This document shows, one piece after another, positions 1 through 64,000 of a DNA stretch of 64,000 nucleotides. The position numbers were made by a program, and so were the translations under genes. The notes under the pieces were generated by a model that saw only the letters and a list, made by a program, of their open reading frames with translations, did no database searches and was not told the origin of the DNA. The DNA comes from Minisyncoccota bacterium (GTDB lineage Bacteria; Patescibacteriota; Minisyncoccia; Phycocordibacterales; UBA9973). Each line of letters begins with the position of its first letter. The first letter of the stretch is position 1. The DNA lies in contig JAGOTH010000001.1 of the NCBI GenBank assembly GCA_018061865.1, positions 4,249 through 68,248 of the forward strand. The letters are read 5' to 3'.

Positions 1-1029
1 GACCTTCTTCTACTTGATGAACCAACAAATAACCTCGATCATGCAGGAATAAGACACCTCACCGACTTCTTGGTAGGCTACAAAAAAACTGTGATGGTTA
101 TCTCTCACGATGCAGAATTTCTAAATGCTTTTTCAACTGGAGTTTTATATCTCGATGTTCATACAAGAAAAGTTGAACAATATGTCGGAAACTACAAAGA
201 TGTTTTGAATGATATTTCTGCTCGAGTAGAAAAAGAAAATATGAAAAATGCTCAGCTCGCTAAGGAAATTCAGGCGAACAAAGACAAGGCGAACGAATTT
301 GCTTTCAAGGGAGGACGTCTCCGAATGGTGGCAAAGAGAATGCGTGAGAAGGCAGAGGAACTTGAAGAAAATATGGTGGATGTTAGAAAAGAAGACAAGA
401 CAATCAGAAACTTCACTATTCCCGCTCAAGAAGATACTTTGGGAGAAATAATCTCTATAACAAGCTTCACAATAATGAGCCCAAAAACTCACGAGATTGT
501 AGAGCGAACCGCAAATATAAAACTAAAAAGAAATCAGCACTTGCTACTTTCTGGACCAAACGGTATCGGAAAAAGCACACTACTTGAAACTCTGGCTGGT
601 GGAAAATCTAAGGGCGCGATTATCGCACCGAGAATTAGAGTTGGGTATTACCGACAAGATTTCTCAACGCTCAATTTCGACGATACTGTTTATCAATCTC
701 TATCAAAAGCGATCATGGAGGGAGGAATGAAAGTGGACGAAGAATTCATCAGAGCGACGGCCTCGGGGTTTCTTATAAAGAGCGATGTGATGCACACTAA
801 GATCGGAAGTCTGTCTGAAGGACAAAAAGGACTCGTCGCCTTCGCTCGGCTCGTATTGCTTCGCCCAGGACTTCTTATTCTCGATGAACCAACAAACCAC
901 ATAAACTTCCGCCACCTTCCAGTTATCGCAAAAGCTCTAAGTGAATACAAGGGTGCCATGATTCTCGTGTCACACGTTCCAGAATTTGTTTCCCAAATTA
1001 GGGTTGATGAAGAGTTGAATCTAGGTTAA
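1..1029 (+). CDS. ABC-F family ATPase (two nucleotide-binding domains), 5' end cut by window edge
   Basis: Reading frame open from nt 1 (DLLLLDEPTNNLD = Walker B of NBD1); second Walker A GPNGIGKST, LSEGQKG signature, ILDEPTNHI Walker B; no TM segments. Confidence 0.75.
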   Translation, partial: DLLLLDEPTNNLDHAGIRHLTDFLVGYKKTVMVISHDAEFLNAFSTGVLYLDVHTRKVEQYVGNYKDVLNDISARVEKENMKNAQLAKEIQANKDKANEFAFKGGRLRMVAKRMREKAEELEENMVDVRKEDKTIRNFTIPAQEDTLGEIISITSFTIMSPKTHEIVERTANIKLKRNQHLLLSGPNGIGKSTLLETLAGGKSKGAIIAPRIRVGYYRQDFSTLNFDDTVYQSLSKAIMEGGMKVDEEFIRATASGFLIKSDVMHTKIGSLSEGQKGLVAFARLVLLRPGLLILDEPTNHINFRHLPVIAKALSEYKGAMILVSHVPEFVSQIRVDEELNLG

Positions 1030-1052
1030 TTCACCAAAAATAAAAAAACCTG

Positions 1053-1466
1053 TTATTCATTACAGGCTCTCAAAAGAGAAAAATATGTTCGGAGAAATAT
1101 ATACTCCGAAGAAAATTTTAAAATATCACAATCCAAAATCGGCAGATTGAGGGATAGAACTTCCCCGGTTTTTCGATCAAAAGAAAATCCCATTTCTTTT
1201 TGAAAAATGATCCGGCAGTTTCCTCGACACTTTCTATATTCAGCTACTTCAACCTCAAATAATTCTTCCGCAAGATATTCGATACTTGGGAAAAATTTCG
1301 GATCTCCATCTTCGTCAATAAAAGCAAATCTTTCTTCTTCGAAGCCAAATCCAGATAAATTTTCTGCTAGAATTTTTGCCTTAAAAACAATAAATGTTTT
1401 AGTTTTGGTTAGGGTTTTCATAAAAAACATTTTCATGAATGTTATCAGACAGGAATTTAAAGTCAA
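1053..1466 (-). CDS. hypothetical protein
   Basis: 137-aa ORF, no recognisable motif; weak hairpin terminators on both sides. Confidence 0.3.
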   Translation of the reverse strand: MTLNSCLITFMKMFFMKTLTKTKTFIVFKAKILAENLSGFGFEEERFAFIDEDGDPKFFPSIEYLAEELFEVEVAEYRKCRGNCRIIFQKEMGFSFDRKTGEVLSLNLPILDCDILKFSSEYIFLRTYFSLLRACNE

Positions 1467-1521
1467 ACAAATAAAAAAACATCAGGGGTTACCTGATGTT
1501 GAATGATTTCTTGTCGAAAGC

Positions 1522-2181
1522 TTACTTCTTGGAGAAATGCCAGCCTATGGCAACAAATGCTGTTTCCTGTTTTTCATTCCCAGGATCTGTGGTTGCCCAC
1601 ACCTTGGAATAAAGACCAGTTTCCCATAAAGTAAATTTTACTTGGGGACCTATGTCCATAAACGATGCATCTGCCTGCTGAAAAAATTGAGCGGAAATAT
1701 TAATTTCAAACAATCCAAGGCCGAAGCCTGTCTGAGAATAATTGTAAATGAAATTTTCATCTTCCCCCGTAGAAAAAGCGTACTGATTCATTACAAAATA
1801 ATTCCAGTAGATGTTTGAATTAATGTCTATCTTTCCTCCACAATTAAATTCTGCGCTCAAACCGTCAAAACCTTCTTCGTTGCCGGCAATTAAAACGCCG
1901 ACTTTTGGGGTGATGAAAAATTTTTCACCACCAAAGGTTTTTCCGAAAATCAACCCAGCAGTTGCCGGGGCGTCGAAATTTAATCTAGCTTCAGTATAGA
2001 AACCTTCAGTTCCTTGGTCGTACCAGAACCAGAAAAGAGGTTTTGGTTCGCCAGCGGTAGAATCAATCGGAATGATGTGGTAGTAACTACCGTCAAAATC
2101 GAATGATTGTTCAGGCTTCTGAGCGTTAACTAATTGGGTGAAAAATGCCACGAAGGCAACAAATAATGTCGTAATTTTCAT
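1522..2181 (-). CDS. secreted beta-rich protein (signal peptide)
   Basis: N-terminal MKITTLFVAFVAFFTQLVNA signal peptide; aromatic-rich alternating pattern; terminator hairpin 1478-1500 downstream on minus strand. Confidence 0.5.
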   Translation of the reverse strand: MKITTLFVAFVAFFTQLVNAQKPEQSFDFDGSYYHIIPIDSTAGEPKPLFWFWYDQGTEGFYTEARLNFDAPATAGLIFGKTFGGEKFFITPKVGVLIAGNEEGFDGLSAEFNCGGKIDINSNIYWNYFVMNQYAFSTGEDENFIYNYSQTGFGLGLFEINISAQFFQQADASFMDIGPQVKFTLWETGLYSKVWATTDPGNEKQETAFVAIGWHFSKK

Positions 2182-2289
2182 AATCTATTTGGTTTTTTAA
2201 ATGTTCATTTATACCTATATAATAGCACAATTGTATATAAAAGTCAAGTCATTTTAGCTTGATAAATAAGGGTAAAATCAGGAAACAAA

Positions 2290-2343
2290 AACCCACACAC
2301 CAAAACATTGATGTGTGGGCATGCCCCGGTGTAAAACCGGGGG
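2290..2343. repeat. CCCACAC...GTGTGGG palindromic hairpin repeat, copy 1, plus second GC hairpin
   Basis: cccacacacc-loop-gatgtgtggg catgcccc then ccccggtgtaaaaccgggg; minus-strand T-run after stop of 2350..3165. Confidence 0.55.
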
Positions 2344-2349
2344 TATAAG

Positions 2350-3165
2350 TTAAAAGTGAACAAACAGATAGGAGTTCATAGAATTTGTCTCGTACGTATA
2401 GCTTAAGGAATACAATCCCTCAAACTTTTCAAGCTCAAAACTTTTCAGTAAACCCCACTCACCACGGATCAGTATTTCTTCAACTGATTCAGTATCGAGA
2501 CCAAATCCCATGTCCGAAAAGAACATAAAGTCTTTGTTTCTGCCAAGTGTGAGCAAAAATAAATTTGCTACCAACTTGTCATTCTGAAAAGCAGTTGTCG
2601 TTGTAACCCTCCCCTTTTCGAAAGTTATAGCACCACCAGAAATATTAGTTTCTGGTTGGTAATACCCTCCTAAAATAAACGAGTTAAATTTCAACTTTGT
2701 CTGCGCTTCAAAAACAGAGTCTCGTAGATATGAACCGATCGCAATCTCTGTGGACGAGTTTGGAATAAACCTAACGGCACCACCCAACCCACCTCCTGGA
2801 ATCTGCCTTAAACTCCACGGTTCAAAGTGAGAACCAGAAGAAACAGGGTGTGGACGATGATGTCCCATCAGAGTTGCAATCTTGCCAGCTTCTATAATCC
2901 AACTTGAATCAGGTCGATAAACTCCAAAAAAAGAGTGGATAAAAGTATTCGGTGTTTGGTAAACACCAAAACTTTTTATCTCAAACTTTGGGTTTACAGC
3001 CCAAACAGCTTCCGCTCCAACTCTCACATTTGTGAAAGAAGGGGTTTCAGCTGAATCAAGTTGATACGAAGCGCCAGAAATCATTCCGGCATAATCCTTT
3101 GTCACTTCCACTTGAGCTATTACTACAAGTGGTAAAAATAAAATTAAAAACAATAAATTTTTCAT
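2350..3165 (-). CDS. secreted beta-rich protein, C-terminal ...VHF
   Basis: Likely start at internal MKNLLFLILFLPLVVIAQ signal peptide (ORF extends to 3249); alternating hydrophobic strands; terminal Phe. Confidence 0.5.
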   Translation of the reverse strand: MKNLLFLILFLPLVVIAQVEVTKDYAGMISGASYQLDSAETPSFTNVRVGAEAVWAVNPKFEIKSFGVYQTPNTFIHSFFGVYRPDSSWIIEAGKIATLMGHHRPHPVSSGSHFEPWSLRQIPGGGLGGAVRFIPNSSTEIAIGSYLRDSVFEAQTKLKFNSFILGGYYQPETNISGGAITFEKGRVTTTTAFQNDKLVANLFLLTLGRNKDFMFFSDMGFGLDTESVEEILIRGEWGLLKSFELEKFEGLYSLSYTYETNSMNSYLFVHF

Positions 3166-3202
3166 TATATTTTGTTTAAAGTTAGTAAATCTTTTTTTGT
3201 TT

Positions 3203-4402
3203 TCACAAAGAGTAGAAAATACTAACTGAATTCGGAATGTGCCCAACATCGGGAATGAATCCGTTTTCCAAAATATATGGTTTATTTATGAATTTTATTT
3301 TTTGCAACAAAAGTTTTGGCCACGGAATAATATCCGGCAAAACACCATCATCTATCTGGTTAAAGTCCCACACACTCACGGTTGAATCAGTTTTCTCCTT
3401 CACGAACTGATAAATCTCAGTTCTTTTGTCGGACTTACTCTCAGCACAAACCGAAGTCGTGCGAAACATAGATCCAAAAAATATCGTGAAAATTAGAACC
3501 AATCCAAACGAATGTTTGAAAATCCTTCCTTCTTCCTGAAGTTCTTTGCGCCATTCAAACAGTTTCCTACTTGAACGAGTAAAATCCTTTATCTTCCCCA
3601 GCTCATCTTTCGACAAAACTGAGAAAAACTCATCTTTTGTTCTACGGTAATCGGCCTCCGCAATAACACTTCTTGCCTTTGTAACAAATAAGTCACGAAT
3701 AAGCATAAATATCACTATTGGGTAAAAAGCCACTGCCAGCGCAAAAGAAAATGGATTTCTCCTCATAAACTTTGACACCTTTCCGTCTACAAAAAACCAG
3801 AAGGTGTATAACAAAAATATTAGCGGGAAGAATTTGAGATATTTCCGAAGGGTCCAATTTGAAATTTCTGACCAATCAAAACTTGAAATATTAGAATCGT
3901 AAGCTTCATCCCAACCAGAAACTTCATTAGAAATCCATCCTTGAACTCCGGTTATTGATGCATAAATATTTTCAGCATCTTCTCTTTCTTGATCCGTTGG
4001 AGCATGATTCTCTCCTGCCCGCACAGCTTCACTGTATAATTCCAACAGAGGATTATTCAGCGCTTGTCCTGATCCATTTGGTGCAAAACCATTCTGGATT
4101 TCCATTAGATTTATCTGTGCCAGGTCACCAATATACTCGTCATAATTATAAAGGTCACCAGCTTTTATCTGACCTCTTCTCAAATCCAAAATTGAGTCCT
4201 GTAAATATTGAATTTGCCTGTTTAAAGATATGTTTGGAAAATTATTTTCATTATCCTTATACATAGGACTACTGGTATAAACAGGATCTTCATTTCTTGA
4301 TTCGATAACAAAACGATAGGCACCCACTCCTTTAAGGAACAGACACAAGAATCCGATGTATATGAACCACCGAATTCTATGAAGAATTTTCTTTGTTTTC
4401 AT
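3203..4402 (-). CDS. hypothetical membrane protein
   Basis: 399 aa, N-terminal and several internal hydrophobic segments; no recognised catalytic motif. Confidence 0.45.
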   Translation of the reverse strand: MKTKKILHRIRWFIYIGFLCLFLKGVGAYRFVIESRNEDPVYTSSPMYKDNENNFPNISLNRQIQYLQDSILDLRRGQIKAGDLYNYDEYIGDLAQINLMEIQNGFAPNGSGQALNNPLLELYSEAVRAGENHAPTDQEREDAENIYASITGVQGWISNEVSGWDEAYDSNISSFDWSEISNWTLRKYLKFFPLIFLLYTFWFFVDGKVSKFMRRNPFSFALAVAFYPIVIFMLIRDLFVTKARSVIAEADYRRTKDEFFSVLSKDELGKIKDFTRSSRKLFEWRKELQEEGRIFKHSFGLVLIFTIFFGSMFRTTSVCAESKSDKRTEIYQFVKEKTDSTVSVWDFNQIDDGVLPDIIPWPKLLLQKIKFINKPYILENGFIPDVGHIPNSVSIFYSL

Positions 4403-4516
4403 AATATTCGGTTTAAAAGGTTCAAAAAATTTAAATAAATTATATAAGAAAAAGCTGATTTAGTCAATATAACCAGAATCCCCTTTTCTGCTAGAATCAG
4501 GGCAAAATAAATTGTT

Positions 4517-5236
4517 ATGAATTCAAAACTGAACATTATTTTCCCAGGGATAGAACACATTTTTATGCCAGTTATCCATATGGATGAGAAGGCTATCGCC
4601 TTCATGAATGCAAAAATTGCTTTCGATTGTGGAGCAGACGCGGTGTGGCTTATAGGTCACGAACTTCCACCTGAGGAGTTTATGAAAAATGCTTTAGAGA
4701 TAAAAAGGTTGATGCCGGACAAATGGATTGGGGTTAATATACTGAAAGCCAAAAACGCAGAAACAATTCAATTGTTTGACAATAGAATGGACGGCCTGTG
4801 GAAGGATTTCGGTGGAATCCGCGAAGAAGATGACGGGACGATTAATGTTACCGATGCTGGAACAATAGACTTTTATATTGGAGAAATGAACACCTTTAAT
4901 CTACAAACTCTATATTTTGGCGGTGTGGCATTTAAATATATAAAAGACGTAAAAACAAACTTCAAAGAAGCAGCAAAGAGAGCTGTCGACTTCATGGATG
5001 TAATAACGACCACCGGTGAAGAAACCGGTAAACCCCCTTCGATTGAAAAAATAAAAGCAATGAAGGAAGGTGCAGGAGATCATCCACTGGCTATCGCCTC
5101 TGGAATGACGGCAGAGAATGTGAAAGAATTTATGCCGCATGTAAGGTGTTTCTTGGTGGCAACCGGGATTTCAAAAGATTTTTATAATCTTGATCCTAGC
5201 GAAACAAGAGCATTTGCAAGAGCTATTGGAAAATAA
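4517..5236 (+). CDS. BtpA/SgcQ-family TIM-barrel protein (putative)
   Basis: C-terminal VITTTGEETGKPPSIEKIKAMKEGAGDHPLAIASGMTAENVKEF...LVATGISKD resembles the BtpA family signature; rho-independent terminator 5240-5265. Confidence 0.5.
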   Translation: MNSKLNIIFPGIEHIFMPVIHMDEKAIAFMNAKIAFDCGADAVWLIGHELPPEEFMKNALEIKRLMPDKWIGVNILKAKNAETIQLFDNRMDGLWKDFGGIREEDDGTINVTDAGTIDFYIGEMNTFNLQTLYFGGVAFKYIKDVKTNFKEAAKRAVDFMDVITTTGEETGKPPSIEKIKAMKEGAGDHPLAIASGMTAENVKEFMPHVRCFLVATGISKDFYNLDPSETRAFARAIGK

Positions 5237-5239
5237 ATG

Positions 5240-5265
5240 AGCCCCGTCTAGAGACGGGGTTTTTA
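5240..5265 (+). terminator. rho-independent terminator
   Basis: GAGCCCCGTCTAGAGACGGGGTTTTT stem-loop plus T-run. Confidence 0.6.
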
Positions 5266-5299
5266 ATTTTAAAAAATTATTTTATAAATGAAAATAAAA

Positions 5300-5340
5300 A
5301 ACCCACAAACCAAAAAATTGGTGTGTGGGTTTGCCCGCCG
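5300..5340. repeat. CCCACAC...GTGTGGG palindromic hairpin repeat, copy 2
   Basis: cccacaaacc-loop-ggtgtgtggg followed by tttgccc; T-run on minus strand after stop of the 5351..5890 gene. Confidence 0.55.
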
Positions 5341-5350
5341 TAATGCGAGA

Positions 5351-5890
5351 TTAATCCAAAACTTCTTTCAGTTGCTTGTTGTATATTTTATCAATAACAA
5401 CAAACAGAACTACGAGTATCACAATAAAAAATGCAGGCTTCCATGTGTCATACATACCGCCTAAAATGGCGGCAGCGGCAACAACTAAAAATCCAAAAAA
5501 TAAACCAGCCTTAAGCAAATTTTCTTTCTTTCTGATGATTCTTTGTGCTTCATTAATCTCCCCCTCACGAAGGAATCTCTTTACAAGCATCTCTGGGCTC
5601 ATCGAATCCAAAAGGATTTTTACTTTGCTCTTCCCTTTTTCAAGGAAAATCATCTGAACATTCTCTCCAACAAAAATTGGGGTTTGGCCATCAGTCGACA
5701 CCACTTTCCCAACGATTCTTTTGTTGGGACACAACTGATCAAGCTCCCTGGCTTCAACGGTCGCCAAAAATCCGTCTCCACAAATATGATAATTCTTATC
5801 CGTGGAAGAAATGTTAACTGGAATTTCAGCCATCCTTTCAAACTCTTCATGAAGAGCGCTGGCAATAGCAAAAGAATATTTGGTGTTCAT
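5351..5890 (-). CDS. hypothetical protein with C-terminal transmembrane anchor
   Basis: 179 aa; soluble N-terminal domain, two C-terminal hydrophobic helices. Confidence 0.4.
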   Translation of the reverse strand: MNTKYSFAIASALHEEFERMAEIPVNISSTDKNYHICGDGFLATVEARELDQLCPNKRIVGKVVSTDGQTPIFVGENVQMIFLEKGKSKVKILLDSMSPEMLVKRFLREGEINEAQRIIRKKENLLKAGLFFGFLVVAAAAILGGMYDTWKPAFFIVILVVLFVVIDKIYNKQLKEVLD

Positions 5891-5940
5891 AAGTAACAGT
5901 TTTGCCTAAAATACCACCTGTTTAGATTTCAGTCAAGGAA

Positions 5941-5966
5941 AAAGCCCCGAGGATACGGGGCTTTTT
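5941..5966. terminator. bidirectional rho-independent terminator
   Basis: AAAGCCCCGAGGATACGGGGCTTTTT; A-run before and T-run after the stem. Confidence 0.6.
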
Positions 5967-5984
5967 GTTTCCAATAGAACGGTC

Positions 5985-6908
5985 TTATTTGTTTAGATAT
6001 TTTCTAACAGCCAGAGTACTTGATAGAATTCCAAGGATTATTCCAAAGAAAAAGTTAACAAGGAAGATCCAGAACAGGTTTGCGGTGTAGTAATCAAACA
6101 AGTCAGTTCCTAAGAAATAAGACATCTTTGCTCCAAGCCAGAGAGTTATTGGAACGAATATAAGAATGGTAACGATAGAAGAAATCACTCCATACATTAT
6201 TCCCTGAACAACAAACGGACCTCGAATGTATAGGTTGTCAGCTCCCACAAGACGCATAATTCCAATTTCTTCTCTTGAGATATAGATCGCAAGTCTGATT
6301 GTGTTGTATGTAATTGCAACTGAAATAAGAACGAGTATCAAAGTTAAAATAACACCAAGCTTCTCTGCGCCATCAATGATTGAGTTCAATCTTTCTATAA
6401 CTTGCTTGTTTTGGTAGTAATTTATTTTTTCAATAATACTTGTTCCATTTGTTGTTAGAACTTTATCGCTCTCCAGATAAGTTGAGATTGATTCGTATTG
6501 AGAAGTTTCTTTTGCTTTTATGTTTATAGAAGCCCCTAGTGGGTTATCGTCTAATTCTTCAAGTGCCTGAAGAGTGAGGTAGTCGTCTTCATGTCTTAGT
6601 TTGAAAGAATCAAGAGCCTCTTCTGCAGAAATGTATCCAACGAGTTCCACTTCCGGAAGTTTTTCGATTTCAGTTTTTAAAGAAGTAATCTCTTCTTCTG
6701 GAGTTCCAGAAATGAAGTAGACAGTTATATCAACTTTATCTTTTATTTGTTCTAGAGAATTAAAAAGCGCCGCTCTCGAAATAACGATTGAAGTCAAAAC
6801 TGAAAGAGTAATGGTAACGGTCAAAAGAGAAGCTAGAGAGATAACTCCATTACGAACGAAACCAACTACCCCTGCCCTGATTATTCTTCTGAAGTGAAAT
6901 TTTTCCAT
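5985..6908 (-). CDS. ftsX: cell division permease FtsX
   Basis: 4-TM FtsX-like topology with large periplasmic loop; immediately downstream of ftsE. Confidence 0.8.
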   Translation of the reverse strand: MEKFHFRRIIRAGVVGFVRNGVISLASLLTVTITLSVLTSIVISRAALFNSLEQIKDKVDITVYFISGTPEEEITSLKTEIEKLPEVELVGYISAEEALDSFKLRHEDDYLTLQALEELDDNPLGASINIKAKETSQYESISTYLESDKVLTTNGTSIIEKINYYQNKQVIERLNSIIDGAEKLGVILTLILVLISVAITYNTIRLAIYISREEIGIMRLVGADNLYIRGPFVVQGIMYGVISSIVTILIFVPITLWLGAKMSYFLGTDLFDYYTANLFWIFLVNFFFGIILGILSSTLAVRKYLNK

Positions 6909-7044
6909 CCCGATTAGAAGCTGACGGTAATAATGTAACCGCTCATGCTTTTTGTTATTTTGTAATTTTTTTGTTTTATTGTTTTTGTCATCTTTTTTTG
7001 ATAATTACCTGCTTCTAACGGGACAAGTTTATTCTAATATTCTA

Positions 7045-7725
7045 CTACATCATTCGCTTCCCGTCCTTGTCATCTCGAACCACTCTGCCCTTCTCAAGTG
7101 TTATAACTCTTCGCCCAATAGATTCGATAACTCCTCTATTGTGAGTTGTAAGAATTACAGTTGTTCCAAGGTCATTAATTTTTTTCAAAATTTGAACAAC
7201 TTCATAGGTGTTAACAGGATCAAGGTTCCCTGTTGGCTCATCAGCAATCAGAATTTCCGGCTGATTAATAATGGCACGAGCAATAGCTAGACGCTGTTTT
7301 TCTCCACCAGAAAGCTGATGTGGAAAATGGTAAATCTTGTCAGAGAGATCAACAAGATCTAAAACATGAGGAACATCAGATTCTATTTCTTCATCACTTT
7401 TTCCCGCGGCCTCCATCGCAAAGGCTATATTTTCATAAGCTGTGAGGTTCGAAAGAAGACGAAAATCTTGGAAAACAACTCCAATCTTTCTTCTAAACTT
7501 AATCAAATCATTGTGTGATAGAGAGTGAATATCTGTTCCATTGAAAAGAACCTTCCCGTAGGTAGGTTTTTCTTCCGCCATAATTAATTTAATTAGAGTA
7601 GTCTTCCCGGCTCCAGAATGTCCAACAACAGAAACAAACTCTCTGTCTTCGACAGTCAAATTAACATCCTCAAGGGAAATTGATTTTGCGGGATAAATTT
7701 TTGAGACATCTTCAAAGGAAAGCAT
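7045..7725 (-). CDS. ftsE: cell division ATP-binding protein FtsE
   Basis: Walker A GHSGAGKTT, ABC signature LSGGEKQR, Walker B ILIADEPTGNLD; 226 aa. Confidence 0.85.
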   Translation of the reverse strand: MLSFEDVSKIYPAKSISLEDVNLTVEDREFVSVVGHSGAGKTTLIKLIMAEEKPTYGKVLFNGTDIHSLSHNDLIKFRRKIGVVFQDFRLLSNLTAYENIAFAMEAAGKSDEEIESDVPHVLDLVDLSDKIYHFPHQLSGGEKQRLAIARAIINQPEILIADEPTGNLDPVNTYEVVQILKKINDLGTTVILTTHNRGVIESIGRRVITLEKGRVVRDDKDGKRMM

Positions 7726-7827
7726 AGAATAGATTTGGGTGTTAGGTTACAGGGAATAGTGGGAATGCAGACAGATATTCATACGGATTTACTAAAGAAT
7801 TATAGCATATCCGAAAACCCCTCAAAG

Positions 7828-8712
7828 TTATCCTTTGTGATTCTTCATTTCTTCAATAAAAGGCTCCAATTCTCCCCCACTCATCACAGCATCAACATCA
7901 GAAGTCTCGTGTCCTGTGCGGTGATCTTTTACCATTTTGTATGGATGCAAGACATAAGAGCGGATTTGATTACCCCATTCTATATCAGTTGTTTTAGCTA
8001 TTTGCATACTTTCAACGAGAGAGAGTCTGTCCTCTTCTGCTTTCTTCCAAAGTTTTCCCGCAATGAGGGAAAGGGCTCGCTCCTTGTTTGCCTCTTGAGT
8101 TCTTTCTTCTGTAACATGCACAGATATTCCAGTCGGCTTGTGTGTTATACGAACAGCCGTTTCGCGTTTGTTTACATTTTGTCCACCAGGTCCTCCACCT
8201 CTGGCAAAATCTATTTCTAGATCATCCGATTTAAGTTCTGGCATCTCGGCTGGTTTTATTACAGGAAGAACTTCAACTAAAGAAAAAGATGTATTTCTTT
8301 TTCCTTTTGAATTAAATGGGGAAATTCTAACGAGACGATGAACTCCGTTTTCATGTTTCAATTCTCCATAAACCCCCTTTCCTTCAACATCCAAAGTTAT
8401 ATTTCTGTAACCTCCGTGATCGTTTTCACTTTTGTTTCGAATGGAAGAAGACCATCCCTTTCGATCAAAAAATCTGTAGTACATTTCTAGAAGCATTTTC
8501 GAAAAATCCTCCGCGTCGTCTCCTCCTGCTCCAGATAATATAGAAAGAACTGCTCCTCCTCGATCAAATTCTCCAAGCCCCTCCTTCTTGTCTTTCAGAT
8601 TTTGAAGCTCACGAACAATTGTTTGAGCCTTGTTCTTGTCGAGCCAAAAATCAGACCGTTGCATTTCGGCTTCTATTTCTTCAATTCTGTTTTTTATCTG
8701 TTCCTCCGTCAT
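7828..8712 (-). CDS. prfB: peptide chain release factor 2, short N-terminus, no programmed frameshift
   Basis: SPF motif ([15 protein letters not shown]), GGQ motif ([10 protein letters not shown]); in-frame TAA 9 nt upstream of the ATG and no upstream ORF in any frame. Confidence 0.85.
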
Positions 8713-8720
8713 TAAAGATG

Positions 8721-8729
8721 ATTATACCA
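8721..8729 (-). promoter_or_regulatory. extended -10 (TGGTATAAT) 8 nt upstream of prfB ATG; possible leaderless transcript
   Basis: minus-strand ...ctactcTGGTATAATcatctttaATG. Confidence 0.3.
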
Positions 8730-8873
8730 GAGTAGTCTAAGGGCTTTTCAAAAAAAACCCAAAAAGCCTTACAAAACAAGGTCAATAATACAAGTAAAAC
8801 AGACCTTTGGGAATGGGCTCATAAACCACCAAAAATGGTAAAATGGATAGGCATTAAAAGATTAAAATCATAT

Positions 8874-9428
8874 ATGAAATTAGACAAACAAAACAAAACA
8901 TACCTGGGAATTGCCGGGGCAATTCTGGTAATAATTGCAATAATCTTTGTTGGTAAAAAAGATGTAGAAGCCCCAACACCACAAGAGCCAGAAATAACAG
9001 AAGAAGAGACCACAGACACTCTAACAAGTGGTTATACTTTTGATGTTCCAGCTCTAGTTATCAACGAAGGAGATGTGAAAAGCTGTGCTTTCTCAATTGA
9101 AACTCCAAAAGTATTGAGCAAAGTAACTTTCCCTCTTACAATCACAGGAGAGATTGTGCCAAGCCTATCTTGTCCTTGGGTTAAATTCGAAGGAATGGGA
9201 GGAACAATCAAACTCAAAGATATAGACGGGAATGTTATCGCTGGACCAGTTGGATTCTCTGCTGGAGAGGAATGGATGAACACAAACCCATTCCCTGTTT
9301 CTGTAACAATTGATTCAGTTAGTAACGATTTTTCTGGAGATATAATTTATGTTTATCTTGAAGACGCAAATGCTGCCGACTCAAGCGAAAGCCCAACAAA
9401 ATATTATACTTTCCCAGTAAAGTACTAG
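8874..9428 (+). CDS. membrane-anchored Gmad2-like immunoglobulin-fold protein (putative)
   Basis: N-terminal TM (LGIAGAILVIIAIIFVG); C-terminal VKFEGMGGTIKLKD...DIIYVYLED resembles the Gmad2 fold; start taken at internal MKLDKQ. Confidence 0.4.
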   Translation: MKLDKQNKTYLGIAGAILVIIAIIFVGKKDVEAPTPQEPEITEEETTDTLTSGYTFDVPALVINEGDVKSCAFSIETPKVLSKVTFPLTITGEIVPSLSCPWVKFEGMGGTIKLKDIDGNVIAGPVGFSAGEEWMNTNPFPVSVTIDSVSNDFSGDIIYVYLEDANAADSSESPTKYYTFPVKY

Positions 9429-9438
9429 TCTCACATTA

Positions 9439-9469
9439 AAAAATCCCCCATAATCGTGGGGGATTTTTT
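9439..9469 (+). terminator. rho-independent terminator
   Basis: AAAATCCCCCATAATCGTGGGGGATTTTTT. Confidence 0.65.
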
Positions 9470-9483
9470 AATTTTTAAAACAG

Positions 9484-9746
9484 AGCCAACGATGGGAATT
9501 GAACCCATGACCTCACCCTTCGCTTACACCTCTTCTTTTTGTATACAAGAGGGCTAGACTGTATCTTATCCGATTCAAATCGGATCTCTTGTCAGTCGTT
9601 CGGGCCTCTTTAAAAGATGCCACGGTCTTGTCCTAAAATTAATCAGATTTTAACCGTTATTCGAGATTCAAATCGATATTACTATCGAATTGGGCGGGGA
9701 ACGGCGCTCCACCATGGGTGTGCTCTACCAACTGAGCTACATTGGC
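9484..9746 (-). tRNA. tRNA-Thr(GGU) interrupted by a group I intron between anticodon-loop positions 36 and 37
   Basis: Exon 1 (9746..9711): GCCAAUG UA GCUC AGUUGGUA GAGC A CACCC AUGGU. Exon 2 (9520..9484): AA GGGUG AGGUC AUGGG UUCAAUU CCCAU CGUUGGC U. The joined exons are near-identical to E. coli tRNA-Thr(GGU); anticodon loop AUGGUAA. Confidence 0.75.
9521..9710 (-). ncRNA. group I self-splicing intron (190 nt) in the tRNA-Thr anticodon loop
   Basis: 5' exon ends in U and a possible IGS GCCGU pairs with exon AUGGU (U.G at splice site); R-like GAACGACUGACAAGAG and S-like AAGAUACAGUCUAGCC form P7 GACUG/CAGUC; P8 hairpin AUCCGAUUUGAAUCGGAU between them; GNRA-capped hairpin UCGAUA-GUAA-UAUCGA; P9 hairpin CCUCUUG...AAGAGG; terminal G before 3' exon AA. 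Confidence 0.65.
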
Positions 9747-9774
9747 TGACATTAACAAGCGTAATTTATCATAT

Positions 9775-10377
9775 TTACCTTAGATCATCAATCTTAGAAA
9801 TAATAAAATCTCTAAGTTTTTTATTATTAAAATACACGGTCAAAACTCCATATTTTACTTTATTTTTATATGTACCTTTTTTCCCAGATATTGATATTAT
9901 AGTTTTATAAAATTGCTTATCTGAGATTGATAGTTTTTTCATCCAAAATTTTTTTGCCTCATCTTCTGATATGTCGTTAAAAAGCTGTAATCCAAATCTT
10001 AATTTTGACTTTTTTATTTTAAAAAACTTAATAAGAAAGATGACGAAGACCTTTATTAAATCTGGATCGGTATTACCTAATCTAACAGAATGAGGAGATC
10101 TTTTTGTCCCCTCTCCCCAAAATAAACCCAACCCTAAGCCAAATAAAAAATAATCTTCTGGTGTTTGGGGTAAGGCTACTTCGAAAGGGTCTCCCTTCGG
10201 GTTCCATTTAAGATAGATAGATTCTCCTATTGTTCTTTTCTTTATGTTGAATTTTTTGAAAAGATAATTTATCCCTGTTTGAGAATAACCTAACTTTTCT
10301 GCAATTTGAGAAACAGAAAATTTTTTATCTAAATAAAGACTTTCCAAAAGTTCTTTTTTAACTAAAACTCTTTTCAT
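9775..10377 (-). CDS. LAGLIDADG-like homing endonuclease candidate with N-terminal HTH
   Basis: Very AT-rich 200-aa ORF 28 bp upstream of the intron-containing tRNA-Thr on the same strand; motif FLFGLGLGLFWGEGT resembles a single LAGLIDADG; N-terminal SQIAEKLGYSQTGINYLFKKF helix-turn-helix. Confidence 0.4.
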   Translation of the reverse strand: MKRVLVKKELLESLYLDKKFSVSQIAEKLGYSQTGINYLFKKFNIKKRTIGESIYLKWNPKGDPFEVALPQTPEDYFLFGLGLGLFWGEGTKRSPHSVRLGNTDPDLIKVFVIFLIKFFKIKKSKLRFGLQLFNDISEDEAKKFWMKKLSISDKQFYKTIISISGKKGTYKNKVKYGVLTVYFNNKKLRDFIISKIDDLR

Positions 10378-10414
10378 ATACTATAGATATTATAGTATAT
10401 TAGTTTTCTACTTT

Positions 10415-11338
10415 CTACTCTTTTTCAATTTCCTTTAGGTATTCTATCGGTGTTAACCCACTGTCTTTTATTTCTTGCGCTGTCTCTACTCCAACATAAC
10501 GATAGTGCCACGGTTCGAATTTGTATCCGGTTACTTCCTCTTTTCCACTCGGGAAGCTCATAACAAAACCATACTTGTGAGCATTGGCCTGTAACCACAA
10601 ACCCTCCTTTGTGTCTTTAAATTTTTCAGACAAAACTCCACCCAGAGAAGAGCTGGAGAAGTCTACAGTTGTTCCGAGTTGATGCTCAGAGTGTCCGGCT
10701 TCTGCTACTCCACGAAGAGCGCTTGGTCCTTCTATTTTTAAATACAAATCAACTAGATATTTTTGAATTTCAAATTTTCTAAATCCGGAAGTAACGATTA
10801 TGTTCACATCAGAGTTTTTTGCATCCGTTAGCATCAAAACTAGAGGATCATAAGTCTCAGCAGAGACACAGATTATTCCGTTGGTTGAAATTGTGGAAGG
10901 CAGAAATTTCAAATCTTTTGGAACAAATCCTAAAGGCAAGCCTTCTTCCCTACTGAGGGGGAAAATTGTGAATGGATCCTCTTCTGAAGAAGAAGTTGGG
11001 CATAATTCTTTTTTCAAGTTTTCTGTTAGAAGAGTTTTTGTTTGAGAAGAAACCTTTCCAGTTTCAGGTAATGAATTATTCTTTTCAAAAAGTTTTAGAG
11101 CTGATTCTGTTTTTGGACCAAAGATTCCATCTGACTTTATGTTTTGCTCTGGCATAACAGACGCGAGATATGTCTGAACTGTCTTGACCTCAAATCCTGA
11201 ACTGCCTCTTTTTACTTCATACAAGAATCCCCCACGAGCTCTCCAAGTGTTCAGGGCTGACATATCAGGAAAATAGGCAAGCATTGTTGCCGGCAGAATA
11301 AAGCCTGTTATTAAAAATAATATTAGAAATTTCTTCAC
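10415..11338 (-). CDS. VanY/LdcB-like D,D-carboxypeptidase (peptidase M15B) with N-terminal peptidoglycan-binding domain
   Basis: Signal/TM anchor; PG_binding_1-like GFEVKTVQTYLA...DGIFGPKTESALKLF; M15 motifs SEHQLGTTVD and EPWHYRYVG. Confidence 0.75.
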   Translation of the reverse strand: MKKFLILFLITGFILPATMLAYFPDMSALNTWRARGGFLYEVKRGSSGFEVKTVQTYLASVMPEQNIKSDGIFGPKTESALKLFEKNNSLPETGKVSSQTKTLLTENLKKELCPTSSSEEDPFTIFPLSREEGLPLGFVPKDLKFLPSTISTNGIICVSAETYDPLVLMLTDAKNSDVNIIVTSGFRKFEIQKYLVDLYLKIEGPSALRGVAEAGHSEHQLGTTVDFSSSSLGGVLSEKFKDTKEGLWLQANAHKYGFVMSFPSGKEEVTGYKFEPWHYRYVGVETAQEIKDSGLTPIEYLKEIEKE

Positions 11339-11395
11339 AAATACACTTTACACTAAAAAGGGGTAATCAAAAACCACCACAAGGCGGTTTTTGAT

Positions 11396-11574
11396 ATGGC
11401 GCAGTCGACGGGAATCTCACATCGTCACAAGTTCCTCTTTGAAAACCTCTCGGTTTTCAATACTTTCCTCCACGGGGAAACGGAAGTTTCCCCGACCCCC
11501 TTCCCGTTCGAGCCCCTTTTCTGTACTAGAAACAAAAAGATGCCAAAAAATAATTTTGACATCTTTTTGTTTTG
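11396..11574 (-). repeat. ~180-bp tRNA-3'-end-associated element, copy A (downstream of tRNA-Asp)
   Basis: Terminator hairpin, then 65-nt core GGGGUCGGGGAAAC-UUCC-GUUUCCCCGUGGAGGAAAGUAUUGAAAACCGAGAGGUUUUCAAAG, then GUGAGA, then duplicate of the tRNA-Asp 3' end (UUCCCGUCGACUGCGCCA, with CCA) at 11397..11414, then a second terminator hairpin; paralogous to 39342..39528. Confidence 0.6.
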
Positions 11575-11648
11575 CGCAGTCGACGGGACTCGAACCCGCA
11601 ACCTCCCGCGTGACAGGCGGGTGCTCTAACCAGTTGAGCTACGACTGC
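11575..11648 (-). tRNA. tRNA-Asp(GUC)
   Basis: GCAGUCG UA GCUC AACUGGUUA GAGC A CCCGC CUGUCAC GCGGG AGGUU GCGGG UUCGAGU CCCGU CGACUGC G. Confidence 0.85.
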
Positions 11649-11660
11649 ATATATTACTTT

Positions 11661-11760
11661 TTCAACTCAATTTTATTCCATTTCGCAACCCGCCTGACGG
11701 GTGCTCGCTATAGTCTAACTTGAGTTGAGCTCCGCCAAAGGCGGACAAGTACGACTGCAT
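11661..11760 (-). pseudogene. decayed tandem copy of tRNA-Asp flanked by 11-nt direct repeat
   Basis: minus-strand GCAGUCGUA...GCUCAACUCAAGUUAGACUAUAGCGAGCACCCGUCAGGCGGGUUGCG retains acceptor/D-stem/anticodon-stem remnants of tRNA-Asp with insertions; tacgactgcat repeated at 11640..11650 and 11750..11760. Confidence 0.4.
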
Positions 11761-11841
11761 TTTTTTCTTTTTCAACTTAGGCAAAATACCTAAGTTAACG
11801 ATTTGCATTCTACCAAAAAATGGCAAAAATGAAAACCGCTG

Positions 11842-11914
11842 TGACGGAGGTGGGGGTTGAACCCACGACCCCAGGCTTATGAGTCCTGTGCTCTACCAAC
11901 TGAGCTACTCCGTC
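11842..11914 (-). tRNA. tRNA-Met(CAU), elongator-type
   Basis: GACGGAG UA GCUC AGUUGGUA GAGC A CAGGA CUCAUAA GCCUG GGGUC GUGGG UUCAACC CCCAC CUCCGUC A; G1-C72 paired, C11:G24. Confidence 0.8.
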
Positions 11915-11964
11915 GTTCTTTCGACTTCAGTGGCATGATTTGCGACATGTCACGTGTCGAAGTG

Positions 11965-12035
11965 TTGCGGGGTCTGGAATCGCACCAGAGCCTCAAGGTT
12001 ATGAGCCTTGCGAGATACTTCTTCTCCACCCCGCT
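11965..12035 (-). tRNA. tRNA(CAU) with initiator-like features and non-canonical D- and T-loops (tRNA-fMet or pseudogene)
   Basis: AGCGGGG UG GAGA AGAAGUA UCUC G CAAGG CUCAUAA CCUUG AGGC UCUGG UGCGAUU CCAGA CCCCGCA A; unpaired 1:72 (A.A), A11:U24; but no GG in D-loop and G at position 55. Confidence 0.35.
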
Positions 12036-12121
12036 ATATAGAACCAAAAATGGTTGCTCGGAGAGTATAACAAAAAAGCTTGGATTTGCAAATATTCTAG
12101 AAAGGTATAGTGTAGATAAAA

Positions 12122-12484
12122 ATGAACTTTATGAAAGGAATAGCACTATTTGTTATGGTTTTTTTCATTAGTTTTAATGAAATAAAAGCCCAAGTCTTTT
12201 TAGAAATTAATGGGAAAAAATTATTAATTTTAGACCCACAAGACAGTTCTATGAACGAGTTAGTTGAAATTCCCTGCCTAATCGACGGCATGTCGATAGA
12301 TATAGGAAAAACTAACTTCACTGTAATGTACGAAGATTTTTTAAACAAAATATTCGGAGTAGAAATGAGAATTGGCCAGGAGTGCTTTTATTATAAAAGT
12401 AACGAAGGTTGGAAAAAATGGGTTAACGACCAGGCGGGATATCAAAAAATTCCCCATAGAAAAATAGCTTATTGCTCGGACTAA
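12122..12484 (+). CDS. small secreted hypothetical protein
   Basis: Signal peptide MKGIALFVMVFFISFNEIKA; 4 Cys; terminator 12474-12498. Confidence 0.45.
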   Translation: MNFMKGIALFVMVFFISFNEIKAQVFLEINGKKLLILDPQDSSMNELVEIPCLIDGMSIDIGKTNFTVMYEDFLNKIFGVEMRIGQECFYYKSNEGWKKWVNDQAGYQKIPHRKIAYCSD

Positions 12485-12498
12485 AGTCCGAGTTTTTT
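12474..12498 (+). terminator. rho-independent terminator
   Basis: GCTCGGACTAAAGTCCGAGTTTTTT. Confidence 0.6.
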
Positions 12499-12502
12499 AT
12501 TT

Positions 12503-13147
12503 TTAAATATAATCAAACTCTCGGAAAGATCTCTCGAAATGAGTAAGGGCTTCTTTTGTTTCCGCATATGAAAGTTCGAACTTTGATCCTTCGTGGGCGA
12601 TTTTGTTTCGAACCAAGTGACCCTTCCAAGCATCCTGAACTGTTCGAAAATGTGCCGGAGATGCGTTCTTCAGCTTTTCTCCAAGAGTGTCTCCAATGAA
12701 CCCCTTCTCTTCAAGCATTTCTTCAAGCATCACGTCAGCTTCAATAATCGCAAGTCGTCTATCACTTTCTTTTATTGATTCTGATTCAGAAACAATTTTC
12801 TGCCACTGAGTAGACTTTGACGGAGCCATGGCCTTGTCGCGAGGAATATAGACCTTTAGTCTGTCAGCAAACTTTTTGTCTTCTTCCTTTCCGCGAATAT
12901 GAGAATAGATGATTACATAAATCAAAATAATTATGATTATTGTCGCAAGCACGATAAACCACCCAATCCCCGAACCACTACCAAAGAGTGCGTTTAGTAT
13001 TCCGTGCCAAATAAAATTAAGCAGTTGATACAATTTATAAAAAACATATTCGAGGTTTAGAAAAGTTGGGTCAGCAAAATTAATTCTTGATAAAAAAGGA
13101 ATCAAGATAAGGAGAGCTATTATGAGACCTAGGCTGGCTGCTGGCAT
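12503..13147 (-). CDS. membrane protein with C-terminal HEPN-like (Rx4H) motif
   Basis: Two N-terminal TM helices; C-terminal HLVRNKIAHEG (RNxxxH, HepT/HEPN-like); stop abuts gatA start (operon gatC-gatA-this). Confidence 0.35.
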   Translation of the reverse strand: MPAASLGLIIALLILIPFLSRINFADPTFLNLEYVFYKLYQLLNFIWHGILNALFGSGSGIGWFIVLATIIIIILIYVIIYSHIRGKEEDKKFADRLKVYIPRDKAMAPSKSTQWQKIVSESESIKESDRRLAIIEADVMLEEMLEEKGFIGDTLGEKLKNASPAHFRTVQDAWKGHLVRNKIAHEGSKFELSYAETKEALTHFERSFREFDYI

Positions 13148-14563
13148 CTATTCTTTTATTTTCTCAAATTTCTGACTAAAAGCAATAAGAGAAGAGTCTT
13201 CTCTGTCACTAGCCATAAATTGAATGTCTAATGGAAGCCCACTTGAAGAAGTTTTGTTTGGAATTGAAATCGCAGGGAAACCAACAATGTTTGCTGGCAC
13301 AGTGAAAATATCTGATAGATACATCTGAAGTGGATCGGACTTCTCTCCCACACGAAAGGCTGGAGACGGTGTCGTTGGGGTAGCAATAACATCCACGGTT
13401 TTAAATACTTCAAGAAGTTCTTTTCTAATTGCACTTTTCATATTTATCGCCTTCTTGTAATAGGCATCATAATATCCGTGAGAGAGAACATAAGTTCCAA
13501 GCATTACTCTTCTTCTGGTTTCTGGTCCAAATCCTTCTCGACGACTCTTAGTGTAAGTTTCAAACAAATTTGGTGCATCGACGCGAGATCCGTAACGAAT
13601 ACCGTCAAAACGAGATAAGTTTGTAGAAACTTCAGCTGGCATAATTATGTAGTAAACCGCCAGAGAGTATTCTGTAAGAGGAAGTTCTATTGGAACAATT
13701 TCGTTTCCTTCTTTTTCTAATTTTGAAATAGTTTCTTTGAAGTTAGAGAGAGTCTCTCCATCAATTCCCTCTCGTTCAATCATAGTCCAAGGAACTCCAA
13801 TCTTCTTGAATTCTCTTGTTTCATTTTTTCTAAAATTTTCCGGAATAGAAGTCGCGTCGTTCTTGTCAAAAAATGAAATAGCATCAAAAACTATTTTTAA
13901 GTCATCAGAACTCTTTGTCATAGGTCCAACCTGATCGAGTGAGTTTCCCATGGAAATAATTCCAGACCGAGACACACTTCCATATGAGCCCTTGTATCCA
14001 ACAACTCCACAGAATCCCGCTGGTTGTCGCACAGAGCCTCCTGTGTCTGTTCCTAGAGCAAATAAGCACATTCCTGAAGCAAGTGCTGAGGCACTTCCCC
14101 CAGAGCTTCCTCCGGCAACTCGAGAAGAATCATATGGATTTTTTGTAACACCAAGACTTGAGTTCTCTGTTGAGCTTCCCATCGCGAACTCGTCCATGTT
14201 GGTTCTTCCAATAACAACAGCCCCCATCTCTCTCAACTTTTTTATTATTGGAGCAGAGTAAGTTGCGGTGTGTTTTGAAAGCGCCTTTGAAGATGCGCTG
14301 GCGATATGACCTTCAAATAGAATATTATCTTTTATTGCAAATGGGATTCCTGTTAGAGATGTAGCTTTCCCTTCCGCGATCATTTTGTCGGCGTTCTCAG
14401 CTTGTTCTTTTGCATCAGAAAAAACTTCTATAAAAGCAAAGAGTTCACTATTTCTATCTTCAATATTTTTCAAACAAGCATTGAGTAAATCAACAGAAGA
14501 AAACTCTTTTGAAGAGAGAGCTTTATGAGCGGATGAAATTGTAAGATTTTTTATATCAATCAT
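13148..14563 (-). CDS. gatA: Asp/Glu-tRNA(Asn/Gln) amidotransferase subunit A
   Basis: Amidase signature GGSSGGSASALASGMCLFALGTDTGGSVRQPA; 471 aa. Confidence 0.9.
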   Translation of the reverse strand: MIDIKNLTISSAHKALSSKEFSSVDLLNACLKNIEDRNSELFAFIEVFSDAKEQAENADKMIAEGKATSLTGIPFAIKDNILFEGHIASASSKALSKHTATYSAPIIKKLREMGAVVIGRTNMDEFAMGSSTENSSLGVTKNPYDSSRVAGGSSGGSASALASGMCLFALGTDTGGSVRQPAGFCGVVGYKGSYGSVSRSGIISMGNSLDQVGPMTKSSDDLKIVFDAISFFDKNDATSIPENFRKNETREFKKIGVPWTMIEREGIDGETLSNFKETISKLEKEGNEIVPIELPLTEYSLAVYYIIMPAEVSTNLSRFDGIRYGSRVDAPNLFETYTKSRREGFGPETRRRVMLGTYVLSHGYYDAYYKKAINMKSAIRKELLEVFKTVDVIATPTTPSPAFRVGEKSDPLQMYLSDIFTVPANIVGFPAISIPNKTSSSGLPLDIQFMASDREDSSLIAFSQKFEKIKE

Positions 14564-14573
14564 ATTTTAGAAA

Positions 14574-14843
14574 TTACAAAACAGAAGGAACCTTCAGCGC
14601 GTCCCCATCATTATCTGGAAATTGTTTTATTATATTTTCTCTACCGGCAAAAGGAGTGGCTTCGTCTACCCTTCCGACATTCCGAACATCAGAAACAAAG
14701 TCTGATTCTGGAACATCAATAGAGCGGATTTGATCAATGTATCCGAGGATAGAATCAAAGTCCTTCTTCAAGTCTTCCATTTCCTGTTCAGTCATGTCTA
14801 TTCGAGCCAGAGAGGCTAGCTTTTTTATGTCGCTCAATTCCAT
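14574..14843 (-). CDS. gatC: Asp/Glu-tRNA amidotransferase subunit C
   Basis: 89 aa, GatC-like; immediately upstream of gatA. Confidence 0.75.
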   Translation of the reverse strand: MELSDIKKLASLARIDMTEQEMEDLKKDFDSILGYIDQIRSIDVPESDFVSDVRNVGRVDEATPFAGRENIIKQFPDNDGDALKVPSVL

Positions 14844-14863
14844 CCCTAGATTATAACGTATTT

Positions 14864-15274
14864 TTGAGGAAAATTAATAATTTGACAATTGATATTTTTA
14901 TTGATAAATTAAAGAAAAATTGTATTATGGAAAAAATAGAAGTAAGTGTTTTCAAGCAAAAGTTAGGTAAACACAATTTCATATATGTCGCGTTTGAGAC
15001 TGAAGGGGGAAATCCTCAAGAAAAGTTTCGAGTGTTTAAAGAGAAGCTAGAGGATTTTTCTACAAGCTTGGTAAATGAATTGGCAAAAACAGGCACTGAC
15101 TACACAATGCTACAATTATCATTTATTCCTGCGGGTATACAAGGAATTGATTTATCCAAAGTAATGACAAGGGTTGCAGCACGAACAGGACTCGAGGAAG
15201 AAGAAAAAAGGGAACTTTTCGAGCGCCTAATTCAGATTACATCTGAAAAAAAAGAAAAAATATCTGCAGAATAA
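14864..15274 (+). CDS. hypothetical protein
   Basis: 136-aa ORF (possible start MEKIEV at ~14927); terminator TCTGCAGAATAAGTCTGCAGTTTTTT 15262-15287. Confidence 0.3.
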   Translation: MRKINNLTIDIFIDKLKKNCIMEKIEVSVFKQKLGKHNFIYVAFETEGGNPQEKFRVFKEKLEDFSTSLVNELAKTGTDYTMLQLSFIPAGIQGIDLSKVMTRVAARTGLEEEEKRELFERLIQITSEKKEKISAE

Positions 15275-15291
15275 GTCTGCAGTTTTTTATT

Positions 15292-15338
15292 TTCCCCCAC
15301 ACCTATTTATTTTTAAATATGTGTGGGGGCATGCCCAT
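15292..15338. repeat. CCCACAC...GTGTGGG palindromic hairpin repeat, copy 3
   Basis: cccccacacc-loop-tgtgtggggg catgccc; overlaps last 11 codons of the ligA ORF. Confidence 0.55.
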
Positions 15339-17333
15339 TTTTACGAACTCCGCTTCACTTATCACCTTCACTCCAAGTTTATTCGCTTCATTTAGTTTGG
15401 ACCCAGCGCTCTCCCCTGCAAGTACAAAACTTGTCGTTTTTGATACAGAGCTCGCAACCTTGCCACCATTGTCGAGTATTATTTTTTTGGCTTCCTCGCG
15501 AGAAAGTGTCGGAAGTGTTCCAGTTAGAACAAAAGTTAAACCTGTAAACTTTCCAGTAGCTTTTTTATATTCTTTTGGCTTCACGTCATTATCAATAAGT
15601 TTTTGAACAAACTTCTGATGATATTCGTCAGAGAGATATTCTAAGATACTTTCTGTTACAGCCGGACCGATATTTTCTATCTCGTCCAAATCACTTTCTT
15701 TTGCATTTAAAAATTTCTTTAGTGTTCCAAAATGTCCTGCTAGATCTCGAGCGGTTTCTTCTCCCACATGGATTATCCCGAGAGACACGATGAACCGGTC
15801 GAGTGTCGGATTCCTTCTCTCTTTTATGTTACCTACGATATTGCTTGCACTTTTGTCTCCGAATCTCTCAAGTCCTGACAAGTCAGCTTCGGTGAGAGTG
15901 AAAAGGTCCGCTCCGTCAGTTATCAGTCCTTCGTCCTGAAGTCTCTCGATTATCTTTGGACCAACAGTGTAGATATCAAATGCGTTTACGAAATGAACAA
16001 GACCCCGAGTGCTTTTTGCCTCGCAACGTTTGTTTGTACAATAGTACGCGACACTTTTTCCACCCTGTCCTTCCTTTTTCTCAACTTCCCCTCCACAAAC
16101 AGGACAACTCGATGGCATTTTGAAATTCTTCTCTTTTCCTGTGCGAAGGCCTTTCAAAACTTCAACAACCTCAGGAATAACATCCCCCGCTTTTTGTATA
16201 ACAACAGTGTCACCTATTTTCAAGTCTAGTCTCTCTATCTGATCCATATTGTGAAGAGTTGCTTTAGAAACTGTAGAACCTGAGACAAGTGTCGGTTCGA
16301 AGTGTGCAAGTGGAGTAAGTACTCCTGTGCGACCAACTTGAACAGTAATATCGAGAACTTTTGTTGTAGCCTTCTCAGCCGGATACTTGAATGCGCACAT
16401 ATAACGTGGAGCCTTGCCCACAACTCCGAGTCTCTTTTGAAGAGATGTTTCGTTGATCGAGATCACAACTCCGTCGGTTCCAAAAGGAAGACTTTCACGT
16501 ATCTTTGAAATACCTTCTACGAATTTTTCAACATCTTTTATATCTTTGCATTTTTTTTCATGCTCACTGACGGGAAAACCGAGCGACAACAGAAGCCTGT
16601 GTTCGTCTGAGTGAAGTTTTATTTTTTTGTTGTAGTCGTCTGAAAGTTGTGCGATGTCGTACGCAAAGAAACTCAAGTTTCTTTCTTTTGCAATACTTGG
16701 ATCAAGTTGACGCATACTTCCTGCCGCAGCGTTACGAGTATTGGCAAACTTCGGTTTTCCATCGCGTTCGTTCTGCTTGTTCAATCCCACTAGGGTATCT
16801 TTGGACATAACTATTTCTCCACGAACTTCTATTATTTTCGGAGAATTCTCTGGTAAGACTACAGGGATATCAGAAATCATTTTTATATTCTCGGTTATAT
16901 TCTCTCCGATGAATCCGTCTCCTCGTGTTGCGCCATAAACAAGTTTTCCATTTTCGTAAAACAAAGAGACGGCAAGACCGTCGAACTTTAGTTCTGCAAA
17001 ATACGAAAGTGTCTCACCTTTTATTATTTTCTTCGCTCGCTCTTCCCAATCTTCTAGTTCCGAAATAGAAAAAACATCCTGCAAAGATAGCATCCGTTCC
17101 TTGTGAGTTATTTTTTCAAATTTATCGAGAGGAGCTCCGGCAACACGGTTTATCGGGTCGTCAGTTAGTCGAAGGTCTGGAAATTTGCCCTCTATAGAAC
17201 GCAACTCTCGAGTTAGAGAATCGTAAATATCGTCAGTTATCTCTGGATCGTTTAGAACGTGGTAACGATAACGCAAATCAGTAATAGTTTCTCGAAGTTT
17301 GTTCAACCTTGTTTTTGCCTCAGATTTATTCAC
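15303..17333 (-). CDS. ligA: NAD-dependent DNA ligase
   Basis: Adenylation KxDG region, Zn-finger Cys cluster (CPVCGG...C...C), HhH and C-terminal BRCT; 676 aa. Confidence 0.9.
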   Translation of the reverse strand: MNKSEAKTRLNKLRETITDLRYRYHVLNDPEITDDIYDSLTRELRSIEGKFPDLRLTDDPINRVAGAPLDKFEKITHKERMLSLQDVFSISELEDWEERAKKIIKGETLSYFAELKFDGLAVSLFYENGKLVYGATRGDGFIGENITENIKMISDIPVVLPENSPKIIEVRGEIVMSKDTLVGLNKQNERDGKPKFANTRNAAAGSMRQLDPSIAKERNLSFFAYDIAQLSDDYNKKIKLHSDEHRLLLSLGFPVSEHEKKCKDIKDVEKFVEGISKIRESLPFGTDGVVISINETSLQKRLGVVGKAPRYMCAFKYPAEKATTKVLDITVQVGRTGVLTPLAHFEPTLVSGSTVSKATLHNMDQIERLDLKIGDTVVIQKAGDVIPEVVEVLKGLRTGKEKNFKMPSSCPVCGGEVEKKEGQGGKSVAYYCTNKRCEAKSTRGLVHFVNAFDIYTVGPKIIERLQDEGLITDGADLFTLTEADLSGLERFGDKSASNIVGNIKERRNPTLDRFIVSLGIIHVGEETARDLAGHFGTLKKFLNAKESDLDEIENIGPAVTESILEYLSDEYHQKFVQKLIDNDVKPKEYKKATGKFTGLTFVLTGTLPTLSREEAKKIILDNGGKVASSVSKTTSFVLAGESAGSKLNEANKLGVKVISEAEFVKMGMPPHIFKNK

Positions 17334-17463
17334 TTAGAGAGTATAAAAGAAAAAGCCCCTTTAATAAAGGCTTCTTTTAGAGAGCTCCAGCAGCAGCGGC
17401 CTCTGTCGCGGTTGCGTCACCAGCATCAACGCCTGGCAACCCTCCTCCGGCACCCGCATCCCC

Positions 17464-17985
17464 TCACGGAGCTAGAATTACAGGATTTCTATATCTAACT
17501 TGAATCAGTCTCTCTGTTATACGCAGACTGTCTGGTTCGTCTTCCACAACAGAACAGGCAACATTGTATCCTCTTGAATCAACTTGAGTAAAACTAACAT
17601 CTAACTCATCTCCAACGTCAATCAAAAGATTTTTATACACACGGACATTCGAACATCCAGATGGTGAAGAAAAAGAAAATCCGGCATAATCCCCAATCGC
17701 ATCAGAGGAATACTCAACATCAATATCTGTGGACTGACAGGAAATGGTTGGAGACAAAACTGAAAACAAACTTGGAATGACTTTCACATCATTTAGAAGG
17801 GCACACTCCGCTCCACTATCAGCAGAAGAAAAAGATGCTTGTGCATCGGTTGCAGTTCTAGAGAGAACTATTTCTCTGTATGCAATACTAGAAATTCCAA
17901 CCGTAATTGCTAAAATAACAGAAGTTAAAACTACTGCGAGTAAAATTATAAATCCTTTATCTTGTTTTTTGCTTTTTGTTTTCAT
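17464..17985 (-). CDS. pilin-like protein (minor pilin candidate)
   Basis: Start at MKTKSKKQDKGFIILLAVVL (N-terminal hydrophobic helix, pilin-like but lacks E5); last gene of the pilin run. Confidence 0.45.
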   Translation of the reverse strand: MKTKSKKQDKGFIILLAVVLTSVILAITVGISSIAYREIVLSRTATDAQASFSSADSGAECALLNDVKVIPSLFSVLSPTISCQSTDIDVEYSSDAIGDYAGFSFSSPSGCSNVRVYKNLLIDVGDELDVSFTQVDSRGYNVACSVVEDEPDSLRITERLIQVRYRNPVILAP

Positions 17986-17986
17986 T

Positions 17987-18535
17987 TTATTCTGAGAACC
18001 AAGCTGATAGATAATTACCGACAACAATTTTCCTTTCTTTTCCTCCCTGCTGCCAAGCAACCGTTACTGTAACTGTAGCTTCTGAATCATTAATTGGAGA
18101 AATTACAATTCTTCTTCTGAAACTAGTCTTCACTCCAATCGGTTCGTGGGTATAATAAGAAGCCGGAGTTAAAAACAAAGGATTATTACAGATCTCTCCA
18201 ACCGCTGGAACACATTCTTCTATAATAACAGTCGCTGGAATTGGTGTCGCATCAATAGTACAACCATATGGAGGCAAACAAGCAGAAGTGGAGTCCATAA
18301 ATCCGTCCCAACCGGCGCCCCCTGAGGCTTCTCCATCTCGAATATTACGAACAACCTCAATTCCTTCTTGAGCTAAATAGTTTGATATTATTTTATTTTT
18401 TGAATACAAAGCATCAGAGACTCCGTTTCCCGCAACCCAAATCATCGCAACAACAGCTGTCGTTAAAATAGCAAGAGAAACAAGCGTTTCAATCAGTGTA
18501 AATCCCTTATTTAATTTTGTTTTGTTTTTCATCAT
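17987..18535 (-). CDS. type IV pilin/pseudopilin
   Basis: Prepilin leader + NKGFTLIETLVSLAIL. Confidence 0.7.
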   Translation of the reverse strand: MMKNKTKLNKGFTLIETLVSLAILTTAVVAMIWVAGNGVSDALYSKNKIISNYLAQEGIEVVRNIRDGEASGGAGWDGFMDSTSACLPPYGCTIDATPIPATVIIEECVPAVGEICNNPLFLTPASYYTHEPIGVKTSFRRRIVISPINDSEATVTVTVAWQQGGKERKIVVGNYLSAWFSE

Positions 18536-19149
18536 ATACTTGATTCGATAGCTCGCTGAGAGACTGTAGTTTGAATTGAAAAATTTGTATTATTGTTTTT
18601 GGTTGTAACTACACCAGACGCCCTAATTAATACACTCGGCTGTATGCCGTCAGATGGATCCTCGGCTCCAGTCACAGAAAATCCTGACTTCGACAAATCA
18701 ATATCTATATCAATCGGTGTCATATTCAAAAAAGAATCTCCTCCATCAGTAGATTTTTCAATTCGACCCATTCCGTCTGTTTCAATAAAACGATAAATAA
18801 ATTGATCTTCGAGATTTGATCCAGTTTCGTCGAAAGGTGTTCCGTCTACATTTTCGAAAGCAATAGAAAGAGAATTCTCAGTTAGAGAATCACAGTCTTG
18901 TGGAAGCTCCATTGTTCCAGTAAATGCTTTACAGTGGTACAAAGAACCGAGTCTTATGTTTCGAGCCATTTCTTCCATAACGAAACTGAGCCCATCCATT
19001 GAAGAACGCAGATCTTGGGTTTTTCGATAATTATTTCCAGTGTTTAGCATTGCTTGAATTCCAATCGTTACTATTACCACAAAAAGGCCAATTGAAACCA
19101 TTAGTTCCAATAAGGTAAATCCTTTATTCTGTTTTTTTGTAGTAATTTT
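18532..19149 (-). CDS. type IV pilin/pseudopilin
   Basis: Start at MKITTKKQNKGFTLLELMVSIGLFVV. Confidence 0.6.
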   Translation of the reverse strand, partial: KITTKKQNKGFTLLELMVSIGLFVVIVTIGIQAMLNTGNNYRKTQDLRSSMDGLSFVMEEMARNIRLGSLYHCKAFTGTMELPQDCDSLTENSLSIAFENVDGTPFDETGSNLEDQFIYRFIETDGMGRIEKSTDGGDSFLNMTPIDIDIDLSKSGFSVTGAEDPSDGIQPSVLIRASGVVTTKNNNTNFSIQTTVSQRAIESSI

Positions 19150-19156
19150 CATAAAA

Positions 19157-19813
19157 TTAAAAAATGTCTTCAATCGTTCCACTTCTAATTTCAACCTGAC
19201 CAGTACTCCAAACAATTATTGTTTTGGTTAAATCAAATGGAGATTTTATTTCAATCTGAATATCATCGTATTCTGTAACGGCCAAGTCATCCCCCGTCTC
19301 AGGACTTACCCTGATAATCGCGTTCGGGTAAGGACGAGCAAATAAAACATCTGCTCTGGTTAAAGAACAAACAGTTCCTCTATCAAAACAAATCCGAGCA
19401 ATCCCATATCCTTCTTTAAATAAACTTTCCGAAATACATTCTCCACCAGGGCACCCTGCGGTTGGAATATCAAAGAAAAAATTACGGGAAGAAACTCTAT
19501 CTATAAAGTAGATAAATCTTCCGTCTGGATATGATCCTCCATATTCAAACCTAACCCCATAAGTTGGCCTGTAGTCAATAGAACTAGTCTCTCCACCGAG
19601 TCGCCCTGAGATTGCGGATCGCTGTGCTTCAACCACACGGAGAGCAATGTCATTAGATATATTCTGCATTTCCACATTAGAACCGAACTCTCTGTAATTA
19701 AAAAGAACAATACCAGATATCGTTCCAAAAATACTTAAAATAACAACCATTTCAAGGAATGTCATTCCTTTATTGCTTCGAAATATTTTAAATAATTTTT
19801 GTTTTTTATTCAT
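19157..19813 (-). CDS. type IV pilin/pseudopilin
   Basis: SNKGMTFLEMVVILSIFG prepilin-like N-terminus. Confidence 0.6.
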   Translation of the reverse strand: MNKKQKLFKIFRSNKGMTFLEMVVILSIFGTISGIVLFNYREFGSNVEMQNISNDIALRVVEAQRSAISGRLGGETSSIDYRPTYGVRFEYGGSYPDGRFIYFIDRVSSRNFFFDIPTAGCPGGECISESLFKEGYGIARICFDRGTVCSLTRADVLFARPYPNAIIRVSPETGDDLAVTEYDDIQIEIKSPFDLTKTIIVWSTGQVEIRSGTIEDIF

Positions 19814-19821
19814 TATTTACA

Positions 19822-20616
19822 CTAAACAAAAAGTGCAATGTAAGAAGCTACACTTATGTTTGTTACAAAAACGATGAAAGTTCCAAGAGACAAGAATGGA
19901 GCGAATGGAACTTCTGTTTTAAGATTAAATCCAAATTTTCTAAACAATAATAAAACAAGAGCCACAACTGTTCCTATCCAGAAAGCAAGCAGTACTGCCA
20001 TAATTCCGGAAGAGAGTCCCAAGAGATACCCTATTCCAAATATCAACTTCACATCTCCAAATCCCATTAATCTTTCTTTTGAACCCAAAGATAGTAAGGC
20101 AAACGGAAGGGCCAAGAAAACTCCAGAGAATAGCTCCAAAACACTTGGAACAACTGGACCCGAAATAGAAATGAATATTGAAAAGAAAGAAATAAGAGCG
20201 AAAGCAAGAGAAAGAGCATTCGGTATAACTTTGTGCCGAATGTCATAAACAGAAATAACGAGCAGAAGTGAGAACGCAAACAGTGCGTAGACAAACAAAG
20301 TTATGAAGACAGCCATCGAGTATCCAAGAATAGGAGAAAGAGTTAGCGCCAAGATCAAAACAACAAACCCAGACAAAGCTTCTATGATTGGATATTGAAT
20401 TGAAAGAGACGATTTACAAGAACGACACTTCCCTCTCTGAATCAAATAAGAGAAAAGTGGAATCAGTTCATGAGCGTGGAGTTTCTTCCCGCAAGACATG
20501 CACATACTTCTTCCTCCAAGACCCATTCCTGTGTGATAACGAAGAATCACAACATTTAGAAAACTACCAAGGAGTGTTCCGAGAATAAATAAGAATGCAA
20601 TTACTAGATAGCTCAT
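19822..20616 (-). CDS. pilD: prepilin peptidase (A24 family)
   Basis: Multi-TM with N-terminal Cys-x-x-Cys pairs (CMSCGKK...CRSC) and conserved Asp-containing loops. Confidence 0.8.
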   Translation of the reverse strand: MSYLVIAFLFILGTLLGSFLNVVILRYHTGMGLGGRSMCMSCGKKLHAHELIPLFSYLIQRGKCRSCKSSLSIQYPIIEALSGFVVLILALTLSPILGYSMAVFITLFVYALFAFSLLLVISVYDIRHKVIPNALSLAFALISFFSIFISISGPVVPSVLELFSGVFLALPFALLSLGSKERLMGFGDVKLIFGIGYLLGLSSGIMAVLLAFWIGTVVALVLLLFRKFGFNLKTEVPFAPFLSLGTFIVFVTNISVASYIALFV

Positions 20617-20618
20617 AT

Positions 20619-21134
20619 TTATTGAGCTATATCATAACAATAAGAACCAGTATCTGTATTTCTACACTTTACAGCATCATTTCCAGAACCAGCAGTAAAC
20701 TCACCATTTAGACCAACAGAAGTACCGAGACATCTCGTAACTTCACCCGCACCAATGGACACAATGTCTGCGTCAGTATCAAGAACAACATTGTCTTTTT
20801 CGAGTGTTGTTCCAAGTTGATATCCTGAGCATACTCCACCAACAGAAACTCCCGTTCCTAGATATCTAATTTCAGAAGGAAAAGAAGGAATAAACCCAGC
20901 AGTAACAAGGGACTGCATTCCATTCACAACATTGGAACTCTCAGGATATCCTCCATTTTGTAAGTAATAAAGACTGAGAGCTTTTTGTATTTCACCCATT
21001 GACCTAATCTTACTTGCATCTCTTCCTTTAGCTCTAGCCTCTGCCATAGAACCAAGAATTATTCCGGCTATTATCGCAATAATAGAAATAACTATTAATA
21101 GTTCCACAAGCGTAAATCCTTTTTTATTATTCAT
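20619..21134 (-). CDS. type IV pilin
   Basis: Start at MNNKKGFTLVELLIVISIIAIIAGI. Confidence 0.7.
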   Translation of the reverse strand: MNNKKGFTLVELLIVISIIAIIAGIILGSMAEARAKGRDASKIRSMGEIQKALSLYYLQNGGYPESSNVVNGMQSLVTAGFIPSFPSEIRYLGTGVSVGGVCSGYQLGTTLEKDNVVLDTDADIVSIGAGEVTRCLGTSVGLNGEFTAGSGNDAVKCRNTDTGSYCYDIAQ

Positions 21135-21218
21135 GTTACTTAAATTATATCTTATAAAAAAAACAAAGCAAAACACCCTGTTTAAAAACAGGGTGTTTTG
21201 AAAGACGGTCGCTAAATA

Positions 21219-21722
21219 TTATAGACAGATACCACCAGCAGTTATCGCATCACCGATTGTTTGAACTCCAGTCCATACAATTGATTTAGAATTTCCAGTA
21301 CTATCTACACAGTAAGAGTCTGCTGTTGAGTCACCAGCTGTTCCACCTGTCTTAAGAGTTGCAGCCATTGCCCAAGTTGTAGCAGAAGCAGCACATCTTG
21401 TATTTCCCGCTCCACCAGACTGTGTTATCGCTGTTGTTAGGGCGTTGATTACTGTTGTATCAGCAAAGATGTTTCCTATTGAAGCTACTGTCGGACAGTT
21501 TGCTTCTGCAAAAGCAGAAGAAGCATATGTACTACCGTTACTATCATACCAAAGCTCTGCTTGAGCTCTCATATTATTAAGACTTGATTTAATAGCAGCA
21601 TCTGCTCCTTTGCTTCTTGCTGTGTTTAGTGAAGCAAGAACAACTGAAGCCAAAATACCAATGATTGCAATAACTACCAACAATTCAACGAGTGTAAAAC
21701 CTTTTTCGAACTTTTTTTGCAT
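21219..21722 (-). CDS. type IV pilin (major pilin candidate)
   Basis: MQKKFEKGFTLVELLVVIAIIGILA; C-terminal Cys pair. Confidence 0.75.
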   Translation of the reverse strand: MQKKFEKGFTLVELLVVIAIIGILASVVLASLNTARSKGADAAIKSSLNNMRAQAELWYDSNGSTYASSAFAEANCPTVASIGNIFADTTVINALTTAITQSGGAGNTRCAASATTWAMAATLKTGGTAGDSTADSYCVDSTGNSKSIVWTGVQTIGDAITAGGICL

Positions 21723-21834
21723 AATTTAAGACTAACTTATTTGCGTGGTTTCCCACGACTGAAAACTTGTAATAGATACATTGTATCAAGAAAACACCAC
21801 ATAAGAAACAGGGTGTGGAAAACCTGTGTCTCTT

Positions 21835-23040
21835 TTAAGCAATTCCAGATGCGAGATTGTAGATAGGAACGAGAACTGATGCGAGCAAGAACCCCACTCC
21901 AAGTCCAAGGGCTACAATCATTATTGGCTCAATAAGACCAACGATTGTATCAACCGCTGCATCAACTTCTCTTTTGTAAAATTTTGCTAGTGTTTTTAGA
22001 ATTGAAGATAGAGATCCAGTTTCTTCTCCAACCTTTATCATCTGGATTAGAATTGTTGGAATATATTCAGGGTTTTTTTCAAAGGAAGCAGACAAACTGT
22101 TTCCAGCCTTTACTCCTTCTTCTGCTTCTTTGATTATGTCTTTGTAAACTCTATTTCCTACAACCTCCCCTGTTATCTGAAGTGCTCTAACAATTGGAAT
22201 TCCGGCTGAGATCATAGTGTCCAAGTTGTCAGCAATTCTAGATAAATAAAGTTTTCTAAACAAATTTCCTAATGCAGGAAAAGTCAGCTTTAGATTATCA
22301 AGGTATTTTTTTCCTGAACCACTTCTTGATAATCTGATTAGATACAGAACGCCGGCGACAATTACAGCCAAAATAACAATTCCATAATCAACCAAAAAAT
22401 TTGAGAATCCAATAACAACTTTAGTGTAAAGTGGAACATCTTGTCCGCTCTCTGTTATTATTTGAGAAAGTTTCGGAATAACCATTGTTAACATCAGTGT
22501 CATAACAGCAAAGAAAGTGATGATCACAAATATTGGATAGATAAGAGCATTTTTGGTTTTTGAAGTAAGTTCGTAGTTTCTGTCTAGATAATCTGCCAAG
22601 TATCCGAATGTCTGATTTAATTTTCCAGATTCTTCTCCGGCCTTAACCATATTCACATAGAAATCAGAGAAAACATCATTGTGTTTAGCGAGTGCTCCAG
22701 ATATAGAGTATCCCGCTTGAAGATCATCAACTACTTGGTTTAATTTTCTTTTCAAAAGATCATTGTCGGTTGTGCTTGCAACAAGAGAGAAGGCCTTGAG
22801 TGCTGAAACTTGAGCCTCAAACAAAGTTGAAATTTGTCTAGACAATATAACAATCTCTTTCTGAGGAACTTTCTCGAAAATTGTCATTTCAAGACCTTTC
22901 TTTTTTCCTTCTTCACGAATAGAAACAATTATCATCCCTCTCCTCTGGAGAGACGCGATAGCTAAGTCTTGATTGGCAGCAGCAATAAGCCCCTCCTTTT
23001 CAACTCCATTTTCTTCAATTGCTTTGTATTTAAAGTTCAT
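21835..23040 (-). CDS. pilC: type IV pilus platform protein PilC (GspF family)
   Basis: Two GspF repeats, 3 TM; 401 aa. Confidence 0.85.
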   Translation of the reverse strand: MNFKYKAIEENGVEKEGLIAAANQDLAIASLQRRGMIIVSIREEGKKKGLEMTIFEKVPQKEIVILSRQISTLFEAQVSALKAFSLVASTTDNDLLKRKLNQVVDDLQAGYSISGALAKHNDVFSDFYVNMVKAGEESGKLNQTFGYLADYLDRNYELTSKTKNALIYPIFVIITFFAVMTLMLTMVIPKLSQIITESGQDVPLYTKVVIGFSNFLVDYGIVILAVIVAGVLYLIRLSRSGSGKKYLDNLKLTFPALGNLFRKLYLSRIADNLDTMISAGIPIVRALQITGEVVGNRVYKDIIKEAEEGVKAGNSLSASFEKNPEYIPTILIQMIKVGEETGSLSSILKTLAKFYKREVDAAVDTIVGLIEPIMIVALGLGVGFLLASVLVPIYNLASGIA

Positions 23041-23044
23041 ATTT

Positions 23045-24184
23045 TTACATCAATCTCTCTAATCCTTTTGGGTTAGAAGAGTATAATCTTGCGTTATCAA
23101 TTGTAATCTCTCCCTTTCGCACCAAATCAAGAAGGGATCTGTTCATATCTACCATTCCCTGCTCGAATCCTGTCTCTATAACTACATCAATCTCGTGAGT
23201 TCTTCTTTCTCTTATCAAGTTTGAAACTGCGTTATTGTTTATCAAAAGCTCGTAAGCTGGAACTCTTCCTCCTGTTGTTTTTGGAATAAGTCTCTGAGAG
23301 AAAATTCCAAGCAAGCTTCCTGCAAGTTGTGTTCTGATCTGATCTTGTTGTTCTGGAGGAAATGAGTCAATAATACGATCGATAGTTTGAGAAGCATTAT
23401 TGGTGTGTAGAGTTGAAATAACCAAGTGCCCTGTTTCCGCTGCTGTAACTGCTGTCGCAATAGTTTCAGCATTTCGCATTTCTCCGATCATTATTACGTT
23501 CACGTCTTCTCTAAAAACAGAATTAAGCGCTGTTTGAAAATCATCTGTATCAATTCCAACTTCTCTCTGATCAATAATAGAAGTTTTTGGATCAAAAAGA
23601 TATTCAATTGGATCTTCGATTGTAATTATTCTTTCAGCTCTTTCTGTGTTTATCAAATCAATCATTGCAGCCATTGTTGTAGACTTTCCTTGTCCAACTG
23701 GACCCACAATGAGGAAGAACCCTTGTTTTTTTGTAGCAAATGTTTTTAGAATTGGAGGAAGGTCTAGTTCATCAAGAGGTTTAACTTTTGGAATTAATCT
23801 TAGAGCGATAGAAATATTGCCTCTTGTTACATAGGCATTTCCTCGGAGACGCGCCTCAGTTCCTACAGAATATGAAAAATCTATTTCTTGCTTTTCAATA
23901 AACTTATTTAGTTTTTCTTTACCAATCATTGCCTCGATAACACCTTTCACCTCGTCGTTGGTTAGCTCTTTGTCTCGAAGAAGAGTAATAAGTTCACCAT
24001 TAACTCTCATCACTGGGTGTCTTCCACCGGAGATGTGCAAATCTGAACCTCCTTGGCGAAGTAGATCTAAAACCAGTCTTTCAATTAATTTTTTGTTATC
24101 TTCCATCCCGTTAGAGACAGGTCGCGGTGAAGAGGCTTCACTAATTTCTTTGTCTTCTTTTTTATTTTCTATTTCTGTTTTCAT
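23045..24184 (-). CDS. pilT: twitching-motility retraction ATPase PilT
   Basis: Walker A GPVGQGKST, Asp box, His box; 379 aa. Confidence 0.85.
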   Translation of the reverse strand: MKTEIENKKEDKEISEASSPRPVSNGMEDNKKLIERLVLDLLRQGGSDLHISGGRHPVMRVNGELITLLRDKELTNDEVKGVIEAMIGKEKLNKFIEKQEIDFSYSVGTEARLRGNAYVTRGNISIALRLIPKVKPLDELDLPPILKTFATKKQGFFLIVGPVGQGKSTTMAAMIDLINTERAERIITIEDPIEYLFDPKTSIIDQREVGIDTDDFQTALNSVFREDVNVIMIGEMRNAETIATAVTAAETGHLVISTLHTNNASQTIDRIIDSFPPEQQDQIRTQLAGSLLGIFSQRLIPKTTGGRVPAYELLINNNAVSNLIRERRTHEIDVVIETGFEQGMVDMNRSLLDLVRKGEITIDNARLYSSNPKGLERLM

Positions 24185-24230
24185 ACTTTATTTTTTCCCT
24201 TAGCGACCGCGGTCTCTAACGGGATCCATA

Positions 24231-24626
24231 TTATTTTTGTTCAATTATCTTATTTACTTTCTCAAGAACTTCAGACGGTGTGCAGGAAGCTTTTACAATA
24301 TAACCGTCTACTTCGAGACTATTTCCTCTTTCTATGTCTCCGTCCTGACTCAAGTTAGAAAGAATAATTCTTTTGGCGTTTGGGACGAGCTTTTCATCTC
24401 TTATTTTTTCCAAAAGTTCAAATCCGTCCATAACTGGCATAAGTAAGTCCGTAACAATAACATCAGGAGTTGCTCCCGCCTTTAACTTGTCGAGGGCTAC
24501 TGTTGATCCGAGAGCCGTGTCTACTTGATAACCATTTTGTCCAAACTTTAGAGCATACATATCAAGAAGAAAATTATCATCATCGATAATTAGAATTTTT
24601 TTGCCGTTTTTATTTTCTTCTGCCAT
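24231..24626 (-). CDS. single-domain response regulator (CheY-like receiver) embedded in pilus cluster
   Basis: ILIIDDDNFL...DLLMPVMDGF...K; 131 aa. Confidence 0.8.
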   Translation of the reverse strand: MAEENKNGKKILIIDDDNFLLDMYALKFGQNGYQVDTALGSTVALDKLKAGATPDVIVTDLLMPVMDGFELLEKIRDEKLVPNAKRIILSNLSQDGDIERGNSLEVDGYIVKASCTPSEVLEKVNKIIEQK

Positions 24627-24646
24627 ATAAAATATTATATCAGAAA

Positions 24647-26377
24647 TTAGAGAGTAAATACTTCTTGCATTGGAATATCTCCTTTTAGCGCCTTCAATAT
24701 TGCATCTTCTTTCATTGTCAGCATTCCTTTCGCGCGAGCCACTTTATATATTTCCTGTTCAACTGGATTGGTAAGGATGAGGTGCTGAATTTCCTTATCA
24801 ATCATTAACATTTCGAAAACTCCCACTCTTCCCCGTGTTCCAGACGGACAATCCGGAGTTGGAGATATTTCATACATATCTGATCCAATTGGTAGAGTGT
24901 CTCGTTTTTCTTTTGGCAAATCGGCAAACTGTTTATCGAGAATTATTTTTGTGCTGTCATCAAGTGGAACTTTTTTCTTAGCGCTCTCACAAGAAACTCG
25001 GACAAGTCTCTGAGCAATTGTCATAATTAGGGTTGGTGCAATCAAGTAAGGATCAACTCCCATATCAACAAGTCTCGGTATTGCTCCGATAGCTGTGTTA
25101 GTGTGAAGCGTTGCCAAAACCAAGTGTCCAGTTAGAGCTGCTTGAATAGCAAGTTGAGCTGTTTCCTTATCTCGAATCTCTCCCACCATGATAATATCTG
25201 GGTCTTGTCGGAGAATTGAACGAAGACCACTCGCAAAAGTGTAACCGATATCAGCATTCACTTGTGACTGACTAACTCCGTCAATTTTATATTCAACCGG
25301 ATCTTCAAGAGATACAACATTGTATGTTTCCCTGTCTAACTCGTTTAACATTGAGTACTGAGTGGTAGATTTTCCGCTTCCTGTCGGTCCTGTGATCAAA
25401 ATAAGTCCGTATGGTTTTTTCAAAGCCTCTCTGAAAAGATTTAGATTTTCTTCTCTTAAATTCAAAGACTCGAAACTTTTTATTCCACTACTATTATCCA
25501 AAATTCTTATCACAACTTTCTCACCATAGACTGTTGGGAATGTAGAAATACGGAGATCTATTTTTCTCCCACCCGGAGCAATAACTGAGAAAGATCCATC
25601 TTGTGGTTTTCTTTTTTCGTCCAGACGAAGTTGGGCTTTTAGTTTTATTCTGGCAACAACTCCTTGATAGGCAGGAATTGGAAGAGTTATAGATTTATGA
25701 AGAGAACCGTCTACACGGAAACGGACCACTGCCTGCTCTCTAGTCGGCTCAATGTGAATATCTGAGGCCATTCCTTCTGTGGCAACCTTGATAATGTTAT
25801 CTACTATTTTTATAACCGGAGCTTCTTCAACAATTGTATTTTCTTTTTTTGCTTGTTCTTTTTCTCTTTTCTCTATTTCATCTTGACTGAAAACTGTGGA
25901 GCCGGCGAGTTCGTCATCCAAATCAGAAACTGCCTTGTCTACCTCATTCGACAGACCTTCATAATTTTTTAGTAGTTTTTCAAAAGCAGAATTAGTTATA
26001 AGAAATGCTTTGTAGGGAATGTTATCTTTTGATGCAATAAACTGCAGAGCGTCGAGCGCTTGAATATTTTCAGGATCTACAATTCCGACAGACAAAACCC
26101 CTTCGATGAAACTCATCGGAATAAATCTGTAGTGACGAACTGAATCTTCGGGTATAGACTTTAAAACATCGAAAGGAATTGTGTCGTTATCGACTTTCTT
26201 TATTGGAATACCAAATATCTCTCCTTTTATCTCAAGAAGTTTGTTTTCATCTACTCCGAAAGAGACTGTTGCAGCCTCTTGATTTCCGTTATATTTTTCG
26301 TTGGCAATTCTTAAAACCTCCCCAACTTGATCGGGGGCAAGAAGTCCACGATTAACAAGTTCTTGAAGAATAACCAT
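24647..26377 (-). CDS. pilB: type IV pilus assembly ATPase PilB (GspE family)
   Basis: Walker A GPTGSGKST, GspE N-terminal domain; 576 aa. Confidence 0.85.
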   Translation of the reverse strand: MVILQELVNRGLLAPDQVGEVLRIANEKYNGNQEAATVSFGVDENKLLEIKGEIFGIPIKKVDNDTIPFDVLKSIPEDSVRHYRFIPMSFIEGVLSVGIVDPENIQALDALQFIASKDNIPYKAFLITNSAFEKLLKNYEGLSNEVDKAVSDLDDELAGSTVFSQDEIEKREKEQAKKENTIVEEAPVIKIVDNIIKVATEGMASDIHIEPTREQAVVRFRVDGSLHKSITLPIPAYQGVVARIKLKAQLRLDEKRKPQDGSFSVIAPGGRKIDLRISTFPTVYGEKVVIRILDNSSGIKSFESLNLREENLNLFREALKKPYGLILITGPTGSGKSTTQYSMLNELDRETYNVVSLEDPVEYKIDGVSQSQVNADIGYTFASGLRSILRQDPDIIMVGEIRDKETAQLAIQAALTGHLVLATLHTNTAIGAIPRLVDMGVDPYLIAPTLIMTIAQRLVRVSCESAKKKVPLDDSTKIILDKQFADLPKEKRDTLPIGSDMYEISPTPDCPSGTRGRVGVFEMLMIDKEIQHLILTNPVEQEIYKVARAKGMLTMKEDAILKALKGDIPMQEVFTL

Positions 26378-26379
26378 AA

Positions 26380-27048
26380 TTAATTTCCTCCCAAGCCTCC
26401 GCTAGAAGTCGCTGAAACAGCTGTTCCTGTTGTTGTGAAGCTTGAAACGTCCCCATAAGAATAAGCTGAACCAATTTTTGCCACCGCTCTGAAATAGTAA
26501 GTAGTTCCAGGGCTCATTGCTGTAAGAGTTGTTTCAAATGGAGTTAAGCTTGAAGTTATTTTTGTAGTTGCAGAACCAAGAGATTCTGTTGTTCCGTATT
26601 CAAAAAATCTTTCTGTAAAACTAACTCCTCCGGCCAATATTCCAGACAAAGTTGCTGAAGTATTTGTGATTTTTGTAACTTGACCTGTTTCCACTGGGTC
26701 TCCTGGAGTTGCAAATGGAACATCTTCTCCCACTGGAGCAAATGGATTAGGACGACCCTCTGTTCCTGGTTGAATAAGTTCTATTGTAAAATCACTCAAA
26801 TTGTTAAATGAAGCAGTTTCAAAAACCTCTCCTGAAAGAGTCATGGATTCAAGGTTCAAAAGCTGATCCAAAAATTCTCCTCCAATCTTTTGTTCAGCAT
26901 CAGTAAGTTGATCAATTGAAATTGTGTCGAAAGCGCTCCCCTCAGTTACAACAGAAGAGGATGTTTTGCTTGATTTTATAAATACATTATAAAAGACAAC
27001 AAGCATCACGATCACTAGCACTATTAAGATGATTTTCTTTTTATCCAT
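26380..27048 (-). CDS. PilP-like protein with C-terminal fibronectin type III-like domain
   Basis: N-terminal TM; NPFAP motif; FN3-like VTKITNTSATLSGIL...PGTTYYFRAVA; sits between pilO and pilB. Confidence 0.4.
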   Translation of the reverse strand: MDKKKIILIVLVIVMLVVFYNVFIKSSKTSSSVVTEGSAFDTISIDQLTDAEQKIGGEFLDQLLNLESMTLSGEVFETASFNNLSDFTIELIQPGTEGRPNPFAPVGEDVPFATPGDPVETGQVTKITNTSATLSGILAGGVSFTERFFEYGTTESLGSATTKITSSLTPFETTLTAMSPGTTYYFRAVAKIGSAYSYGDVSSFTTTGTAVSATSSGGLGGN

Positions 27049-27049
27049 A

Positions 27050-27616
27050 TTAATTCTTTAGCCAATAGGTATTTATTGTAAAAGTATACTGGTATACATC
27101 CTTTTGTTCAGTAGCAGAAAATTCTATATTCTTCACATCAACAATTCTCAAGCTGTATTCCAAATCCCTAAGAAGTCCGAGGAATCTGTCATATGGACCT
27201 TCTGTTGTGAAAACAAGTTCGAATGTTCCATATTCTTGGTTTGTGTCAAAAGAATCAGCTCTACCTCTTGAATCTTTGCTATCTTCATCTGCAAAAGCTG
27301 GATCATATTCCACATTCTTCAGTGCCATTCCGTGAGTTGCGGCCATTTGTTCAATTTCCAAAACTAGTTTGATGTTTTCAACACTGTCCGGAAGAAGCTT
27401 CTCTAGCTTGTCTAGATCTTCCTCGGCGAAGCTACTTCTCTTAGAGGCGAGCTGATCTCTAACTTCAGAAAGCTCTCTTGAGTTGTCGAGTGCCTTTGTA
27501 TAAGCACCAACAGTTGTTTTCAATTCCAAAATCTCTCCTCTGATCGGATTTGTAAATACGAAAAATCCTCCCACAGCAACTCCTATTAAAATAATTGGAA
27601 ATAAAAATTTAAACAT
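27050..27616 (-). CDS. pilO: PilO-like pilus assembly protein
   Basis: N-terminal TM plus coiled coil; gene order pilM-pilN-pilO. Confidence 0.5.
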   Translation of the reverse strand: MFKFLFPIILIGVAVGGFFVFTNPIRGEILELKTTVGAYTKALDNSRELSEVRDQLASKRSSFAEEDLDKLEKLLPDSVENIKLVLEIEQMAATHGMALKNVEYDPAFADEDSKDSRGRADSFDTNQEYGTFELVFTTEGPYDRFLGLLRDLEYSLRIVDVKNIEFSATEQKDVYQYTFTINTYWLKN

Positions 27617-27618
27617 AA

Positions 27619-28215
27619 CTATTCAGCTAAATTGTTCTCATATAATATTGAGTCGATTGGAACTTCGAAAGCCAGATCAAACAGAACCTGACCCTTTTCA
27701 TCAAGAACTAGGTTGGAAAAGATTGGATCGATTATGTTTCTGTTTGAAGAAAAAAGATCTGCTTGAAGAGCAATAGTTCTATATCCGTCAGCTTTACCAG
27801 ACAATAGAACTGTTGCGTTAGAAACATTATTCTCATCAACTGTAAAACTAAATTCTGAATATCTTATTTGTTTCAAAGTAAGAGTAGAGAGAAGTTCGAA
27901 AACGGGAGAAGCTGTTATGTGGTTTTCTAATATTTTTGAAGAAGCTGTTAGTTTTCTATCTAACTTTTCTATGTCGCTAACGAACTCAGGTTCAAAAGAA
28001 GCCTTTGCTCTTTCTATCTGACTATCGAGAGCTGATTGTTGTTTGATTAGATAAGCTCTGTGAAAATAAACTCCGACCGCAAGGGCAAGAGAAGCAATGA
28101 AAATAATCGTTGCAATAAATAGAATCCAATTAGTTGGACGATTTGAAGAAGAGACAGAAGGACTACTGTCCATCGGCTTCTTCGGTATAAAAGATGTCTG
28201 TATAGGTGTTTCCAT
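27619..28215 (-). CDS. pilN: PilN-like pilus assembly protein
   Basis: Single TM after short cytoplasmic N-terminus; follows pilM. Confidence 0.5.
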   Translation of the reverse strand: METPIQTSFIPKKPMDSSPSVSSSNRPTNWILFIATIIFIASLALAVGVYFHRAYLIKQQSALDSQIERAKASFEPEFVSDIEKLDRKLTASSKILENHITASPVFELLSTLTLKQIRYSEFSFTVDENNVSNATVLLSGKADGYRTIALQADLFSSNRNIIDPIFSNLVLDEKGQVLFDLAFEVPIDSILYENNLAE

Positions 28216-28300
28216 TTGTTTCTTTAATATTATACGACAATTCGAAATATATAAGCAAGAAAATATTACTTAAATTGGGGAAAGGTGATATCTGTGATGT

Positions 28301-29413
28301 CTATTTCAAAAGTCTAATCGCAAGTCCCACGGCTGTGGAGTATTCTGGACCGATGGAAGACAAAACACTTTCCAAGAATTTTGGCACTTCAACTTTTGAA
28401 AAAGGGTTTCCAGTTGTAACAGGAACAGAAACTGCTTTTCCTGCATATTCAGAAAATCCAATCAACATCGCTCCCCCGCCAGTGAAAACAACTTTTGAAA
28501 TTGATCTTTGGTATTTCTTTTCGAAACTCAAGATAACTGTATTTACTTCGGCTAGAATGTAATCAACAGAAACACGAACAACATCCGCCATCTCTCTTAT
28601 GTCTGGAGATCCTTTCATTCCGAATTCTCTCTTTAATTCTTCCGCGCGATTGTAAGTTAGAGCTAGAGACTTGGAGAGAGCAGAAGTTATATCGTTTCCT
28701 CCACGATTGATTATATGGAAACTTCTAACAACACCGAATTCAACGATTGAAACTTTTGTTTTTCCGGCACCAACATCAACGATCATCACCGGAGTAAGCT
28801 CTCTTCCCAAAACAGAACGGAGTAAACTGAAAACTTCAATTTCGTAAAAAGCAGGAACCAGTTTCGCTTCTTTCATTATTTGCTGATTTCTTTCAAGCGC
28901 GTCATTGTGAACAGCTGCAATCAATACTTCGTTTTTTGTTGCATCAACACCGGAGCTCTCAGCGTCACTCTTTGGTATCATCCACCAATCCAGACTTATT
29001 TCATTCATTGGAACAGGAATATATTTTCGAGCTTCTGTTGGGATAACTGTTCCAAATTCTTTTTCGTCTATTGTGCTTGGGACATCAATGATAAGCATCA
29101 AAGAAGAAGTGGAAGGAATAGAAAGAGAACAAGTTGAAGCTGTAACTTGGGCTTCACGCATCAAGTCTGTAAGAGCGAGGGCAATCTTCTCTGGTGGTAA
29201 GTTTGTAACTTGTCCAACAGTTCCACCTTCTTCGTATGGACCGAGAGCCAGAGTTCCGTATGTTTCGAGAATTGCTTTGCCGGATTTTTTTCTTAACTGA
29301 ACAACTTTTATAGAAGAGCTTCCAACATCAATACCAAAAACACTGTCCCCAGAACCTTTCTGAGTCAAACCAGCTATCCCCTCTTTTATAAGTTTCTTTA
29401 GTGAAAATTCCAT
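28301..29413 (-). CDS. pilM: type IV pilus assembly ATPase-fold protein PilM
   Basis: Actin-like fold GIDVGSSSIKVVQL...; start at internal MEFSLKK. Confidence 0.8.
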   Translation of the reverse strand: MEFSLKKLIKEGIAGLTQKGSGDSVFGIDVGSSSIKVVQLRKKSGKAILETYGTLALGPYEEGGTVGQVTNLPPEKIALALTDLMREAQVTASTCSLSIPSTSSLMLIIDVPSTIDEKEFGTVIPTEARKYIPVPMNEISLDWWMIPKSDAESSGVDATKNEVLIAAVHNDALERNQQIMKEAKLVPAFYEIEVFSLLRSVLGRELTPVMIVDVGAGKTKVSIVEFGVVRSFHIINRGGNDITSALSKSLALTYNRAEELKREFGMKGSPDIREMADVVRVSVDYILAEVNTVILSFEKKYQRSISKVVFTGGGAMLIGFSEYAGKAVSVPVTTGNPFSKVEVPKFLESVLSSIGPEYSTAVGLAIRLLK

Positions 29414-29450
29414 TTTGTTATTACAATCTATATTATATCTTAGAACTAGA

Positions 29451-30107
29451 ATGAAACAATCTATCTTATTCCAAAAACTACTTTCTTTTCTTTTTCCAGA
29501 AAAATGTTTGTCTTGCAATAAGACGGGCAAACCTATCTGTTCTCATTGTGTCTCTCAATTAACTAAGTCGGGAAAAACAGAACTCCCCTATGCTCACGCT
29601 CTCTTTTCTTACAAAAATAAAACCACCGAAAAAATTGTTAAAAATTTAAAAAACCACCAAAGACCCGAACTCGCCGAAATAATGGCAAGACTAATGTATC
29701 AAAACTTTTTGCCGGAAATATCCGACTTGGCACTTTTTGAAGGAGAAAAAATAATAATCGTTCCAATCCCCGCTTCTAACTCTCATATGAAGAAAAGATT
29801 CAAAAATCATTCGCTTCTTTTGGCGGAGAAGTTTGTAGAAAATAATCACAAGAATTTTGAATTGTGCGATTGCCTTACTCGCACCCGTTCTTCTTCCCCT
29901 CAATCAGAAACAAGAACTCGCGAAGCTCGAATAAAGAATGCGGAAAACTTATATAAAGTCCGAGAAAAACTTATCCCCCAAATTTCTGGAAAAGCGATTC
30001 TAATTATTGATGACATAACAACGACTGGAGCAACAATCGAAAATTCCAAAATTGCCCTAAAGAAGGTTGGGGCAGGAGAAATTATGGCAATTGCCTTTGC
30101 TCACTAA
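29451..30107 (+). CDS. comFC: ComF family phosphoribosyltransferase (ComFC)
   Basis: N-terminal Cys4 (CLSCN...CSHC), PRTase motif ILIIDDITTTGAT. Confidence 0.7.
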   Translation: MKQSILFQKLLSFLFPEKCLSCNKTGKPICSHCVSQLTKSGKTELPYAHALFSYKNKTTEKIVKNLKNHQRPELAEIMARLMYQNFLPEISDLALFEGEKIIIVPIPASNSHMKKRFKNHSLLLAEKFVENNHKNFELCDCLTRTRSSSPQSETRTREARIKNAENLYKVREKLIPQISGKAILIIDDITTTGATIENSKIALKKVGAGEIMAIAFAH

Positions 30108-30553
30108 ATTAAATTCTTTTCAAAAACTTCACACTCTCCACCAGATTCATCTTTTGTTATTCTCCTTAATTTCCACCCTCTATCTAAAAGAAACTTTTTT
30201 ACAATCTTATTGTCTGTACAAGACAAAATAATTTTTTCTTTCTTATGTTTTAAGTGCTCAATTCTTTTTTCGTACAAGTCTTTATATATTCCCCTTCCTC
30301 TGTATTCCGGCAAGACAACAGCGGCGGCAAGCCATGGAAGACCATTATCAATCTTGTCCGGACTTGCAAAATTATTAATAGAAGCAAGACCAACCAGTTT
30401 TCCATTATTAAAGCATCCAATTATAAAATCAGATTCTTTTAACTCATCCAAAGCAGAGACCGGATAATCTAAACCCCAAGAATGTTCTTGAATAAGATTA
30501 GAGGCTTCTTTCAGAAACTCGTCATTAATAGATATTTCCTTAAAAATTAACAT
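30104..30553 (-). CDS. GNAT family N-acetyltransferase
   Basis: Acetyl-CoA motif VLPEYRGRGIYKDLYE. Confidence 0.7.
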   Translation of the reverse strand: MLIFKEISINDEFLKEASNLIQEHSWGLDYPVSALDELKESDFIIGCFNNGKLVGLASINNFASPDKIDNGLPWLAAAVVLPEYRGRGIYKDLYEKRIEHLKHKKEKIILSCTDNKIVKKFLLDRGWKLRRITKDESGGECEVFEKNLI

Positions 30554-30731
30554 AACTAAATTCTATTATTTATCATTATTTAACACAATTAAGCCTGCTT
30601 ATTGGGGAATAGAAATTATTTTTAAAATATGATAAAGTCTTTTTGTTTTAAGCCTTAGCTGACAGCTAACAGCTTGAAGCCAAAAGCTACCTGGAGCCGT
30701 GTCAGAGCTTGCCCTAAAAAGTTAATAAAAT

Positions 30732-30818
30732 GGAGCCGTGTCAGAGTGGTCTAACGTACCTCTTTGCTAAAGAGGCAGGGAGTAAAATCCCTCGCGAGTT
30801 CGAATCTCGCCGGCTCCG
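30732..30818 (+). tRNA. tRNA-Ser(GCU), class II
   Basis: GGAGCCG UG UCAGAGUGGUCUAACG ... CCUCU UUGCUAA AGAGG, long variable arm CAGGGAGUAAAAUCCCUCGC, GAG UUCGAAU CUC, CGGCUCC G; 16-nt copy of its 5' end at 30692..30707. Confidence 0.85.
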
Positions 30819-30851
30819 CAAAATCGTGATAGCACGAGATGCTTATAAAAT

Positions 30852-31448
30852 ATGAAAAAGTTAGTAATTTTTGAGAGTATAAAGGGAGCCGGAAAAACTA
30901 CTTTAATAAAAGAGTTGGTGAAGGTTATTCCAAATTCCACGACGTATTATGAAAAGCTTACCTTAAAACCCATTAAACATATCAAAAACAAAGAAACAGT
31001 TGTTGACTATTATAAGAGCCTGATTAATAAAATTGGGGAGGTTGAAGCAGACTGTATCCTTTTAGACAGATTCCACTATACAAAATGGCCGGTCGTTTGG
31101 TATGAAAAGGATTATTTCCAAGAAATAGAAGAATTGCTATTAAATACATTTGAGGTCTTTTTTGTATTTCTTACCATTGATAGTGAATATATTCTTCAAA
31201 GACTGACACATACTCAGAATCATAGACAGCCTGAAGGATGGAAACTCAACTACGACGGCGCATCTATAGACGATGAAGCTCAAAAGGACATCGAATGGCA
31301 GGAGTTTTTCCTGCAACATCAATACAGGGATACTCTTATCAAGAAGAAAATGATTATGGATACCAGCAAGCTACATTTGAGCGTTGATGGTTTGGAACCT
31401 TATATTTCAAAAATTTTAGAGTTTTTATCAAACTCTAAGGGATTATAA
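30852..31448 (+). CDS. P-loop kinase-like protein (dNK/zeta-toxin-like fold)
   Basis: Walker A ESIKGAGKTTL; 198 aa; no further motif recognised. Confidence 0.45.
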   Translation: MKKLVIFESIKGAGKTTLIKELVKVIPNSTTYYEKLTLKPIKHIKNKETVVDYYKSLINKIGEVEADCILLDRFHYTKWPVVWYEKDYFQEIEELLLNTFEVFFVFLTIDSEYILQRLTHTQNHRQPEGWKLNYDGASIDDEAQKDIEWQEFFLQHQYRDTLIKKKMIMDTSKLHLSVDGLEPYISKILEFLSNSKGL

Positions 31449-31552
31449 ATAAGTGCGCACGAGATGCGTCGATTAAGTTTCTGAAAAAGTGCTAAAATAA
31501 CCTTACAAGGCTTGCCCGAGAAAGGTTCTAACACGAGGCACCCCGCCAGAAA

Positions 31553-32311
31553 ATGAATTACTCAAAAGAATTTTTTAAAATTCAAATAGAATTCGCTGAA
31601 AAAATTGCATCAATAACTGGCAAGTCAATTGAAGGTGTACTTCTAGAATATACATGTTTATATAAAAGATTTGGTATACAAAATTGGAGCTTCAATAAAA
31701 ACGAACTTGTATGGCAAGAATTCTTAAAAGAATTTCGTATATCAAAAAACAAGACTAGTACTGTATACGAATTTCAAATAAAGCATGCTGAAAACAAATC
31801 TGAAAAAGAAGTTTTTTTTGGATGCTTTCGTTATGAATACAGTGCAGACGAAAAAGATGTCCGAATTCATTTTTCTAGTCATGGAGAATCAGGGTCACTT
31901 GGTAAGGCAAATATAGAAAAACGTAAAGAAGACTTGAGGTTAATGTGCGTTGATATCAAAAATAAATATCCTGAAACAAAAACTATTTCGGGTATTTCTT
32001 GGCTGTTCAACATAGACGCATGCAAGAGAATATTTCCCCCACGATTCACAGATAATGCAAAAGTTTTAGAGTGGTACAGATCACTCGCTATCTGGGGTCA
32101 ATTTTCGGATAGTAAAGGCAATATTAGACCAGAAACAGCAGAAAAATTCAAAATATGTTTCTTAAAGCAAGGCAATTTGTCTGACCTGCTTTCTTGTTTT
32201 CCATATAAAGTTCTAGCGCCTTCTACAAAGATAGAAAATTTCTATAAATTTTACGAAACAAAAAAGGAGGTTTTTGACATTTCACCCTCAAAAAACACGA
32301 AAGAGGGCTAA
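31553..32311 (+). CDS. hypothetical protein with C-terminus copied from the PNPOx-like gene
   Basis: 252 aa; ends KEVFDISPSKNTKEG versus KEIFDVSPSKDTRDT at the end of 32800..33192. Confidence 0.4.
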   Translation: MNYSKEFFKIQIEFAEKIASITGKSIEGVLLEYTCLYKRFGIQNWSFNKNELVWQEFLKEFRISKNKTSTVYEFQIKHAENKSEKEVFFGCFRYEYSADEKDVRIHFSSHGESGSLGKANIEKRKEDLRLMCVDIKNKYPETKTISGISWLFNIDACKRIFPPRFTDNAKVLEWYRSLAIWGQFSDSKGNIRPETAEKFKICFLKQGNLSDLLSCFPYKVLAPSTKIENFYKFYETKKEVFDISPSKNTKEG

Positions 32312-32383
32312 TCTGCCCAAATAGGGCTTTAAGCACAAAAACCCACATAGCCCGCCTTTTTTCTAAAAGAGTATAATCAACTC

Positions 32384-32452
32384 ATGCAAATAGACGAGTT
32401 TTTGAGAAACTTTATATTAAACGCCAAATCAAAGGCGCAACATGTACTATAA
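32384..32452 (+). pseudogene. 5' fragment duplicate of the PNPOx-like gene
   Basis: atgcaaatagacgagtttttgagaaactttatattaaacgccaaatcaaaggc nearly identical to the first ~55 nt of 32800..33192 (MQIDEFLRNFILNAKSKA vs MEIDEFLRNFILRAKSKA), then stop. Confidence 0.45.
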
Positions 32453-32799
32453 ATTATTTTGTAACTATTTATAATATTTGATACTATTAAGAAAAATATA
32501 CCCTTATGAATGTAAGTAAAACTAATGTTATTTTAAAAAAATTAGCTAAAAAAAGAAAACCAACCTTACTTGATAAACCAAAACATACTAAGGCCGAGCA
32601 AGATTTCATACGAAATCTAAAAATTTTTAAGAACTCAAAAAATAAATAATTACCTATTTATGAGTTAATTAAAAAATTTAAATCATCTACACTAAAACCC
32701 GATATAAAATAATCGGGTTTTTAAATATCAATAGAGAAAATCTTTTTTTCAACCAAGGCTTAGACTCTCAAAAAACAAAAAAAGGACTATAATTAACCT

Positions 32800-33192
32800 A
32801 TGGAAATAGACGAGTTTTTGAGAAACTTTATATTGAGAGCCAAATCAAAGGCACTAGCTACATACGGACCAAACGGGATCAATGTTGTTCCCGTTTCTTC
32901 AATCAAGGTTGTAGACAATGAAATCTGGCTTATCAACTATTTCATGGATAAGACCCTACAGAATATAAAAGAAAACCCCGAAGTCTCTCTCGTCTGCTGG
33001 CTCGATATGATAGGTTTCCAGATCAAAGGTGAAATTGAATATTTAGAAAATGGAGATAAATTCGAAAAGGCCGTTAATTGGATAAAGGAAACACTCCCAG
33101 AAAGGGTGGTTCATGGGCTTTTAATCCTTAAACCAAAAGAGATTTTTGATGTTTCTCCGTCCAAAGACACCCGAGATACCTACAAGCCCTAA
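32800..33192 (+). CDS. pyridoxamine 5'-phosphate oxidase-like FMN-binding split-barrel protein
   Basis: ATYGPNGINVVPVS...NPEVSLVCW pattern of the PNPOx-like family; 130 aa. Confidence 0.55.
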   Translation: MEIDEFLRNFILRAKSKALATYGPNGINVVPVSSIKVVDNEIWLINYFMDKTLQNIKENPEVSLVCWLDMIGFQIKGEIEYLENGDKFEKAVNWIKETLPERVVHGLLILKPKEIFDVSPSKDTRDTYKP

Positions 33193-33288
33193 ACCCGTCC
33201 TCTCTCCACAAAAAGGCTCGAAACTTGCTATATTTGCCAATTTGTATAGTATAATTAACTTTAGTTATTAATATAACAAGATAAAGAT

Positions 33289-33549
33289 ATGCCACAAGCA
33301 AAAGCAAATAGTGCATTTATGAAACCAATGACAATAAGCGACGACCTCGCAGCCGTTGTTGGAAAAGGTCCTATGCCACGAAGCGAGGTTGTAAAAGCTC
33401 TATGGGTTTACATCAAGAAGAACGATCTTCAAGATCCAACAAACAAGAGAAACATCAACGCTGACGCAGCACTTCTAAAAGTGTTCGGAGGTAAAAAGAC
33501 TGTTTCAATGTTTGAAATGACAAAGCTCGTTTCAAAGCACCTTTCATAA
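33289..33549 (+). CDS. SWIB/MDM2 domain protein
   Basis: PMTISDDLAAVVGKGPMPRSEVVKALWVYIKKNDLQDPTNKRNINADAALLKVFG matches SWIB consensus. Confidence 0.75.
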   Translation: MPQAKANSAFMKPMTISDDLAAVVGKGPMPRSEVVKALWVYIKKNDLQDPTNKRNINADAALLKVFGGKKTVSMFEMTKLVSKHLS

Positions 33550-33567
33550 TTTAAACCTGTGAAGAAT

Positions 33568-33594
33568 AAAAGCCCCGAGAATACGGGGCTTTTA
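33568..33594 (+). terminator. rho-independent terminator (near-identical to 5941..5966)
   Basis: AAAAGCCCCGAGAATACGGGGCTTTT. Confidence 0.6.
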
Positions 33595-33635
33595 TTCTTC
33601 TTGGAATTCTATTCCCCTGATATAATCTGAACTAT

Positions 33636-34397
33636 ATGGATGAAAAAAATATACCCGACACAATCGAAGGGCTTCGCGCCGAAAATGAAGAACTAAGAAA
33701 ACTAAACTCTACTAAGAGCGAGTGGATCTCTATTGCTGCCCACCAGCTTCGCACATCGCTATCTGCTATAAAATGGATTTTGAAAATGTTCTTAGATGGA
33801 GACTTCGGCTCTCTATCTTCCGAACAACAAGGCTTTATGAAAAAGGCTTACGAGAACAACGACCGAATGGTTCTACTCGTGAACGAAATGCTCTCTCTCA
33901 ATCACACAGAAGATTCTTCTATAACTTATACAATGAGAAAAGAGGAACTCGTTTCCTTAATCGACGAAACAATTTTTGATTTCCATGGAGAGTCCTTCAA
34001 AAAAGGAATTGAACTTATCTTCCTCCGACCAGAAGACTCTGAACTCTTTACTGAATACGACAAAGAAAAGATAAGAGTTGTCCTCCAGAACCTTATAGAA
34101 AATTCTATAAAATACTCCACAACCGGTGACAGAGTCTTCGTTGGACTAAAAAAGAATGGTGATGAAGTGGAAATATCAATAAAAGACACTGGAATAGGAA
34201 TTCCGGCAACTGAACAGCCAAAAATATTCGAAAAATTCTACAGAGCAACGAACGCCAAAGAGAAAGAAGAAATTGGCTCAGGGCTCGGACTTTATACAAT
34301 TAAACAAATAGTAGAACACCACAAGGGTAAAATCTGGTTTGAAAGCGAGCCTGAGAAAGGAAGCACCTTTTATTTCACTCTTCCTATCTCTTCTTAG
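33636..34397 (+). CDS. cytoplasmic sensor histidine kinase
   Basis: H-box AAHQLRTSLSAI; N, G1 (IKDTGIGI), G2 (GSGLGL) boxes; no TM. Confidence 0.8.
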   Translation: MDEKNIPDTIEGLRAENEELRKLNSTKSEWISIAAHQLRTSLSAIKWILKMFLDGDFGSLSSEQQGFMKKAYENNDRMVLLVNEMLSLNHTEDSSITYTMRKEELVSLIDETIFDFHGESFKKGIELIFLRPEDSELFTEYDKEKIRVVLQNLIENSIKYSTTGDRVFVGLKKNGDEVEISIKDTGIGIPATEQPKIFEKFYRATNAKEKEEIGSGLGLYTIKQIVEHHKGKIWFESEPEKGSTFYFTLPISS

Positions 34398-34418
34398 AAG
34401 GAGTATAATCTAAACATT

Positions 34419-34793
34419 ATGGAAGGAAAAAAAACTGTTTTAATTGTTGAAGATGATAATTTCCTACGGGGCTTATCTGCTGGTAAATTATCAGACGAAG
34501 GATATGAAGTATTAACAGCCTCAAATGGAGAGGAAGCTATAAAGATCGCCGGAGAATCAAAGCCAATGATGATTCTACTTGATCTCCTTTTGCCAAACGT
34601 TGATGGATTCACAGCTCTTGAAGCAATCCGAAAAATCGAAGGAATGGAAAAAACTCCTGTTATTGTTTTCTCAAACTTAGGAGAAGAGAAAGATGTTGTT
34701 AGAGCAAAGGAACTAGGGGCAAGTGATTTTATGATCAAATCAAACTTCACACTAGACGAATTAGTTGAAAAAATAAAAAGCGTAATCGGTTAA
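34419..34793 (+). CDS. single-domain response regulator
   Basis: VLIVEDDNFL...LLDLLLPNVDGF...K. Confidence 0.8.
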   Translation: MEGKKTVLIVEDDNFLRGLSAGKLSDEGYEVLTASNGEEAIKIAGESKPMMILLDLLLPNVDGFTALEAIRKIEGMEKTPVIVFSNLGEEKDVVRAKELGASDFMIKSNFTLDELVEKIKSVIG

Positions 34794-34799
34794 ATAAAA

Positions 34800-35258
34800 A
34801 TGAATAAAAACTTAATTTATACAGTTGTTGTATTAATTCTTATGGTGGCAAGTGTCTTTGCTTTGATTAAATCAAACAAAGAAACAAAAAAAGAACCGAC
34901 TGATACGACAAACACAGAAGTTACAGAAGAATCTGTCACAACAGAAGAACCTACTCCAACTAGCACAGAAGAAGTGGCACTACCTACTACACATGAAATA
35001 ATTTACGGAAGTTTGGGATTTGTTCCTTCAACTCTTGAAATAAAAATTGGAGATACTGTTACATTTGAAAACGAAAGCGGAAAAGGCATGTGGGTGGCAT
35101 CAAACCCTCATCCATCTCACAGCGATACACCAGAATTCGACGCTGGAATATCTATAGCAAATGGAAACTCTTGGAGCTTTGTGTTTACTGAAGAAGGATC
35201 CTTCAGTTATCACAACCATCTAAATTCCTCTCAAGGCGGAAAGATTTTAGTTAAGTAA
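34800..35258 (+). CDS. membrane-anchored beta-sandwich protein, cupredoxin-like but without Cys ligand
   Basis: N-terminal TM, T/E-rich linker, C-terminal TLEIKIGDTVTFENES...HPSHSD...HNHLNS pattern; no cysteine. Confidence 0.3.
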   Translation: MNKNLIYTVVVLILMVASVFALIKSNKETKKEPTDTTNTEVTEESVTTEEPTPTSTEEVALPTTHEIIYGSLGFVPSTLEIKIGDTVTFENESGKGMWVASNPHPSHSDTPEFDAGISIANGNSWSFVFTEEGSFSYHNHLNSSQGGKILVK

Positions 35259-35266
35259 TACGAACC

Positions 35267-35305
35267 AGCCCCGACGAACAGAATTATCCGTCGGGGCTGT
35301 TTTCG
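35267..35305 (+). terminator. rho-independent terminator
   Basis: CAGCCCCGACG-loop-CGTCGGGGCTG TTTTCGTTT. Confidence 0.6.
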
Positions 35306-35320
35306 TTTATAATCTATCCA

Positions 35321-37477
35321 ATGCAACCAAGTGACCTAATCGAACAACACTTCCGACTGGACCAAAAAACAAAAAAGGCCCTGACTCGTCTAAAAATTTC
35401 TAAAATTAGAGATCTCTTATATTACTTCCCTACTCGTTATTCTGATATCGCAAGTCTCCGAAAAATATCAGAACTGGGTGATGGAGAAATCGCAACAATT
35501 TATGGAAAAATTTCTGACATAAAAATAAAAAAATCTTTTAAAACAAAAGTTCCTATGGCGGAAGCTACTCTCGAAGACGCTGACGGAAAAGTGAAAGTTA
35601 TCTGGTTTAATCAAGCCTACATTGCCAAAATGATTCCTCCCGGAAGTTTGGTCAAACTAACTGGAAAAATATCCTCCGGAAAAAGCGGGCTTCTGCTTTC
35701 AAACCCTGAGTTCGAAAAAATAAAAGATATGCCAATAGACACTCACGATTCTCTCTTCCGAGATACAGAAGCTCCCGGAGGAGGATATCGCTATCCGGTT
35801 TATAGAGAAACCCAAGGACTATCTTCCAAGTGGCTCTATCACGCAATGATGAGAATCTTTGACAAAGGAGCGCACGAGAGGGTCATTGATCCAATTCCTG
35901 AAGAAATATTGAAGCAGTACAATCTCCCAGAACAATCAAAGGCTTTCATCTGGATTCATTCCCCGAAAAAAGAAGATCACGCAATGGCTGCTAGAAAAAG
36001 ATTTGCCTTTGAAGAAGTTTTTTTAATCCAAATTGAAAAAGGACTTGAAAGAAAAAAGTACAAAGCCAGTCCATCTTATGATGTAAAAATAAACAAGACT
36101 GAACTGAACGAATTTATCGGAAGATTCGACTTCACTCCAACTCCATCACAAACAGAATCTATTGCGGAGATTGTAAAAGACTTCGAAAAAGGAGAACCGA
36201 TGACGAGACTGCTTGAGGGAGACGTGGGAAGCGGAAAAACATTCGTTGCCGCCGCAACTTCATACCTCGTTGCAACTTCGCGTCCAAACGGAAAAGACTT
36301 TGGAAACCTTCAAGTAGCTTATATGGCTCCAACCGAGATACTGGCAACTCAACACTTTGAATCCTTCATTCAATTCTTTAAACATCTACCAATTCAGATT
36401 GCTCTGATTACTTCTTCTGGTTGCAAAAAGTTTCCCTCCAAAGTCAGTGGAGGTTGGACCGACATCTCACGAGCACAACTTCTAAAATGGGTGGCAAATG
36501 GAGAAATTGCAATTGTGATTGGAACCCATTCTCTGATTCAGAAAACAGTTAAGTTCAAACACCTCGCCTATGTGGTTATCGACGAGCAACACCGCTTCGG
36601 ACTTGCCCAGAGACTGGCTCTAGCAAAAAAGGACAGTCATGTCCCTCACCTTCTATCAATGACAGCAACACCAATACCAAGAACTCTGGCTCTGACAATC
36701 TATGGAGATTTGGATCTAACTCTTCTGACAGATCTACCAAAAGGACGAAAGCCTGTAATAACCAAACTCTGTGCTGATGGAGAAAGAACAGCAATCTACG
36801 CTGATATAAAAAAGAGACTAAAAGAAAGTCGCCAAGCTTATGTTATCTGTCCGCGAATAAATGAGCCCGATGAAACAAAAGAGCTGGCACTCGAGGCGAA
36901 ATCTGTAACAGAAGAAGCGCACAGACTAGCAAAAAATATTTTTCCTGAATACAAAATCGGGGTAATGCATGGAAAAATGACAAAAGAAAAGAAAGAATCT
37001 GCGATGGAAGATTTTGTAAATAATGAAACTCAGATTCTGGTTGCAACATCAGTGATTGAAGTTGGAGTAAATGTGCCGAACGCTACAAGTATAATTATCG
37101 AGGGAGCGGAGAGATTTGGGCTAGCGCAACTTCACCAGCTACGAGGAAGAGTTTTACGAAGTTCATACGAACCATACTGTTATATTTTTTCTGAATCAAA
37201 AAATGAAAAGACAGAAAAGAGACTTCGCGCACTGCAAAACGCAAAAAACGGATTTGAACTTGCAGAGATGGACTTGATGGAACGCGGAGCCGGAGAGCTT
37301 TCTGGAACAAAGCAGTGGGGAGTTTCTGATGTGGCAATGGAGGCCATAAAGAACCTTAAGATGGTAGAAGCTGCCCGAAAAGAATCAAAAGAAATTATAG
37401 AAAAAGACCCTGAATTAAAAAAGCACGAAAAAATCGTGCTCGTTATGAGTGAGAGGAGGGCTACTCACTTTGAATAA
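35321..37477 (+). CDS. recG: ATP-dependent DNA helicase RecG
   Basis: N-terminal wedge/OB domain, helicase motif I GDVGSGKTFVA, DEQHRFG, QLRGRVLR; 718 aa. Confidence 0.9.
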   Translation: MQPSDLIEQHFRLDQKTKKALTRLKISKIRDLLYYFPTRYSDIASLRKISELGDGEIATIYGKISDIKIKKSFKTKVPMAEATLEDADGKVKVIWFNQAYIAKMIPPGSLVKLTGKISSGKSGLLLSNPEFEKIKDMPIDTHDSLFRDTEAPGGGYRYPVYRETQGLSSKWLYHAMMRIFDKGAHERVIDPIPEEILKQYNLPEQSKAFIWIHSPKKEDHAMAARKRFAFEEVFLIQIEKGLERKKYKASPSYDVKINKTELNEFIGRFDFTPTPSQTESIAEIVKDFEKGEPMTRLLEGDVGSGKTFVAAATSYLVATSRPNGKDFGNLQVAYMAPTEILATQHFESFIQFFKHLPIQIALITSSGCKKFPSKVSGGWTDISRAQLLKWVANGEIAIVIGTHSLIQKTVKFKHLAYVVIDEQHRFGLAQRLALAKKDSHVPHLLSMTATPIPRTLALTIYGDLDLTLLTDLPKGRKPVITKLCADGERTAIYADIKKRLKESRQAYVICPRINEPDETKELALEAKSVTEEAHRLAKNIFPEYKIGVMHGKMTKEKKESAMEDFVNNETQILVATSVIEVGVNVPNATSIIIEGAERFGLAQLHQLRGRVLRSSYEPYCYIFSESKNEKTEKRLRALQNAKNGFELAEMDLMERGAGELSGTKQWGVSDVAMEAIKNLKMVEAARKESKEIIEKDPELKKHEKIVLVMSERRATHFE

Positions 37478-37480
37478 AAA

Positions 37481-37717
37481 CTAATTAACTAATTTAAGAA
37501 TTCCTATAACTACAAAAACTATACCCGCTATAAAAAACATAAACGGGAGCCAGAAAATTATAAATGAGCCCCAAAATCTAACTCTAAAGGATTTTGAAAC
37601 AATATAAGGAGGTTCGTCCTCTGCAAAATCTATTCCAGCAGTTAGGCTCTTTCTTCTTACAAAAATTGCAAGAAGAATTAAAAGTAAGCCAATTATTAAA
37701 TACCAATAAAATTCCAT
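37481..37717 (-). CDS. small membrane protein
   Basis: 78 aa, two hydrophobic helices. Confidence 0.3.
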   Translation of the reverse strand: MEFYWYLIIGLLLILLAIFVRRKSLTAGIDFAEDEPPYIVSKSFRVRFWGSFIIFWLPFMFFIAGIVFVVIGILKLVN

Positions 37718-37783
37718 ACATTTATTTTTTTATATTATATACTGAATATATAATATTGTCAATACAAAACAAAAAACGGGTTT

Positions 37784-38587
37784 TTAAACCCGCTCTCTAA
37801 TAACATCTGGAATACAAAGTATTAAGTCTTTCCAATGGGAGAATCCCTGAACCACAAAATATTCGTGTTGGAAATTTTCAATATCGTAAACAGTTGGAAT
37901 TATTTGTCTTATTGATTTTTTCATCGCTTCCTCACTTTGGCCAATCATATGCCTGGTCGGCTTTTCCGAATGAACACAATAAAGTAATTCATTCACAGAA
38001 CTCAATATCCCCGGACCGGCGCATTTCAACTGGCCATGTTCGTAAGTTAAAACAAACTCCACCAAAAACCAGAACAGAGGCGGGAGCATCTTAATTACCT
38101 CTTCTTGATAATCAAACTCTTCCGCAATTTCTCCAAAAAGCTTGAGAAGTTCTCCATATTCAGGATGATTAAGCATCGGCAGATGTCCATAGATTTCATG
38201 GAACATATCCGGCGCTGGCGTATACGTCCAGTCTTCAGCAGATCTAAAAAAATTAGTCACCGGAAACATTTTCGATGCCAATCCTGCATATAATACAGAA
38301 TCTTCCAGTGTGCCGTCGCAAACATAAATACTCCAACCTGAACTTTTGCGAAGAGTCTCGTTTACCTCTTCAAATTTTGGGATTTCTTCATTTATTCCGA
38401 GTCTTTTAAGACCGGAGATAAACGCACCGTGGGCGACAAACGGGGCCTGACGCATTTGGTTTTCAAAAAGTTTCCGCCATGTCCTCTTGTCCTGTTCGGT
38501 GTATTTGGAATAATTTTGAACTTCCGTTAAATCTCTTGAGGCTAGTTCATTAAGAAAAGAAATCGCATTGTTTCTATTAGTATTCAT
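37784..38587 (-). CDS. phhA: biopterin-dependent phenylalanine-4-hydroxylase
   Basis: Iron-binding motif PDMFHEIYGHLPML and downstream E; 267 aa catalytic core only. Confidence 0.7.
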   Translation of the reverse strand: MNTNRNNAISFLNELASRDLTEVQNYSKYTEQDKRTWRKLFENQMRQAPFVAHGAFISGLKRLGINEEIPKFEEVNETLRKSSGWSIYVCDGTLEDSVLYAGLASKMFPVTNFFRSAEDWTYTPAPDMFHEIYGHLPMLNHPEYGELLKLFGEIAEEFDYQEEVIKMLPPLFWFLVEFVLTYEHGQLKCAGPGILSSVNELLYCVHSEKPTRHMIGQSEEAMKKSIRQIIPTVYDIENFQHEYFVVQGFSHWKDLILCIPDVIRERV

Positions 38588-38669
38588 ATTGTTAATTTTG
38601 TCCCAAGATTACATAAAACCAGTCCAAATGTAAAGGAACCTTTTTCAAGGCCCCTTTGGTAAAACAAAA

Positions 38670-39083
38670 TTACTTTTTTAGTGAATCTCTTATCTCTCTG
38701 AGAAGCAGAACTTCTTCACTCGGTGAGGCTGGCGCCTCAGGAGCAACTTCCTTTTTGTGAAGCTTATTTATTGCTTTTATCATCAGGAATATTGCCAAAG
38801 CCACAATTGCGAAATCAATGATTGTTTGAATAAATGTTCCGTAATTTAAAGACACAGCTTGGATCACCTCCCCTGTGTCAGAAATACTCGCCTCTTTTAT
38901 AACTGCTGACAAATCAGTGAAATCAACTCCTCCAATCAAAACCCCAATCGGAGGCATTATCACGTCTGAAACCAAAGATGAAACGACCTTGCCAAAAGCC
39001 GATCCAATAATGACTCCAACCGCCAAATCGAGAACATTACCTCTCGTGGCGAATTCTTTAAACTCGTTGAAATATTTTTTCAT
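38670..39083 (-). CDS. mscL: large-conductance mechanosensitive channel
   Basis: [27 protein letters not shown] signature; start taken at internal MKKYFNEF. Confidence 0.85.
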
Positions 39084-39267
39084 ATAGGTTAGTATGATAC
39101 AGTCAAAAACATATTTCAACCACCCTTAGCCCCGACGCCCCGCTTTAGCGGGGGTACGGGGTCCCGACAAGAAAAAACTTCGTCGGGACTCAGTTTCCTC
39201 CATAGGCGGACAGGGATTAGAGCATAGATATAAAATTGGTTAAGATAGGTAGTAGTGTAAAAAATAA

Positions 39268-39341
39268 CCACCCTTAGCTCAGTTGGTTAGAGCACAGAGC
39301 TTATACCTCTGGGGTCCTTGGTTCGAATCCAAGAGGGTGGA
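39268..39341 (+). tRNA. tRNA-Ile(UAU)
   Basis: CCACCCU UA GCUC AGUUGGUUA GAGC A CAGAG CUUAUAC CUCUG GGGUC CUUGG UUCGAAU CCAAG AGGGUGG A; anticodon UAU. Confidence 0.8.
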
Positions 39342-39528
39342 CATTATAAAAAACTCAAGACATATTTGTTTTGAGTTTTTTATAATTTTACTTTGAATTG
39401 GATTCGAACGGGAAAGGGGTCGGGAAAACGGGAGTTTTCCCGTGGAGGAAAGTATTGAAAACCGAGAGGTTTTCAAAAATTACGAACAGAATGTGAGTAA
39501 TTTGTGAGACTCCAAGAGGGTGGACATT
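39342..39528 (+). repeat. ~185-bp tRNA-3'-end-associated element, copy B (downstream of tRNA-Ile)
   Basis: Terminator hairpin, TATAAT, 65-nt core GGGGUCGGGAAAAC-GGGA-GUUUUCCCGUGGAGGAAAGUAUUGAAAACCGAGAGGUUUUCAAA, GUGAGA, 17-nt duplicate of the tRNA-Ile 3' end plus flank (ccaagagggtggacatt at 39329..39345 and 39512..39528), second terminator. Confidence 0.6.
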
Positions 39529-39566
39529 GAGTCTCTAATCAAAAAACCGCTTTCGCGGTTTTTTGA

Positions 39567-41495
39567 TTAATCTACTATATCTATCGCCTCTTTACCCTCT
39601 TCTTTTTTCTTCGGTTTAATTCCGAAAGTCATTATCAATTTATTGTATTCGTCTTGTTCTAGAGTTTCTACCTCAAGAAGTTTCTTTGCAATAGCATCGA
39701 GAACTTTTCTGTTTTCTTTTATTGTCTTTCTGGCAAGCTCAAGAGAATCATTCATTATCTTTTTTACTTCTCTATCTATAACGGCAGACATTTCTTCAGA
39801 ATAATCTTTTCCTCCATCTACATATCCGTGGATTATTTTTCCTCCGTCACTCTCCAGTGCCACAGGACCAATTGCATCACTCATTCCCCATCTGGTCACC
39901 ATAGCTCGGGCAAGAGAGGTTGAAACTTGGAGATCGTTTGATGGGCCAGTTGTAACATCACCGAAAATTAACTCTTCTGCAACATATCCTCCAAGAGACA
40001 TCGCAATATCATCTAGAAATTCTTTTTTAGATTGAAGTCTTCTGTCTTCAACTGGAAGCTTGAGTGTATATCCTCCAGCACGTCCACGAGCAACAATAGA
40101 AACTTTGTGAACTGGATCAGCGTTCGGCAGAATTGAAGCAAGCACTGCGTGTCCCGCTTCGTGATACGCCGTGATTTCTTTTTCCTTTTTAATCATCAGA
40201 TGACTTTTTCTAACCGGACCGAGCATTACCTTTTCAATAGATTTCAAAAGATCGTTTTGAGAAACTGTTTTTCTGTCTTCACGAGCGGCAAGAATTGCTC
40301 CTTCGTTCATAAGAGAATATAAATCAGCACCAGAAAATCCTGGAGTTCTCTCAGCGACAACTTTCAAATCAACATCACCGGCAAAAGGTTTCTTTCGAGC
40401 ATGAATTGTAAGAATGTCTTCTCTGTCTCGACGATCTGGAAGATCAAGGATTACTCGACGGTCAAATCTTCCTGGTCGAAGAAGTGCTGGATCAAGAACA
40501 TCACTTCTGTTTGTCGCCGCCATAACAATAACTTTCTCGTTTGGCTCGAATCCATCCATCTCAACGAGTATCTGGTTTAGAGTTTGTTCTCTTTCATCGT
40601 TTCCTCCACCAATTCCACTTCCTCTCACTCGTCCAACAGCATCTATCTCATCAATGAAAACGATTGCGGGAGAGGCTTTCTTGGCCATCTGGAACAAGTC
40701 TCTCACTCGAGACGCTCCCACTCCAACAAACATTTCTACGAATTCACTTCCTGACAAGTGGAAGAACGGAACACCCGCTTCTCCCGCCACCGCTCGAGCA
40801 AGTAAAGTTTTTCCAGTTCCTGGAGCTCCAGTTAGAATCACTCCTTTTGGAATACGAGCTCCAATATCAATAAATTTTTTCGGATTTTTCAAAAAATCTA
40901 CAATTTCTTTCAATTCTTCTTTTGCCTCTCTTGCACCGGCGACATCTTTGAAAGTAACTCGATTATTTTTGTCATTTGGATTTGTTATTCGAGCACGAGA
41001 TTGTCCAAAGTTAAAAGCCTGCATTCCAGCTCCTTTAGCTTGTCGGGCGATAAACCAGAAAAAGAAAACCAAGAAAAGAATTGGAATAAGAATTGGAAGT
41101 AGATTGAGTATCCAGTATCCAACACCTGATTCACTTTTTATTCCAACCTCAACTAGAGACAACTTTTCATCCGTTACTCCTAGATTTTTCAAAGACTCAA
41201 GAACTCCGCTCTCTGCTTCTTTCTTGCTCTCTTGAAGAGATCCGTCCATTAGCTCAATAGAAATCTTTTCTCCTTCAACTTCTACCTTCTTCACTTGGCC
41301 GAGATTTATTTCAGACGCTAGAGTAGAGAGAGGTATTTCTGTCTTTTCCACCTTGTCCCCTGTGATTGTGTAAATAGCCGAAAGAGCCATAAAAATAAGA
41401 ACAATAAATGTGAAGTGAGTGAAAAAGGAAGGTGTTTTGTTATTGTTTCCTCCCTTTTTCCCCATTTTTTTGTTTTTCTTTAAGAAGTTATCCAT
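39567..41495 (-). CDS. ftsH: ATP-dependent zinc metalloprotease FtsH
   Basis: N-terminal TMs, AAA Walker [17 protein letters not shown] zinc motif; 642 aa. Confidence 0.9.
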
Positions 41496-41550
41496 TGGTA
41501 GAATTATACATAAAAACCAGCTTTTTAAAAGACTATGTTAAAATTAGTTT

Positions 41551-42147
41551 ATGACAAAAAAATACTCCAAATCTAAAAAAATATTAATTCTCCTCGTTTT
41601 ACTTGTAGTTGTTTATTTTATATTTCTAAACAAAGAAAAAGCACCTAAAGAAATAGGCACCAACGGCCCTTCCTCTCTTCCAGCAGAAGAAGACACCGAC
41701 AAAGCCTTGTTCGAAAAAATATCAAACGCAAAAATATCTGTCCCTGACCAAAATGCAGAAGTAGAACTAGAAGAAGGTTACGGAGAATTCCAAATAGAAG
41801 AAACAACGGTTGAGGGATTCGTTAGCCTAGAAAATGTTTATACAGTAGTAGAGATGGGTGGTGAAAAAAATCTTTTTGGAGTTGCGTCTGTCTCTCCGGG
41901 AGGAAGTGGAGTTTTTCAATACTTGGTTTGGTATAAAGAATCTGGAAAAGAAATCACTACCGTATCGTCTATATTTTTTGGCGATAGAACAGCAATAGAC
42001 AAAATCTCCACAAAACAAGTTGGGGCTGAAATAGAAATCACACTAGAAACTCGTGAAAGAAAAGAGGACGAACCGATGACAGAAGAACCAACTGTAAAAA
42101 AGACCAGAGTATTTAAAACATCTGGAAACACTATTATAGAAATCTAA
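41551..42147 (+). CDS. membrane-anchored hypothetical protein
   Basis: N-terminal TM (ILILLVLLVVVYFIF); acidic extracytoplasmic domain. Confidence 0.4.
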   Translation: MTKKYSKSKKILILLVLLVVVYFIFLNKEKAPKEIGTNGPSSLPAEEDTDKALFEKISNAKISVPDQNAEVELEEGYGEFQIEETTVEGFVSLENVYTVVEMGGEKNLFGVASVSPGGSGVFQYLVWYKESGKEITTVSSIFFGDRTAIDKISTKQVGAEIEITLETRERKEDEPMTEEPTVKKTRVFKTSGNTIIEI

Positions 42148-42830
42148 GTATTTTCGTTTAGCTTCTTTATAAACTCACTCACCTCTCCTCCGAGAAGCTC
42201 TAAGTTCGGCACGACGCAGTGTCCCCCGATTTTTCCTTCAACATGCTTTAAAATATATTTTTTATATTCTGGATGTCCTAACTTCTCATATCCTTCGTTG
42301 TATGACTGGTTTGATTTCGTATAAACAACATCGAAATCTACATTATTGTCTACACAATATTTATGAATTATTTTTTCCAGAATAATATTCCAACCATAAA
42401 CAGTTGTATCCCACAGTTTCATTGCTTCAGTATCGCGAGAATTTTTTGTAACAATAGTTTTTATTCCGTGTGCTTCAAAAATCTTTGAAGCCTCTTCTGC
42501 TTTTTCTCCACCAAAAAATTTCTCAAAAGTTAAAATGCCTTCTTTCAGGTACGGATGAATTCCTCTTACTGGTGAGTGAACCGCGCCAAGAGTCTCACTT
42601 GTGCCAACTGGAACAGTTGAGTGAATTATTGTTATTTCTGGGGTAAATCTATCTTGGTAACCCTTAACTGTTTCGACAAAGGAATCAGAAAAAGGAATAG
42701 AAATATGCAAAACATCATAATGAGAAGCCAATCCGTCTTGGTTATTTAGATCCAGTCCGTCTCCCCCAACAATCTCTCTAATAGCGGAGCCAATCTGCCC
42801 GAGCCCTATAGTTAAATGAGTTTTTTCCAT
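42144..42830 (-). CDS. NAD(P)-binding Rossmann-fold protein (oxidoreductase-like)
   Basis: N-terminal IGLGQIGSAI dinucleotide-binding motif; family not resolved. Confidence 0.35.
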   Translation of the reverse strand: MEKTHLTIGLGQIGSAIREIVGGDGLDLNNQDGLASHYDVLHISIPFSDSFVETVKGYQDRFTPEITIIHSTVPVGTSETLGAVHSPVRGIHPYLKEGILTFEKFFGGEKAEEASKIFEAHGIKTIVTKNSRDTEAMKLWDTTVYGWNIILEKIIHKYCVDNNVDFDVVYTKSNQSYNEGYEKLGHPEYKKYILKHVEGKIGGHCVVPNLELLGGEVSEFIKKLNENT

Positions 42831-42890
42831 TCGGGTATTCTAACATAAAATAAAAGTGATTTTATTTGACACCCATACATTCAGGCGGTA

Positions 42891-43343
42891 GTGTTAAGAA
42901 AAACTAAAACATTGAAAAAACAAAGGTATCGCAAGGAAGTGGTAGACAGAATTCTCTGGGAAAATACAATTTATTGGGAAAAGTTTTTTAAAGACTACGC
43001 AACAAGAACAGGAAATAAATTTTTCATTCCTAAAAAAAGAAGAAATGGGGATCTAACAATGCTTTGTCCTATTCACAAAGAGCGAACACCATCTCTTAGA
43101 GTGAATGCTAGAACAAATATTTGTAAATGCTTTGGTTGTGGGTTTAGTGGGAACTTCCTTACTTTATTACAAAGAGTATATGATATTTCTTTCATTGAAG
43201 CTTTAGAGATGGCTTTCAAAATGAAAGATTTTATAAATGAGGATTTCAATCCTCTACAGTTAAAAATAACTTTCCACCGAGACTTACCAGCCATAACTTC
43301 TTCTTATCGCGAAAACGAAGAATCTGATGGTCTGCCTTTTTAA
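42891..43343 (+). CDS. CHC2 zinc-finger (primase-type) domain protein
   Basis: CPIHKERTPSLRVNARTNICKCFGCGFSGN matches the DnaG/TraC CHC2 zinc-binding domain; no TOPRIM follows; terminator AATCCCGAAGTTCGGGATTTTTT. Confidence 0.6.
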   Translation: MLRKTKTLKKQRYRKEVVDRILWENTIYWEKFFKDYATRTGNKFFIPKKRRNGDLTMLCPIHKERTPSLRVNARTNICKCFGCGFSGNFLTLLQRVYDISFIEALEMAFKMKDFINEDFNPLQLKITFHRDLPAITSSYRENEESDGLPF

Positions 43344-43535
43344 TCCCGAAGTTCGGGATTTTTTATTTAAATAAAAAGGCCCGCCTCTTTCAAGGCGAGC
43401 TTTACAGTTACTGCGAATTCCTAAGCCATTTCCCTATTGCTAGCCCACAGGGATGGATTACTATATCCAGAAACCTCTGAATACTTTGGAAACAGTAGAA
43501 ACAATATAGATTAAATTAACAAAAATGCAAGGAGG

Positions 43536-43775
43536 TTATGTGATGTGTTTTTTGGTGAAGGCGTGGCCGGAAGAAGATTTTAGATATTTTTCAAAATCAT
43601 AAGCTTTATACTTATCTAAAAAAGCACAATACCATATTAATTTAAATGGGGCTTTGCTTTTATTTGATTTGGTCTCAAGATTATTATGTTCGGCAATTCT
43701 GTTTTTTAAATCTTTTGTAATGCCAATATATCTTGAGTCATCTTTGAGGCTCTTTAATATGTAAACATAGTACAT
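43536..43775 (-). CDS. GIY-YIG nuclease family protein (YhbQ-like)
   Basis: YYVYILKSLKDDSRYIGITKDLKNRIAEHN; start at internal MYYVY; directly 3' of ssrA. Confidence 0.75.
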   Translation of the reverse strand: MYYVYILKSLKDDSRYIGITKDLKNRIAEHNNLETKSNKSKAPFKLIWYCAFLDKYKAYDFEKYLKSSSGHAFTKKHIT

Positions 43776-43901
43776 ATGAATAATTATACCCCACTCCGCC
43801 AAGGCTTCGCGGGGTCCACCACTTCAAACTTTACAAGTTTTCGCGTGCTTCGCACCGCGAAACTAAAACACTCAACCTTTAAGTTGAGTGTTTTAGTGAA
43901 G

Positions 43902-44286
43902 TGGTGGAGATGGGCGGAATTGAACCGCCGTGCAAAGAGGAACAAAATAATAATCTACATGTTTAACAAATTTTTTTGTTTTAAGTTAGAGTGATATATA
44001 AATTTGTAAAAATCACTCTCCCCGATCTCATTTTCTCGACTCTGTGTTGAGCGACACAAAATCATAGTTTCTATTTATAACACCTTACTTCTTCCAAGAA
44101 ACCAGAAAAAAGAGGCGCTAACCATAGCTTAAAAGCTTACGCTAGAGCGAAGGCCTTACTTGCGTAAGGGCTCTCCACTGATCCAAATGTTTTTGCATTT
44201 GAGATTTTGTATAGTTTTTAACGGGCTCCATACTCCCCGACATGCAACTATTCTGAACAATCTCCCTGTCGATGCCTAGCATCCCC
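43902..44286 (-). ncRNA. ssrA: tmRNA (ssrA)
   Basis: 5' GGGGAUGCUAGGCAUCGACAGGG; 3' GGCGGUUCAAUUCCGCC CAUCUCC ACCA with G3.U70 wobble in the acceptor stem; candidate tag ORF ending ...KAFALA-UAA; terminator hairpin immediately 3'. Confidence 0.8.
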
Positions 44287-44379
44287 ATAAGGTAGTTTTA
44301 AGTTTATAGTTTCAAGTTTTTAGAAAAGATTTTTGGCCCTCTCTATAAACTGACAACTTTAAACTACAAACTATTTGTT

Positions 44380-44820
44380 CTATCTTTTAAATGTTCTACG
44401 AATTTCTCGCTCTGTTTCGCGTTTTTTTATTGTCTCTCGTTTGTCGTATTTTTTCTTTCCACGAGCAACCGCAATTTCTAGCTTAATTTTCGTTCCTTTA
44501 TTATACAACGAAACAGGCACTATCGTCAATCCTTTCTCTCCGGCCTTGCCTTCGAGCTTTTTAATCTCACTCTTAGAAAGTAGTAGTTTTCTGGTCTTAT
44601 CCTGCTCATAACCTTTGGGAGTATTCTTGGGCTGATAAGGCTGAATTGTCGCCCCAACTATGTAAGCCTCTCCTCCTCTTAATATCACTTGAGAGCCGAT
44701 AATAGAGACCTTTCCACCTCTTATAGACTTAACTTCTGCGCCAGAAAGCACAATACCCGCCTCGGTCTTATCCAGGATCTCATAGTCAAAGAAGGCTTTC
44801 TTGTTTTCGGCATAATTCAT
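44380..44820 (-). CDS. smpB: SsrA-binding protein SmpB
   Basis: 146 aa SmpB with basic C-terminal tail; immediately upstream of ssrA. Confidence 0.9.
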   Translation of the reverse strand: MNYAENKKAFFDYEILDKTEAGIVLSGAEVKSIRGGKVSIIGSQVILRGGEAYIVGATIQPYQPKNTPKGYEQDKTRKLLLSKSEIKKLEGKAGEKGLTIVPVSLYNKGTKIKLEIAVARGKKKYDKRETIKKRETEREIRRTFKR

Positions 44821-44920
44821 TACCTAAAAAGTATCGCAAATAAGGGCTATTTTGGGAAATCATGAGCTATTTACAAAAGCAAATAGGTGTGATATAATAA
44901 ACCCAAATGATCATTAAATT

Positions 44921-45727
44921 ATGGAACGAAAATTTCAAATCGAACTTTTTCGTATGGACGGGAGTCCTGTTACGAAAAAACAGGTTGAGGCCCTGAAACC
45001 TGGAGACAGGTTGGATTACCTCATTGGAAGCGAACTTCCCCTTTATGGCTACTTTGCCAAGGGAAAGACTTTTCAAAATTTGTTTGTTAAGCAAAACAAA
45101 CAACTTTCAGGCTTTCTTTTGGTTGGTTGTCCTGCGCCAGACTCAGACCATATCACTGTTTGTGAGTTCAATCGCGGACTTATCAACGGATTCGAGGTTG
45201 CATTAACGCACTTCGACGGAAGAACCGAACTGATCGTGTACCCGGCATGGCAAGCAGCATTTTCGGGTAATCGCCAAAACATCAAAATTAATGGCGTAAC
45301 CTTTGAAGGTTTGGTTAACGGTTTAAAAGGATTTATTTTCCACAACATCAGCCGAATCCCGACTGAGCCGTGGAATATTAAATTCCACCCTTACCAAAAA
45401 ACTACCGCCGGGAAAAAAATGAAAGCTGATGAAATCTTTATTCAGAGGTTTAAACCTCACACCGGTTTCGGAACGGCCCTAACGAAGTGGGGGAAAAGAA
45501 TTATGCTCGACCACAAATCGATTGCAGATATTTTCTCCCTAAAAGAAGGCTCCTGTGTTCCGGCAACAATTACAAAATTGCAAGAGGAAACCAAACACGG
45601 GATTACCCACAGTGCAATAATAGGAGCAACGACTGCACCGAAAATGGCACATCAGGACAAACTTCCGGTAAAAACCCTTGGTGAGATATTCGACCTCTCA
45701 AAATTAAAAGGTAAAATTGCCATTTAA
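44921..45727 (+). CDS. hypothetical protein
   Basis: 268 aa, no recognised motif, higher GC than neighbours. Confidence 0.35.
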   Translation: MERKFQIELFRMDGSPVTKKQVEALKPGDRLDYLIGSELPLYGYFAKGKTFQNLFVKQNKQLSGFLLVGCPAPDSDHITVCEFNRGLINGFEVALTHFDGRTELIVYPAWQAAFSGNRQNIKINGVTFEGLVNGLKGFIFHNISRIPTEPWNIKFHPYQKTTAGKKMKADEIFIQRFKPHTGFGTALTKWGKRIMLDHKSIADIFSLKEGSCVPATITKLQEETKHGITHSAIIGATTAPKMAHQDKLPVKTLGEIFDLSKLKGKIAI

Positions 45728-45756
45728 AGTTACTGATCAGCAAATTGATCATGACG

Positions 45757-45800
45757 AGCCCACACAAAGTTTCGAAAGAAATGGCGTGTGGGTTTTTTTA
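45757..45800 (+). repeat. CCCACAC...GTGTGGG palindromic hairpin repeat, copy 4 (terminator)
   Basis: gagcccacacaaag-loop-ggcgtgtggg ttttttt. Confidence 0.55.
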
Positions 45801-45859
45801 TTCCCCGAAAAGCTCTTTAAAATAACTAGTTTCCTTTTTATAAAACCTACCAGATCTCT

Positions 45860-46060
45860 AATCGCCTTATCTTCTTGTAATCATATAAACCAGTAAAAAT
45901 CGACGCTCCGAAGGAAAAATCAATCTGTTTGAGCTCTGCGAGTTATTGATTTTAGTCGATTTTTACTTCGTGAATATTTACAAGAAGATATCGGCGAAAA
46001 GTTTTTGGATACTTTTTCAAAAAAGTATCAATAATATGGGTTTGACTAAACCCCCGTTTT
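45860..46060 (+). promoter_or_regulatory. infC-rpmI-rplT leader: long imperfect inverted repeat plus terminator-like hairpin (possible L20-type attenuator)
   Basis: arms tcgccttatcttcttgtaa...gtaaaaatcgac...aaaatcaat // attgatttt...gtcgatttttac...ttacaagaagatatcggcga; then GGGTTTGACTAAACCC CCGTTTTT ~40 nt before the infC start. Confidence 0.35.
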
Positions 46061-46096
46061 TAGATACAATGAGCACCTAACAAATCAACTAAATTC

Positions 46097-46633
46097 TTGA
46101 AAGAACGCGTAAACAAAGAAATAAGAGCGACAGAACTCCGTGTCATAGGGCCTGAAGGTGAGAATTTTGGGGTTATTTCCTTTAAAGAAGCTCTCGAAAA
46201 AGCTGAAGCTCTCGGACTAGATCTAATTGAAGTAGGCGCTGGAGCTACTCCCCCAGTTGCCAAGATTGCTGATTTTGGAAAATATCAATACGAACAAAAG
46301 AAAAAAGCTAAATCAATAAAAACAGCAAAACCAACTGAAACAAAAGCAGTTCAAATAAAAATTGGAACTGGTGACCACGATCTAGAAATGAAAGCAACAC
46401 TTGCTTCAAAGTGGTTATCTGAGGGACACAGAATAAAAATAGAACTTTATCTATCTGGTAGATCAAAATACTTCGAAGAAAAATTTTTCAAAGAAAGACT
46501 TGAAAGAGTTCTAAAATTTATCACTGTTCCCTACAAGATTTCGGAGGATTTCAAGAAAAGTACCAAGGGTTACGGTATGACTATCGAGAAGGCTAAGGCG
46601 GTTGACCTAAATTTGCCAAAAAGAGAAGAATAG
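46097..46633 (+). CDS. infC: translation initiation factor IF-3
   Basis: Non-AUG start (UUG) typical of infC; KEIRATELRVIGPEGENFGV... Confidence 0.85.
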   Translation: MKERVNKEIRATELRVIGPEGENFGVISFKEALEKAEALGLDLIEVGAGATPPVAKIADFGKYQYEQKKKAKSIKTAKPTETKAVQIKIGTGDHDLEMKATLASKWLSEGHRIKIELYLSGRSKYFEEKFFKERLERVLKFITVPYKISEDFKKSTKGYGMTIEKAKAVDLNLPKREE

Positions 46634-46650
46634 GCTAATATACAAGGACT

Positions 46651-46842
46651 ATGACGATGAAGACAAACAAGTCTTTTACCAAAAGGCTAAAAATAACTAA
46701 GAACGGCAAGCTTATCGGAAGAAAGCCCGGTTTTAGCCATTTCAACGCTAAACAGGACAGAAGAAAGCAACTAGCTGGAAACAGAGGGGTTGAGTTCGTT
46801 TTGCCTAATAAAGAGAGAAGTCGCGTATTACCTGGAAGATAA
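46651..46842 (+). CDS. rpmI: 50S ribosomal protein L35
   Basis: PKMKTNKSFTKRLKITKNGK-type L35. Confidence 0.85.
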   Translation: MTMKTNKSFTKRLKITKNGKLIGRKPGFSHFNAKQDRRKQLAGNRGVEFVLPNKERSRVLPGR

Positions 46843-46852
46843 TTTTTAATAT

Positions 46853-47197
46853 ATGTCACGAGTAAAAAGAGGAACAATCAAAAATAAGAAGAGAAAGAAT
46901 GTCCTGGCGATGGCTAAGGGATACCGTTTTGGTAGAAGCAAGAAAGAAGCTGCCGCAAAAGACGCTATCAAGCACGCAGGAACACATGCTTTCGCTCACC
47001 GAAAAGACAAAAAGAACGAAAACAGAAAAGTTTGGACAATAAAGATAAACGCTCTAGCTCGAGAAGAAGGAATCTCATACAGCAAACTAATCGACGCTCT
47101 AAAAAAGAAAGAAGTAATACTAGACAGAAAGATTCTTGCAGACCTTGCAGAAAACCACCCAGAAGTATTCAAAAAAGTCCTAGCTACTGTAAAATAA
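46853..47197 (+). CDS. rplT: 50S ribosomal protein L20
   Basis: MSRVKRGTIKNKKRKNVLAMAKGYRFG... Confidence 0.9.
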   Translation: MSRVKRGTIKNKKRKNVLAMAKGYRFGRSKKEAAAKDAIKHAGTHAFAHRKDKKNENRKVWTIKINALAREEGISYSKLIDALKKKEVILDRKILADLAENHPEVFKKVLATVK

Positions 47198-47207
47198 ATT
47201 ATAAAAT

Positions 47208-47240
47208 AAAACCCCTGAATGAATCAGGGGTTTTATTTTT
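47208..47240. terminator. bidirectional terminator
   Basis: AAAACCCCTGAATGAATCAGGGGTTTTATTTTT. Confidence 0.65.
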
Positions 47241-47928
47241 AGTGTCTTTCTACTGGTGGAGCCGTTGAGAAGCGGGCCAATGAAGCCTCCTCTTCTGATC
47301 CTGCGTCCTTATACTTTGTCTCCTCAACAATTTTTATTATTTTTGAAACAAGTTTGGCTGGATCACTGTCGAATATAATTTTTGCATTCTCTCTGTGACC
47401 CTTTTCAAATATGTGTCTTAATTCTTCGTCCATCTCCCAAGATCCTTCAAGTACACCAATCGGAATCCCCCTCTCGAAAGCAATAGTGAATTCGTGAACT
47501 GTTCCTATTCTTCCGCATCCAATGAATATAGCGTCGCAACTCTGAACAAAAAGTAAATCTCGTCCTGGAAAACCGAAACCTGTATAAATTATAAAATCCA
47601 TATAATCGAGAGGTAGTCGGAAAACATCCACATGTTCCCTCTCTCCTGATGCCGGAGAGATACCAATAGACACACCCTTTTCTTCTTTTGCACCAATCGC
47701 AGACCAGAACGGAAAACCCGTAGTCGCTCCAGTTACCAAAATTCCCCCCTGACGAACGATCTCTCTTCCCAAATCTTTTGCCTTATCGAGGGCGTCAACT
47801 CCGCAGTGTCCTGTTTCGGCAGCACCTGAGACTCCTAATTTTAATTTTAAGTGACTATGTTTGCTTCCGTCCCCTATTGGTCCGTTATAGCAGAGGTATT
47901 CTGTTTTCTTTTCTTTATTATCCATCAC
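47239..47928 (-). CDS. LOG/TIGR00725-family Rossmann-fold nucleotide-binding protein
   Basis: GVSGAAETGHCG...ILVTGATTGFPFWSAIGAKEEKGVSIGISPA pattern. Confidence 0.5.
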   Translation of the reverse strand: MMDNKEKKTEYLCYNGPIGDGSKHSHLKLKLGVSGAAETGHCGVDALDKAKDLGREIVRQGGILVTGATTGFPFWSAIGAKEEKGVSIGISPASGEREHVDVFRLPLDYMDFIIYTGFGFPGRDLLFVQSCDAIFIGCGRIGTVHEFTIAFERGIPIGVLEGSWEMDEELRHIFEKGHRENAKIIFDSDPAKLVSKIIKIVEETKYKDAGSEEEASLARFSTAPPVERH

Positions 47929-47941
47929 GTATTTATTTATC

Positions 47942-49309
47942 TTACCATTTAATACTTACCACCTCGTCATCTTTTGGCACAACGGCGTCTATTCCTAAAT
48001 AATCTCTAATTCTCTGAGCCAAAAACATTGAGCTCTTCGGCTCTCCTAAAACAACAAAAACTTTTTTAACCTTATCACTAACATCTTCAACGAACTCAAG
48101 CAAGTGATCCGCATCTTTGTGTCCAGAATATCCAGAGATTTTTCTTATTCTAGCTTGAACAGCAACATCTTCGCCAGAAATACGAACCACCTTAGCACCC
48201 TCTTCAATTGTTCTTCCAAGTGTTCCCATAGATTGATAACCAGTAAGAAGGAGTGTGTTCTTCGAGTTTGGGAGATAATTTATCTCGTGGTGGATTATTC
48301 TTCCACCGTTTGACATTCCACTTCCCGCAATAATTATCTTTGGATTAGGAGCTTTAATAATTGCCTTTGACTCTTCTGTTTCCTTTGTCACGGTAAGTCC
48401 TGGGAAATTATAAATATCATCTCCGTCTGAAATTAATTTCTTTGCCCCCTCATTCAAGTAGTTTGTAAAATTCTTATATACATGAGTTAGCTTTATTGCT
48501 AGAGGAGAATCTAGGAATATCGGCATAGAAGGAATTCTCTGGTTTTCTACTAGATCATTTATCTCAAAAAGTAACTCTTGAGTTCTCTCTAATGAAAAAG
48601 TTGGGATCACCAAGGCCCCACCTGCTTTATAGTTGTCCTCTATAACCTCTTCTAGAAGCTTTTTTCTCTGGTCTCTTGATTCATGATTTCTATCTCCATA
48701 AACGCTCTCCATTATCAAATAATCCACGTTCTCAAGCTTGTCTGTATCAGGCAAGATCGGTGAAGGAGAGTTTCCGAGGTCTCCAGTAAAAACAAACACT
48801 TTGCCTCCATAGGATATTTCTATCATTGTAGAACCCAATATATGCCCTGCATCCAAGAATCTAACAGTCGCTGGTCCTATCTTCCAAGGCTTCTTATATT
48901 CGTGCGCTTCCCAGAGTGGAAAGACTTCAGCTAATACCTCGGCATTATAAATCTTTGCCAGATCCTCTTCTTTATTTCTTCCAAGTATTGCCACAGTGTC
49001 TTCAAGCATCGGATGAGCCAGCTCCATTGTTGGCGGAGTCGAAACTATCTTCCCACGAAAACCGTCTTTTACCAGTTTTGGAATTCTACCGATGTGATCA
49101 ATGTGAGCGTGAGTAATAATCAAATGCCCAACAGTTGAAACATCATATGGAAACGGCTCCCAGTTTAACTCATCAGCTAATTTTGTTTTTTGTAATAGTC
49201 CGCAGTCAACCAAAATCTTTTCTTCACCAAATTCTATTAGAAAGTTCGCTCCGGTGACAGAACCTGCCCCACCGGCAAATGTAATTTTAAATTCGTGTTC
49301 TTTTCCCAT
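47942..49309 (-). CDS. beta-CASP family metallo-beta-lactamase-fold ribonuclease
   Basis: MBL motif HAHIDHIG, beta-CASP motifs incl. YSGHKDADHLLEF; 455 aa. Confidence 0.7.
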   Translation of the reverse strand: MGKEHEFKITFAGGAGSVTGANFLIEFGEEKILVDCGLLQKTKLADELNWEPFPYDVSTVGHLIITHAHIDHIGRIPKLVKDGFRGKIVSTPPTMELAHPMLEDTVAILGRNKEEDLAKIYNAEVLAEVFPLWEAHEYKKPWKIGPATVRFLDAGHILGSTMIEISYGGKVFVFTGDLGNSPSPILPDTDKLENVDYLIMESVYGDRNHESRDQRKKLLEEVIEDNYKAGGALVIPTFSLERTQELLFEINDLVENQRIPSMPIFLDSPLAIKLTHVYKNFTNYLNEGAKKLISDGDDIYNFPGLTVTKETEESKAIIKAPNPKIIIAGSGMSNGGRIIHHEINYLPNSKNTLLLTGYQSMGTLGRTIEEGAKVVRISGEDVAVQARIRKISGYSGHKDADHLLEFVEDVSDKVKKVFVVLGEPKSSMFLAQRIRDYLGIDAVVPKDDEVVSIKW

Positions 49310-49330
49310 TACTTTATATTTTATATGAGA

Positions 49331-49753
49331 TTACGATATTTTGGAAATCTTTTTCTCTTCTTTTTGATCAATGAAATAAAAGTAGTATGCGAGAATTGAC
49401 CCAGACATATCAAAGATCAGGTCTTCAATCGAGTCCCTCATTGAAACCAGGTCTGCACCGGTGTTGTTTTCAACAAATAATTCAAACAATTCCCAAGCAA
49501 CTCCAACCAAAAATACTCCAATAAATAAAATTACACTAAATTTCTTGCTTGAAAAAGATATTTTTGCCTTAAAAAGTAGAGCGATAATGAGTAAAGCTGA
49601 AACATATCCCCCGTAGAAGTGCATAGGTCTATCAAACCACCAAAAAATGTCATAAAGCTTTAGTTTTATAGCCAAAAAACTAATAACAAAAAGGCTCCAC
49701 AAGTGTAAAACCGCCCTTCTGGCAGACCTTTTGTATAGGCTAATGTTTTCCAT
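49331..49753 (-). CDS. VanZ-like membrane protein (tentative)
   Basis: 4 hydrophobic helices; WELFELFVENNTGADLVSMRDSIEDLIFDMSGS resembles VanZ core. Confidence 0.3.
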   Translation of the reverse strand: MENISLYKRSARRAVLHLWSLFVISFLAIKLKLYDIFWWFDRPMHFYGGYVSALLIIALLFKAKISFSSKKFSVILFIGVFLVGVAWELFELFVENNTGADLVSMRDSIEDLIFDMSGSILAYYFYFIDQKEEKKISKIS

Positions 49754-50114
49754 TTATATATTGTATCAGAATTAAAAAATAAAAATCCCTTTTTTACAAA
49801 AGGGATGCTTATTACGACTATTTGAGCATAGTGCACCTAAGACGGTACGCTACGTGGGTACACGAACTTAATTGTTAAACATTTAAGTTACGGCTGTTCC
49901 CATAAAAATAGTGTTCAAAGGCACTAAATCAAATAGCCGTACAGATATTTTATATCAAAATAAAATAGTAAACAACTAGACGAAGTTAATTTTTTGTTTT
50001 GGATTTGCTAAAGAAGAAAAAACCCAAGGCAGGCCTTGGGTTTTTATCTATTTACAAATTACATTTCGCAAGTTCTCTTGTATTCCATGATTGGAGAGTC
50101 TCCAAACCAGTGTT

Positions 50115-50591
50115 TTATTCTTTATGCTCAGAATATATGTAATCTGTGTCTATTTTTTTATAATCAAAAAGCTCTTCTTCCTTAAAAAATCTTTTTATTT
50201 CTGCTTCAGCGGCCTCAAGACCGTCTGATGCGTGGACAATGTTAGATTGAGTGCTCATAGAAAAATCACCTCTTATGCTTCCAGCGTCCGCTTCATACCC
50301 TTTTGTTGGGCCAACTAGCAGTCTTATGGTTGAAACGATGTTTATACCTGACAAAGCCATAACAACAACGGGTGTAGATTTCATGAAATCACGAATCCTA
50401 GGGAAAAAAGGTTTATCTTTTATGTGAGAATAATGTTCCTCAATGACAACGTCTTCAAGTTTCATCATTTTAATACCGACAATTTTCATTCCTTTCCTTT
50501 CAAACCTACTCATTATCTCGCCAACTAAATTTCTTTGGATTGTATCTGGTTTGAAAATAATAAGAGATCTTTCCTCTGCTGGTCTTTCCAT
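50115..50591 (-). CDS. ndk: nucleoside diphosphate kinase
   Basis: ERSLIIFKPD...NIVHASD (active-site His). Confidence 0.85.
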   Translation of the reverse strand: MERPAEERSLIIFKPDTIQRNLVGEIMSRFERKGMKIVGIKMMKLEDVVIEEHYSHIKDKPFFPRIRDFMKSTPVVVMALSGINIVSTIRLLVGPTKGYEADAGSIRGDFSMSTQSNIVHASDGLEAAEAEIKRFFKEEELFDYKKIDTDYIYSEHKE

Positions 50592-50647
50592 TTTAAAACA
50601 AAAATTACTTTTAACTAACAGAATATAGCAGAAAAATGGCTGGAATA

Positions 50648-53410
50648 CTACTCCATTTTATTGGCCTTTTTAAAGCGGTCAAAAATCTCTTGTTCAACCT
50701 CTGCACGCTCTCTTCCGTATTTCAAATAAGACAATTCCTTTAGTTTTTCTACTTGCTCTTTGTTTCCATCTGGAAAACCAGGGAAAATAATATTAAAAGG
50801 TCTAACTGTCGGCGCTCCGTTTACAATCATAGAAACATAAGAGTTGAAGTTATCTAATCTTGTTATGTCTTGTGCGCTAAATGTTGGTAAAAATTTTGAT
50901 TCCAAAAACTTTGAGTCTTCGGGGCTTACTCTGTGTATTGCCATTGATCCAATGTTTCCGAAAACAGCATTTTTTATTTCTTCTGTCAGTTGTCCAATAA
51001 ACTGGTGTGCCACGTTTAACGAAAGTCTGTATTTTCTAGCCTCAGACAAAATAGAAGCAATTGCGGGAGTTGTAACATTCTGGAACTCATCAATGTATAA
51101 ATAAAAGTCTGGCAATTTCTGTCCATAAGAGTCCGCTCGAGAAAGAGCTGCCATCTGTAGTTTTCCAACAATAATCATTCCAATAAAAGAAGATCCTATT
51201 TCTCCCAAAAGTCCTTTTGACAAGTTAACAAGGAGAATTTTTTTCTTGTCCATTATTTCTCGAAAATTAAGAACAGAAGTTTCTTGAAGAACAATCGGTC
51301 GGAGAAATTCGTTGGAAATAAATCTATCGAACTTTGAAGTAATGTATGGGACAAAGTTCTCAAGTCCAGCCTCCCCTTTCGTTGCCTCAGCCGAAGCCCA
51401 GAATTGCTTTACTCTTGGGTCTTTGCAGTGAGATAGTTTCAAGTCTCTGAATGATTTGTCAGCCAGAACTCTAGTTATTTCAAGAAGAGTGTTTCCACTT
51501 TCTGGATGACTCATAACTAAGTCCGCACTATATGTAAAATACTGTTCAAATTGCGGACCTCCTGTAGCCTTCATGTCGAAGAGCTGGTTGAAGATACCAA
51601 ATAGCGCATCAATAACAATTGATTTCTGTTCTGGGTGATTTACATCATACTCAAGCATGTTGAGCCCCATTGGTCTTGGTGTGTAGGACGGATCAAAATA
51701 AATAACATCTTCGTATCTCTCTGGTGGAACATATGACAAAATATCTTGAATATCATTTCCGTGTGGATCAATAAAACAAACTCCATCTCCATTTTCCATG
51801 TCCTGTTTTATCATTGTCTTCAAGAGACTTGTTTTTCCAGTTCCTGTCTGACCAATAACATAGAAGTGTCTCATTCTGTCTTCACGTCCGAAATGAACCG
51901 GTGTTCTTTTGCCTTGATGATCGTTATAGCCGAGAAGAATTCCACCTTCACTCATATCAACCGGAGCAGGAGCTGTCCCTGCTTTTGACTGACGGAGCTG
52001 TCCTGGATCAGAAATGCTTGATGGGAAATGGAACACAGTAGATAACTCTCGCAAGTTCATCGGAAGTAATTCCCCATCTCTTATATTTCTAAAAGAATAA
52101 TCTCTCAAAAATTCTGGTAATGCTCTATCTTTGACTGGAACAAATTCGAAACTATTACTTGTTGGATTGTCGAACTGATTAAATGAACTCTCAAGTTCGT
52201 GAACAATATCATCGGCTCTCTCTTTTGTCTTGGCAGAAGCGATAACTCTAATCTCTGCAGATAAAATAGAACTCTTTGTTTTTTCGGTGATATTAGCAAT
52301 AGCTATCTCGTGCTCAGTTTTTACCTTCTTTTCTTTTTTCTCTTCTGAAGAAAAAGTTTTTACAGTATCTTCTAGGAATTTTATAGCCCCACTCTTGCCA
52401 GCTTCTCGATAAGCACTGTCCACACTCATTCCTTCTTTTATATAGTTGAGGGACTTCATCATTCTCTTTACCGCTTGTTGTCCTTCGGGACGAACAACCA
52501 TCTGAATAGCCGCTCCTTCCGTGTCTCGATCAAGCTTAGAAAAAGATTTCATTATCAAGTTTATTGGATCATATTCAAAAGTGTCGTATGTCTTTATTGG
52601 AAATGATTCATGTTTCTTGAATTTTATATAAGCCCCAGAAGACGCCCCTCCGACAGAGAATATGTTGTAGTCATCAGTCACTTCTTTTATTTTTGCACTT
52701 GGCTCAACGGACAAAACTTGTTTTTCGAGAAGAGTAAATTTATCCCTTGGAACAGAAGCATATACAACAACTTCATCACTACCGGCAGACAGAGCCACCT
52801 CAATGGTGAAGTGTCTTTTGCCTTTGTTGTCGGAACCGTCCCCGACTGATTGCATTCCAGCATAAAACTGCTCCATCGAAGCGATAAGTGCTTTAAAATT
52901 TTTCTGATCTTCTTCTAGGCTTTCTGGAATAGTGATTTCCGCCAGAATCATTCCAAGAGATTGTTCTAGGGCGCTTCCCTCCTTGAGTCCTGCAACTCCT
53001 CCGTTTGAAAATAAATATTGAACAAGGAAACGATGAAAGTCATCCTCTAGATGAGGGTCTTTTAATTTTTCTACAACTGAGAGAGCATTCTTGATTCCTT
53101 TGTCTAACAAAACACCAAGCAACTCCTCCATTTTTGCATCATGAGATTCTGGACGAAGACGAAGAACCATTCCTTCCACTTTTTGTGCAGGAACAGCCAT
53201 TTCCTTTGAAATAACATTTTCTGTTTTTTCAGATTGGTATTCCTTTAAAACATCCCGAGCTGTCTCTGTTTCGAGTTTAGTTTGATCCAGATTTTTTTCA
53301 GCTTCGTGACGCCTTGCAATCCTCTCACGAATATTCAAAAGCTCCTGCTCTTTGTTGTTTGATAATTGATCCATTGATTTGATTATAACAAACAGCCCTT
53401 TGACAAGCAC
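50648..53410 (-). CDS. VirD4/TraG(T4CP)-HerA-like P-loop ATPase with unique ~480-aa N-terminal region
   Basis: Walker A GQTGTGKTS followed by FIDPHGN; Walker B/helicase-like YLYIDEFQNV...RKYRLSLNVAHQFIGQL; 920 aa. Confidence 0.5.
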   Translation of the reverse strand: MLVKGLFVIIKSMDQLSNNKEQELLNIRERIARRHEAEKNLDQTKLETETARDVLKEYQSEKTENVISKEMAVPAQKVEGMVLRLRPESHDAKMEELLGVLLDKGIKNALSVVEKLKDPHLEDDFHRFLVQYLFSNGGVAGLKEGSALEQSLGMILAEITIPESLEEDQKNFKALIASMEQFYAGMQSVGDGSDNKGKRHFTIEVALSAGSDEVVVYASVPRDKFTLLEKQVLSVEPSAKIKEVTDDYNIFSVGGASSGAYIKFKKHESFPIKTYDTFEYDPINLIMKSFSKLDRDTEGAAIQMVVRPEGQQAVKRMMKSLNYIKEGMSVDSAYREAGKSGAIKFLEDTVKTFSSEEKKEKKVKTEHEIAIANITEKTKSSILSAEIRVIASAKTKERADDIVHELESSFNQFDNPTSNSFEFVPVKDRALPEFLRDYSFRNIRDGELLPMNLRELSTVFHFPSSISDPGQLRQSKAGTAPAPVDMSEGGILLGYNDHQGKRTPVHFGREDRMRHFYVIGQTGTGKTSLLKTMIKQDMENGDGVCFIDPHGNDIQDILSYVPPERYEDVIYFDPSYTPRPMGLNMLEYDVNHPEQKSIVIDALFGIFNQLFDMKATGGPQFEQYFTYSADLVMSHPESGNTLLEITRVLADKSFRDLKLSHCKDPRVKQFWASAEATKGEAGLENFVPYITSKFDRFISNEFLRPIVLQETSVLNFREIMDKKKILLVNLSKGLLGEIGSSFIGMIIVGKLQMAALSRADSYGQKLPDFYLYIDEFQNVTTPAIASILSEARKYRLSLNVAHQFIGQLTEEIKNAVFGNIGSMAIHRVSPEDSKFLESKFLPTFSAQDITRLDNFNSYVSMIVNGAPTVRPFNIIFPGFPDGNKEQVEKLKELSYLKYGRERAEVEQEIFDRFKKANKME

Positions 53411-53434
53411 GCGTTTTAATATAAACTTTGGGTA

Positions 53435-53833
53435 ATGAAAGAGGAATTAGAAAAAATATCTGGTGGGATCCCAGAAATATCTATACCAAAACCAGAGGTA
53501 AAAAAAGAAAACCTCTCTATTGAGAATGAAATAACCAGACTAGAAGCAATGCATGTCTTGGGTCAGATAAATCTCGGAGACGAGCAGAGCTCTTTTTCAA
53601 AAATATACATTGACCTACTCGAAGAGTATGAAAAGAAGTATGGTGAATTACCAAAAGAGCCTTTTGTTAGAGATGAAAAAAGTGCAAAAGAAATACTTTC
53701 TCCATCACGCCCAAGTGAAAAAATAATTTCCTCAGAAGCAAACACCCCCTCCCCAGCAGTTGAGGGAAAAAGTACAAAAACTGGCCCCAAAGTATCTCCC
53801 CTTTCTCTATTTGAAGAGCCTCTTAATATTTAG
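53435..53833 (+). CDS. acidic hypothetical protein
   Basis: 132 aa, E/K/S/P-rich, divergent from the ATPase gene. Confidence 0.3.
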   Translation: MKEELEKISGGIPEISIPKPEVKKENLSIENEITRLEAMHVLGQINLGDEQSSFSKIYIDLLEEYEKKYGELPKEPFVRDEKSAKEILSPSRPSEKIISSEANTPSPAVEGKSTKTGPKVSPLSLFEEPLNI

Positions 53834-54587
53834 TTAAAACTTCAAATCCTTTTTCTGTGATTAGGACTGTATGTTCAAAGTGAGCCGAGAGTTCTCCATC
53901 TTTTGAAACTATTGTGTAACCGTCTTTTAGTGTAGAAATTTTACCGTTTCCTGTAGTCAGCATTGGCTCAATAGCAATAACCATTCCTGGAACTAGTTTT
54001 GGGCCATCATTTTCAGACCCCCAGTTTGGAACAAAAGGCTCTTCGTGAACCGCTCTTCCCACCCCGTGTCCTGACAAGTCTTGAACCAAGGAGAAGCCTC
54101 CCTTTTTGGCTGTTTTCGAAACCGCTTGCCCTATAACTCCAACCCTTTTACCGGGCACTATAGCCTTTATACCGTCATCTAAGCTCTTCTTTGTGGTGCT
54201 TAGCAGGTTAGATAGCTCCTTTGGAATTTTACCCACCCCAAGGGTTACAGCCATATCTGTAAAATAGCCTTTGTAGTTTAGGCCAAGATCAATAGTTACA
54301 ATGTCCCCCTCTTTCAAAACTTTATTACTTGGTATTCCATGAACAATCTCTTCGTTAATAGAAACACAGAGAGCTGAAGGATAAGGGTAGTCAGCTCCGT
54401 CTGGAGTGTAGTCCAAAAACGCCGGAACAGCTCCTTCTTTTTTTATTAATTCTTGAGCAAAAATATCTAGCTCCAAAGTTGAAACTCCAGCTTTAACTTT
54501 CTTTTTAACTTCCATCAATATTTTTGAAAGTTTTTTTCCAGACTCACGAATCAATTCCAAATCTTCTTTTTTAGTGAAAACTGCCAT
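53823..54587 (-). CDS. map: methionine aminopeptidase type I
   Basis: Pita-bread metal ligands (D..D..H..E..E pattern), 254 aa. Confidence 0.9.
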   Translation of the reverse strand: MAVFTKKEDLELIRESGKKLSKILMEVKKKVKAGVSTLELDIFAQELIKKEGAVPAFLDYTPDGADYPYPSALCVSINEEIVHGIPSNKVLKEGDIVTIDLGLNYKGYFTDMAVTLGVGKIPKELSNLLSTTKKSLDDGIKAIVPGKRVGVIGQAVSKTAKKGGFSLVQDLSGHGVGRAVHEEPFVPNWGSENDGPKLVPGMVIAIEPMLTTGNGKISTLKDGYTIVSKDGELSAHFEHTVLITEKGFEVLTKY

Positions 54588-54588
54588 C

Positions 54589-55188
54589 TTATTTTAAATT
54601 TATTTTTTCCATCAATTCTCTGTGGACTTCTTCTACTGTTTGTTCGCCATTTATTTCAATATAGTCATAAAAATCTTTTCTAACCTTAAAGAAATCAATG
54701 CAAGGCATAACGTCAGAATTAAACCAAGCAAGTCTGCCTTCAACAGATTTTTTGTCGATATCGTCACTTCTACCTCGCCCCATCAGTCTCTCTCTTGCCC
54801 AATCCTCAGAAACGTTTATATGAATTACTTTTGCTCTTTCTCGATTATAAAAACGCATAGCTGTATCAAAAACTATAACCTCAGAAAAACTTCGTGGTGT
54901 TCCATCAATTAGTAGGTGTTCATTCCCCGTCATTGATTCAATAAGAATATGAGACCAAATGTGAACCGCCAAAAAAGCAGGTTGAAGTTCACCTCTTTTT
55001 GCGATCTCTCGAGCCAAGTCTTGGGTGTGACCTTTTTGAGACAATAACTCTCTAAATCTAGCCCCACTCTCAAGATGAAAAATCTTCCTTTCGGGATCTT
55101 TTTCCTTCAGGAAGGTATCCAAAAGACCAACTTGAGTTCCTTTGCCAGAACCTGATCGGCCAATGAATATATAAGTTTGTGGAGTCAT
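54589..55188 (-). CDS. adk: adenylate kinase
   Basis: P-loop GRSGSGKGTQ; position between map and secY. Confidence 0.8.
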   Translation of the reverse strand: MTPQTYIFIGRSGSGKGTQVGLLDTFLKEKDPERKIFHLESGARFRELLSQKGHTQDLAREIAKRGELQPAFLAVHIWSHILIESMTGNEHLLIDGTPRSFSEVIVFDTAMRFYNRERAKVIHINVSEDWARERLMGRGRSDDIDKKSVEGRLAWFNSDVMPCIDFFKVRKDFYDYIEINGEQTVEEVHRELMEKINLK

Positions 55189-55280
55189 TTGTGTAAAAAG
55201 TATATCTTATCAACCTTAAAATAAAAAGAGTGCATTTTTTGAGAGGCACTCTTTCTAAAACCTATCACTTAAAACCTGTC

Positions 55281-56552
55281 TTAGTATTCTCTCATCGCGA
55301 TCTGCGCATCAACCTTCTTTAGAAGATCAATAACAACATTCACAACGATAAGTAGAGCTGTTCCTCCAAGCGCAATTGCTTGAATTCCAGTTAATTCTCT
55401 TACAACTAGAGGAAGAACTGCCACAAGACCTAAGAATGAAGCACCAATAAAAGTGATTCGTCCAACGATTTTCCCAACATATTCTTCAGTAGAAAGTCCT
55501 GGTCTGATTCCTGGAATAAAAGCACCAGACTTCTGTAGATTTTCAGACAAAGCCTTTGGATCGAAAGTAACTGCTGTGTAGAAGTAAGTGAACAAGAAAA
55601 CTAGAACGAAATAAACAACTGAATATAGAACTGTTGATTGAGAGAAAGCGATTAGTGCGCTAGAAATAGAAAGTAATGTTGCGTTCCCTGCTCCAGCCAA
55701 GAAGTTTCCGATCAATTGTGGGAATAGAAGTATTGATAGGGCAAAAATTATCGGCATAACTCCAGCTTGGTTTAGTTTAAGTGGAATGAAAGTTGAAACT
55801 CCTCCGTGAGTTTTTCCTCCACGAATAACTTTTGCATAAGTAACAGGAATAGCACGCTCAGCCTCGTTAACTGTAACGATCAAAGCAATCATTAATATTC
55901 CAGCGACAACGAAACCTAAGTACATTGGGATAAGACTTGGATCAAATGTATAAGCTAGTTGTCCGATTGTTCCAGGGAGAGAAGCCACGATTCCTCCGAA
56001 GATTATCATTGAAACTCCGTTTCCAATTCCAAATTCAGAAATCAATTCTCCAAGCCACATTAGGAATATAGATCCAGCCACAACAAGAATAATGTTGTAG
56101 AAAAGATCAAATCCTCCTGTGAAAGAGATAACTCCTTGTCTTTGTAGAAGCATAAGAAGCGCATATCCTTGTAGAGCTGCTAGTGGAACTGTAAGAAGAC
56201 GAGAATATTGAGTAAACTTCTTTCTTCCAACCTCTCCTTCTTCGTGATAGAGAGCTTTGAGTTTTGGAACCATAACAGTCAGAAGTTGCATAACGATAGA
56301 TCCAGTAATGTATGGACTAACTCCAAGCATTATAATAGAAAGACTTGAAAGTCCTCCTCCTGAAAATATATTAAGAAATCCCAAGAATTGATTTCCTTCT
56401 AATAGACTTGCTAGACGAACAGTGTCGATTCCCGGTATTGGGATTGAGGCTACTGCTCGGAAAACTAGAAATGCAAACAACACAAATAAAATCTTGTTTC
56501 GAAGACTTTTATCTCCCAGTATTAGTTTAAATTTGTGAATGAAGTTTTGCAT
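55281..56552 (-). CDS. secY: preprotein translocase subunit SecY
   Basis: 10 TM, 423 aa, follows rplO. Confidence 0.9.
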   Translation of the reverse strand: MQNFIHKFKLILGDKSLRNKILFVLFAFLVFRAVASIPIPGIDTVRLASLLEGNQFLGFLNIFSGGGLSSLSIIMLGVSPYITGSIVMQLLTVMVPKLKALYHEEGEVGRKKFTQYSRLLTVPLAALQGYALLMLLQRQGVISFTGGFDLFYNIILVVAGSIFLMWLGELISEFGIGNGVSMIIFGGIVASLPGTIGQLAYTFDPSLIPMYLGFVVAGILMIALIVTVNEAERAIPVTYAKVIRGGKTHGGVSTFIPLKLNQAGVMPIIFALSILLFPQLIGNFLAGAGNATLLSISSALIAFSQSTVLYSVVYFVLVFLFTYFYTAVTFDPKALSENLQKSGAFIPGIRPGLSTEEYVGKIVGRITFIGASFLGLVAVLPLVVRELTGIQAIALGGTALLIVVNVVIDLLKKVDAQIAMREY

Positions 56553-56578
56553 ATATTTATTTTAGATTTTTAAGAAGT

Positions 56579-57028
56579 TTAAGAAATCGTTCCTCCAGCC
56601 TTTTCAATCTTTACTTTCGCAGCGTCTGAAACTTTTAGTCCTTCAATTTTTAGGGCTTTTGTTAACTCTCCTGTTGCAAGGATTTTAACAGTGTTAGTTA
56701 CTCCTTTTGGAATTCTAACTACTTTTTTAGCAAGAACTGTTTCTAGAGAAACAACTTCTCCCGCTGTGAAGAACTTTTCTAGGTCTCGAACATTTAGGGC
56801 AAGAGCTTTTAACTTGCTTCCATCAACTGATTTAGCTCTATTCTTGTTGTGTCCTCGTAGTTTTGGTAGTTTCTTGATTCGGTCACGCCAAGCTGGTCTG
56901 TATTTTCTTCCGGCACGAGCTGATTGTCCTTTTGTTCCCTTTCCTGAAGTCTTACCGCGTTTTCCACCACGACCAACATACTTTGGTTTTTTGTTTTTTG
57001 TATTTCTTTTTAGTGTGTGTAGTTGCAT
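56579..57028 (-). CDS. rplO: 50S ribosomal protein L15
   Basis: GRGGKRGKTSGKGTKGQ; directly follows rpsE with no rpmD between. Confidence 0.9.
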   Translation of the reverse strand: MQLHTLKRNTKNKKPKYVGRGGKRGKTSGKGTKGQSARAGRKYRPAWRDRIKKLPKLRGHNKNRAKSVDGSKLKALALNVRDLEKFFTAGEVVSLETVLAKKVVRIPKGVTNTVKILATGELTKALKIEGLKVSDAAKVKIEKAGGTIS

Positions 57029-57045
57029 AATACTTTTTTAGATTC

Positions 57046-64000: not shown

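Follow-up and report, generated by a model that had tools for sequence, protein, structure and literature searches.

A probable group I intron after position 36 of a Patescibacteria tRNA-Thr(GGU) gene and its endonuclease-like neighbor

On the minus strand of the 64-kb stretch of DNA analyzed in this study (the window), two halves of a tRNA gene flank a short insert. This arrangement raises the questions of which tRNA is encoded, what kind of element interrupts it, and whether the gene can still give rise to a tRNA. The window has a G+C content of approximately 38% and encodes FtsE/FtsX, PrfB, GatA, LigA, pseudopilins, and a prepilin peptidase. This gene content, together with the homologues found, indicates that the window belongs to a Paceibacterota/Minisyncoccia genome within the Patescibacteria (CPR). 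A blastn comparison of the region with phage genomes gave no match. We consider it very probable that the locus is a Patescibacteria (Paceibacteria-type) tRNA-Thr(GGU) gene that is interrupted between U36 and A37 by an ORF-less intron of 190 nt, which belongs to the "divergent" tRNA-Thr family. The features discussed below are listed in Table 1.

Exons and junctions of the split tRNA gene

The original prediction described two tRNA-Thr(GGU) halves on the minus strand with a gap of 190 nt. This arrangement was confirmed from the sequence and by ARAGORN, which calls the joined exons a canonical 74-nt tRNA-Thr(ggt) with a perfect cloverleaf. A pattern scan for split genes with exon halves 171–231 nt apart gave a single match in the 64-kb window and none in 100 shuffles. 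The spliced tRNA shares 73–78% identity with the intronless tRNA-Thr(GGU) genes that occupy the equivalent genomic position in relatives. A tRNA scan found no second tRNA-Thr within the window, as had been stated earlier. The remainder of the host genome is expected to encode further Thr isoacceptors, and tRNA-Thr(CGU) adjoins tRNA-Thr(GGU) in some related loci, with an ORF-less spacer between them in L009 and L027.

Table 1. Positions of the split tRNA gene, the candidate intron elements, and the adjacent features in the window
Feature	Position	Strand	Remarks
tRNA-Thr(GGU) 5′ exon, positions 1–36	9711..9746	minus	GCCAATGTAGCTCAGTTGGTAGAGCACACCCATGGT; 3′ end is the anticodon G34 G35 U36
Candidate group I intron, 190 nt, ORF-less	9521..9710	minus	begins with GGAGCGCCGT, terminates with GTGTAAGCG
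tRNA-Thr(GGU) 3′ exon, positions 37–73	9484..9520	minus	AAGGGTGAGGTCATGGGTTCAATTCCCATCGTTGGCT; CCA not encoded
Internal guide sequence (IGS) GCC, forming P1 with the anticodon GGU (9713–9711)	9693..9695	minus	U36.G wobble at the 5′ splice site
P1a, extension hairpin of P1	9696..9710	minus	contains the earlier-proposed GCCGU (9705–9701), unconserved
P2 hairpin, with L2 GUAA tetraloop (9682–9679)	9669..9692	minus	9/10 pairs change on both sides
P3 5′ strand CUC, partner GAG (9586–9588)	9663..9665	minus	97.9% paired
P4 ACGGUU/GACCGU, enclosing P5 (9648–9630)	9622..9657	minus	P4 invariant except for a U.G to C-G change
P6 hairpin	9603..9621	minus	5/6 pairs change on both sides
P7 5′ strand GACUG (R element), partner CAGUC (9557–9561)	9593..9597	minus	invariant in 48/48
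P8 hairpin AUCCGAU-UUGA-AUCGGAU	9568..9585	minus	7/7 pairs change on both sides; CC:GG step
J8/7 AAGAUA and P7 3′ strand CAGUC (S element)	9557..9567	minus	family-invariant
P9 hairpin	9529..9552	minus	94.8% paired; 5/6 pairs change on both sides
P9.0 3′ strand GC (partner GC, 9554–9553), then terminal G (9521)	9521..9523	minus	96.9% paired
ORF of 200 aa, N-terminal helix-turn-helix and LAGLIDADG-like domain GLGLGLFWGEGTK	9775..10377	minus	28 nt between its end and the tRNA
Promoter-like site TAGAAA-17-TATAAT, upstream of the ORF	10389..10417	minus	consensus match only
Two-way terminator-like hairpin AAAAAAUCCCCCA-CGAUUA-UGGGGGAUUUUUU, after the tRNA	9438..9469	either	read from the sequence

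Only with a boundary between positions 36 and 37 is the 5′ junction preceded by U and the 3′ junction by G, and the two nucleotides noted earlier, U36 and the G at the end of the insert, are both present. When ARAGORN was run on the unspliced locus with its intron search (-i), it reported tRNA-Arg(gcg), i(35,190), which places the insert at 34/35. According to these boundaries, the gene would be a tRNA-Arg(GCG) with a 190-nt insert, a reading that is almost certainly incorrect. It would put a G before the 5′ junction and an A at the intron end, contrary to the group I rule, whereas the P1 helix pairs with GGU and the covariation of P9.0 sets the terminal G at 9521 (see below). The tRNA body has G1-C72, C2-G71, and U20 instead of A20, which we take from E. 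coli to be identity features of Thr and not of Arg. Furthermore, the intronless genes found at the equivalent position by the homologues of the adjacent ORF read GGT. The identical miscall was documented by Nakagawa et al., in whose study ARAGORN called two of the three published Thr introns Arg(GCG) at 34/35 (PMC13011429).

A comparative model of the intron

The split-gene pattern was scanned across 185,579 GTDB species genomes, and 29 loci were obtained that hold two intron families at the identical site. The window-type intron, with a length of 186–230 nt, occurs in 11 of these loci (Minisyncoccia, Saccharibacteria, Nomurabacteria, Paceibacterota, and unnamed MAGs), and the other 18 have Azoarcus-like introns of 204–229 nt in Alphaproteobacteria. 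The window-type intron is also present in 62 of 80 metagenome loci, which were collected via the neighboring ORF and typed by the complementarity of the stem and the acceptor, with the leftovers typed by ARAGORN -i. We aligned 48 distinct homologous introns at the common site from Patescibacteria genomes and metagenomes, including the window copy. A P1-P1a-P2-P3-P4-P5-P6-P7-P8-P9.0-P9 model of 57 pairs, in which P7 crosses P3, was derived by hand from the 48 aligned sequences.

In this model, 90.0% of the cells in the 48 sequences are paired, compared with 31.7–44.8% for slid controls made by shifting the 3′ partners by 1–3 columns, an edge that is partly built in because the model was derived from those very sequences. 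The covariation score is 0.451, compared with at most 0.121 for the slid versions, and none of 500 shuffles reached 0.451. Changes on both sides are seen in 38 of the 57 pairs across the 48 sequences. These both-sided changes are not subject to the built-in bias of the hand-made model in like manner.

A search with a family profile (nhmmer) gave one match in the window, at 9512–9718, with an E-value of 3e-46 that is circular because the window copy is within the profile; no second intron copy was found in the 64-kb window by this search. The window copy has an A x G mismatch in P6 and an A x C mismatch in P1a, the latter in the register common to the family. Its P5 is weak, with three standard pairs (one of them a U.G wobble) compared with five in the family model. 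These few mismatches in P1a, P5, and P6 could be taken as signs of a dead gene, i.e., a tRNA-Thr broken by a decayed intron or an unrelated insert whose splicing has been lost. Such a loss is very unlikely. All of the approximately 60 family-invariant columns are retained, the only departures from near-invariant columns are a U.G pair in P5 and a U-A pair in P3 that is compensatory, and the exons fold as a perfect cloverleaf. Several independent assemblies, compared for the ORF and its neighborhood, have the identical ORF in an unchanged gene neighborhood. In addition, Table S2 of Nakagawa et al. gives one tRNA-Thr fewer by tRNAscan-SE in intron-bearing complete Paceibacteria, which implies that the split gene is the sole GGU copy in those published genomes (PMC13011429).

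On the reading as an intact intron, its elements can be followed one by one. The three pairs of P1 are GC in 48, GC in 48, and UG in 47 of the 48 sequences, and the U.G pair in the window is formed by U36 at 9711 and the G at 9695. P1 has only 3 bp, and the fixed anticodon leaves it no scope for covariation. In the adjoining P1a, columns 10–13 pair with columns 23–26, swapping GC and AU among the 48 sequences. GCCGU (9705–9701) had been proposed earlier as the guide sequence. As a conserved guide, it was rejected, as it falls into the variable hairpin loop of P1a across the family; it was probably misplaced, and the conserved guide is the GCC of 9695–9693.

The P7 helix (GACUG/CAGUC), the P8 and P9 hairpins, and the GNRA hairpin (GUAA) named in the original prediction were all found at the locus. 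P3 is mostly CCC/GGG in the family and CUC/GAG in the window, where a U-A pair replaces C-G. Three of the five pairs of P5 change on both sides. P7 crosses P3 and would thereby form a pseudoknot around P4-P6 and P8. The invariance of P4 and P7 is as expected of a catalytic core, and the guanosine would be bound at P7 and J8/7. The two pairs of P9.0 covary (GC/GC, AU/AU, and GU/AC), with both-sided changes in 6 and 11 sequences, and the terminal G is invariant in the 48 sequences. Because the covarying P9.0 lies beside this terminal G, the 3′ splice site is fixed independently of the tRNA.

The L2 loop is a GNRA loop in 47 of the 48 sequences, and its type goes with the sequence of P8. GAAA goes with CUAAG..UAUG, exactly in 5 of 22 introns, and most of the other GAAA introns have P8 variants such as CUACG, CUAAA, and CUUAA when read by eye. 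GUGA goes with CU:AG in all three cases, which was also read by eye, as the script scored merely the absence of CC:GG. The loops GUAA, GCAA, GCGA, and GGAA (GYRA type) go with CC:GG in 22 of 23 introns. The window intron obeys this rule, combining GUAA at 9682–9679 with AUCCGAU/AUCGGAU at 9585–9568. These pairings correspond to the rules for tetraloops and their receptors that were described by Michel and Westhof and by Costa and Michel. A putative tetraloop-receptor contact between L2 and P8 is supported, and, as far as can be read from the sequence, the intron seems to lack none of its tertiary contacts.

J7/3 consists of ACAA alone, leaving no room for P7.1/P7.2. Subgroup IA introns have P7.1/P7.2 between P7 and P3, whereas IC3 introns are compact and have L2-P8 and L9-P5 contacts. 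The periphery of the window intron looks like that of IC3. Nakagawa et al., using a classifier and a tree, assigned the Patescibacteria Thr introns to subgroup IA, where their branch is long (PMC13011429).

The comparison with the Rfam covariance model RF00028, which had been suggested together with the prediction, gave a divided result: a weak but specific match to the J8/7-P7 core was obtained, and the score of 20.9–21.9 bits (E of approximately 0.002, short local stretch searched) lies under the gathering threshold of 50 bits. The best-aligned part of this core is AAGAUACAGUCUAG, matched to the consensus AAGAUAUAGUCuaa, and J8/7 with the 3′ strand of P7 aligns to the consensus AAGAUAUAGUC. 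The gathering score was reached by none of the eight Patescibacteria-type tRNA-Thr introns scanned and by two of the six alphaproteobacterial ones (57.5 and 56.4 bits). The central claim of the original prediction, a group I intron between positions 36 and 37 of tRNA-Thr(GGU), is supported by the comparative structure, the rule of a U at −1 and a terminal G, the RF00028 core match, and the published cases (PMC13011429).

From the standard group I pathway, we infer the following course of splicing. The anticodon G34-G35-U36 would pair with the guide GCC (9695–9693) to form P1, with the U36.G wobble at the cleavage site, and P1 would dock onto the core made of P3-P8 and P4-P6. This core would be braced by the L2 GUAA loop, which is predicted to enter P8 at its CC:GG step. 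The bond 3′ of U36 would be attacked by a free guanosine to which P7 binds. The terminal G (9521), placed by P9.0, would then occupy the guanosine site, and U36 would attack the 3′ junction. Ligation of U36 to A37, joining CCCAUGGU to AAGGGUGAGG, would yield a normal tRNA-Thr(GGU).

Relation to known tRNA introns

In a survey of 95 complete Patescibacteria genomes, Nakagawa et al. (2026, mSystems; PMC13011429) found group I introns at 36/37 of tRNA-Thr(GGU) in GCA_001029635.1, GCA_016700375.1, and GCA_030583745.1 (Table 1 of that paper). The remark in the original prediction that a tRNA-Thr(GGU) host was undescribed is outdated by these three Patescibacteria cases. The Patescibacteria Thr introns were missed by RF00028, a shortcoming of this model that the literature already recognizes, and detected by gpI_bact_tRNA.cm of tFind; the introns whose splicing was validated are those of Asn and Asp at 35/36 alone (PMC13011429). 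According to the tFind preprint (Williams 2020, bioRxiv 10.1101/2020.01.27.920355), the number of intron-bearing tRNA types was raised from 4 to 21. The term "divergent group I introns" comes from Castelle et al. 2018, as quoted in PMC13011429. The failures of RF00028 in this study reproduce that label, and the ARAGORN call of Arg(GCG) at 34/35 is likewise reproduced.

When compared by description, the window intron and those of Nakagawa et al. share the Patescibacteria host, the tRNA-Thr(GGU), the 36/37 site, the miss by RF00028, and the ARAGORN call of Arg(GCG) at 34/35. They also share the lack of an internal ORF and a size near that of other short group I introns. The window assembly lies outside the three published genomes, and its intron is therefore a further member of a class already published between 2018 and 2026. 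Because of this earlier publication, the novelty of the intron itself is low, and it will not surprise a specialist. Unlike the published account of the Thr introns (PMC13011429), the present study gives a structure based on covariation. The 48 homologues provide a secondary structure backed by covariation and an L2-P8 rule for a family that has so far been termed merely "divergent". Besides this family structure, what is new here comprises many more members, a second, alphaproteobacterial lineage at the site, and the linkage to an ORF (discussed below). The tRNA gene escapes default ARAGORN, Rfam at the gathering score, and, according to the literature, tRNAscan-SE. Such genomes therefore seem to be without tRNA-Thr(GGU), which lowers completeness estimates.

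Similar to the Azoarcus tRNA-Ile(CAU)/IC3 introns (Reinhold-Hurek and Shub 1992), the window intron lies in the anticodon loop after U36, has a length of approximately 200 nt, and is ORF-less. Both have a very short P1 made from anticodon bases and no P5abc, and the 3-bp P1 is stacked on P1a. In the Azoarcus intron, the GNRA loop of L2 docks into P8, as is predicted for the window intron. The core reads CGAACGACUGACAAGGG and AAGAUACAGUCUAG in the window, compared with GGUGUAGAGACUAGACGG and AAGGGAUAGUCC in Azoarcus, and that of the window remains under the RF00028 threshold.

The IC3-like introns of Alphaproteobacteria (18 loci in Acuticoccus, Rhodospirillaceae, Parvibaculaceae, and others) share the 36/37 site of tRNA-Thr(GGU) and the U/G junctions with the window type. 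Unlike the latter, they belong to the Azoarcus-like lineage. Judging from these loci, two intron lineages that are unrelated to each other thus appear to share the 36/37 site of tRNA-Thr(GGU).

The ORF adjacent to the tRNA gene

An ORF of 200 aa lies directly upstream of the tRNA gene on the same strand. Co-transcription of the two is plausible because there is a promoter-like site upstream of the ORF, a promoter scan found none between the ORF and the tRNA on the minus strand, and a hairpin follows the tRNA. This hairpin (9438–9469) was matched as a terminator by Rfam leader models and is absent from the output of a simple terminator scan. The pre-tRNA would probably be transcribed together with the upstream ORF and end at the hairpin.

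The identical ORF is found on several ENA contigs and in NCBI GCA_017991735.1 (contig JAGOQA010000004.1). The ORF family has at least 1349 members, of which the best 120 listed show 49–61% identity to the query, and its homologues are named Paceibacterota, Azambacteria, Zambryskibacteria, and Parcubacteria. Pfam HTH_23 matches 22 of 30 family members, and PHROGs 8446 and 7545 ("HNH endonuclease") match residues 2–55 with an E-value of 1e-5. The invariant motif GLGLGL(Y/F)WGEG(N/T)K was equated with LAGLIDADG by inspection; its Glu89 (E89) does not vary among 30 sequences, and WGEG is present in all of 85 sequences. A significant sequence-profile match is absent for the LAGLIDADG-like domain, and NCBIfam matches only the helix-turn-helix. 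Foldseek against the PDB and a profile search against PDB sequences gave nothing significant for the ORF, and BFVD gave weak matches to phage endonucleases. We describe the ORF as putatively LAGLIDADG-like, with a putative nuclease activity.

In all 78 evaluable metagenome loci, the ORF has a tRNA-Thr gene as its immediate neighbor, and this gene is tRNA-Thr(GGU) in 76 of them, with the intron present or absent. Among the 80 loci, the tRNA-Thr(GGU) directly after the ORF contains the intron in 62 and is intronless in 14. In one locus (L070), the ORF is located between tRNA-Thr(GGU) and tRNA-Thr(CGU), an arrangement also seen in one locus of the genome scan (L014). In one further locus (L098), a tRNA starts at the contig end, and the remaining two are not evaluable because the contig ends. 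The tRNA starts −8 to +95 nt from the ORF end in the 62 intron-bearing and 14 intronless loci. The intronless loci occur at scattered places in the ORF tree, and each retains an intact ORF. Conversely, the intron occurs without an adjacent ORF in 6 of the 11 genome loci, and L002, one of the loci of the genome scan, has at most a doubtful remnant of 18 aa (E of 0.47). A paralogous ORF family (hhalign probability of 98.7%) lies directly upstream of tRNA-Met(CAU) in L002, L003, and L010. It is the tRNA gene, and not strictly the intron, with which the ORF is associated, and the ORF and the intron vary independently.

These observations bear on whether the intron needs a protein to splice. The insert might have a group I fold but depend on a protein, most plausibly on the product of the adjacent LAGLIDADG-like ORF, which would then be a maturase whose gene lies outside the intron. 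Some LAGLIDADG proteins, such as I-AniI, are maturases. The divergent core (21–22 bits with RF00028) and the short P1 speak for such a dependence, as does the constant position of the ORF beside the tRNA in the 78 evaluable loci, 62 of which have the intron. However, the intact ORF (WGEG in 85 of 85) also adjoins the 14 scattered intronless tRNA-Thr(GGU) genes, the 6 genome loci retain the intron without it, the paralogous family adjoins uninterrupted tRNA-Met genes, and no tertiary contact of the intron seems to be missing. We consider protein-dependent splicing unlikely.

Two narrower roles of the ORF were downgraded. A function as a maturase only fits poorly with the intact ORFs beside the 14 intronless tRNA-Thr(GGU) genes and the paralogues beside uninterrupted tRNA-Met. 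Shielding of the tRNA gene by the intron from cleavage by the ORF product fits poorly with the same 14 intronless neighbors with an intact ORF. In L080, a metagenome locus with an intronless tRNA, the junction CCCATGGTAAGGG is identical to that of the intron-bearing genes, so simple protection by the intron is disfavored. Any functional link between the ORF and the intron is putative.

Free-standing homing endonucleases are known from phages, such as SegB of T4, and collaborative homing was described for F-CphI with the psbA intron and for mobE with I-TevIII (PMC3984707, PMC2790892). The locus resembles these systems in that an endonuclease-like ORF is placed among tRNA genes and near an ORF-less intron, and in that the two are present or absent independently. 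In contrast to the phage systems, the host is a cellular genome, and the ORF, a putative nuclease, belongs to a large family with good conservation. By analogy, we tentatively suggest, as a possibility that is rather doubtful at present, that the ORF may encode a homing endonuclease of the free-standing kind, or derive by domestication from such a gene, with the tRNA-Thr region as its target, and that it may carry the ORF-less intron along by co-conversion. If this is true, a homing ORF would account for the frequency of an ORF-less intron in Paceibacteria. The published view that tRNA introns of this phylum are scarcely mobile because endonuclease genes are absent from them would then be weakened, and endonuclease genes would use the tRNA gene clusters of Patescibacteria as landing sites, as in T4-like phages.

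The adjacent ORF is not mentioned by Nakagawa et al. (PMC13011429), and a literature search found no report of the linkage between the ORF and tRNA-Thr. The near-invariant linkage of an endonuclease-like ORF to tRNA-Thr appears to be unreported, and it offers a testable lead on the persistence or movement of ORF-less introns in highly reduced genomes.

Two further observations were made on the annotated sequences around these genes. Some annotated homologues of the ORF read through into the tRNA and end with ...ANVAQSVERxHGKS. In L002, a clear LAGLIDADG_3 ORF is located between tRNA-Met and tRNA-Asp.

A conserved ORF beside the tRNA-Thr gene

The 200-aa ORF contains a helix-turn-helix and a LAGLIDADG-like domain. 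It is conserved in a family of at least 1349 members, all of which are annotated as hypothetical. Besides the window, its loci comprise L003, L014, L017 and L019 from the species-genome scan for split tRNA-Thr(GGU) and the metagenome loci L030-L109. A tRNA-Thr gene directly adjoins the ORF at all 78 evaluable related loci; it is an intron-bearing tRNA-Thr(GGU) at 62 of them and an intronless tRNA-Thr(GGU) at 14. At L070 the ORF is followed by tRNA-Thr(CGU), and at L098, which is included in the count, the adjoining gene is a tRNA truncated by the contig end.

Feature coordinates (window positions unless a locus is named)
Feature	Location	Strand
Hairpin between an A-run and a T-run	9438-9469	
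P8 hairpin	9568-9585	
L2 tetraloop	9679-9682	
200-aa ORF	9775-10377	-
tRNA-Met, tRNA-Met, tRNA-Asp cluster	11574-12035	-
tRNA-Ile(UAU)	39268-39342	+
tmRNA, standard one-piece, 127 bits, tag AKTFGSVESPYASKAFALA	43902-44286	-
226-aa paralogue/tRNA-cluster region	L002 1937-5311	
226-aa paralogue/tRNA-cluster region	L003 2303-3261	
226-aa paralogue/tRNA-cluster region	L010 1560-2389	

tRNA clusters and other RNA genes

The Met-Met-Asp tRNA cluster lies approximately 2 kb upstream, with a VanY-like carboxypeptidase gene between it and the ORF/tRNA-Thr pair. Because the order Met-Met-Asp-Thr(GGU)-ORF-Thr(CGU) is contiguous at L070, we suggest an ancestral tRNA cluster that insertions subsequently split apart.

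Endonuclease-like genes seem to accumulate in the tRNA clusters of these genomes. A 226-aa family, paralogous to that of the 200-aa ORF (hhalign probability 98.7%), is directly followed by tRNA-Met(CAU) in L002, L003 and L010. In L002, tRNA-Met and tRNA-Asp flank a clear LAGLIDADG_3 ORF; in addition, a stretch of 18 aa immediately preceding tRNA-Thr(GGU) shows a doubtful resemblance (E 0.47) to the C-terminal end of the 200-aa ORF.

The hairpin between tRNA-Thr and the convergent ORF (8835-9428) looks, from its sequence, like a two-way terminator; it is absent from the output of a simple terminator scan. The tRNA-Ile(UAU) is of a type uncommon in bacteria, where AUA is usually read by a lysidine-modified CAU tRNA.

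Covariation within the intron and insertions at the same site

In the alignment of 48 distinct Patescibacteria-type introns, the type of tetraloop in L2 covaries with the sequence of P8 (GAAA occurs with CUAAG..UAUG-like, GUGA with CU:AG and GYRA with CC:GG), which indicates a putative tertiary contact between L2 and P8.

An Azoarcus-like intron occupies position 36/37 of tRNA-Thr(GGU) in 18 alphaproteobacterial species (L001, L004-L006, L008, L011-L013, L015, L016, L020-L026 and L029), the hosts being Acuticoccus, Rhodospirillaceae, Parvibaculaceae, Rhodobacteraceae and others. The alphaproteobacterial and Patescibacteria introns have this site in common, and their sequences are unrelated.

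Follow-up and report, generated by a model that had tools for sequence, protein, structure and literature searches.

The window analysed here, meaning the whole 64-kb stretch of DNA, carries two copies of a small non-coding element, each beside the 3' end of a tRNA gene. Their neighbours are housekeeping genes (VanY, FtsH, RecG, MscL and similar).

The copies after tRNA-Asp and tRNA-Ile

The first copy follows tRNA-Asp(GTC), which lies on the minus strand at 11574..11648 (ARAGORN, Rfam at 72.6 bits, and sequence); all features of this copy are on the same strand. The last 15 nt of the gene, TCCCGTCGACTGCGC (11574-11588), are identical to tRNA-Asp positions 60-73 and are called X. Directly 3' of the tRNA is an A/T-rich hairpin, T1 (11530..11572; sequence and MFE fold), and then an antisense arm, rcX', of sequence GGGGCTCGAAC (11506..11516; sequence and fold), which is complementary to tRNA residues G53-C63, that is the T-loop and the 3' strand of the T-stem, with one G.U pair. 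The conserved core of 70 nt (11436..11505; 99.6 bits with the covariance model R1, described below) reads, 5' to 3', GGGAAGGGGGUC, hairpin P1 (11473-11494), GUGGAGGAAAGUAUU, hairpin P2 (11441-11458) and AAAGA. It is followed by a variable linker (11414..11435; sequence and MFE folds) ending in GACGAT-GTGAGAT, of which GTGAGAT (ATCTCAC on the plus strand) occupies 11414-11420, and by a sense arm, X'', TCCCGTCGACTGCGCCA (11397..11413), a copy of tRNA positions 60-73 plus CA. A hairpin resembling an intrinsic terminator, T2 (11366..11395), completes the unit.

A preliminary description of this locus gave the order as hairpin, core, GTGAGAT, copy of the tRNA end and terminator, and this order is correct; it overlooked that the core is preceded by an antisense segment, in which the T-loop and T-stem 3' strand recur as their reverse complement. 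It also noted that the duplicate carries CCA and the gene does not. The distal ends are indeed GCGCCA and GCGCAA respectively, but this is a single-base difference and no trait of the family: the Ile copy and most others lack CCA, and in the relative L001 it is present in the tRNA gene itself. Similarly, the element does adjoin the tRNA, but insertion exactly at the tRNA 3' end is too precise a description. On its left the duplicate begins within the T-loop, after position 58/59, and not at the discriminator base. The insertion point is ambiguous within the repeat. The T-loops themselves differ between the two copies of the tRNA end, with GTGAGAT on the side of the duplicate and TTCGAGT in the gene. 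As an RNA, GUGAGAU looks like a T-loop.

The second copy follows tRNA-Ile(UAU) on the plus strand. The gene, tRNA-Ile(TAT), spans 39268..39342, or to 39345 with X included (ARAGORN, Rfam, sequence), X being TCCAAGAGGGTGGACATT at 39328-39345. T1 is here a 20-bp hairpin (39343..39386; sequence and fold), whose 3' half contains a promoter-like AAGACA-18-TATAAT. The antisense arm, TTGGATTCGAAC (39398..39409), is a perfect complement of tRNA-Ile G53-A64. The core (39410..39479; R1, 100.6 bits), with P1 at 39421-39442 and P2 at 39457-39474, is followed by a variable P3 hairpin and GTGAGAC (together 39480..39510, with GTGAGAC at 39504-39510; sequence and folds) and by the sense arm X'', again TCCAAGAGGGTGGACATT without CCA (39511..39528). 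T2 is a two-way terminator hairpin (39537..39568) that abuts the ftsH stop codon (39567-39569). Because this copy has both a promoter-like site and a terminator, an independent small transcript is plausible, and the one promoter-like site suggests that the element may be expressed.

The T2 hairpins of the two copies resemble each other. The motif is not otherwise common in the 64-kb window, which does not support T2 as a genome-wide terminator type.

The cores of the Asp and Ile copies are alike at 62 of 70 positions (89%, our own count on the alignment), in agreement with the identity of about 90% reported earlier, and they share an identical block of 38 nt, for which the number of matches expected by chance is 0. 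A scan of the window with the covariance model finds just these two copies. Four of the six tRNA and tmRNA genes in the window have no element.

Structure of the element

All copies share one plan. The gene end X comes first, with or without the terminator hairpin T1 behind it; then come a segment antisense to the first part of X, the core, and finally the sense copy X'', which T2 usually follows. The antisense arm is 8-27 nt long and the X/X'' repeats, which are present in nearly all copies, are 15-63 nt, giving units of about 130-230 bp without an ORF. Between the two arms the order is a G-rich GGRAA-GGGGUC, P1, GYKGGNGGAAAKUAYU, P2, AARGAR, a variable P3 and GA(C). In the copies at tRNA genes, GA(C) is followed by a conserved GUGAGAU (GTGAGAT in the DNA) and then by X''.

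The compensatory change that had been noticed in the first hairpin is real: it is a change from G-C to A-U, and the pair is one of six that covary in the family. Among 21 members, both partners change in 6 of the 9 pairs of P1, pairing holds in 97.9% of cells, and the observed score was reached by 0 of 500 shuffles. P2 is nearly invariant among the copies recovered, in part because the search patterns lay in it; in divergent copies it varies with compensation (AAAACC/GGUUUU, CAAACC/GGUUUG). These compensatory changes alter the peptide of a would-be small ORF in the core, and a Shine-Dalgarno reading of the core fails also in that GGAGG becomes GGCGG or GGTGG in divergent copies. All of the G.U pairs seen in P1, P2 and the arm helix, as read from the sequences, fall on the tRNA-sense strand, which is therefore the strand that folds.

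In three loci (L004, L009 and L027) the core is rearranged, with GGGGGUC and one strand of P1 lying 3' of P2. The rearranged core could be either a true circular permutation or a pseudoknotted relative.

Folding of both window copies from the T-loop to X'' brings the T-loop and T-stem together with the antisense arm around T1 to form one long palindrome. For the Asp copy the palindrome is imperfect, with T1 at its tip; in the MFE fold of 11396-11597, positions 11506-11516 are paired with the T-loop and T-stem (z = -6.0). The corresponding value for the Ile copy is z = -10.4. The palindrome of X, hairpin and antisense arm is thus a double-stranded mimic of the target.

Both window folds also close the core by pairing GGGGUC with GA and the first bases of X''; in the Asp linker these bases are predicted to pair with GGGGGUC. 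As a universal feature, a closing helix GGGGUC:GAYYCC was rejected. It is perfect in the copies at rpsI (GGGGUC:GACCCC or GACUCC) and fits both window copies, but is weak in tRNA copies whose duplicate starts with GUCC.

A family widespread in Patescibacteria

The two copies had been taken for a family of two. In fact some 30 further copies occur, beside many different genes, in MAGs and metagenomes of the ultra-small Patescibacteria (CPR), including Paceibacterota, Saccharibacteria and others. A search of representative genomes with a 20-mer from the core gave 7 true copies, all in MAGs of Patescibacteria type (Paceibacterota, Saccharibacteria, "Patescibacteria group" and one bin labelled Bdellovibrionales), and a second core 20-mer gave about 15 additional true copies in metagenomes. 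The model R1, built on the 7 copies, recovered 21 strong copies of what we call type A, together with weaker matches to the three variants with altered segment order and five more matches in three rpsI loci of Moranbacteria-like genomes. Both of the large collection scans used exact 20-mers taken from the most conserved block, so that the diversity of the family is under-sampled and the conservation of P2 inflated. Among the many copies that this search of relatives yielded, no full-length element bearing an integrase was found.

Rfam scans, at the gathering threshold and at E-values up to 10, returned tRNAs, the tmRNA and sub-threshold noise only. There was no blastn match to the element in phages and plasmids, and a pattern scan of viral contigs did not find it. 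A full-text literature search gave no description of it; the nearest report concerns group I introns in CPR tRNA genes, located in the anticodon loop at position 35/36 (PMC13011429). The element corresponds to no described one, and represents a structured-RNA or repeat family that is widespread in Patescibacteria and absent from Rfam.

The tRNA-Asp and tRNA-Ile sites are occupied also in fairly distant relatives (L001, L029, L041), and much of the inheritance is therefore vertical, which counts against the reading as a spreading element given below.

Targets and specificity of the arms

At least 15 different tRNAs are used as targets, and more than 17 different targets overall. The tRNA targets include Asp, Ile(UAU), Arg(GCG, UCU, UCG), Val, Trp, Gln, Leu(CAA, UAG), Ala, Asn and Thr. 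Other loci have the element at the 3' end of rpsI (L011, L013, L014, L025, L049, L054/55), and in L016 (= L022) and L027 it lies at the 5' ends of ORFs on the opposite strand, these being two protein genes. A double, nested core is found upstream of a tRNA 5' end in L024 and L026, and copies occur within tRNA clusters and in spacers typical of rRNA operons in L018 and L026. The element is always outside the intact gene.

The core remains constant across these unrelated targets, with 89-97% identity between cores at different tRNAs, rpsI and ORF 5' ends, while both arms always match the adjoining gene end. In 17 tRNA copies, the rcX' arm pairs with its own tRNA at 5.7 of the 7 tRNA-specific positions (59-65) and with other tRNAs at 4.2, a difference reached in 0 of 20000 permutations. 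The arm-pairing counts, like the codon-position counts given below, are our own tallies from the printed sequences. Some arms meet the T-loop through a tandem G.A/A.G mismatch in place of Watson-Crick pairs.

Since the rpsI 3' end and ORF 5' ends are used as well, the T-loop is not the target as such; what the targets have in common is the terminal segment of a conserved gene. A fixed target motif TTCGA of the IS605 type is rejected, as the non-tRNA targets do not contain it, and the left flanks of the tRNA, rpsI and ORF targets share no motif. A primer-binding site for a mature tRNA, as in LTR retroelements, is rejected as well. Within the window pair CCA occurs in the Asp copy only, it is not conserved in the family, the other copies follow the genomic flank, and the non-tRNA targets are again not accounted for.

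Origin of the duplicated gene ends

The protein-gene targets give the clearest view of where X and X'' come from. The similarity between them stops exactly at the start or stop codon. In L011, all four differences are at synonymous third positions, and in L027 the two 63-nt copies differ 11:4:1 at codon positions 3:1:2 (own counts in both cases). Because the differences are mostly at third positions, and the similarity ends at the start or stop codon, the duplicates derive from different alleles of the gene. Target-site duplication followed by neutral decay is contradicted by the 11:4:1 bias and by the exact endpoints. A tRNA locus gives a comparable result: in L002 the acceptor strand of X'' (CAAGCGC) cannot pair with the resident 5' strand (GTCCTTG) and fits instead the tRNA-Arg allele of L024.

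Several loci carry tandem, nested or layered arrays, from which the order of events can be read. By alignment, L025 is an L014-like locus with one extra gene-proximal unit, and what is the working rpsI end in L014 is in L025 a displaced, mutated copy. L054 has two units and L049 one. The outer copies are the most decayed, the outermost in L025 having a premature stop. These arrays show that new units enter on the gene-proximal side and displace older gene-end copies outwards, where they decay.

The distal rpsI copies in L025, L049 and L054 all carry the same two substitutions (CCC-T-CA-T-TGGG against CCC-A-CA-A/G-TGGG); in their 3' part, those of L025 and L049 agree with the resident gene. The antisense arm at the rpsI loci is still the complement of the wild-type gene rather than of X''. 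The 5' part of X'' moves with the element, whereas the 3' part tends towards the sequence of the resident gene. Such hybrid distal copies are what a Campbell-type crossover would be expected to leave if it took place in the 3' part of X or in its terminator.

No empty site was found among the FtsH and S9 relatives, all strain-level contigs being occupied. The nearest FtsH relative (75% identity) carries a degenerate insert, and the S9 relatives inspected are occupied. Since no empty site in a close relative was recovered, the boundaries of the insertion remain ambiguous within the repeat. The loci also gave no sign of a free, circular or excised form.

A probable cassette that homes to gene ends

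On balance, we think it probable that the feature is a small cassette of Patescibacteria that encodes no protein, spreads horizontally and homes to the ends of conserved genes. We place far less confidence in any particular enzymology. The preliminary description had offered three possibilities, and the one closest to ours, a non-autonomous mobile element, is the best of the three, although its proposed specificity for tRNA T-loops has to be given up in view of the rpsI 3' end and the ORF 5' ends. With due caution, we group the cassette with the small non-autonomous site-specific insertion elements.

The best reading of its movement is homing by base pairing and short homology that leaves the gene intact. 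A single-stranded folded intermediate, either RNA or ssDNA and of circular or tandem topology, would open its arm helix and offer its two arms to both strands of the target duplex. Integration would then be of Campbell style: a unit of topology X*-T*-antisense arm-core would recombine with the chromosome by crossing over within the short homology that X or its terminator provides. Such a crossover would duplicate the gene end and leave an intact gene, and the products with an intact proximal end would be those retained. We propose that only gene ends are seen as targets because integration there would leave an intact gene. The core would be the active part, perhaps as a ribozyme, perhaps as a scaffold for an enzyme supplied in trans by the host or by a mobile element.

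More tentatively, the cassette may belong to a new class of protein-free mobile element, consisting of a 70-nt structured RNA or folded ssDNA and either RNA-guided or ribozyme-driven; we regard this as a serious possibility, though one that we would not yet bet on. Here there would be one arm for each target strand, the RNA or ssDNA would guide its own insertion, and perhaps catalyse it, at essential gene ends in the reduced genomes of CPR bacteria, and retargeting would need just a change of arms.

By analogy, the cassette most resembles a target-restoring integrative element in the way that it works, and a bridge RNA in having one arm per target strand. The bridge (or seek) RNA of IS110/IS1111 elements is a structured non-coding RNA with variable arms for both strands of the target (PMC11208160). 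In the cassette the guides are likewise complementary to both strands of the flanking target, and specificity changes with the arms. However, its arms are contiguous, at 8-27 nt and 15-63 nt, whereas the bridge guides are split and of 4-9 nt; its target lies wholly on one side and is duplicated; and there is no Rfam or sequence similarity. Neither does the cassette encode a DEDD/Tnp recombinase, there being no ORF in its 130-230 bp and only housekeeping genes as neighbours. Its fold, of P1, P2, variable P3 and terminal arms, has no target and donor loops of bridge type, with guides split around a core dinucleotide, and a second pair of guides matching the element's own ends, as for donor binding, was not found.

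The ωRNAs of IS200/IS605 elements (TnpB/IscB), which overlap the tnpB 3' end or are located upstream of iscB, were considered in the same way. There is no tnpB or iscB, and no match to the Rfam omega-RNA or HEARO RNA models. IS200/IS605 elements have a fixed left-end motif and no target duplication, whereas the cassette has no shared left motif and duplicates its target. In attP(+) of the CTX phage (recombined by XerCD) and in integron attC sites, a hairpin in a single strand restores a duplex form of the chromosomal target, with structure counting for more than sequence. Each of those hairpins stands in for a single, invariable site recognised by protein, whereas that of the cassette changes with the target, and no dedicated recombinase is known for the cassette.

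Free-standing homing-endonuclease cassettes, such as that of Allomyces mitochondrial atp6 and the seg/mob genes of phage T4, carry a replacement gene end. As in the present family, a foreign gene end is brought in, the old end decays downstream, and the divergence is of the coding type. The difference is that these cassettes encode an endonuclease, and the one in Patescibacteria encodes no protein. MITEs, Correia elements, RUP and REP/BIME are also short, non-coding, repeated, intergenic and foldable, and cause assembly breaks. A MITE is nevertheless rejected, as the cassette has no terminal inverted repeats and no fixed target-site duplication, its repeats being 15-63 nt with allele-type divergence. 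Its only inverted repeat is that between element and target, and unlike MITEs it has target-matched arms and a replacement gene end.

Alternative explanations

An explanation that we consider unlikely, but that has several points in its favour, is movement at the RNA level driven by a ribozyme. The core would be self-cleaving or self-ligating, the antisense arm would be an internal guide and X'' a 3' exon, in the manner of a trans-splicing or reverse-splicing ribozyme or a retrozyme; the unit RNA would be excised, circularised and copied into DNA. Trans-splicing group I ribozymes, and group II introns with their EBS-IBS pairing, combine an antisense guide, a catalytic core and a replacement 3' exon. 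The cassette has the same order of guide, core and replacement exon as the engineered trans-splicing ribozymes, and in the tRNA-type copies the guide pairs across the junction. The junction (GAC|X'' or GAGAU|X'') is sharp and coincides with the foot of the closing helix, and the joining strands are purine-rich and conserved. The order of the core segments can also be rearranged, and such rearrangement is a trait of the hammerhead and twister ribozymes.

Against this, the core at 70 nt is far too small for a group I or group II ribozyme, and the host gene needs no splicing. A group I intron was rejected: the core contains P1-P3 only, the P3-P9 core and the terminal G are missing, the last base before X'' is U or C, a U.G pair is present in one copy only, and there is no Rfam match. 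A group II intron was rejected likewise, there being no GUGYG, domain V or ORF in the cassette; the best match to any intron model was of one copy to group-II-D1D4-7, with 20.1 bits against a gathering score of 34. None of the known self-cleaving ribozymes (hammerhead, twister, hairpin, HDV-like, pistol, hatchet and others) was found in three scans with E-values up to 10. Where a gene is targeted at its 5' end the element runs antisense to it, which means that RNA-RNA targeting is not the common logic, and a tRNA cut where the guide pairs would be destroyed. No copy was seen to have a reverse transcriptase nearby, and group II introns are reported to be absent from Patescibacteria (PMC13011429).

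We think it rather improbable that the element is a non-mobile RNA serving its host, for instance in 3'-end processing, termination, insulation or regulation, with its stem arising by local duplication of the gene end. The strong conservation of the core across CPR classes would suit such a role, as would the occupation of the same sites in distant relatives, the promoter-like site and terminator of the Ile copy, and the copies in tRNA clusters and spacers of rRNA-operon type (L018, L026), which must be co-transcribed. Local duplication and decay, however, do not give the allele-type coding divergence of the gene ends. The tandem, nested and layered arrays argue against it, as do the heterogeneity of the targets, the occurrence of both orientations relative to the gene, and the fact that most tRNA genes have no element. 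A related suggestion made previously, a small RNA with a tRNA-like 3' end, is not supported as worded, since CCA is not conserved and the 3' arm copies whichever gene end adjoins.

The possibility that the element is a scar of integration was also raised at the outset, as a deletion remnant of an integrative element. It would be what is left of a tRNA island, an att scar or CIME (cis-mobilisable element), with the core as the integrase-bound arm region of attP. The cassette shares with integrative elements and CIMEs its location at the end of a conserved gene, an intact gene and a displaced partial copy as direct repeats (15-63 nt, in nearly all copies), which flank the insert like attL and attR, and tandem accretion at one site. 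CPR do carry islands with large serine recombinases at tRNA 3' ends, one of them nested in L005.

The absence of an integrase noted for the Asp copy proves to be general: more than 25 loci have no recombinase or integrase between the repeats. An all-against-all comparison of the ORFs of 23 loci gave no recurring family beyond conserved gene order. A recurrent neighbour of 214 aa was rejected as a partner, being a membrane protein at a constant position by a tRNA cluster, without a nuclease or recombinase signature. In L005, the 5.7-kb island has tRNA-Leu on one side and the core on the other. It carries an 8-nt repeat of its own, GGGCACCA, and T1, the antisense arm and the core all fall outside it; it is read as a separate island that probably inserted into an occupied locus. 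Within 9 kb of three more, independent islands of this recombinase family, at the ends of tRNA-Asn and tRNA-Glu, there is no core, and the same is true of a fourth recombinase locus, L047, which has no tRNA in the stretch examined. With L005, L024 and the three further islands examined, a large serine recombinase is thus rejected as the autonomous partner.

With no linked recombinase, and with islands that lack the core, a remnant of an integrase element is not supported. Instead of recombinase and att arms, the cassette has an antisense copy of its target, a core with covariation of RNA type that also occurs rearranged, and units of only about 130-230 bp. A CIME lineage would have one att specificity, whereas here nearly identical cores serve more than 17 targets, which is inexplicable by att sites read by a protein. 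The non-identical T-loops (GTGAGAT against TTCGAGT) also fit poorly to the overlap region of a tyrosine recombinase. We therefore judge an att scar to be improbable.

Chance resemblance, or a single segmental duplication within the genome, would be suggested only by there being two copies in the window, and can be dismissed in view of the 38-nt identical block and of the core in about 30 other contigs, in other organisms and beside other genes. The refuting condition set in the preliminary description, a core found in no other genome and a pair explained by one segmental duplication, thus does not hold.

Implications

If the arms of the homing cassette programme its insertion site, it would be the smallest known programmable insertion system, and one without any element-encoded protein. 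This would bear on RNA-guided recombination and on the persistence of selfish DNA in genomes of 1 Mb. Should the cassette indeed represent a new class of protein-free element, it would be a natural minimal system for programmable DNA insertion, or a new class of ribozyme. On a cautious reading, it is still a new structured-RNA family in Patescibacteria.

The layered arrays provide a record of the order of arrival at one gene end. The family also explains pseudo-tRNA and pseudo-gene ends that confuse annotation. It is worth adding that assemblies break within the element, as expected of a repeat, and the family thereby accounts for assembly breaks beside tRNA and rpsI genes.

Variation at the element sites

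In the window, the tRNA-Asp gene does not encode CCA, owing to one C-to-A difference from the relative L001, a contig from another Patescibacteria-type genome (window 11574-11579 versus L001 1687-1692). The element of L001 has lost its 3' half, comprising the sense copy of the gene end (X'') and the terminator-like hairpin T2, and a HAD hydrolase gene comes next.

At the second site, tRNA-Ile and ftsH are convergent, an arrangement also found in the relative L041 (FtsH identity 75%). The insert at this site in L041 (4440-4580, minus strand) either differs from that of the window or is degenerate. It consists, in order, of the tRNA 3' end copied in inverted orientation (CGTGTCC), a GC-rich segment and GGGTC-hairpin-GTGACGAC, with both the core helix P2 and X'' absent, and it may be a unit with an internal deletion or represent a second family. 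It is worth adding that the tRNA-Ile (window 39268-39342) has the anticodon UAU, a rare mode of reading AUA.

The contigs of L037 and L038 end 119 nt beyond the ftsH stop, at approximately window 39448. Independent assemblies (these two and L050-L053) end inside the core or 15-48 nt past the stop codon of rpsI, a non-tRNA target, and the element is therefore an assembly-breaking repeat.

Nested cores and a truncated tRNA

In two unrelated loci, one core is kept nested within the P1 loop of a second (L024 2590-2790; L026 about 520-690, minus strand), this being either an RNA with two domains or the result of one element inserting into another. In L024 the double core is followed directly by a pseudo-tRNA (2790-2860), of which only the 5' 53 nt are present, ending with the 5' strand of the T-stem; an intact tRNA-Arg lies 60 nt further on. 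The break in the pseudo-tRNA is at the same T-loop position as the junction point of the elements.

Neighbouring genes and islands

Islands carrying a large serine recombinase also integrate at tRNA 3' ends in Patescibacteria, and homologues of the recombinase, which forms a large family, number over 1400 at E < 1e-40. Such islands are found at L005 120-5790, L024 33-1367, L042/L043 about 8780-10490 and L048 9001-10548, with the recombinase gene convergent on the tRNA and overlapping it. Among the cargo of one island are a SacI-like restriction enzyme and a D12 methyltransferase.

A conserved, functionally uncharacterised membrane protein (about 210 aa) adjoins element-bearing tRNA clusters at four loci (window 12503-13147; L001 114-755; L029 1761-2309; L027 2221-2886), which probably reflects conserved gene order rather than a functional link.

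Elsewhere in the window, a free-standing GIY-YIG ORF of 79 aa (about 43536-43775, minus strand, with coordinates mapped from 721-960 of locus L030) has a DnaG-type zinc-ribbon ORF on one side and the tmRNA/SmpB locus on the other. The tmRNA itself (window 43902-44286) encodes an unusual tag of 19 residues, AKTFGSVESPYASKAFALA.

Follow-up and report, generated by a model that had tools for sequence, protein, structure and literature searches.

Directly behind the tRNA-Ile(UAU) gene on the plus strand of the window (the whole stretch of 64,000 nucleotides analysed here) lies copy B, a repeated module of about 190 bases in which a folded conserved core is set between an inverted and a direct copy of the 3' end of this tRNA. 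The order at 39268-39569 is tRNA-Ile(UAU), a first terminator (term1), the segment TTGGATTCGAAC, the core, a variable hairpin, GTGAGAC, the segment TCCAAGAGGGTGGACATT and a second terminator (term2). The parts are listed below.

39268..39341, plus strand: tRNA-Ile(UAU), source gene of the copied 3' part (ARAGORN; Rfam RF00005, 69 bits)
39328..39345, plus strand: direct repeat, first copy, 18 nt, covering the tRNA nt 60-76 region and 4 trailer nt (exact match to 39511-39528)
39343..39386, plus strand: term1, a 44-nt A/T-rich palindrome scored as an intrinsic terminator (inverted repeat 39343-58 / 39371-86; terminator scan)
39357-39386, plus strand: promoter-like AAGACA-18-TATAAT inside term1, with TATAAT at 39381-39386 (promoter scan)
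39398..39409, plus strand: antisense segment TTGGATTCGAAC, exact reverse complement of tRNA 39321-39332; the 5' part is predicted to pair with the beginning of the 3' copy (helix P1)
39404..39482, plus strand: conserved G+C-rich core, predicted to be RNA (covariance model R1, 97.5 bits; 91% identity with copy A; covariation in both hairpins)
39410-20, plus strand: core joining strand J1, GGGAAAGGGGT
39421-42, plus strand: core hairpin 1, covarying, with a GGGA loop
39443-54, plus strand: core joining strand J2, TGGAGGAAAGTA
39455-76, plus strand: core hairpin 2, covarying, with a GAGA loop; followed by the A-rich J3
39477..39503, plus strand: linker hairpin AAATTAC...GTAATTT, variable, its sequence and length unlike in every copy
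39504..39510, plus strand: GTGAGAC, joining the core to the tRNA copy; T-loop-like with nt 55-56 changed
39511..39528, plus strand: direct repeat, second copy (the "mimic"), tRNA 3' end and trailer (exact 18-nt repeat TCCAAGAGGGTGGACATT)
39536..39569, plus strand: term2, the second intrinsic terminator (inverted repeat 39536-50 / 39555-69; fold)

The 18 bases at 39328-39345 comprise the 3' strands of both the T-stem and the acceptor stem, together with the discriminator base and 4 nt of trailer. The ftsH gene (39567-41495, minus strand; Pfam) is convergent with the module, and term2 runs into its stop codon. A preliminary description of this DNA had named the parts of copy B, and all of them are present within a few bases of where it placed them. 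Two of its lengths are revised here. The direct repeat, given as 17 bp, is real and does include 4 nt past the tRNA, but it is 18 nt long (TCCAAGAGGGTGGACATT at 39328-39345 and 39511-39528). The core, given as 65 nt, is indeed conserved but is longer, being 74 nt at 91% identity (39404-39477 versus 11438-11511) and 79 nt by the covariance model.

A second module, copy A, lies behind tRNA-Asp (11575-11648) and has the same part order.

11366..11573, minus strand: copy A, entire
11572-11530, minus strand: term1
11516-11506, minus strand: antisense segment GGGGCTCGAAC, with one mismatch to the reverse complement of its tRNA
11511-11433, minus strand: core (covariance model, 95.9 bits)
11420-11414, minus strand: GTGAGAT
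11413-11399, minus strand: tRNA-end copy of 15 nt, then CA, so that it reads GCCA
11395-11366, minus strand: term2

There are exactly two copies in the 64 kb. The covariance model scores 97.5 bits for copy B, 95.9 bits for copy A and at most 13.9 bits elsewhere, and thus the core in the window is not a chance match. Four further, independent assemblies of this species have the 483-nt spacer between ftsH and mscL in identical form, so the concern raised in the preliminary description that the repeats might be assembly artefacts is answered. Two Logan contigs end inside the element, as a repeat would predict. Copy B is a real sequence and is repeat-like in its behaviour. The same description had made its case depend on further copies; there are none beyond A and B in the window, but true copies are found in other genomes. 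We regard as effectively refuted the idea that the modules are decayed tandem tRNA duplications (pseudo-tRNA fragments), or else products of chance or assembly. Partial 5' tRNA copies upstream of tRNA-Ile, tRNA-Asp and tRNA-Ser do show that this lineage tolerates duplicated tRNA fragments. However, a core that is not tRNA is common at 91% identity to loci 28 kb apart and occurs in other genomes, and decay would not be expected to give an inverted copy and covarying hairpins. Nor does an artefact agree with the identical sequence in independent assemblies and with covariance scores far above background.

The core as a predicted RNA domain

Read on the tRNA strand, the core is a predicted RNA domain of about 80 nt. 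Two covarying hairpins are linked by purine-rich joining strands, GGGAAGGGGGU, UGGAGGAAAGUAU, AAAGAG and GUGAGAU, which are invariant or nearly so. Compensatory changes between copies are found in hairpin 1 (CGGGGAAAC/GUUUCCCCG) and in hairpin 2 (UGAAAACC/GGUUUUCA). In an 11-sequence alignment, pairing holds in 97.1% of the cells for 16 pairs, five of which show double changes, and the covariation score of 0.225 (0.133 in shuffles) was reached by none of 500 shuffles. When the 3' partner is slid, pairing is at most 68%, and the true register scores above all slid registers. In L004, a copy behind tRNA-Glu, hairpin 1 is wholly replaced (GAGAAACC/GGUUUCUC) and hairpin 2 is extended. The hairpin loops are mostly of the GNRA type. 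With the stems read by eye, there are three non-Watson-Crick pairs, all of them G-U and none A-C when the tRNA strand is read. On the opposite strand they would become A-C, so the RNA is probably read in the tRNA direction. The GTGAGAT/C that follows the core is invariant in copies A and B, L021, L024, L027 and L004. The first core, as we call it, is known from only about 14 copies.

The divergent copy L026 differs in its connectivity. Its hairpin 1 strands are joined in reverse order, and J2 and hairpin 2 lie inside hairpin 1. This arrangement suggests that the core is a self-contained domain.

The preliminary description proposed an RNA product, which is plausible since the hairpins covary, the G-U pairs fit the tRNA strand only and terminators follow. 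Its further proposal, that the TATAAT box gives the element a promoter of its own, holds in part. In copy B the promoter-like site within term1 matches at 10 of 12 positions, with the -35-like AAGACA 18 nt before TATAAT. The promoter scan found no such site on the element strand of copy A from term1 to the core, no convincing -35/-10 pair was seen by eye in the remaining copies, and L021 is without a terminator before the core. Read-through from the tRNA is at least as likely as an own promoter, judging from these sequences. As copy A has no promoter-like site and L021 has no term1, transcription reading through from the tRNA promoter and stopping at term2 would be the common denominator.

A permissive search of Rfam 15 (cmscan, E<=10) gave no family match. 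The best score was that of the ylbH leader (RF00516), with 23.8 bits in the window and 30.4 bits in L004, far below the gathering score of 50. The likeness consists of a terminator hairpin followed by purine-rich segments of the AGGAGAAA/GGGGAAA type. However, the aligned pairs are not the covarying hairpins, and there is no ylbH gene context. Among the ribozyme and riboswitch families of Rfam 15 none came near its gathering score, the best being PreQ1 with 12.9 bits against 39. The omega-RNA models in Rfam gave no match at E<=10. ARAGORN and the Rfam tRNA and tmRNA models do not call the element.

Several other identities were considered for the core and rejected. A small open reading frame (a ribosome-binding-like GGAGGA with TTG, giving MKTERFSK...) loses its frame in L021 and L027, where the loop of hairpin 2 is 1 nt shorter, and has no start codon in L004. 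J2 resembles the conserved GAGGAAAGUCC of RNase P RNA, but the partner strand of that helix is absent and there is no Rfam RNase P match. A T-box or other tRNA-sensing leader was rejected on the grounds that it has no Rfam match, that UGGA does not covary with the discriminator base and that several copies lack a gene downstream. The hammerhead and the other known ribozymes do not agree with the junction strands, and cmscan returned nothing for them at E<=10. In TCGAAC/GTGAGA, the tandem G-A pairs would suit a K-turn or box C/D motif, but no canonical stem was found and the flanking pairs are lost in L024 and L027. Pairing of J2 with a hairpin upstream of the tRNA (39194-39202) is not a general feature, being significant only in copy B (p ~0.003) and not in copy A, L021 or others.

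A related core is found away from tRNA genes. It lies directly upstream of ftsH at four loci (L032/L033, L034, L035 and L036) in at least three genomes, with compensatory changes. This form has an expanded J2 (GUAGAGGAGAGCAGUGAAACGU) and a hairpin 2 of UGAGAACC/GGUUCUCA, and behind it comes a long hairpin resembling a terminator. The loop of this last hairpin is complementary to a 5' segment in both L032 and L034; the sequences differ between the two genomes. The core is a more general RNA domain, of which the tRNA-linked form is one deployment.

Flanks matched to the local tRNA

The search for the core in other genomes consisted of pattern scans of species-representative genomes and JGI metagenomes; in the first scan of a genome collection, six of seven matches were due to chance. 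The first core was found behind six tRNA species (Asp, Ile, Ala, Asn, Thr and Glu), in contigs of Paceibacterota (CPR) and in one MAG labelled Gammaproteobacteria. The loci outside the window are as follows.

L001/L017, tRNA-Asp: a close relative of the window species; the adjoining VanY-type protein is 87% identical
L027, tRNA-Asp: 30-nt direct repeat including 13 nt of trailer
L021, tRNA-Ala: without a terminator between tRNA and core; the next tRNA is 16 nt past the copy
L024, tRNA-Asn
L026, tRNA-Thr: divergent copy
L004, tRNA-Glu: MAG labelled Gammaproteobacteria (label as given)

Counting A and B, there are eight tRNA-linked copies, and in each of them the module is co-oriented with the tRNA and lies downstream of it. 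The core leads into GTGAGAT/C and then into a copy of the local tRNA from nt 57-60; the exceptions are the divergent L026 and the truncated L017. The latter ends after hairpin 2, with genes of the HAD and EEP families in place of the linker, the tRNA copy and term2. There are three copies in the 3 kb of L026; in the two additional, diverged ones, which lie away from tRNA genes, the 3' part runs antisense to the beginning of a small ORF fragment that has been duplicated. Viral contigs were scanned twice and yielded only chance matches to ribosome-binding sites, and a phage origin was rejected on this result.

The flanks match the local tRNA at every locus, whereas the core is common to the loci. 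In copy B, TTGGATTCGAAC (39398-39409) complements tRNA nt 53-64, from G53 to nt 64, that is, the T-loop and the 3' strand of the T-stem; this segment is absent from the preliminary description. The layout at each locus can be written a - T - a' - core - a - T2, where a denotes the tRNA sequence from the T-loop onwards with some trailer, T a terminator palindrome and a' the reverse complement of a, partly decayed in older copies. The antisense segment of L017, a relative of copy A, is GGGACTCGAAC and is perfect over 11 nt against its own tRNA. That of L004 (GGGAATCGAAC) is also perfect over 11 nt, and that of L026 (GCGGGATTGAAC) matches at 11 of 12 positions and tracks the unusual TTCAATT T-loop of its tRNA-Thr. 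In L024 and L027 the segments are 8 nt long. We also considered the segment as a sense T-stem and T-loop that would place the core in a minihelix. This was rejected, since the reverse complement is perfect in L004 and copy B and 11/12 in L026 and the sense reading is not. The sense reading is much the poorer fit, and the core thus lies between two tRNA-derived segments that form an inverted pair. The stretch from term1 to the antisense segment resembles a decayed reverse complement of the remaining tRNA end, most clearly in L024, L027 and L026.

The two flanks are predicted to pair with each other. In this closing helix (P1), the partner of a' is the beginning of the second a, which leaves 5-9 nt at the end of the acceptor 3' strand free. 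Minimum-energy folding predicts this helix for L024 (13 bp), L027 (12 bp), L004 (8 bp) and copy A. In copy B it has only 5 bp and is absent from the predicted minimum-energy fold; the tail of this copy is identical to the tRNA, whereas the matching part of the inverted copy has decayed. This suggests that the free acceptor-strand tail matters and that there is selection on the RNA. Candidate partners for the tail are the 5' strand of the tRNA and the 5' pseudo-half upstream. The preliminary description had seen in the 3' end a tRNA-like acceptor mimic, which is not what the flanks show: only the 3' strand is present, its first part pairs with the antisense segment and its last 5-9 nt are single-stranded. 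No complement of the acceptor 3' strand was found inside the RNA. Unlike tRNA-like RNAs with a paired acceptor stem and a T-arm with its T-loop (tmRNA TLD, YrlA, viral TLS), it is not structurally tRNA-like.

The copying took place at the level of DNA, as that description held, because trailer bases are copied in copy B, 13 trailer nt in L027 and the entire terminator in the class-3 locus L041. It is not, however, a target duplication of the ordinary fixed-length type. The direct copies are 14-30 nt in the class-1 (tRNA-linked, first-core) copies, whose antisense segments are 8-12 nt, and the repeat in L041 is 66 nt; in addition, there is the inverted copy. The left junction reads GTTCGAA and the right junction GTGAGAC, and the two are identical only from nt 59/60.

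The tRNA-Ile(UAU) site shows turnover. In L041 the 66-nt direct repeat (98%) begins at C56 and takes in the rest of the tRNA together with the entire terminator. Its a' is the reverse complement of nt 54-76, broken by a small inserted hairpin, and is followed by an unrelated structured core; the fold is closed by the tRNA-derived helix (z = -8.1). Older, decayed units with the second core occupy the same site in L031, L032, L034 and L035/36. In L037 and L039 the site is empty, with the terminator only. The tRNA-Ile of the window has the same sequence as that of L034, yet it carries the first core. The site has been filled independently, which argues for insertion events. Two unrelated cores with the same flanks indicate that the layout belongs to a process and not to one core. 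The proposal that different tRNAs received independent insertions thus fits, given six tRNA species with locally matching flanks and a variable tRNA-Ile(UAU) site.

The neighbouring genes are mostly housekeeping genes. The closest named relatives of FtsH are from Paceibacterota/Parcubacteria (CPR), with 99% identity within the species and then at most 76%. Pfam assignments of 36 neighbouring ORFs in the window and four other loci gave, among others, FtsH, MscL, RecG, GatA, LigA, SecY, pilus genes, RF and VanY, with several ORFs without a family, and no transposase, integrase, reverse transcriptase or RNA-guided nuclease among them. The sole recombinase seen, of the serine type, is found in L035/L036 beside tRNA-Ser genes, about 7 kb away from the tRNA-Ile element.

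These observations bear on whether the module is simply a functional RNA of the host that does not move. It could be a stable small RNA of the 3' trailer, a riboswitch-like leader or a small ribozyme, with the closing helix co-evolving with the tRNA and gene conversion keeping the cores alike within a genome. We consider this explanation unlikely, though several observations favour it. The covariation and the invariant junction strands agree with it, as does the rearranged core of L026, whose connectivity recalls small ribozymes and aptamers. The related core is conserved upstream of ftsH in L032, L034, L035 and L036 and is followed there by a terminator-like hairpin; the tail has kept its identity with the tRNA during the decay of a'; and a same-strand gene comes right after copy A (VanY), L026 (alr) and L017 (HAD). 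However, there is no consistent regulated gene, since copy B, L024 and L027 face convergent genes and L021 precedes a tRNA. Also against an immobile RNA is the tRNA-Ile(UAU) site, which is empty or carries either core, and the trailer in the repeats, with the whole terminator in L041, points to events at the DNA level. No ribozyme or riboswitch family of Rfam matched even at E<=10.

Origin of the module and relation to known systems

We tentatively favor a protein-less insertion module that is aimed at tRNA 3' ends and expresses a structured RNA; on the sequences compared here we would give this reading somewhat less than an even chance. Each insertion would add about 170-190 bp, the duplicated tRNA end included, directly 3' of a tRNA gene in Paceibacterota (CPR). 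The RNA would be made with the tRNA or just after it, in copy B from the promoter-like site and elsewhere more likely by read-through, and would end at T2. New copies may arise by copy-choice or template switching at two palindromes, the terminator and the TTCGAA of the T-loop. The switch would re-template a' and a from the target, and the core may be carried in through the universal T-loop microhomology. Alternatively, a trans-acting enzyme may work on a folded single strand, as at CTX-phi or attC sites. The RNA fold would be kept either for the spread of the element or for use of the RNA by the host. The direct-inverted-direct order, with junctions at the terminator palindrome and TTCGAA, is the product expected of two template switches at quasi-palindromes.

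Four observations speak against such an insertion module. Template switching accounts for the triplicated flanks but not for a constant core at the centre. No recombining enzyme can be named from the neighbouring ORFs. The conservation of the core upstream of ftsH looks like host function and not like selfish spread. Finally, the tail is kept identical to the tRNA while a' decays.

A bolder version, which we hold to be unlikely but a real possibility, is that the modules belong to an unrecognised kind of mobile RNA-bearing element that lands at the universal tRNA T-loop and re-templates both strands of the 3' end of its target into a closing helix. The core might then represent a new ribozyme or form the rod-like centre of a small circular intermediate a+T+a'+core (~217 nt in L041), and this route would be shared by at least two unrelated cores.

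Template switching is also known on a larger scale. The Roth laboratory has reportedly described tandem inversion duplications, or inverted triplications, in Salmonella that form by template switching at quasi-palindromes. The module shares with these the direct-inverted-direct order and the junctions at the terminator and TTCGAA, nearly perfect in L041 and decayed in copies A and B, L024 and L027. In contrast, the scale here is tens of bases and not kilobases, and at the second junction there is in every case a conserved foreign core of 80-110 nt, which template switching at one locus cannot create.

tRNA genes are, to our knowledge, the classic landing sites of integrating elements, and in every case known to us a recombinase does the work. 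The modules resemble tRNA-targeting integrative elements and CIMEs, the latter being the integrase-less derivatives of integrative elements on which Pavlovic and Bellanger have reportedly worked. They sit at the 3' end of a tRNA gene, have a direct repeat from the T-loop past the tRNA end and leave the tRNA intact. The module might be a remnant or satellite of such an element, the direct copies being attL and attR of a tyrosine integrase crossing in the T-loop and the interior being mobilised in trans, in the manner of a CIME. We think this quite unlikely. The identity block (18 nt in copy B) does run from the T-loop through the tRNA end into the trailer, as it reportedly does in the T-loop class of att sites that Williams described in 2002, and the 66-nt repeat in L041 and the variable repeat length fit. 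However, Pfam scans (with Pfam tables of 12 loci) found no integrase beside the element at the eight class-1 loci, the class-2 loci or L041. The overlap in the T-loop is not identical at the two junctions, with GTGAGAY at the right one against GTTCGAR. The distance between the repeats is always only 150-190 bp, and it is seen with two unrelated cores. One core joined to six tRNA ends is not explained by an integrase-specific attP, and the extra inverted copy and the RNA-type covariation of the interior also set the modules apart.

A guide RNA for a DNA-binding protein or recombinase encoded elsewhere was also weighed. Its 5' scaffold would be followed by a 3' guide of tRNA nt 59-76 with TTCGA as the 5' adjacent motif, as in TnpB and omega RNA, or else its sense and antisense segments would guide to both strands, as in bridge-RNA or TIGR systems. 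Such a role appears very doubtful. In IS110 bridge RNA, two internal loops carry the target and donor guides, with a 2-nt core. Like omega RNA, bridge RNA and tigRNA, the module has a conserved scaffold, then a locus-specific segment and, with its terminator, the order of a guide RNA; one RNA holds segments complementary to both strands of a contiguous target, and the tRNA identity starts right after TTCGA in all copies. The same genome has another dual-guide system, a TIGR-like array at 63321-64000 (for TIGR, see PMC12045711). The differences are several. No tnpB, iscB, IS110 DEDD/Tnp recombinase or tas gene lies next to any copy, the neighbours being ftsH, mscL, VanY, alr, HAD genes and tRNAs, and there is no match to an omega RNA or any other Rfam family. 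For the omega RNA of IS200/IS605, the order of scaffold and specific segment and the TTCGA before the matching tRNA stretch would fit, but the segment pairs with the RNA's own 5' end; the antisense segment would block the seed end of the supposed guide. Unlike bridge RNA, the module has one sense and one antisense segment, mutually paired and overlapping by 5-10 nt, and no second guide pair was found in it. The target would moreover be an essential tRNA gene 170 bp away.

Sites that act as folded single strands include the attP(+) hairpin of CTX-phi and the attC sites of integrons. As there, inverted target-like copies about 90-130 nt apart can fold into a duplex that imitates the target and has a mismatched centre. 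The target of the module is, however, the T-arm and acceptor region of a tRNA, and its loop is formed by a conserved structured domain with G-U pairs and loops of the GNRA type, both of which suggest RNA. A role of Xer or IntI would be putative at most.

Lastly, small RNAs from tRNA precursors, such as 3'ETS-leuZ, and tRNA-like RNAs, such as YrlA/Y RNA and the tRNA-like domain of tmRNA (see PMC4201824 for part of this group), share with the module a place in the tRNA 3' trailer or a part that is tRNA-like in sequence. The module differs from them in copying only the 3' strand of one neighbouring tRNA, in lacking an acceptor 5' strand, a true T-loop and a D-arm, and in having another conserved core. 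A full-text search of the literature gave no description of such an element. We would place the modules with small elements that insert at tRNA 3' ends, and no described RNA or mobile-element family matches them. If they are mobile, they would represent an undescribed route of DNA insertion at the universal T-loop, which would matter for genome evolution in CPR bacteria, with their very small genomes, and might offer a principle for targeting. Should the RNA serve the host instead, it would be a new structured RNA class outside Rfam, with a built-in acceptor-strand copy of a specific tRNA and with relatives in the ftsH leader. On either reading, the modules explain contig breaks in CPR assemblies and supply an RNA model that can be used in searches.

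Partial 5' copies and a complementary segment upstream of tRNA genes

The tRNA-Ile, tRNA-Asp and tRNA-Ser genes in the window each have their own 5' end partly copied upstream, and a promoter-like site accompanies the first of these copies:

39118-39224: partial copy of the tRNA-Ile 5' end, 13 nt exact
11777-11690, minus strand: partial copy of the tRNA-Asp 5' end, 11 nt exact
30693-30708: partial copy of the tRNA-Ser 5' end, 16 nt exact
39207-39236: promoter-like CGGACA-18-TAAAAT, following the pseudo 5' half and preceding tRNA-Ile

In the Ile and Asp cases, the copied stretch runs on as a pseudo 5' half into which hairpins are inserted. The same pattern of a partial 5' copy before the tRNA is found at L017, L021 and L026, related loci that carry the first core (the conserved RNA domain) with tRNA-Asp, tRNA-Ala and tRNA-Thr, respectively. 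In the upstream Ile copy and in L021, the D-loop G18G19 is replaced by TCC(T/G)CC-NNN-GGCGGA. The -35 of the promoter-like site falls within GGCGGACAGGG, a motif that L021 likewise conserves ahead of its tRNA-Ala. In addition, TTTCCTCCA (39194-39202) in the upstream pseudo-half of tRNA-Ile is the perfect complement of TGGAGGAAA (39443-39451) in J2, a joining strand of the core. This complementarity is significant only in copy B, the module behind tRNA-Ile(UAU) (p about 0.003), and is weak or absent at other loci.

A second core and an ftsH-proximal variant of the first

Related loci contain two further structured elements:

L041 12537-12819, and L031, L032, L034, L035 and L036: second structured core, unrelated to the first, downstream of tRNA-Ile(UAU)
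L032 9790-9990, L034 9810-9990 and L035/L036 9700-9900: variant of the first core, just upstream of ftsH

The second core follows the pattern AGGCGCAG...GAGCC...GTCGCGAAAAAT... and has tRNA-derived inverted and direct flanks, the same as around the first core. L032 has several such units in succession, and most units end in GTGACGACA. After the ftsH-upstream variant comes a long terminator-like hairpin; in that clade, the arrangement is possibly an ftsH leader or attenuator.

Gene content and repeats at other loci

At L017 (6370-7913), from the sister species, a HAD-family gene and an endonuclease/exonuclease/phosphatase-family gene take the place of the last third, at the 3' side, of the element behind tRNA-Asp, with breakpoints directly after hairpin 2 of the core and directly after the module's second terminator (term2). 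Contigs of the window's species differ in whether a 78-aa GIY-YIG ORF is called between the tmRNA/smpB pair and a DnaG-like gene: those of some strains have it (L009 712-948; L011 724-960) and those of others do not (L008, L012). The site lies near window 43340-43900. L031 and L041 have a GIY-YIG gene at a comparable position.

ARAGORN predicts a tRNA-Ser with anticodon ACU, which is unusual among bacteria, adjoining tRNA-Ser(GCU) in L034 (20797-20884) and L036 (21133-21222); in L036 it has a large serine recombinase gene beside it. In L039, around 11985-12090, the inverted repeat GATTCCAAA / TTTGGAATC immediately brackets tRNA-Ile(UAU) and looks like a processing-stem arrangement. Within the window, a 72-nt direct repeat (32365-32436 and 32781-32852; 88% identity, 416 nt apart) holds TATAAT and an ATG, and therefore may reflect duplication of a gene start, now shared by two small neighbouring genes.

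A TIGR-like array at the window end

63321-64000, continuing past the window end: two-repeat alternating array

A 12-nt repeat, TTGTTTTTCACA, alternates here with a 13-nt one, TTGTCTAAAGACA, with 9-nt spacers between them and a 43-nt period. No Tas gene is found inside the window, and the array runs off its end. Its layout is the same as that described for the TIGR arrays of TIGR-Tas systems, which have been reported from Parcubacteria (PMC12045711).
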